Shown here: piece after piece, positions 1 through 20,000 of the stretch
Layout of the letters: each line of letters begins with the position of its first letter
How positions within the stretch are numbered: position 1 is the stretch's first letter
Virus record (IMG/VR): IMGVR_UViG_3300030109_002631
Span: 46,266-66,265 of that record
Source of the DNA: an uncultured virus (IMG/VR IMGVR_UViG_3300030109_002631)
Taxonomy: Duplodnaviria; Heunggongvirae; Uroviricota; Caudoviricetes
Length of the DNA: 20,000 nucleotides
Reading direction: 5' to 3' (one strand)
The notes under the pieces: model-generated
What the model saw: the letters and a program-made list of their open reading frames with translations, nothing else
Databases searched by the model: none
Told to the model about the DNA's origin: nothing
Program-made: the position numbers and the translations under genes

Positions 1-115
1 ATTAATATGGCTCTATAAAGATAAGCTCTACTATGCACTTTACACTAAGCTCTTAGTTCAATATTGCATAATAGAGCTATATCTTAATATAGTAAATATA
101 GTATACACTACCCTC

Positions 116-133
116 AGTATAAAAAGCTTTGGT
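116..133 (-). promoter_or_regulatory. Putative divergent BRE/TATA promoter pointing left out of the window
   Basis: Reverse complement ACCAAAGCTTTTTATACT resembles the repeated + strand element CCAAAAGCTTTATATAG. Confidence 0.4.
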
Positions 134-157
134 CTCAGCTTATATACAACACCCACC

Positions 158-172
158 GAAACGCTTAAATAG
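158..172 (+). promoter_or_regulatory. Archaeal BRE/TATA promoter, likely leaderless transcript for ORF 193
   Basis: GAAACGCTTAAATAG; the TATA-like box ends about 21 nt before the ATG at 193. Confidence 0.6.
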
Positions 173-192
173 CGCTTCTACTCTGTGATAGC

Positions 193-405
193 ATGACTAA
201 AATCGACGCACTCGCTGATGTGCTTAAACAGCTATCCGCCAGACAGCTACAACAACTTACCGTAGCTACCCCGAACCGAGACGGTTCTCAAATCAAGGCT
301 CGTAAGATACGTGCAACTGAGACCTATTTCAGGAACGTAAGAAACAATGGATTATATCCACATAACTTCGACTCCTTTGCTCAGTTCAGAGAGGTGTTAC
401 CTTGA
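193..405 (+). CDS. Hypothetical protein
   Basis: 70-aa ORF directly after the promoter; stop overlaps the next start. Confidence 0.65.
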   Translation: MTKIDALADVLKQLSARQLQQLTVATPNRDGSQIKARKIRATETYFRNVRNNGLYPHNFDSFAQFREVLP

Positions 406-749
406 TTGACGCAGTAGGTAAGTTCAATAACTATATGACTCAGCACACAGACAGGTTACCTCTGTTGAGTGTTCAGTCAGTTGACGATAAACGCTTCATT
501 GAGTTGAGACAATTCTTAGCTCATATCTACGGAGACGTAGAAGACAATGCATGGGATGTATCAACCCATCTGTCAAAACTCTTTTCGAGTCTCAGTTCAA
601 TGGAGCAAAATGATATTAACACAATCACTAATACTTTTAAGAAGTATGAAGTGAAAGGAGAGTCAGGTGGTATAACAGGTGAGAGGACATATGGATATGA
701 CCGAAGCCGTGTTGACCGTAAACTGATAAGAAGAAGGAGACCGAACTGA
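402..749 (+). CDS. Hypothetical protein
   Basis: 115-aa ORF, TTG start preceded by GAGGTG SD, basic C-terminus. Confidence 0.65.
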   Translation: MIDAVGKFNNYMTQHTDRLPLLSVQSVDDKRFIELRQFLAHIYGDVEDNAWDVSTHLSKLFSSLSSMEQNDINTITNTFKKYEVKGESGGITGERTYGYDRSRVDRKLIRRRRPN

Positions 750-1934
750 ATGAGTAGAGGATACGCAACAGATAGACCATCCCCGTCTCAGTCCGCAACA
801 TGGTATGATGAGTGGACAGAAAGAGAAGGAGGAGATGGTAAGATATGGCACGTGAAGAGAGATTCACGTGGAACTAAGAGATGGACACGTGGAGATGCTC
901 CAGCGTGGACACATGAACTGAGAGTGGAAGACGATAAGCTTATAAAGGACCCTATAGATGGGGATACAGATATGGAAGACAAAACCGAACACAGAGGACT
1001 CGATGACCTATTCGATGTAGGAGCTGAGAGCCCCATGCCAGAAGAGGAACCAACCCCCGAAGAAGTGGTTGTAGAAAAAGACACAGTTATGACTAAGCTG
1101 AAAGGTTCAGTCAATGTGCCAGAAGAATTCAAATTCGCAGACAATATGACTTTCTATACTATGTTGAGAAACATATTTAGAGGTAAGAACATTCTCATCA
1201 CAGGACCATCAGGTTGTGGTAAGAGTAGTCTCGGTAAGATATTAGCTGACATTACAGGTAAAGAGTTTTATTCTTTTAACTTTGGTGATACTATGAATCC
1301 CTCAGCTAAACTATTAGGTGATACTAAGTATAACAAAGAAGATGGAACATGGTTCAAGCCGTCTCGGTTCGTTAAGGCTATACAAGCTGACTCGTTTATT
1401 ATGTTAGATGAGGTAACACGTGACCGAACAGGTGACTTAGCCAATATCTTAATGCCTGTCTTAGATGGACAGAAGTATTTAGCTCTCGATGAGAGTGAGG
1501 ATGCTGACTCAGTTGAGGTTGACGCACGAGCTTTCTTCTTCGCAACTGCGAATATAGGTAGAGAGTATCTCGGTGCATCACATGATTTAGATAGAGCATG
1601 GAAAGATAGATTCACTGGTGGTATATATGAATTAGATTATCTACCTATGAATAAAGAAAAAGAATTGATTATGATTAGAAGCCCTCAGTTAGATGAGTGG
1701 AACGCAGAGAAGATTGTAGACTTTGCAAAGAGAGTGCGTGACTTATACAAGTCCGACGAACTAACAACAGCCGTCTCAACTCGTATGTGTTTAGCGGTAG
1801 CTGAACTCGTAGTAGATGGGATGCCTTTGATAGATGCATTGAAACATACCTGTCTACCATTCTACCCTATTCAGGGTGGTGACGATACTGAGAGAGTAAG
1901 AATAGTTCAAGTCATTCAATCTATGGGTGACTGA
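750..1934 (+). CDS. MoxR/CbbQ/NorQ-family AAA+ ATPase (CobS-like) with N-terminal extension
   Basis: Walker A GPSGCGKS, Walker B IMLDE, sensor FFATAN, DRAWKDRF arginine-finger region, C-terminal VSTR lid; VWA partner nearby. Confidence 0.9.
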   Translation: MSRGYATDRPSPSQSATWYDEWTEREGGDGKIWHVKRDSRGTKRWTRGDAPAWTHELRVEDDKLIKDPIDGDTDMEDKTEHRGLDDLFDVGAESPMPEEEPTPEEVVVEKDTVMTKLKGSVNVPEEFKFADNMTFYTMLRNIFRGKNILITGPSGCGKSSLGKILADITGKEFYSFNFGDTMNPSAKLLGDTKYNKEDGTWFKPSRFVKAIQADSFIMLDEVTRDRTGDLANILMPVLDGQKYLALDESEDADSVEVDARAFFFATANIGREYLGASHDLDRAWKDRFTGGIYELDYLPMNKEKELIMIRSPQLDEWNAEKIVDFAKRVRDLYKSDELTTAVSTRMCLAVAELVVDGMPLIDALKHTCLPFYPIQGGDDTERVRIVQVIQSMGD

Positions 1935-2366
1935 TTGGGTTATCTTAGTTCGATAAAGACAATGGAGTATAAAATGGTAAGACGAAAAAAGAAAGTATTA
2001 AAGAGAAAGCATACATATTGGCATCAGTTAGCTAAAATAATGTTAGGCTTTGGTTTCAAACCAACTATGGTAGGACATATATTAAAAGATGTATTCCCAG
2101 AGACTGAGGTAAATGGCAGACATGTCGGTGCATACAAACGTAGACTGATACAGGATGATGAACTGATTGTGCCAGAGAAAGCAACTATGTCACGCAACGA
2201 AGCTTCTCAACTCGCACCAGAACTGGTCTCAACAGAAGACATGTTCATATACAAGTGCACAGTTGGGTCAGCTAAGAAAAGTTTAGAATGCTTTCAGTTC
2301 AAGTTTAAAGCAGAAGATGTTAGTGCAGTGGAGGAAGTAGAAGAATGGATTACGGCGATTCAGTAG
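1935..2366 (+). CDS. Hypothetical protein, possible helix-turn-helix DNA-binding protein
   Basis: Basic N-terminus followed by an HTH-like helical segment; start codon uncertain. Confidence 0.5.
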   Translation: MGYLSSIKTMEYKMVRRKKKVLKRKHTYWHQLAKIMLGFGFKPTMVGHILKDVFPETEVNGRHVGAYKRRLIQDDELIVPEKATMSRNEASQLAPELVSTEDMFIYKCTVGSAKKSLECFQFKFKAEDVSAVEEVEEWITAIQ

Positions 2367-4474
2367 ACGAGTGGGCTGAGGAAAGCGACGAAGACTACTG
2401 CTATGCATGTGATGACTGGGCTGAGGATGACGGTCATGGTAACTGTAATGAGTGTGGTGTCAGTTTCAAAACTGTAGACCCATTTATCTCACCATCAGTT
2501 GCAAAGACCTACAGTTCACCAGCACCAGCCGTCTCATCTCACGGTGATGTATGGAACAGAGGTTCCGCTTACACATGGGGCAGAGGTGCTTCATGGTGGG
2601 GTGGTTCAGGTTCAATGACCTCATCATGGGGTTGGGGTTCCTCAGTATCACACAGTGACAATACAGCTCGTATGTTAAAACATAAGAGACACTTAGATTC
2701 TCTCTGTAAAGTAGTAGACCCTAACGTAAAACATGTTCTTAACTTCTCAACTGACGGCTCGAATGTATCTAACATGAGTAAAGGAACTATCTATGTTGAT
2801 GGTTCTTTGTTAGAGAGTAATGATGATAAGTTAGATGTAGTAGCAGGTCTCTCAATTCACGAGAAGCTACACTTAGTTCATACTAAACCATTAGTTAAAT
2901 GGGAAAGAGAGTATGCAGATGATAAGATGTTGAGTCACATTGAAGAGAGGCTACTACACAATATTGGTAACATTATTGAAGATGAGTATATAGAGTCTCA
3001 GTTGGCTAAGACACATGCAGGTTATGTAAACTACATCCAGAAAGTGAAAGAACATTACTTTGAGAAACATGGACATAAGATTGAAGAATGTAAAGACCCG
3101 TTCGCAGATGTATTGAACACTCTCTTAGCGATGGTTAGATATCCTCAGTCCATAGATGCTACACGTAAAAGGAAACATGCAAAGCATATTCAGTTCTTCG
3201 GTAGAGCATTGAAGGATGGACTCAAAGACAGAGAAAGTTCTCTTCTTTGTATACGAGTATTGTATGAGTATATGCGTCAGTTAGCTGAACAACATGCAAA
3301 AGAATCTAAAGAGAAAGATGAAGAAAGTATGATGGAAAGAGCAACTGAAAAGTTAGATGAAATCATGGATTCATACAAAGAGAGTGGTGTTGAGAAAGAA
3401 ATATCAGAAAAAGATTTAGATAGGATGCTCGACCAATTACTCAAGGATGAAAAGAAAAGTGCAGAGAGGACAAGTAGGTATGGTGAACAGAGGGTTATCA
3501 GAGATGGTCTCGATTCACATCCCGTTGAACTCACTGACTATGATAAAGCTATGGGTAAGATTGACATGGACTTAGATAAAAAGATTAGAGACTTAGAAGA
3601 CAGTGACTACTCAGAAGAAAAGTGGACTGGTGACAAAGCTCTCGGTTTAAAACAAGGAACTAAAGTCACATGGAAGAACCAACGAAGTCATACAGAAAGA
3701 GAGGCACATCAATATGATGAGGCAATTACATCTATGAAAGCACCTATATCAGGTCTAAAGAGACGCATCTCTCTTTACGGTGACACTAAGGTTCACACTA
3801 TAAGAAATCAACGTAGAGGTAGATTAGATAAAAAGATGTTACATAAGATACCTCTCGGTAGAGATGACTTATTCAAAAACATTGTAGTTGACGAAGACAA
3901 ACCATTAGATGTATGTCTCTTAGTTGACGAGTCAGGTAGTATGGGTTACGGTAAAATGAAGAAAGCGAGAGAGTGTGCTATAGCATTACGAGAAGCACTA
4001 AAAGATAATCAAGCTCTCAACCTATGGGTCTTTGGACACACAGCTGACGGTTATGACTGGGATGATAAGATGGCAACCAATATGTCAGTATACTGGTCAC
4101 CTACTTACCAACAGGATTTGAAAGCTATGGGTGCTATGAGAGCACGTTCAGAGAACAGAGATGGTATGGCTATCTTAGCCTCAGCTGACAAAGTAAAGAG
4201 TGAATCACCATCAACATCAAGTAACAAACTTATGATTGTTATCTCAGATGGTGAACCCTCAGCTGATAAGTATCGTGGCTTTGAAGCAGTAGGTCATGTA
4301 TCAAAAGTAGTAAAGCACCTTGAAGGACAAGGATGGAATATAATTCAGATTGGTATTCGTGGTGCATCTACATCTATCATGGATAGAATGTTTACTAACT
4401 GGATTTATGTAGATGATGAAGCTCAGTTAGCTAACAAAGTAGGAAGAATAGTAAGGAAGGTGATTAAAGTTTGA
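2345..4474 (+). CDS. VWA-domain protein (CobT-like) with HExxH metallopeptidase-like domain and N-terminal zinc ribbon
   Basis: MIDAS DESGSM and ISDGEP; IHEKLH plus NIIEDEYIE; N-terminal CYAC...CNEC. Confidence 0.88.
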   Translation: MDYGDSVDEWAEESDEDYCYACDDWAEDDGHGNCNECGVSFKTVDPFISPSVAKTYSSPAPAVSSHGDVWNRGSAYTWGRGASWWGGSGSMTSSWGWGSSVSHSDNTARMLKHKRHLDSLCKVVDPNVKHVLNFSTDGSNVSNMSKGTIYVDGSLLESNDDKLDVVAGLSIHEKLHLVHTKPLVKWEREYADDKMLSHIEERLLHNIGNIIEDEYIESQLAKTHAGYVNYIQKVKEHYFEKHGHKIEECKDPFADVLNTLLAMVRYPQSIDATRKRKHAKHIQFFGRALKDGLKDRESSLLCIRVLYEYMRQLAEQHAKESKEKDEESMMERATEKLDEIMDSYKESGVEKEISEKDLDRMLDQLLKDEKKSAERTSRYGEQRVIRDGLDSHPVELTDYDKAMGKIDMDLDKKIRDLEDSDYSEEKWTGDKALGLKQGTKVTWKNQRSHTEREAHQYDEAITSMKAPISGLKRRISLYGDTKVHTIRNQRRGRLDKKMLHKIPLGRDDLFKNIVVDEDKPLDVCLLVDESGSMGYGKMKKARECAIALREALKDNQALNLWVFGHTADGYDWDDKMATNMSVYWSPTYQQDLKAMGAMRARSENRDGMAILASADKVKSESPSTSSNKLMIVISDGEPSADKYRGFEAVGHVSKVVKHLEGQGWNIIQIGIRGASTSIMDRMFTNWIYVDDEAQLANKVGRIVRKVIKV

Positions 4475-4572
4475 ATTGGAAAGCCCCACCACATTTAGAT
4501 GAAGCAGGTTGGTATCTACTACTGGTTTGCTTTATGGTATTGTGGATGTGGATAATCATGTTCTTTCATTAG
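4471..4572 (+). CDS. 33-aa single-pass membrane microprotein (not in ORF track)
   Basis: TTG start overlapping the VWA stop, GGTGA SD upstream; MNWKAPPHLDEAGWYLLLVCFMVLWMWIIMFFH. Confidence 0.55.
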   Translation: MNWKAPPHLDEAGWYLLLVCFMVLWMWIIMFFH

Positions 4573-4582
4573 CAGGGTGACA

Positions 4583-4651
4583 GGGAATAAGTTGAGAACC
4601 TTTTACTTCTTAGTTTCGGTCGGTTTAGCTCATATCTCTCGGCTTGTTCCC
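4583..4651 (+). ncRNA. 15-bp RNA stem with 39-nt U-rich loop (5' module of, or partner to, the large ncRNA)
   Basis: GGGAATAAGTTGAGA (4583-4597) pairs fully with TCTCGGCTTGTTCCC (4637-4651) using three G-U pairs, which work only on the + strand RNA. Confidence 0.65.
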
Positions 4652-4659
4652 CACTATAC

Positions 4660-5124
4660 GCAACGAAGACTTTGAATATTGAACTCGGAATAGATAAAGA
4701 TAAGTGATAACAGGAAGGCCACGCTTAGCCTAATCATAATGGCGGTAGTAGGACTCGAACACTTATCCTCAGTTAGGAAGCACCTCGCTTCGGAACCTTG
4801 AAAAACAGGAACTAAGCAGTGAGGTTCCCTATACTGAGTTGTATAACCCCTGTAATTGTATCGTGACTCTTTTGTCAGATGACTTTGGTTGGTTATACAA
4901 AGAAAGTCCACCTTGAGACCACGTTAAGCGAACCTCAGACAGAGCATAATGTTTTAAACTAATTGTTCTATAGCAGGTAATACCTTTTTGGGTCGGTATT
5001 GTGAAGAGAACCCAGTTGGTCGGGTTAGTGACTAAATATCTCAATGGGAGTGACACGTTCACTGATTATCAGCACACGTATTCACACACCATAAACTGAG
5101 AGCCATTCTCTCTTCGTTGCACCA
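4660..5124 (+). ncRNA. Large structured non-coding RNA of unknown class (about 460 nt; about 540 nt including the upstream hairpin)
   Basis: Terminal helix 4660-4669/5111-5120 followed by ACCA. Further helices: 4673-4679/5078-5084, 4699-4706/4760-4767, 4768-4773/4833-4838, 4777-4781/4787-4791, 4792-4800/4820-4828, 4839-4848/4891-4900, 4913-4918/5039-5044, 4941-4946/4964-4969, 4978-4984/4995-5001, 5009-5013/5022-5026. No + strand ORF of 60 aa or more in an otherwise densely coding window. Confidence 0.75.
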
Positions 5125-5138
5125 AAAGCTTTATATAG
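5124..5138 (+). promoter_or_regulatory. Archaeal BRE/TATA promoter
   Basis: AAAAGCTTTATATAG, a copy of the repeated motif, upstream of ORF 5182. Confidence 0.75.
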
Positions 5139-5181
5139 ATATTTGAAATATATTGAATTATAATAACAAGGAATTGAAAAT

Positions 5182-5619
5182 ATGCAAACATTTCTACCAA
5201 CAAAAAACTTTAGAACATCAGCCAAACTTTTAGATTACCGTCGTCTCGGTAAGCAAAGAGTAGAAGGGCTTCAGCTCATCAACTCTCTCAGTCCAGACTA
5301 CGATAAGAAAGGTTGGCTTAACCACCCAGCACGTTTAATGTGGGTTGGTTATGAGAATGCACTCAAACATTATACTAACTGTATGATAGAAGAGTGGGTG
5401 GCACGTGGTTATAACAACACGATGTCATTGTATGAAATAGAAAAGCCGATAGTATTCCCTCAGTGGTTAGGCTATCCAGAACTGCACAAGTCACATCGAA
5501 TAAACCTATTACGTAAGGATTACGACTTTTATAAACAGCACTTCGATGACGATGCACAAATGGACCTCGCAATCATAAACGAGTATGAATACTATTGGCC
5601 ACCGGAGAAAGAAAAATGA
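5182..5619 (+). CDS. Pyrimidine dimer DNA glycosylase family protein (DenV/MSMEG_6728-like)
   Basis: MQTFLP...LDYRRLGKQRVE...GWLNHPA...PQWLG...HKSHR.NLLRKD...YYWP signature. Confidence 0.88.
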   Translation: MQTFLPTKNFRTSAKLLDYRRLGKQRVEGLQLINSLSPDYDKKGWLNHPARLMWVGYENALKHYTNCMIEEWVARGYNNTMSLYEIEKPIVFPQWLGYPELHKSHRINLLRKDYDFYKQHFDDDAQMDLAIINEYEYYWPPEKEK

Positions 5620-5717
5620 TAAGAGAATTGATAGTATGGTTAGATAAGAAGTTTGGTATGAACCGAACAAAGAAACTTATGATAAGACCACGCAAATACA
5701 GAGGAAAAAAAGAATGA
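5616..5717 (+). CDS. 33-aa basic microprotein (not in ORF track)
   Basis: ATGA overlaps at both ends; MIRELIVWLDKKFGMNRTKKLMIRPRKYRGKKE. Confidence 0.55.
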   Translation: MIRELIVWLDKKFGMNRTKKLMIRPRKYRGKKE

Positions 5718-5875
5718 GTAAATACACAGATAGACTGCTCGTAGCAGTTCATGAAATAGCAGGACTGATATATTATCAGTGCCCTTTAGAGGAGCAGGAC
5801 AGATGGTTACATCAGGTAATCGAAGATGGCCTATGGATGCCAGAGGAGTTAGCAGATGCCAACAACGAAGGGTGA
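5714..5875 (+). CDS. 53-aa protein, paralog of ORF 6065-6250 (not in ORF track)
   Basis: MSKYTDRLLVAVHEIAGLIYYQCPLEEQDRWLHQVIEDGLWMPEELADANNEG; shares IAxxIYYQxPLxEQDxW with ORF 6065. Confidence 0.75.
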   Translation: MSKYTDRLLVAVHEIAGLIYYQCPLEEQDRWLHQVIEDGLWMPEELADANNEG

Positions 5876-6065
5876 AGCAATACACTTCATGAAGATTATT
5901 CATGACTACTGTTCACCTATGGTAGCACGTATGATGTTAGATGATTTAGATTTCTACATAGCAGATACGACAGGTAATGATTCTATCAAGGAATCAATTA
6001 AGATGGTGAGACGTATGGTATATGCAAAACATAACGAAGAGATTATGTTAGACGAGGAACAATAA
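5856..6065 (+). CDS. Hypothetical protein
   Basis: 69-aa ORF with GAGGAG SD; stop overlaps the next start. Confidence 0.6.
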   Translation: MPTTKGEAIHFMKIIHDYCSPMVARMMLDDLDFYIADTTGNDSIKESIKMVRRMVYAKHNEEIMLDEEQ

Positions 6066-6250
6066 TGGAAAGAGACAGAAGTAGTTTAACTACACGATTA
6101 AAACAGTTAGAAGCAGACAATGAATTGTTGAAGGATTATATAGATAACATAGCCAGTATCATATACTATCAGATGCCTTTGAAAGAACAGGACTTATGGG
6201 TAGATGATGTGGTTGATATGGGTTGGTATAACAAACCAAAGGATGAATAA
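6065..6250 (+). CDS. Hypothetical protein with N-terminal coiled coil; paralog of 5714-5875
   Basis: 61 aa, IASIIYYQMPLKEQDLW motif, TAATG coupling. Confidence 0.72.
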   Translation: MERDRSSLTTRLKQLEADNELLKDYIDNIASIIYYQMPLKEQDLWVDDVVDMGWYNKPKDE

Positions 6251-6525
6251 TGGATAAGCTTAGACCAGAGAATGAACATCTATTAGAGGAAGCGAGAGGG
6301 GATGTGTATGGAGCTGAGAGTCAGGAAAATGTAGTTATGATGTTAGCTGAACTCAGACAGGAAAACCAAACACTAAAGAATTTATTAGACCACTCACGTT
6401 TCTTTGAACAGTTTATGGCACAGGAAGATGTATCGGTTGTAAAAGAACATGATGAAGAACAACCAGAAGACCAGATAAAGGTTAACTACCACGTGTCAGA
6501 AGAGAACCCAGAGTTTGAAGAGTAA
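6250..6525 (+). CDS. Acidic hypothetical protein
   Basis: 91-aa ORF, TAATG coupling at both ends. Confidence 0.65.
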   Translation: MDKLRPENEHLLEEARGDVYGAESQENVVMMLAELRQENQTLKNLLDHSRFFEQFMAQEDVSVVKEHDEEQPEDQIKVNYHVSEENPEFEE

Positions 6526-6647
6526 TGCTAACAGATAGATACTGTAGGTTTTGTGGAAAGAGGATATCCTTAGCTGAATGGGATTTATACGGAGGACAAT
6601 GTGGAACATGCTCAGTAGGTATATTAGACATCTTAGACTTTTTCTAA
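6525..6647 (+). CDS. 40-aa zinc-finger microprotein (not in ORF track)
   Basis: MLTDRYCRFCGKRISLAEWDLYGGQCGTCSVGILDILDFF; two CxxC motifs; TAATG coupling. Confidence 0.7.
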   Translation: MLTDRYCRFCGKRISLAEWDLYGGQCGTCSVGILDILDFF

Positions 6648-6656
6648 GCTCTATTG

Positions 6657-6674
6657 AGAAAGCTTTATATATCT
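6657..6674 (+). promoter_or_regulatory. Archaeal BRE/TATA promoter
   Basis: AGAAAGCTTTATATATCT, identical 18-mer to 10337-10354. Confidence 0.8.
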
Positions 6675-6755
6675 CCCTATAATATATTAATATAGCACTG
6701 CTAAATAATGCGTAATGCATAACATAGTGTTAACAATATTTAGCGAGGTAATGCT

Positions 6756-7259
6756 ATGGGAAGAAAAGATACAGGAAAGAACTTTGAAAATGAAATCAGA
6801 CGTTCACTCAAATCCAGCAGACACATCTGGTGGTTCAGGATACAGGATACTAATGACATTAATAGATTCGTTAAAATTGCTGTTGCAGAGAAGCAACCAG
6901 CCGACTTCTTCACTGTATACAGAAGTAGACCAATTATGGTGGAGGCTAAAACTTCTCGGAATCTTAGTTCTTTTCCTTTATATTATGGTAATACCCGTTC
7001 TATTGCTCCTCATCAGGTAAAGGAAGGAGAAAGATTAGTGAGAGCAGGTGGACTGAGTTTTATATTAATACGAAGAGAGGAGTTTAGAAACAAAAAGGTG
7101 TATGCAATTACACCATCACAAGCGAAATACTTATATAGTAAGGCATACGATAAGAAATCAGTGAAGTGGCAGTGGTTTGATAAACATGCTATTGAAGTTG
7201 AAAGACTCAAGGCACCACTACGATGGAACTTACACAAATTATACGAAGAGGTAATATGA
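6756..7259 (+). CDS. Holliday junction resolvase (RecU/Hjc-like PD-(D/E)xK nuclease)
   Basis: GKNFENEI...QPADF...VEAK...HQ...AGG.SFILI motifs; GAGGT SD. Confidence 0.8.
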   Translation: MGRKDTGKNFENEIRRSLKSSRHIWWFRIQDTNDINRFVKIAVAEKQPADFFTVYRSRPIMVEAKTSRNLSSFPLYYGNTRSIAPHQVKEGERLVRAGGLSFILIRREEFRNKKVYAITPSQAKYLYSKAYDKKSVKWQWFDKHAIEVERLKAPLRWNLHKLYEEVI

Positions 7260-7390
7260 AAAAGAGAGCAACAAAGATACCATATGAAGGATATACTCTA
7301 CCCCCCTCAGCAGAGAAGGGTGGACAGTTTGTAGACTTCAACAGAGTAATAGAAAGAAAACCAATAAAGAAGGTTAGGATTAAGAAATGA
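7256..7390 (+). CDS. 44-aa basic microprotein (not in ORF track)
   Basis: GAGGT SD, ATGA overlaps; MKKRATKIPYEGYTLPPSAEKGGQFVDFNRVIERKPIKKVRIKK. Confidence 0.6.
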   Translation: MKKRATKIPYEGYTLPPSAEKGGQFVDFNRVIERKPIKKVRIKK

Positions 7391-7539
7391 CAATAACAGA
7401 CTGGCTACTGTTCATAGCAGTAATAGATGGACCCTTAATAGGATTTATCTATCTCATTTGGCAGAAGCTGAAAAGTGAAATGAAAAGTAAAAAGCTATTG
7501 CAAAGAATGGCTGAAGAAAGAGGAATGACAAAAGAATGA
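7387..7539 (+). CDS. 50-aa membrane microprotein (not in ORF track)
   Basis: ATGA overlaps at both ends; N-terminal hydrophobic helix WLLFIAVIDGPLIGFIYLIW. Confidence 0.6.
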   Translation: MTITDWLLFIAVIDGPLIGFIYLIWQKLKSEMKSKKLLQRMAEERGMTKE

Positions 7540-8138
7540 AAGAGATAATGGAAAAATATAGCACCACATTTTTTGAAGCGATGGATACATGGCCCGATGA
7601 ACTCAAAGAAGATATATACAAGTTATATGCTTACTTAAGAGTATGTGATGAAATGGTAGAAGGAGCTGAGTTAGCTGACTTCACACATTGGAGAGAAGTA
7701 ATAGAACAATTCTATGAAGTAAGTGATAAGTATCAGTTCAAGGGTGAATGGTTAGCAGATTTTCATTTAGCTATGTATACTGATTTAGTTAAGAAAGAAC
7801 ATACTGTGAAGTCTATGCTTGAGTATTGTAAAGGTTCAGCTGAGTCAGTAGGTGTAATGATGGCATCTATATTAGGCTGTGACCCACGAGCTGAGAGACA
7901 TGCAAGGGCTTTAGGTAGAGCATATCAAATAATAAACTTTGTTAGAGACTATGAAGAAGATATAGCTAATGGTTACCATTATATTACTGATGATTTTAAT
8001 TTATATATTAAATTATTTATGGAAGATTTGCAGATAGGTGTAGAAGGATTACACTTCATACCTGAAGACTTACGTGGTCCTATACTACATGCTAATCAAT
8101 CATACATAGAGGTGGCACGTGAAGCCAACCTACTATAA
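7536..8138 (+). CDS. Squalene/phytoene synthase family protein (compact CrtB-like)
   Basis: YSTTF, LYAYLRVCDEMVE, YCKGSAESVGVM, LGRAYQIINFVRDYEED motifs. Confidence 0.85.
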   Translation: MKEIMEKYSTTFFEAMDTWPDELKEDIYKLYAYLRVCDEMVEGAELADFTHWREVIEQFYEVSDKYQFKGEWLADFHLAMYTDLVKKEHTVKSMLEYCKGSAESVGVMMASILGCDPRAERHARALGRAYQIINFVRDYEEDIANGYHYITDDFNLYIKLFMEDLQIGVEGLHFIPEDLRGPILHANQSYIEVAREANLL

Positions 8139-8370
8139 AGTATTGTGGCATAACTGCAACAGATGTAAAACACACTTTACCAGCGAAGCGCCTCATCTTA
8201 GAGCATATCTTTGTGATGAGTGTTGGAGAGCTATACCTCATTTCACAGTAAAATCAATACAAAAACCAGTAAAAAAGAAGGATGATATAAATATGAAGAC
8301 GATAATCTTATATACAATCGGCAATCTAATTTGTTTGGGGGTAATCGCATACTATTTGTGGTTTAAATAA
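8119..8370 (+). CDS. Zinc-finger protein with C-terminal membrane anchor
   Basis: CNRC...CDEC plus a hydrophobic tail; GTG start with GAGGTG SD. Confidence 0.65.
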   Translation: MKPTYYKVLWHNCNRCKTHFTSEAPHLRAYLCDECWRAIPHFTVKSIQKPVKKKDDINMKTIILYTIGNLICLGVIAYYLWFK

Positions 8371-8376
8371 ATAAAT

Positions 8377-8478
8377 ATGGTTCAAATCGAATGTTACAAA
8401 TGCTTGAAGAGAGCATTTTTTGTAGATATAGAAGGCAACAGAAGGTGTGTTCACTGCACACCATACAAGGAAAAATGA
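8377..8478 (+). CDS. 33-aa zinc-finger microprotein (not in ORF track)
   Basis: MVQIECYKCLKRAFFVDIEGNRRCVHCTPYKEK; two CxxC motifs. Confidence 0.62.
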   Translation: MVQIECYKCLKRAFFVDIEGNRRCVHCTPYKEK

Positions 8479-8556
8479 AATGGATATTATACCCTTAGAA
8501 ATTCCAATAAGAGACCAACTAAAGGTTCTCAGTTTACAACTCTCAGTATGGGTAGC

Positions 8557-8571
8557 GAAAGCCTTATATAC
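8557..8571 (+). promoter_or_regulatory. Archaeal BRE/TATA promoter
   Basis: GAAAGCCTTATATAC upstream of ORF 8607, which has a GGTGA SD. Confidence 0.7.
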
Positions 8572-8606
8572 TGGGTAGTTATGGGTTACATTAACAGGTG
8601 ATTTAA

Positions 8607-8912
8607 ATGAAAAGAACAGAACAAATCAACAAGCTGATGGATGCTGTAAAGCACTATCAAAAAACAGGAAAGCACAAGCAGGTTAGTATTAGATACAACC
8701 CTGAAAACAGAACACAGTTTGACTTCGCTTCATGGAAGCACAGTTCAGACAGTAAGTCTGTAAGGCAAATATTACCAGAAGATATTAGAATGTCATCAGA
8801 AGGTAAGTTCTACGTTATCGGTAACGACAATAGATATAACTTGAAGCAGTATGCTTCTCAGTTTAAACAACACCCACGTTGTTACAGATTAGATAGATTA
8901 GTGGTAGAATAA
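8607..8912 (+). CDS. Stand-alone WYL-domain protein
   Basis: L.DAV...VSIRY...R.I.P..I...FYVIG.D...RCYRLDRL pattern typical of WYL domains. Confidence 0.7.
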   Translation: MKRTEQINKLMDAVKHYQKTGKHKQVSIRYNPENRTQFDFASWKHSSDSKSVRQILPEDIRMSSEGKFYVIGNDNRYNLKQYASQFKQHPRCYRLDRLVVE

Positions 8913-9260
8913 ATGGATAATTTATTAGAAGGTTTTCTCCAGTTAGCCAAAGGAAACGATAAGAATCTTTCAATGGAAGAACTATTGACAGAGGAAGAAA
9001 AGTTTGAATGGGAAACACTGGTGAAAGCGATGGACTCTATCGACATACTGAATGTGGGTAAAGACTTAGAAAAGGTTGCAAAGACATACAAACTACAACG
9101 ATGGCAGGAGCTATCACTGTTAGCATACGTGAAACTATTAGAGATGATGGTTAAGAGAGCAAAAGATTCTGGCGCTATCGAGTCTTTAGATAAGATAGGT
9201 AAAGGAGTAAAAGCACCACCTATGCCTCACGAGTTTGATGCAGGGAGTATGTTTGGTTAA
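8913..9260 (+). CDS. Hypothetical protein
   Basis: 115-aa helical ORF abutting both neighbours. Confidence 0.65.
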   Translation: MDNLLEGFLQLAKGNDKNLSMEELLTEEEKFEWETLVKAMDSIDILNVGKDLEKVAKTYKLQRWQELSLLAYVKLLEMMVKRAKDSGAIESLDKIGKGVKAPPMPHEFDAGSMFG

Positions 9261-9375
9261 TACCGTAGCATGTAACACATGCAGATGTAGATTAGCGATG
9301 AACTACGTCAAATACAGAGACACAGCAGGTAATCCCTACTGTCACATATGTTATACGAGGTTACTAAATGGCTGA
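9253..9375 (+). CDS. 40-aa zinc-finger microprotein (not in ORF track)
   Basis: TTG start after GGGAG; MVNTVACNTCRCRLAMNYVKYRDTAGNPYCHICYTRLLNG. Confidence 0.62.
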   Translation: MVNTVACNTCRCRLAMNYVKYRDTAGNPYCHICYTRLLNG

Positions 9376-9475
9376 ATTCTGGAATGAAGAAAGAAAGCTA
9401 AGAGTAGTAGACTATATGTCAGGAATGATATTTGGTTACTGTATAGGTATGATTGTAGGAGTGTGGATATTATGA
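9368..9475 (+). CDS. 35-aa membrane microprotein (not in ORF track)
   Basis: MAEFWNEERKLRVVDYMSGMIFGYCIGMIVGVWIL; GxxxGxxxGxxxG helix; GAGGT SD. Confidence 0.6.
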   Translation: MAEFWNEERKLRVVDYMSGMIFGYCIGMIVGVWIL

Positions 9476-9597
9476 GGTGTAGACGTTGTGGTAGAGATTA
9501 TGTAGGTATGATGAAATCAAATACATTCAATTGTCCACATTGTGGAGGAGTTCTCGCTACAGGCACACCAGTTCCATCGAGGTATAAAGATGAATGA
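9472..9597 (+). CDS. 41-aa CPxCG-type zinc-finger microprotein (not in ORF track)
   Basis: MRCRRCGRDYVGMMKSNTFNCPHCGGVLATGTPVPSRYKDE; ATGA overlap with the previous gene. Confidence 0.72.
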   Translation: MRCRRCGRDYVGMMKSNTFNCPHCGGVLATGTPVPSRYKDE

Positions 9598-9916
9598 TAG
9601 ATGGGAACAATTTACTCGAATATGGAAGAAAGGTAAACAGAATTCTACTGTAATGAGTATTATGTCAAAGGTCTCTGAGAGAGGTCTGAAACCAACTGAG
9701 GACAATTGTAGAGATTACTACATGGGTTACATAAGGTATTATGTAGACGCAATATCTGGACAAGGTGAACACCTTAATCCGAGAAAGAACAAAATAAAAA
9801 TGAAAGCTTTAAAGAGGAATAAAAATGCGAAAGAACAAGGAGGATATCGCAAAGGTAAACCATCACATAAGGTGGGCCGAAGATATCCACAAAAGAAACG
9901 AAAGATACAGCGATGA
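9590..9916 (+). CDS. Hypothetical protein with very basic C-terminus
   Basis: Track ORF 9542-9916; ATG at 9590 with GAGGT SD is the more likely start. Confidence 0.6.
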   Translation: MNDRWEQFTRIWKKGKQNSTVMSIMSKVSERGLKPTEDNCRDYYMGYIRYYVDAISGQGEHLNPRKNKIKMKALKRNKNAKEQGGYRKGKPSHKVGRRYPQKKRKIQR

Positions 9917-10091
9917 TAGCAACTGGTGGCCTTTTGTCCAGAATATCAACGATGTGCTCGACAGGGTTGAGTTTTTAACTCAGCGCTTAGACGACATCGA
10001 AAACACCATTGATGGTGTAGATGGAAAGATAAAAAATCTTAGAAAGATTTTGATAAAATTAGAGGTAATAGATGACAGATTCATCTTCTAA
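9825..10091 (+). CDS. Coiled-coil hypothetical protein
   Basis: Heptad pattern LDRVEFLTQRLDDIENTIDGVDGKIKNL; start uncertain because of the overlap with the upstream ORF. Confidence 0.55.
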   Translation: MRKNKEDIAKVNHHIRWAEDIHKRNERYSDDSNWWPFVQNINDVLDRVEFLTQRLDDIENTIDGVDGKIKNLRKILIKLEVIDDRFIF

Positions 10092-10338
10092 TAAAGATAA
10101 TGAAATGGCTGAAATGGCAGGAGAGCTTCTTCAAGCTCGAATGGAAGCTCAGTCAAGCAAGTTCACCCACTTATTGAGGGTAGGGACGTTTCAGCTGGAA
10201 GTAGCACCAACTGAGGACGTAGATGTTCGTGAATTCTTTACGGAAGTGCTTGATAAACTGATGGATAAATATGGAGATAGACTTCTTCAAATTGACATCA
10301 GTCAGACAGCATCTCCTACAGGAACGATGCACGGATAG
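10072..10338 (+). CDS. Hypothetical protein
   Basis: 88-aa ORF with GAGGT SD. Confidence 0.65.
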   Translation: MTDSSSNKDNEMAEMAGELLQARMEAQSSKFTHLLRVGTFQLEVAPTEDVDVREFFTEVLDKLMDKYGDRLLQIDISQTASPTGTMHG

Positions 10339-10354
10339 AAAGCTTTATATATCT
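10337..10354 (+). promoter_or_regulatory. Archaeal BRE/TATA promoter heading the replication operon
   Basis: AGAAAGCTTTATATATCT, identical to 6657-6674. Confidence 0.8.
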
Positions 10355-10387
10355 ATATAGAGTATAAGCTACAAAGGATGTGAAATT

Positions 10388-10600
10388 ATGGCAGATAAAA
10401 AATCAAGTCTTGAATTAAAAGCGGGATTGTTCCGCAACACAGATAAGAATGGAAACGTTTATTACACAGGTAAGAACGAAGAAGGAGAGGAATTTGTAAT
10501 GTTCCGTAACTCCTATTGGAAAGAAGGTGCCTCCAAACCATACTTCAGGTTAATGAAGCGTGTAGGAGATGGCCCATCAACCAGTGCAGTAGAGGACTAA
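10388..10600 (+). CDS. Small beta-rich protein (DUF736-like, possible nucleic-acid binder)
   Basis: GLFRNTDKNGNVYYTG...VMFRN...KPYFRL pattern. Confidence 0.55.
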   Translation: MADKKSSLELKAGLFRNTDKNGNVYYTGKNEEGEEFVMFRNSYWKEGASKPYFRLMKRVGDGPSTSAVED

Positions 10601-10602
10601 AC

Positions 10603-10971
10603 ATGTTTAGAGGTAGAGATAGAGAACTGTTAGAAATGTGGCAGGACCTTCTCGGTGCAATAGAGATGGTAGAAGTCCCTCGCTACACAAGGTCAAATCC
10701 AAATAAGAACGTTCAAGTCGATGAACAGAACGGAACCATTACTATCACTGCTGAGATGGCAGGGGTAGACAAAGAACAGGTAGATATCGAAGTAAGTAAT
10801 AGAACAGTAACCATTAAAGCAGAATCAGAAAGAAAGAACTTTACATGGGACAGAACTTTTGATTACGAGATTGACCCTGAGTCAGTGAAAGCAACTATGG
10901 TTAATGGAATACTTGACATGACTATAGAAAAGAAATCGAAAACAAGTGCAAAGAAAGTGGAGATAAAATGA
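10603..10971 (+). CDS. Small heat shock protein (Hsp20/alpha-crystallin)
   Basis: AEMAGVDKEQVDIEV...IDPESVKATMVNGILDM.IEK...KKVEI; start reassigned to ATG 10603 (AGAGGA SD). Confidence 0.92.
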   Translation: MFRGRDRELLEMWQDLLGAIEMVEVPRYTRSNPNKNVQVDEQNGTITITAEMAGVDKEQVDIEVSNRTVTIKAESERKNFTWDRTFDYEIDPESVKATMVNGILDMTIEKKSKTSAKKVEIK

Positions 10972-11156
10972 CACAACAAAATTCAGATGTAGAACAAATC
11001 AGTAATGTAAAGACTGTTGACCAATATAAACGTATATACGTTCCAGATAAGATATTAGAGGCTATGGGTCTCGAAGTAGGTGACAATTTGGTATGGATGA
11101 ACGATAAGATATCTGGTGAATACTTTATAAGAAAGGCAACTGTAACTATAGAATGA
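10968..11156 (+). CDS. AbrB/MazE/SpoVT-family DNA-binding protein
   Basis: VDQYKRIYVPDKILEAMGLEVGDNLVW signature. Confidence 0.82.
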   Translation: MTQQNSDVEQISNVKTVDQYKRIYVPDKILEAMGLEVGDNLVWMNDKISGEYFIRKATVTIE

Positions 11157-11842
11157 GTTATAGCGATTGGATTCAATCATCTAAGAGTAATAGAATCTGG
11201 TTAGAAGAATCTATGACTGCTTTAGGGCAGTTTGCTTTTATATCACCTATACACAGAGTCCGACACTGGAACCCAGCCAAAAGGCAACGGGTTAAGTGTT
11301 GGGCTAAAGATGGTAATTGTATACACTGTGAACGTGAAATACCTAAGATAAACGAATTTACCTACGGTATCTATCATCAACAGAGTGAATACGAGGGTGG
11401 TGGTAAGCATGGAGTATCTTATATGAGTGTAACATTATCAACACATACACACTTCCAACAGTTATTTTCAAAAATAATAGATGGAAATGAAAACCCAACT
11501 GATTTAGTTTTTGAGATAAAAAGAACTAAGATAATGACATCTCAAGGTAAACCTGTAAATGGGTATGAGTTAACACCAACTGAGATGGATATGTTTGTAA
11601 AAGAGAAGTTCAGACCAGCTTTAGAATCTTCAGAGGAACAGTCCTATACATGGGTAGTTCCAGAAGAAATAGTAGAGCATCTAAAAGAGAAAGAAGGACA
11701 ACCAATCACCATGATTGATTTATTTTTAATACTTAAAGATAACTTTGCAGGATATTCTGAGAAAGAACTAAAGACTTTTACTACGAGGTTGTGTGAAAAC
11801 AATGTGCTAAACTTAAGGAAAGCGAGGAAGAAATGGTTGTAG
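11153..11842 (+). CDS. Putative single-stranded DNA-binding protein (T4 gp32-like, Zn-binding)
   Basis: HW...C......CIHC metal site, ...FEIKR...YEL.P pattern, location in the replication block. Confidence 0.5.
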   Translation: MSYSDWIQSSKSNRIWLEESMTALGQFAFISPIHRVRHWNPAKRQRVKCWAKDGNCIHCEREIPKINEFTYGIYHQQSEYEGGGKHGVSYMSVTLSTHTHFQQLFSKIIDGNENPTDLVFEIKRTKIMTSQGKPVNGYELTPTEMDMFVKEKFRPALESSEEQSYTWVVPEEIVEHLKEKEGQPITMIDLFLILKDNFAGYSEKELKTFTTRLCENNVLNLRKARKKWL

Positions 11843-12054
11843 ATAGAACGAGAACAGATTTGTCTGATTATTTATCTTATGTTATAGAGGAAAAATTAAA
11901 TGGACTCTATGCAGAAGGTTATTCTTTAACAGACGCAATACAAGTATTAACAAAAGAAAATATAAATACATGGATTGTCGAATGGTATAAGAATCGATTT
12001 GACAGGGCACCACCACAGTGGTTAGCGAGTTGGAGAGATGAAGAAAAAGTTTGA
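11833..12054 (+). CDS. Hypothetical protein
   Basis: 73-aa ORF overlapping both neighbours. Confidence 0.6.
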   Translation: MVVDRTRTDLSDYLSYVIEEKLNGLYAEGYSLTDAIQVLTKENINTWIVEWYKNRFDRAPPQWLASWRDEEKV

Positions 12055-13513
12055 ACTGCATGACCTATTAAGGTATTTCCATAATGCCCGTAAGAGTGAT
12101 GGCACTCTGGCTCCTATATTAGGAGAAGACTCTGTAGCTCTCACTTCAGCATTAGCTTATTTGTTAGAAGATAATAACTTTTGTATCAAAGCTTATTCAG
12201 GAACAGGTAAGACAGTTATCATGGATGCTGTCAAAATGTTACTTCCTGAAGAGTGGTATTATACAATGGAACATTTATCTGAGACTGCTATATGGTATGA
12301 CAAAACAGATATAAATATGTCTCGTTTTGTATTTATACCTGAAGCACAAAAGCTACCTGAAGGGGTTATGGAGATAATTAAAACATGGGCTGATGATAGA
12401 ACAGCTAATCGTAAGGTGACCGATGTCACTACTAAGACAGCACGAGCGCAGAACTTATATAAGAAATTTGTTTTCATGTGTGTAGCAGTAGAAAACGATA
12501 AAGGTTCAGCTTACTTTGATGCTGAGTTAGAACGTCGATGTATGATTATGCATACTAATCCCACAGTAGAACAAACTGAGAGAGTATTGAGATACAAGCT
12601 GATGCATTCAGCTCTTCCTAAAACATCTATTACCAATATGGATGAGGATGAAATAAACAAACTGAAAGAACACATAAAAGATTGTATATCAGAAAAGGAT
12701 GATGATAGGGGAACTGTTATTAAGAATCCCTGTGCTCCCTTTTTGATTGATGCTATTCCAAGTGCGTTCCCTGTTTCACGTTCTAAAGTTCAATATCTAT
12801 TGAGACTTGTGAATGCAGTTGCACGTTTCTATCCACAGGAATTAACCAGAGTAGATAAAGATGGAGTTCACTATGGCTTAGTATCACCTAAGCATAACTG
12901 GTTAGCTCTTAGAATATATCTTCAGTCATTCGTAGAAGAGTGTCTACACATGCCAAGTCATGGAACAGATATATTAAAACTATTCCCTGAATCCAGACTG
13001 GATAGATTTGGTTTTGCAGATAGTGATACAGTCAAAATGTCAGAAGCAGAAATCAAGAAAGCTGCGAAGGCTGCTGGTTTACCCTTCACTAAACTGAGAC
13101 CCGTTATATCAGGACTACTGATGACAGGGTTCTTAGAAAGTGAAGAAGATGGAAAAAGAATCTTATATTATAAGAGTCCTCTTTTGACATCACCTCAGTC
13201 TAAAATAAAATGGAGTGATTTGATTGACAACACGAAAGAGTTTATACGAGAGAACTGGCCTGAAGTGGCTGACGAATACATTAGGAGCAGTTGTAGCCGT
13301 ATCCAAATTGTTGACCCGATTAACGGGAACAACATTGAACTGGGTGCGGGAGCAGAGAGAGCAACGGAAGTAGATGACGCTGAATATCCTTCAGTGTTTA
13401 AGTCTGCTAAAGATGCAAAGATTAAGGACTATGAGTCCTTTCTATTAAAAGCAGAAGGAGATTACAATGAAGAAGAAGACGAAGCCGTCAGAGTATTTTA
13501 CGAAGAAGGTTAA
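12038..13513 (+). CDS. AAA+ ATPase, putative replicative helicase, with C-terminal winged-helix-like domain
   Basis: Walker A AYSGTGKT, degenerate Walker B FVFIPE, arginine finger ELERR, C-terminal LRPVISGLLMTGFLE helix. Confidence 0.62.
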   Translation: MKKKFELHDLLRYFHNARKSDGTLAPILGEDSVALTSALAYLLEDNNFCIKAYSGTGKTVIMDAVKMLLPEEWYYTMEHLSETAIWYDKTDINMSRFVFIPEAQKLPEGVMEIIKTWADDRTANRKVTDVTTKTARAQNLYKKFVFMCVAVENDKGSAYFDAELERRCMIMHTNPTVEQTERVLRYKLMHSALPKTSITNMDEDEINKLKEHIKDCISEKDDDRGTVIKNPCAPFLIDAIPSAFPVSRSKVQYLLRLVNAVARFYPQELTRVDKDGVHYGLVSPKHNWLALRIYLQSFVEECLHMPSHGTDILKLFPESRLDRFGFADSDTVKMSEAEIKKAAKAAGLPFTKLRPVISGLLMTGFLESEEDGKRILYYKSPLLTSPQSKIKWSDLIDNTKEFIRENWPEVADEYIRSSCSRIQIVDPINGNNIELGAGAERATEVDDAEYPSVFKSAKDAKIKDYESFLLKAEGDYNEEEDEAVRVFYEEG

Positions 13514-13787
13514 ACTACCTACCAAAGACGAACAATTCGCAGTTGTTCGAGAGATGTCTGGAGGTTCACGTCTTCTCGCTATGTGTGAAGATAACCAAAT
13601 GAGAATGGTTAGAATCGGTGGTAAGTTTAAGAAAAGAATGTGGGTCCGAGTAGATGATTTAATATTAATCAAACCTTGGACCGTTCAGTCTGATTCAAGA
13701 GCAGACTTAGTTTATCGCTATCTCCCAAATGAGAGGAATTGGATTCTCAGAAGAGACATAATACCAGAGGAGTTGAATATATGGTAA
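13467..13787 (+). CDS. eif1a: Archaeal translation initiation factor 1A (aIF-1A)
   Basis: VKLP...EQFAVV.EM.GGSRL...CED...RMVRI.GKFKKRMWVR..D.I.IKPW..QSD..ADLVYRY...WI, matching the aIF-1A/eIF1A OB-fold signature. Confidence 0.93.
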   Translation: MKKKTKPSEYFTKKVKLPTKDEQFAVVREMSGGSRLLAMCEDNQMRMVRIGGKFKKRMWVRVDDLILIKPWTVQSDSRADLVYRYLPNERNWILRRDIIPEELNIW

Positions 13788-14122
13788 TGGAAGCAACGTA
13801 TATAGATTTTTGCAAACACAGTGCAAGATATCCTATTACGAAAGAAAAAGAATACCTAATGATAGGTCTAATGAATGAAGCTGGCGAAGTAGGTGGCGCA
13901 TTCAAAAAAGAAATAAGAGATGACGTCGATAACAAAGAACTTATTATCGATGAAATGGGTGATGTTTTGTGGTATCTCACTAACTTATGCACATTATATG
14001 GCATAACTCTAAGTGATTTGATGCATAAAAATGTTAGTAAATTAGTAGGGCGTATGACTGAAGAACAAGCCCGTAACTATAGAATCAGTCAAGGCACGGA
14101 GTTGCCTAACAATGCCAAGTAA
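13781..14122 (+). CDS. MazG-like nucleoside triphosphate pyrophosphohydrolase
   Basis: GLMNEAGEV...KK..RD...EMGDVLWYL...N..KL..R; start moved to ATG 13781 (13787 also possible). Confidence 0.9.
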   Translation: MVMEATYIDFCKHSARYPITKEKEYLMIGLMNEAGEVGGAFKKEIRDDVDNKELIIDEMGDVLWYLTNLCTLYGITLSDLMHKNVSKLVGRMTEEQARNYRISQGTELPNNAK

Positions 14123-14381
14123 AGATAACTTGGTAGTTAGCACAGACGACGAACGCCTACAGTGGATAACACTGTTGACTAAGTGTAGTGACTTTCACTA
14201 CGACATGTCAGGGCAATTTATAGAAGAGAAAGAGGTAGCTGACATCCATCGTGCATGGGCCGCCGCTATCCGAGATGCTGTATTACTAATTGATATGTGG
14301 CAAATAGAAGAAGCTGAGGTAAAGGTTGACCCTCGACCTCCTTCTGAACGTGCTACTAATGTAACTGAGGAAGAAGAATGA
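14112..14381 (+). CDS. Hypothetical protein
   Basis: 89-aa ORF with acidic tail, ATGA-coupled to polB. Confidence 0.6.
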   Translation: MPSKDNLVVSTDDERLQWITLLTKCSDFHYDMSGQFIEEKEVADIHRAWAAAIRDAVLLIDMWQIEEAEVKVDPRPPSERATNVTEEEE

Positions 14382-16606
14382 AAGTTCCGTTGATGGCTTC
14401 ACTCTCTCCCAAGACAATAGACTTGAGAGACAAGAGCCTTAAAGTAAAGTTGTATAGAAATGGTCAAGCTGAGGTAGTTAAATCTCCTTATCTTCCATAC
14501 TTCTATACTGAGGGGCCTAAGATGAGTGAGCCATACACAGCGATAGCTTCAGACCAGAAACTTCATTTACAAAAACATTACTATACTCCCGGCAGAGATA
14601 TACTTCCGAAGACAGCGCTTTTTGATGGTGGAAGAGAGTCTCTCTTAGAGAGGCTATGTATTGAACATCCAGACTTTTTCTCTCATTTCCCTAATGAACA
14701 GGAAGTGAGGTGTTTGGTGTTTGATATTGAGACACACTCCCCCGATGGGTCTTTCCCCTTTGGAGAAAAATACCCAGTAGTAGCCATTGGTGTCGTTACT
14801 TCTACTGGAGAGCGCGAAGTCTTTTTATGGGACGGTGAAAACGATAAGGAAGTTCTATGGGACTTTGCAAAGTATGTCAAGGAATACGACCCTGACATCC
14901 TCTGTGGCTATAATTTGGTGGGTTATGATATCCCTCAGATTCTCCACAGGGTAAAGCATCACGGAATACAACGTAAACAATATCTATCTTATTTAAATAG
15001 AGATGGTATCACATGGGGATTTGAGTCCCCTAAAGACCAGAAAGACCTTAAGATGAACGCTGGAGGACGTATAGTCCTCGATTTACTGAGGTGGACTCGC
15101 CTTGACTACTCACTATCAGGCATTCCACGTGGATTAAAGAGTGTTGCAAGAAATTTTGGATTGGACCCCATTGAGTTAGACTTTGAAAACAAAGCTCTAC
15201 TTGATTACGACATCAAGGAGATACACGAATATGTATTAAGCGATGTTGACGCAACCCTTTATTTATATAACCATTATTTCCCTCAGATTCAGTATATCGC
15301 AGAGACTTTATGCGTTCCTCTGGCAACCTATTGTAATGCCCCCAGTAGCTATATTACGAAAATTCTACAGGGCAGGTCTCTATTTAAGCAACGCATAGTA
15401 ACGCTTACAAATAACAAAACAAGGCACCCAGAGATATTTAGAGCTGACAAGGGTAACTATCAAGCTGCCCACATAGAGCTTTATCAAGCTGGTTACCATG
15501 AGAGAAATATCAAGGTAGACTTTAGCTCTTTCTATCCATCAATCGCAATGGCGCTTAATCTGGGACCAGATACTACACAGATTGTAGGCTATGATGACTA
15601 TCAAGATAAGATAGAATTCAAAGATGGTATATTATATGTGCCAGATAATAAAGTAGATAAGCGACTCATGCTCAAGATAGACCAAAACAAGAAGAGTTGT
15701 CTATATGAAATGTGTAATCTATTTAAAGAGATGCGAAAGCCTTATAAGCTTGGGTCAACGAAAGGAGATAAGAGCAGGTCCAATGCTCTAAAAATAATGG
15801 TGAATACCTTTTATGGTGCAAACGCTAATCCTTACATTAGCTATGGTGATATGGGGGTGGGCATTGCTATCACGGCAATTGCGCGCTGGCTCCTTCTATC
15901 AGGTGTCGATATTATCAATAGCCGATATGGAGAAGATGCTGTGGTATATGTACATACTGATGGGATTAATACTAATGTGGATGTCGACGTCGAATGGCTC
16001 ACTAACAGACTAAGAAGAGTCCTTAAACATCACATACCAGATTCAGAACCCGAACATATCGCAATGGATAAAGACTACTTTAAGGAAGGAGTCTGGTTAC
16101 AGATAGGTAACTATGTCCTTCGTAACGAAGATGGTAGTCTCACTAAACATGGGTCTACATTTAAAGCTACCTCTCGTTCTAAATTCTACTTAAGAGTATT
16201 GGAAAAGCTTATTGAAGCGCGACTTGACAATACGATTAATCATTCTTTTATTGATAAACTATATGATTTAAAAGAATATGAGTTAGATGATTTTGTTATG
16301 CGTCGTGCTATGCATAGGCCGTTAGAAGAATATAAATCTCAAACTGATTTAACAGTTCAACTAATTAAGAAAGGACAAGAGATAGGAATAGAACCTGCTG
16401 AAGGAACAGCATATCATTATGTTAAAGCTAAAACTGGATATGAACTGAGAGATGTAGTTAATGGAGTTGAGGACATAGATATGCGTTACTATTGGGACAC
16501 TGTTAGTACACTACTCGATAAGTTTGGATTAAAAGATAGGATAAGGAAGAGACCTCCATTAACTTTATTGGATGAAAAACAACAATCCTTAGCAGAGTGG
16601 ATATGA
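14378..16606 (+). CDS. polB: Family B DNA polymerase with 3'-5' exonuclease
   Basis: ExoI DIE, ExoII YNLVGYD, ExoIII YVLSD; motif A DFSSFYPS, motif B KIMVNTFYG, variant motif C YVHTDG. Confidence 0.95.
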   Translation: MKVPLMASLSPKTIDLRDKSLKVKLYRNGQAEVVKSPYLPYFYTEGPKMSEPYTAIASDQKLHLQKHYYTPGRDILPKTALFDGGRESLLERLCIEHPDFFSHFPNEQEVRCLVFDIETHSPDGSFPFGEKYPVVAIGVVTSTGEREVFLWDGENDKEVLWDFAKYVKEYDPDILCGYNLVGYDIPQILHRVKHHGIQRKQYLSYLNRDGITWGFESPKDQKDLKMNAGGRIVLDLLRWTRLDYSLSGIPRGLKSVARNFGLDPIELDFENKALLDYDIKEIHEYVLSDVDATLYLYNHYFPQIQYIAETLCVPLATYCNAPSSYITKILQGRSLFKQRIVTLTNNKTRHPEIFRADKGNYQAAHIELYQAGYHERNIKVDFSSFYPSIAMALNLGPDTTQIVGYDDYQDKIEFKDGILYVPDNKVDKRLMLKIDQNKKSCLYEMCNLFKEMRKPYKLGSTKGDKSRSNALKIMVNTFYGANANPYISYGDMGVGIAITAIARWLLLSGVDIINSRYGEDAVVYVHTDGINTNVDVDVEWLTNRLRRVLKHHIPDSEPEHIAMDKDYFKEGVWLQIGNYVLRNEDGSLTKHGSTFKATSRSKFYLRVLEKLIEARLDNTINHSFIDKLYDLKEYELDDFVMRRAMHRPLEEYKSQTDLTVQLIKKGQEIGIEPAEGTAYHYVKAKTGYELRDVVNGVEDIDMRYYWDTVSTLLDKFGLKDRIRKRPPLTLLDEKQQSLAEWI

Positions 16607-17205
16607 AAGACCCAAAAACAGGATATGGTAGAAACCCTATCTATTACTATGATGATGAAATAGCAGAGTGTAGTTGTCCTGATTGTAAACCTTACAAAAT
16701 GTGCTGGCCCCGTGAAATGTTTGGAGCTGGAGCACATGATAATCTAAGAGGGTGTAGTATGTGGACATTAACTTGCACTCAATGGAACAAACAAAAGGAT
16801 AGACGTAATGACATCGAATGGTATACCTTTCTTAGATGGAGGAGTTTAATGTCACAAGAAGGTAATAAACTTCCACCAATTCAAAGATATAAAACTACAA
16901 AGGAAACTCGCGCTAACAATATTTTATTTAATGAATCCTTCTTACCTCTCTTTTCAGGATTAGAGAAGGACGAAGAAGGTTATTATATATGTCCAGTGCT
17001 GGGTATAAGAATGGAGTTAGAAGATTATGTTGAAGGAGCTTGTAATCAAAGATGGTCTTCACCGAGTGTAGATAGAATAGATTCTACTAAAGAACATCAT
17101 ATAGATAACATTCAGATTATATCGTGGAGAGCTAATAATTTAAAATCAAATGCATCATTAGATGAATTAAGACAATTAGGTGCTTGGGCGGAACAGCTAT
17201 GTTAG
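16603..17205 (+). CDS. HNH-superfamily (SxDRID-type) endonuclease, putative free-standing homing endonuclease
   Basis: CPVLG...SPSVDRIDS..EHHIDNIQIISWRANNLKSN; ATG 16603 overlaps the polB stop. Confidence 0.8.
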   Translation: MKDPKTGYGRNPIYYYDDEIAECSCPDCKPYKMCWPREMFGAGAHDNLRGCSMWTLTCTQWNKQKDRRNDIEWYTFLRWRSLMSQEGNKLPPIQRYKTTKETRANNILFNESFLPLFSGLEKDEEGYYICPVLGIRMELEDYVEGACNQRWSSPSVDRIDSTKEHHIDNIQIISWRANNLKSNASLDELRQLGAWAEQLC

Positions 17206-17207
17206 GG

Positions 17208-17221
17208 CAAGCTTTATATAC
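17208..17221 (+). promoter_or_regulatory. Archaeal TATA promoter
   Basis: CAAGCTTTATATAC, a copy of the repeated motif. Confidence 0.7.
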
Positions 17222-17288
17222 TAATTCGTCTGAATTAAATACAGGACTGTCCGTAAGACAGCTCCTAACCCTATGGGACGTGAATAAA

Positions 17289-17483
17289 ATGGACGAAAAT
17301 GATAGTAAACAATTAGCATCTTTTTTGCAAGATGCAGAAGTCAAGATTGTGTGGCGTGAAGAGGACAAGACGAAAGTCGGTAGAGGAAAGATAACGAATG
17401 ACGATGAAAATTTTGTATATCTTACTGGTGAAAAAGGGACCGTTATCGTAAACAAGCGAGACATAATAGCAATAAAACAATAA
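17289..17483 (+). CDS. Small Sm/LSm/Hfq-like beta-barrel protein
   Basis: 64 aa from ATG 17289: N-terminal helix, then V.IVW...GKI..DDENFVYL...VIVNK.DI..I, a pattern consistent with an Sm fold. Confidence 0.55.
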   Translation: MDENDSKQLASFLQDAEVKIVWREEDKTKVGRGKITNDDENFVYLTGEKGTVIVNKRDIIAIKQ

Positions 17484-17493
17484 GGTAATTATT

Positions 17494-19068
17494 ATGATTA
17501 AACAGCCCTCACCGCAATCACAGGCAGCAGCTCAAACAGTTACACCTTTCCAGTCTGTACCAGAAGACAGGGTAGGTAAATACTCACACGAGTTAAAATT
17601 TAAACCTAAAAAAGATAAGCTAAGGATAATGACAGTATCAGATAGTCCTTGGGCACCTACAGGATTTGGAACTAACACTAAAAATATATCATGTATATTA
17701 ACTAAGGAAGGACACCATATAGGGTATGGAGGATGTCAGAATCCACACCATGCAAAATGGGAAACTCCATGGCCATTAGGTCAAGATAAAGAATGGGTAG
17801 CCTTTGAAAATCTACCTATAATGTTTCCGGGAGATGAAAAGTATGGTGCTAAATCTTTCCCTCATTGGTGTACAGGATTCCAACCAAATTTAATATTAGC
17901 TCACTTAGATTTCCAAATGTTTCAGCATATAACTGATTCGAAGATACCTAACTTTATGCAATTACCATTACGAAAACCAGATGGTACATGGTTAAGTCGT
18001 AAAGAAAGACAAGATATGTTTAACAATGCATATAAAGAAGTTAGAAAAGGTGTAGAGTGGAAGCTCGGAGTTATTATACCTTACGATGGAGAACCGTCAT
18101 TACCACAATGGCAGAGACAAGTAGATGTTATTGATTATGGAGTAGCAATGTCACGCTATGGACAGATAGGACTTAAAAAAGATTTTAATATTGATACTAC
18201 ATATATTCCACACGGAGTAGATTGTAATTTATTTAAACCTATTATGAACCCAAACTATGGTAAAGTCCCTCTTACAGATGTAGCTGGAGATGCTTTTGTT
18301 GTAGGCACAGTATCAAGAAATCAACATAGAAAAAACATTCCCCGTCTGGTTAAAGGATTTGCTCAGTTCGTTAAGAAGAATAACCTCAGTCCAAAACAAG
18401 CTAAATTAATTTTACACATGGATTGGCAGGATTTTATGGGCTGGCCATTCCCACAATTTGCAGACCAATATGGAGTAGGGGATTATTTATTACCTTCTCT
18501 AATGGGAACTTTAGATAAAGGTGAAGCTATTGATGAAGCAGGAATGGCTCATTTATATAATTGTATGGATGTATTTGTTCTACCAACAGGTGGAGAAGGA
18601 TTTGGTATTCCAACCTTGGAAGCTATGTCTTGTGGTGTTCCTATATGCGCTACTAATTATACAACATCATATGAACTTATTAAGAGTGATAACCCTGAGA
18701 CTGAAGATGTGCCTATGTATCCTTTAGGTGGAGGTCACTATGACCCAATGCCTCACGGACGAGACCATCTTGAAGAAGAAGATTTTTGTGAGAGAGGTAT
18801 ACTACTTCCTTACAAAGATATGTGGTGGGACACACCTAACAGAGCAGCACCACAAAGAGCTAATGTATCAGAAAACGCTATATGTGAAGCTCTACAATAT
18901 TATTATGATAACCCAACTAAGAAATTAGCAGCTGGTGCAGCAGGACGTAAACATGCTAAGGAACATTACGATTGGCATGGACCTATAGGTAAGAGATGGG
19001 TTGATTGGATAAACATGGTTCAGAAAGACATGGAACCTAAAAGAAAGGTGTCAAGGAAAAAGAAATGA
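17494..19068 (+). CDS. GT-B fold glycosyltransferase (GT4 family)
   Basis: SDSP..PTGFG, IPHGVD...F.P, RNQHRKN, DVFVLPT.GEGFGIPTLEAMSCGVP. Confidence 0.93.
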   Translation: MIKQPSPQSQAAAQTVTPFQSVPEDRVGKYSHELKFKPKKDKLRIMTVSDSPWAPTGFGTNTKNISCILTKEGHHIGYGGCQNPHHAKWETPWPLGQDKEWVAFENLPIMFPGDEKYGAKSFPHWCTGFQPNLILAHLDFQMFQHITDSKIPNFMQLPLRKPDGTWLSRKERQDMFNNAYKEVRKGVEWKLGVIIPYDGEPSLPQWQRQVDVIDYGVAMSRYGQIGLKKDFNIDTTYIPHGVDCNLFKPIMNPNYGKVPLTDVAGDAFVVGTVSRNQHRKNIPRLVKGFAQFVKKNNLSPKQAKLILHMDWQDFMGWPFPQFADQYGVGDYLLPSLMGTLDKGEAIDEAGMAHLYNCMDVFVLPTGGEGFGIPTLEAMSCGVPICATNYTTSYELIKSDNPETEDVPMYPLGGGHYDPMPHGRDHLEEEDFCERGILLPYKDMWWDTPNRAAPQRANVSENAICEALQYYYDNPTKKLAAGAAGRKHAKEHYDWHGPIGKRWVDWINMVQKDMEPKRKVSRKKK

Positions 19069-19439
19069 ATTTAGTATTTGGAATGGATGGAGTCATATGC
19101 ACTCCATGTAAAGACTACCATGATGTAGAACTAGCAAGACCGTTAGCCAACGTAAAAGATTTTATGATGTGGCTAATGAAAAACGAACACCATATAACGA
19201 TTTGGTGTAAAAGACCTAACTCATTAGATTGGGTTATGGCCACAAAGGAATGGTTAATGGAGAATCAAATACCGTATGATAGGTTATTGTTTGATAGACC
19301 ATATAATCCAGTCATGGTAACTGAAACACCGCCAAATTCAAAATATTACAAACATGATAATGACTTATGTATAGTCGCAGATATGTTTGAGGAGTGGAAA
19401 GATTATGTTAGGAAAGAATGGACCGATAGTCAAAGTTAA
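19065..19439 (+). CDS. HAD-superfamily phosphatase-like protein, probably catalytically degenerate
   Basis: LVFGMDGVIC (DxDG with D to G), HHITIW..R, TKEWL..NQIPYDRLLF.RP. Confidence 0.72.
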   Translation: MNLVFGMDGVICTPCKDYHDVELARPLANVKDFMMWLMKNEHHITIWCKRPNSLDWVMATKEWLMENQIPYDRLLFDRPYNPVMVTETPPNSKYYKHDNDLCIVADMFEEWKDYVRKEWTDSQS

Positions 19440-19680
19440 ATGGAGAGACTGCGCACAGCAGATTAAAGTATCTCAGATAGATATAAAGGAACCCTCTAAC
19501 CATCTCTCATATTGTGAGAGTATAGGGGAAAAGGTAGCAGATGACGGAAAGGCTTTAATACTCGTACAACACTGGTCAGATGTTGACGGAGTAGATATAC
19601 TTGCAATCCCTTGGGATTGGTGTATCGAAGTCGAGGAGTTAAAATGTATTTCAGAGAATTCGGAATCCCAGCAAGAATAG
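19405..19680 (+). CDS. Conserved-looking small viral hypothetical protein
   Basis: IVKVKWRD...CESIG...IP..CI pattern common in small phage proteins; ATG 19405 with GAGGAG SD. Confidence 0.62.
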   Translation: MLGKNGPIVKVKWRDCAQQIKVSQIDIKEPSNHLSYCESIGEKVADDGKALILVQHWSDVDGVDILAIPWDWCIEVEELKCISENSESQQE

Positions 19681-20000
19681 CCCGCTGTTACTCAGTAGAG
19701 GAATTAGAAACGCAAGTAAAAAAGTTTAACGAAAAGAAGAACTGTTACACAAGTGTCTATGTATTTGATGACGCTAAAGATAAAGCAGATGGAAAGACAA
19801 ACTATGAATCAGCTATGCTGAATACAATATGGTTTGACTTTGATGATAATAAGGATGTTAAAAAATGTTTGATGGATGTGAGAAAATTTATACGCCGGTT
19901 TTGCAAACCACAAAAGATTATCCCAAGGATATATCTTACAGGGGGAAAGGGCTTTCAAATGAATATAGACTTTCATTCACCAGTGGACTTACCGGAACAC
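19644..20000 (+). CDS. Archaeo-eukaryotic primase catalytic subunit (PriS-like), 5' part, runs off the window
   Basis: Open from ATG 19644 (GAGGAG SD): MYFREFG...YTSVY...IWFDFD...RIYLTGGKGFQ; absent from the ORF track because no stop lies in the window. Confidence 0.85.
   Translation, partial: MYFREFGIPARIARCYSVEELETQVKKFNEKKNCYTSVYVFDDAKDKADGKTNYESAMLNTIWFDFDDNKDVKKCLMDVRKFIRRFCKPQKIIPRIYLTGGKGFQMNIDFHSPVDLPEH

Follow-up and report, generated by a model that had tools for sequence, protein, structure and literature searches.

A viral RNA element of a probably archaeal virus joins a constant frame to a variable payload of recurring structured modules

Genomic setting of the element

The window, the whole 20,000-nt stretch of DNA analysed here, makes up the terminal 20 kb of a virus record 66,265 nt long, and the presence of portal, terminase and capsid genes identified the virus as tailed. 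Pfam searches also placed genes for PolB, aIF1A, a CbbQ-type ATPase, a CobT-like vWA protein and a glycosyltransferase in its genome, and this content agrees with the list for magrovirus group E, the Krittikaviridae, in PMC11706807. By gene content only, the virus fits the Krittikaviridae. Gene content likewise points to Marine Group II archaea as its probable hosts, so the initial annotation of this DNA was on sound ground in speaking of an archaeal virus.

The element described here extends over about positions 4576–5120 and lies in a stretch (4573–5181) which, as the initial annotation had recognised, is free of + strand ORFs of at least 50 aa (Table 1). Its start lies 85 nt ahead of the start at 4660 given in that annotation, from which the hairpin at 4576–4655, a 33-codon ORF at 4471–4572 and the modular variation were absent. 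The vWA gene is separated from the RNA by other genes in L030, L035, L037 and L113, and its product had no match to the TROVE domain in Pfam. Short ORFs similar to the 33-codon ORF precede the RNA in many homologs, not in all, and the ORF had no match among PHROGs. A similar short ORF was also seen in L030 and L035, where other genes split it from the RNA. The block that abuts the 3′ end of the RNA was the commonest 9-mer block shared among the homologs (31/48) and is one which, from general knowledge of archaeal promoters, we take to be an archaeal-type BRE and TATA box.

Table 1. Features of the element and its surroundings (window coordinates).
Feature	Position	Strand	Support
MoxR/CbbQ-type AAA ATPase gene, upstream operon	750..1934	+	Pfam AAA_5, CbbQ_C
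CobT-like vWA protein gene, usual upstream neighbour of the RNA	2345..4474	+	Pfam VWA; synteny
33-codon hydrophobic ORF, directly 5′ of the RNA, overlapping the vWA stop	4471..4572	+	
Hairpin A (frame part A), 4-bp base and long stem	4576..4655	+	
P1, perfect 10-bp inverted repeat	4660-4669/5111-5120	+	Compensatory columns in homologs
P2	4674-4676/5106-5108	+	Homolog alignment
Rod internal loop, conserved 5′ strand and 3′ strand	4677-4683 (5′), 5101-5105 (3′)	+	
P3	4684-4688/5096-5100	+	Homolog alignment
Payload block 1, three nested modules a, b, c	4699..4767	+	
Module a	4703-4712/4758-4767	+	9/52 elements, chance 0.0
Module b	4716-4724/4745-4755	+	18/52 elements, chance 0.4
Module c, hairpin	4725-4744	+	24/52 elements, chance 1.2
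Payload block 2, module d with module e nested inside	4768..4838	+	
Module d helix	4782-4787/4820-4825	+	95.8% paired; one pair with double change in 3/8
Module e	~4792-4813	+	3/52 elements, far above chance
Payload block 3, module f, hairpin with internal loop and closing 10-bp helix	4839..4900	+	
Payload block 4, composite module g+h, junction with hairpin	4905..5034	+	
Payload block 5, hairpin with little sharing and uncertain boundaries	5046..5090	+	Folds; short pieces shared with L044
Presumed archaeal-type BRE + TATA box of next transcript, abutting RNA 3′ end	5121..5137	+	
Pyrimidine dimer DNA glycosylase gene, next downstream in only a subset of homologs	5182..5619	+	Pfam Pyr_excise; synteny

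Homologs of the element

Flanking proteins brought 119 loci into the homolog collection. Of the 120 records (window included), 83 had the 5′ anchor and the remaining 37 were either truncated or variant at the start. Eight variant-start elements were added by hand, which brought the distinct complete elements to 63 and the non-redundant ones among them to 49, and removal of one truncated row (L021) left the 48 elements analysed; module counts were made on these 48 together with L004, L030, L035 and L037 (52 elements). The non-redundant elements (n = 49) were 127–839 nt long, promoter counted in, and had a common plan in which a constant frame holds a variable payload of near zero to ~650 nt. 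The initial annotation had envisaged a single ornate fold of large size, comparable to ROOL or GOLLD, a picture that this range of lengths does not support, since the smallest homologs are without the whole middle.

Each record carried one copy of the element. A model of the 5′ part of the RNA matched once in each of 22 of the 46 sources, among them L164 and three distant viruses; the 24 sources without a match included the rest of the virus's own genome, two rRNA control loci and many loci too short for the site. The same model (R1) had no match in G010 and only one at E = 0.194 in G011, and because the G010 genome is 87% complete the RNA may be missing from some members of the virus group. 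Stray module copies were not found elsewhere in the virus's own genome (55 matches within the element and 2 weak matches beyond it). When one module was searched for as a pattern, 31 stretches were returned, 5 of which were inside such elements (by eye) and the remainder chance-like.

The frame consists of hairpin A and a closing rod

Hairpin A has a 3-nt bulge at 4580–4582 and a large U-rich loop at ~4598–4636. In an alignment of 28 sequences 98.4% of 499 cells were paired, compared to 32–49% in slid controls, and double changes were seen at 11 of 18 pairs, a score that none of 500 shuffles reached. One U-G pair was invariant (28/28), and changes from A-U to G-U were frequent. The second part of the frame is an irregular rod, P1-P2-P3, that encloses the payload. 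P1 had already been proposed as a perfect 10-bp closing helix, which it is, whereas the second helix proposed with it (4673–4679/5078–5084) gives way in the homologs to P2 and P3. The three columns of P2 were paired in 33, 35 and 33 of 36 rows with 2–4 pair types. The covariation found in hairpin A and the rod, together with the lack of any Rfam match near a cut-off, supports the earlier view of a functional structured RNA outside Rfam, and we are highly confident that the stretch is a real structured RNA.

L032, L111, L048 and L022 carry extra hairpins in the loop of hairpin A or between hairpin A and P1, and the frame thus has more than one insertion point. In L006 and L096 the payload is near-absent, with only a few bases inside P3. 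L164 (~1230–1900, minus strand) was a permuted element with hairpin A after the payload domain and the promoter absent behind it. Two candidate features of the frame were rejected: a bulge-helix-bulge site in hairpin A, since there is only one bulge, and a tRNA-like 3′ end as a rule, since the four bases 3′ of P1 vary.

The loop of hairpin A bears on one possible function of the RNA, that of an antisense regulator whose U-rich loop pairs with host or viral mRNAs at the ribosome-binding site and start codon and whose payload is accessory. By eye, and uncounted, the loop in many members reads as the complement of a start codon followed by that of a Shine-Dalgarno sequence, including in the most distant members (L030, L035, L036, L113, L116 and L117). 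However, no viral start region clearly beat shuffled loops in 6 genomes, and early regions with short ORFs were also null, with the loop mis-cut for G006 and partly for G003. The exact pattern, run over 5 records, matched mostly the element's own opposite strand, and the shortest members are without most of the loop. We consider an antisense role improbable.

The payload is built from recurring modules

The payload is made up of short recurring motifs, mostly two-stranded internal loops, along with small junctions and one likely pseudoknot. We defined 23 motifs by hand, each recurring in 2 to 30 of 55 elements. In most modules a helix of free sequence, which can host another module, is flanked by two constant strands, and in homolog alignments the motif strands were constant while the helices between them varied freely. 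Modules were gained, lost, reordered, nested and circularly permuted across homologs, such that the eight modules of the window occurred in 33 ordered combinations in 52 elements.

Counts of modules a, b, c, e, g and h in these 52 elements were far above chance; those of modules d (11 vs. 6.0 expected) and f (15 vs. 10.9 expected) were near chance. Only 4 of 28 module pairs co-occurred at p < 0.05, namely g and h, which are one module, and three pairs that involve d or f, with their near-chance counts. Module f had exact stretches in common with L061, L112 and L109.

The three abutting domains previously drawn from the fold of the single sequence (4699–4767, 4768–4838 and 4839–4900) coincide with module blocks common to the homologs, and the helix that closes the third (4839–4848/4891–4900) is, as described, a perfect 10-bp inverted repeat. 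Other details of that fold had to be revised. The three-way junction assigned to the middle domain fails because one of its strands (4792–4800) belongs to module e and is missing in 6 of 8 aligned homologs, the kept helix being that of module d. The 3′ domain, for which closure at 4913–4918/5039–5044 had been proposed, is closed in homologs at ~4905–4908/5031–5034 (read by eye).

Block 4 is circularly permuted relative to other homologs. Among 43 elements, 15 had both g and h, 1 had g alone, 5 had h alone and 22 had neither; the order was g-h in 7 and h-g in 9. Modules g and h are one fold opened at two different helices, and the flip in their order shows that this fold is self-contained. The hairpin loop of block 4 (~4986–4995) probably pairs with ~5010–5014 as a pseudoknot. 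Three pair types were found at one position, and partner swaps were as good in 0 of 2000 trials and loop shuffles in 11 of 2000, a test made on the 17 of 37 rows that passed the filter, three of which are not this module. The pairing was not significant on a MAFFT alignment (38/500 shuffles as high), in which 5 of 16 rows were one column out of register.

Possible exchange of modules between viruses

Relatedness of the viruses was gauged by their vWA proteins, with 328 pairs below 56% identity. Among these pairs, exact stretches of up to 63, 43 and 38 nt were shared in the payload by viruses with vWA proteins about 50% identical, compared to up to 40 nt in the vWA genes, which are several times longer. 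Shared stretches of at least 20 nt were found in 127 pairs for the vWA genes vs. 35 for the RNA. The tail of the shared-stretch distribution suggests, without proving, that modules are exchanged between distant viruses.

Such a payload could also be close to neutral, with a small functional frame that tolerates insertions and functionless structured cassettes that pile up in it by recombination. Payload-free members exist, and two 5-mers of the P3-type joining helix were enriched in the payload (46 vs. 12.7 and 51 vs. 20.4 expected) and could thereby seed recombination. On the other hand, unpaired motif strands are kept while helices covary, the modules occur nowhere else in the genome, and insertions retain their pairing (family fold z in the next section). 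Taken together, near-neutral accumulation appears very improbable.

Folding, strand and transcription

Folding energies were compared to those of shuffled sequences. The window alone gave z = −2.16 on the + strand (4/100 shuffles as stable) and z = −2.93 on the − strand (0/100), and the stretch 4575–5124 gave z = −2.15. As the window alone folds only modestly better than shuffles, the case rests on the homologs, for which the median z was −3.65 (28 of the 48 elements tested, with 12–20 shuffles each). Stability above shuffled controls, which the initial annotation had named as a test, was weak for the single sequence and was borne out by the family.

Since the − strand of the window folds slightly better than the + strand, and contigs from RNA libraries can derive from DNA, the structure might work as single-stranded DNA, as an origin or recombination site, and not as RNA. 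Against this, the + strand was the more stable in 40 of 48 homologs, and hairpin A has its invariant U-G pair and frequent A-U to G-U changes, all of which also agrees with the + strand preference noted previously from G-U pairs. We find a DNA role hardly credible.

Part of the stretch was present in 13 sequencing runs from 7 studies, 12 of them RNA libraries. Identical contigs within the stretch were present in all 4 runs examined (4834–5044, 4806–5055, 4673–4910 and 4857–5040), these runs having been preselected for containing the stretch at a share of at least 0.2. These data weakly indicate that the RNA is transcribed; contigs carry no strand, ends or level. The X1 contigs also cover many genes, and hairpin A was covered by none among the contigs listed. 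No TATA-like box was seen on inspection of the sequence just 5′ of hairpin A, from which we infer that the RNA is co-transcribed with the upstream operon.

Comparison with known RNAs

An Rfam search of the window, 8 loci and 2 single elements gave no match near any cut-off, and a search of the two elements only, with E up to 10, returned only weak rows for snoRNA, CRISPR repeats and Ocean-VII. No module matched a riboswitch aptamer in Rfam (two elements alone, eight loci), and no match to RNase P RNA, group I or II introns, small ribozymes, SRP RNA or tmRNA was obtained with Rfam or ARAGORN. Resemblances to RNase P, the group I intron, twister, c-di-AMP and guanidine-III were dropped, as no model matched. 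ARAGORN found 0 tRNA and 0 tmRNA genes in the window, and blastn of the element or its homologs against phages and plasmids gave nothing or short matches (E 0.06–0.7).

Bacterial Y RNAs, which act with Ro60, have a long terminal stem, a variable module and a vWA-domain gene beside them. The element is similar in having a terminal stem, a variable part and a vWA-gene neighbour, but that neighbour lacks a TROVE match and the element has no Rfam match to Y RNA.

ROOL and GOLLD have a large fixed fold with variable linkers (PMC5737381; 10.1101/2024.12.08.627333); the linker sits inside a cage and, in GOLLD, sometimes contains tRNAs, according to the latter. Like them, the element is a large structured RNA of prokaryotic viruses with a conserved part and a variable one. 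In contrast to them, its conserved part measures ~110–150 nt and its bulk is variable, with recurring modules in free order; it lacks their fixed multi-junction fold of about 580 nt or more, matches no Rfam family, has no tRNA in the window and probably belongs to an archaeal host. ROOL and GOLLD often have tRNA genes nearby; in the rest of this genome only manA reached a gathering score, so that proximity to a tRNA was likewise not seen.

The manA RNA (RF01745) scored 67.1 bits at G000:42798-42969 (L126:4798-4969), outside the window and ~8 kb upstream of the element, with a TATA-like box about 20 nt ahead of it. All 5 related virus records contained it, 4 of them with scores over the cut-off, and 0 of 14 control genomes did. 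Both RNAs thus occur in a marine virus and in one genome; manA, however, is a separate locus of fixed length near 175–185 nt, and the element gave no RF01745 match. Published manA RNAs are placed in Photobacterium and cyanophages in 10.64898/2026.07.01.735769, and as this virus is probably archaeal the setting is new.

Cage formation by manA (reported in the same text, 10.64898/2026.07.01.735769) raises the question of whether the element is itself an RNA-only assembly like ROOL, GOLLD and manA, with a frame that oligomerises into a cage or filament and modules that are docking parts or passive cargo. The variable linker inside ROOL and GOLLD cages (10.1101/2024.12.08.627333) and the presence of manA in this genome and its relatives favour this, and pairing between the hairpin A loop and the rod internal loop (5101–5105) is possible (by eye, with mixed support and a mismatch in the window). 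A fixed cage, however, would need fixed parts; co-occurrence was confined to 4 of 28 module pairs, and the frame alone amounts to about 110 nt. We regard such an assembly as unlikely, while giving it some weight.

No comparable RNA was found in the mostly open-access main texts searched; the 224-motif files of PMC5737381 could list single modules.

A possible function in binding host factors

Constant unpaired strands carried on free helices, independent assortment and permutation favour separate binding sites. The reading that we put forward, at a little short of even chances, is that the RNA is a viral noncoding chassis that displays exchangeable small binding modules, acting as decoys or aptamers for host factors. 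The RNA would form the end or a middle part of the transcript of an early operon, and the frame would protect the ends of the RNA. Each module would fold alone and bind one host partner, which would be soaked up during infection; candidate partners are an RNA-binding protein, a nuclease or defence sensor, or a small signal molecule. Viruses would swap modules by recombination to suit the host, as happens at anti-defence hotspots. We infer the step from modules to host partners. The payload-free members L006 and L096 indicate that the frame has a job of its own, which a decoy function leaves unexplained.

More tentatively, the RNA may be a natural combinatorial device. Its chassis would then carry a library, traded among viruses, of about twenty or more aptamers or decoys that fold independently and each have a different host target. 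In that case every module would represent a natural RNA fold not seen before, and the chassis would be the RNA equivalent of a phage anti-defence hotspot.

Phage pseudo-ToxI provides a precedent for a viral RNA decoy. The nearest functional precedent is that of the Racrs, which are viral RNA decoys (PMC10651486). In both, a virus RNA mimics a host RNA ligand to disarm a defence, and by analogy this is the likely working principle of the element. These precedents are nonetheless short units of a single kind copied from a known host repeat, whereas the element is one long RNA with many unrelated modules. A Racr-type mimic of a solitary CRISPR repeat was not found, the only match being one of 15 bits on the opposite strand vs. 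a cut-off of 35.

In a narrow form of the decoy reading, the modules mimic rRNA or tRNA and titrate ribosomal proteins or translation-targeting nucleases. Segments exceeded z = 2.5 against E. coli and Halomicrobium rRNA in 11 of 416 sense tests vs. 2 of 416 antisense tests, with the top match at E. coli 16S 1434–1470 (z 5.9). One module aligned gap-free to E. coli 23S near 730–765, the first 11 nt of some elements are a word in both 23S rRNAs tested, and the virus encodes its own aIF1A. However, there was no k-mer excess against E. coli rRNA, that against the Halomicrobium operon amounted to only about 2.5 sd, models of rRNA and tRNA had no match, and a compositional strand bias could yield the sense excess. 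Mimicry of this kind therefore has a low probability in our view.

The large RNAs known from prokaryotic viruses each keep a single conserved fold, whereas this element shows modular RNA evolution directly, in that its parts are gained or lost, nest, permute and apparently pass from one virus to another. The modules offer a collection of small natural motifs, each of which can be tested for its ligand, and the tolerant frame could serve as a scaffold for aptamer display. If the modules are decoys, they would be pointers to the factors that Marine Group II archaea, an abundant and uncultured group, use in defence or regulation.

Other features of the virus genomes

The virus-encoded archaeal initiation factor 1A lies at 13467–13787 of the window, and 439 relatives were found. 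A genome scan gave one contig, in a Maricaulis MAG (L120), which encodes an aIF1A that is 67% identical and is probably a viral piece placed in the wrong bin. A squalene/phytoene synthase-like gene (window 7536–8138, Pfam) is syntenic in most homologs, and a 1439-aa collagen-repeat protein (L125:514-4833) adjoins the capsid gene. The early region at L126:2500-7430 contains repeated promoter-like units of several families, in 4–7 copies, with TATA-like cores.
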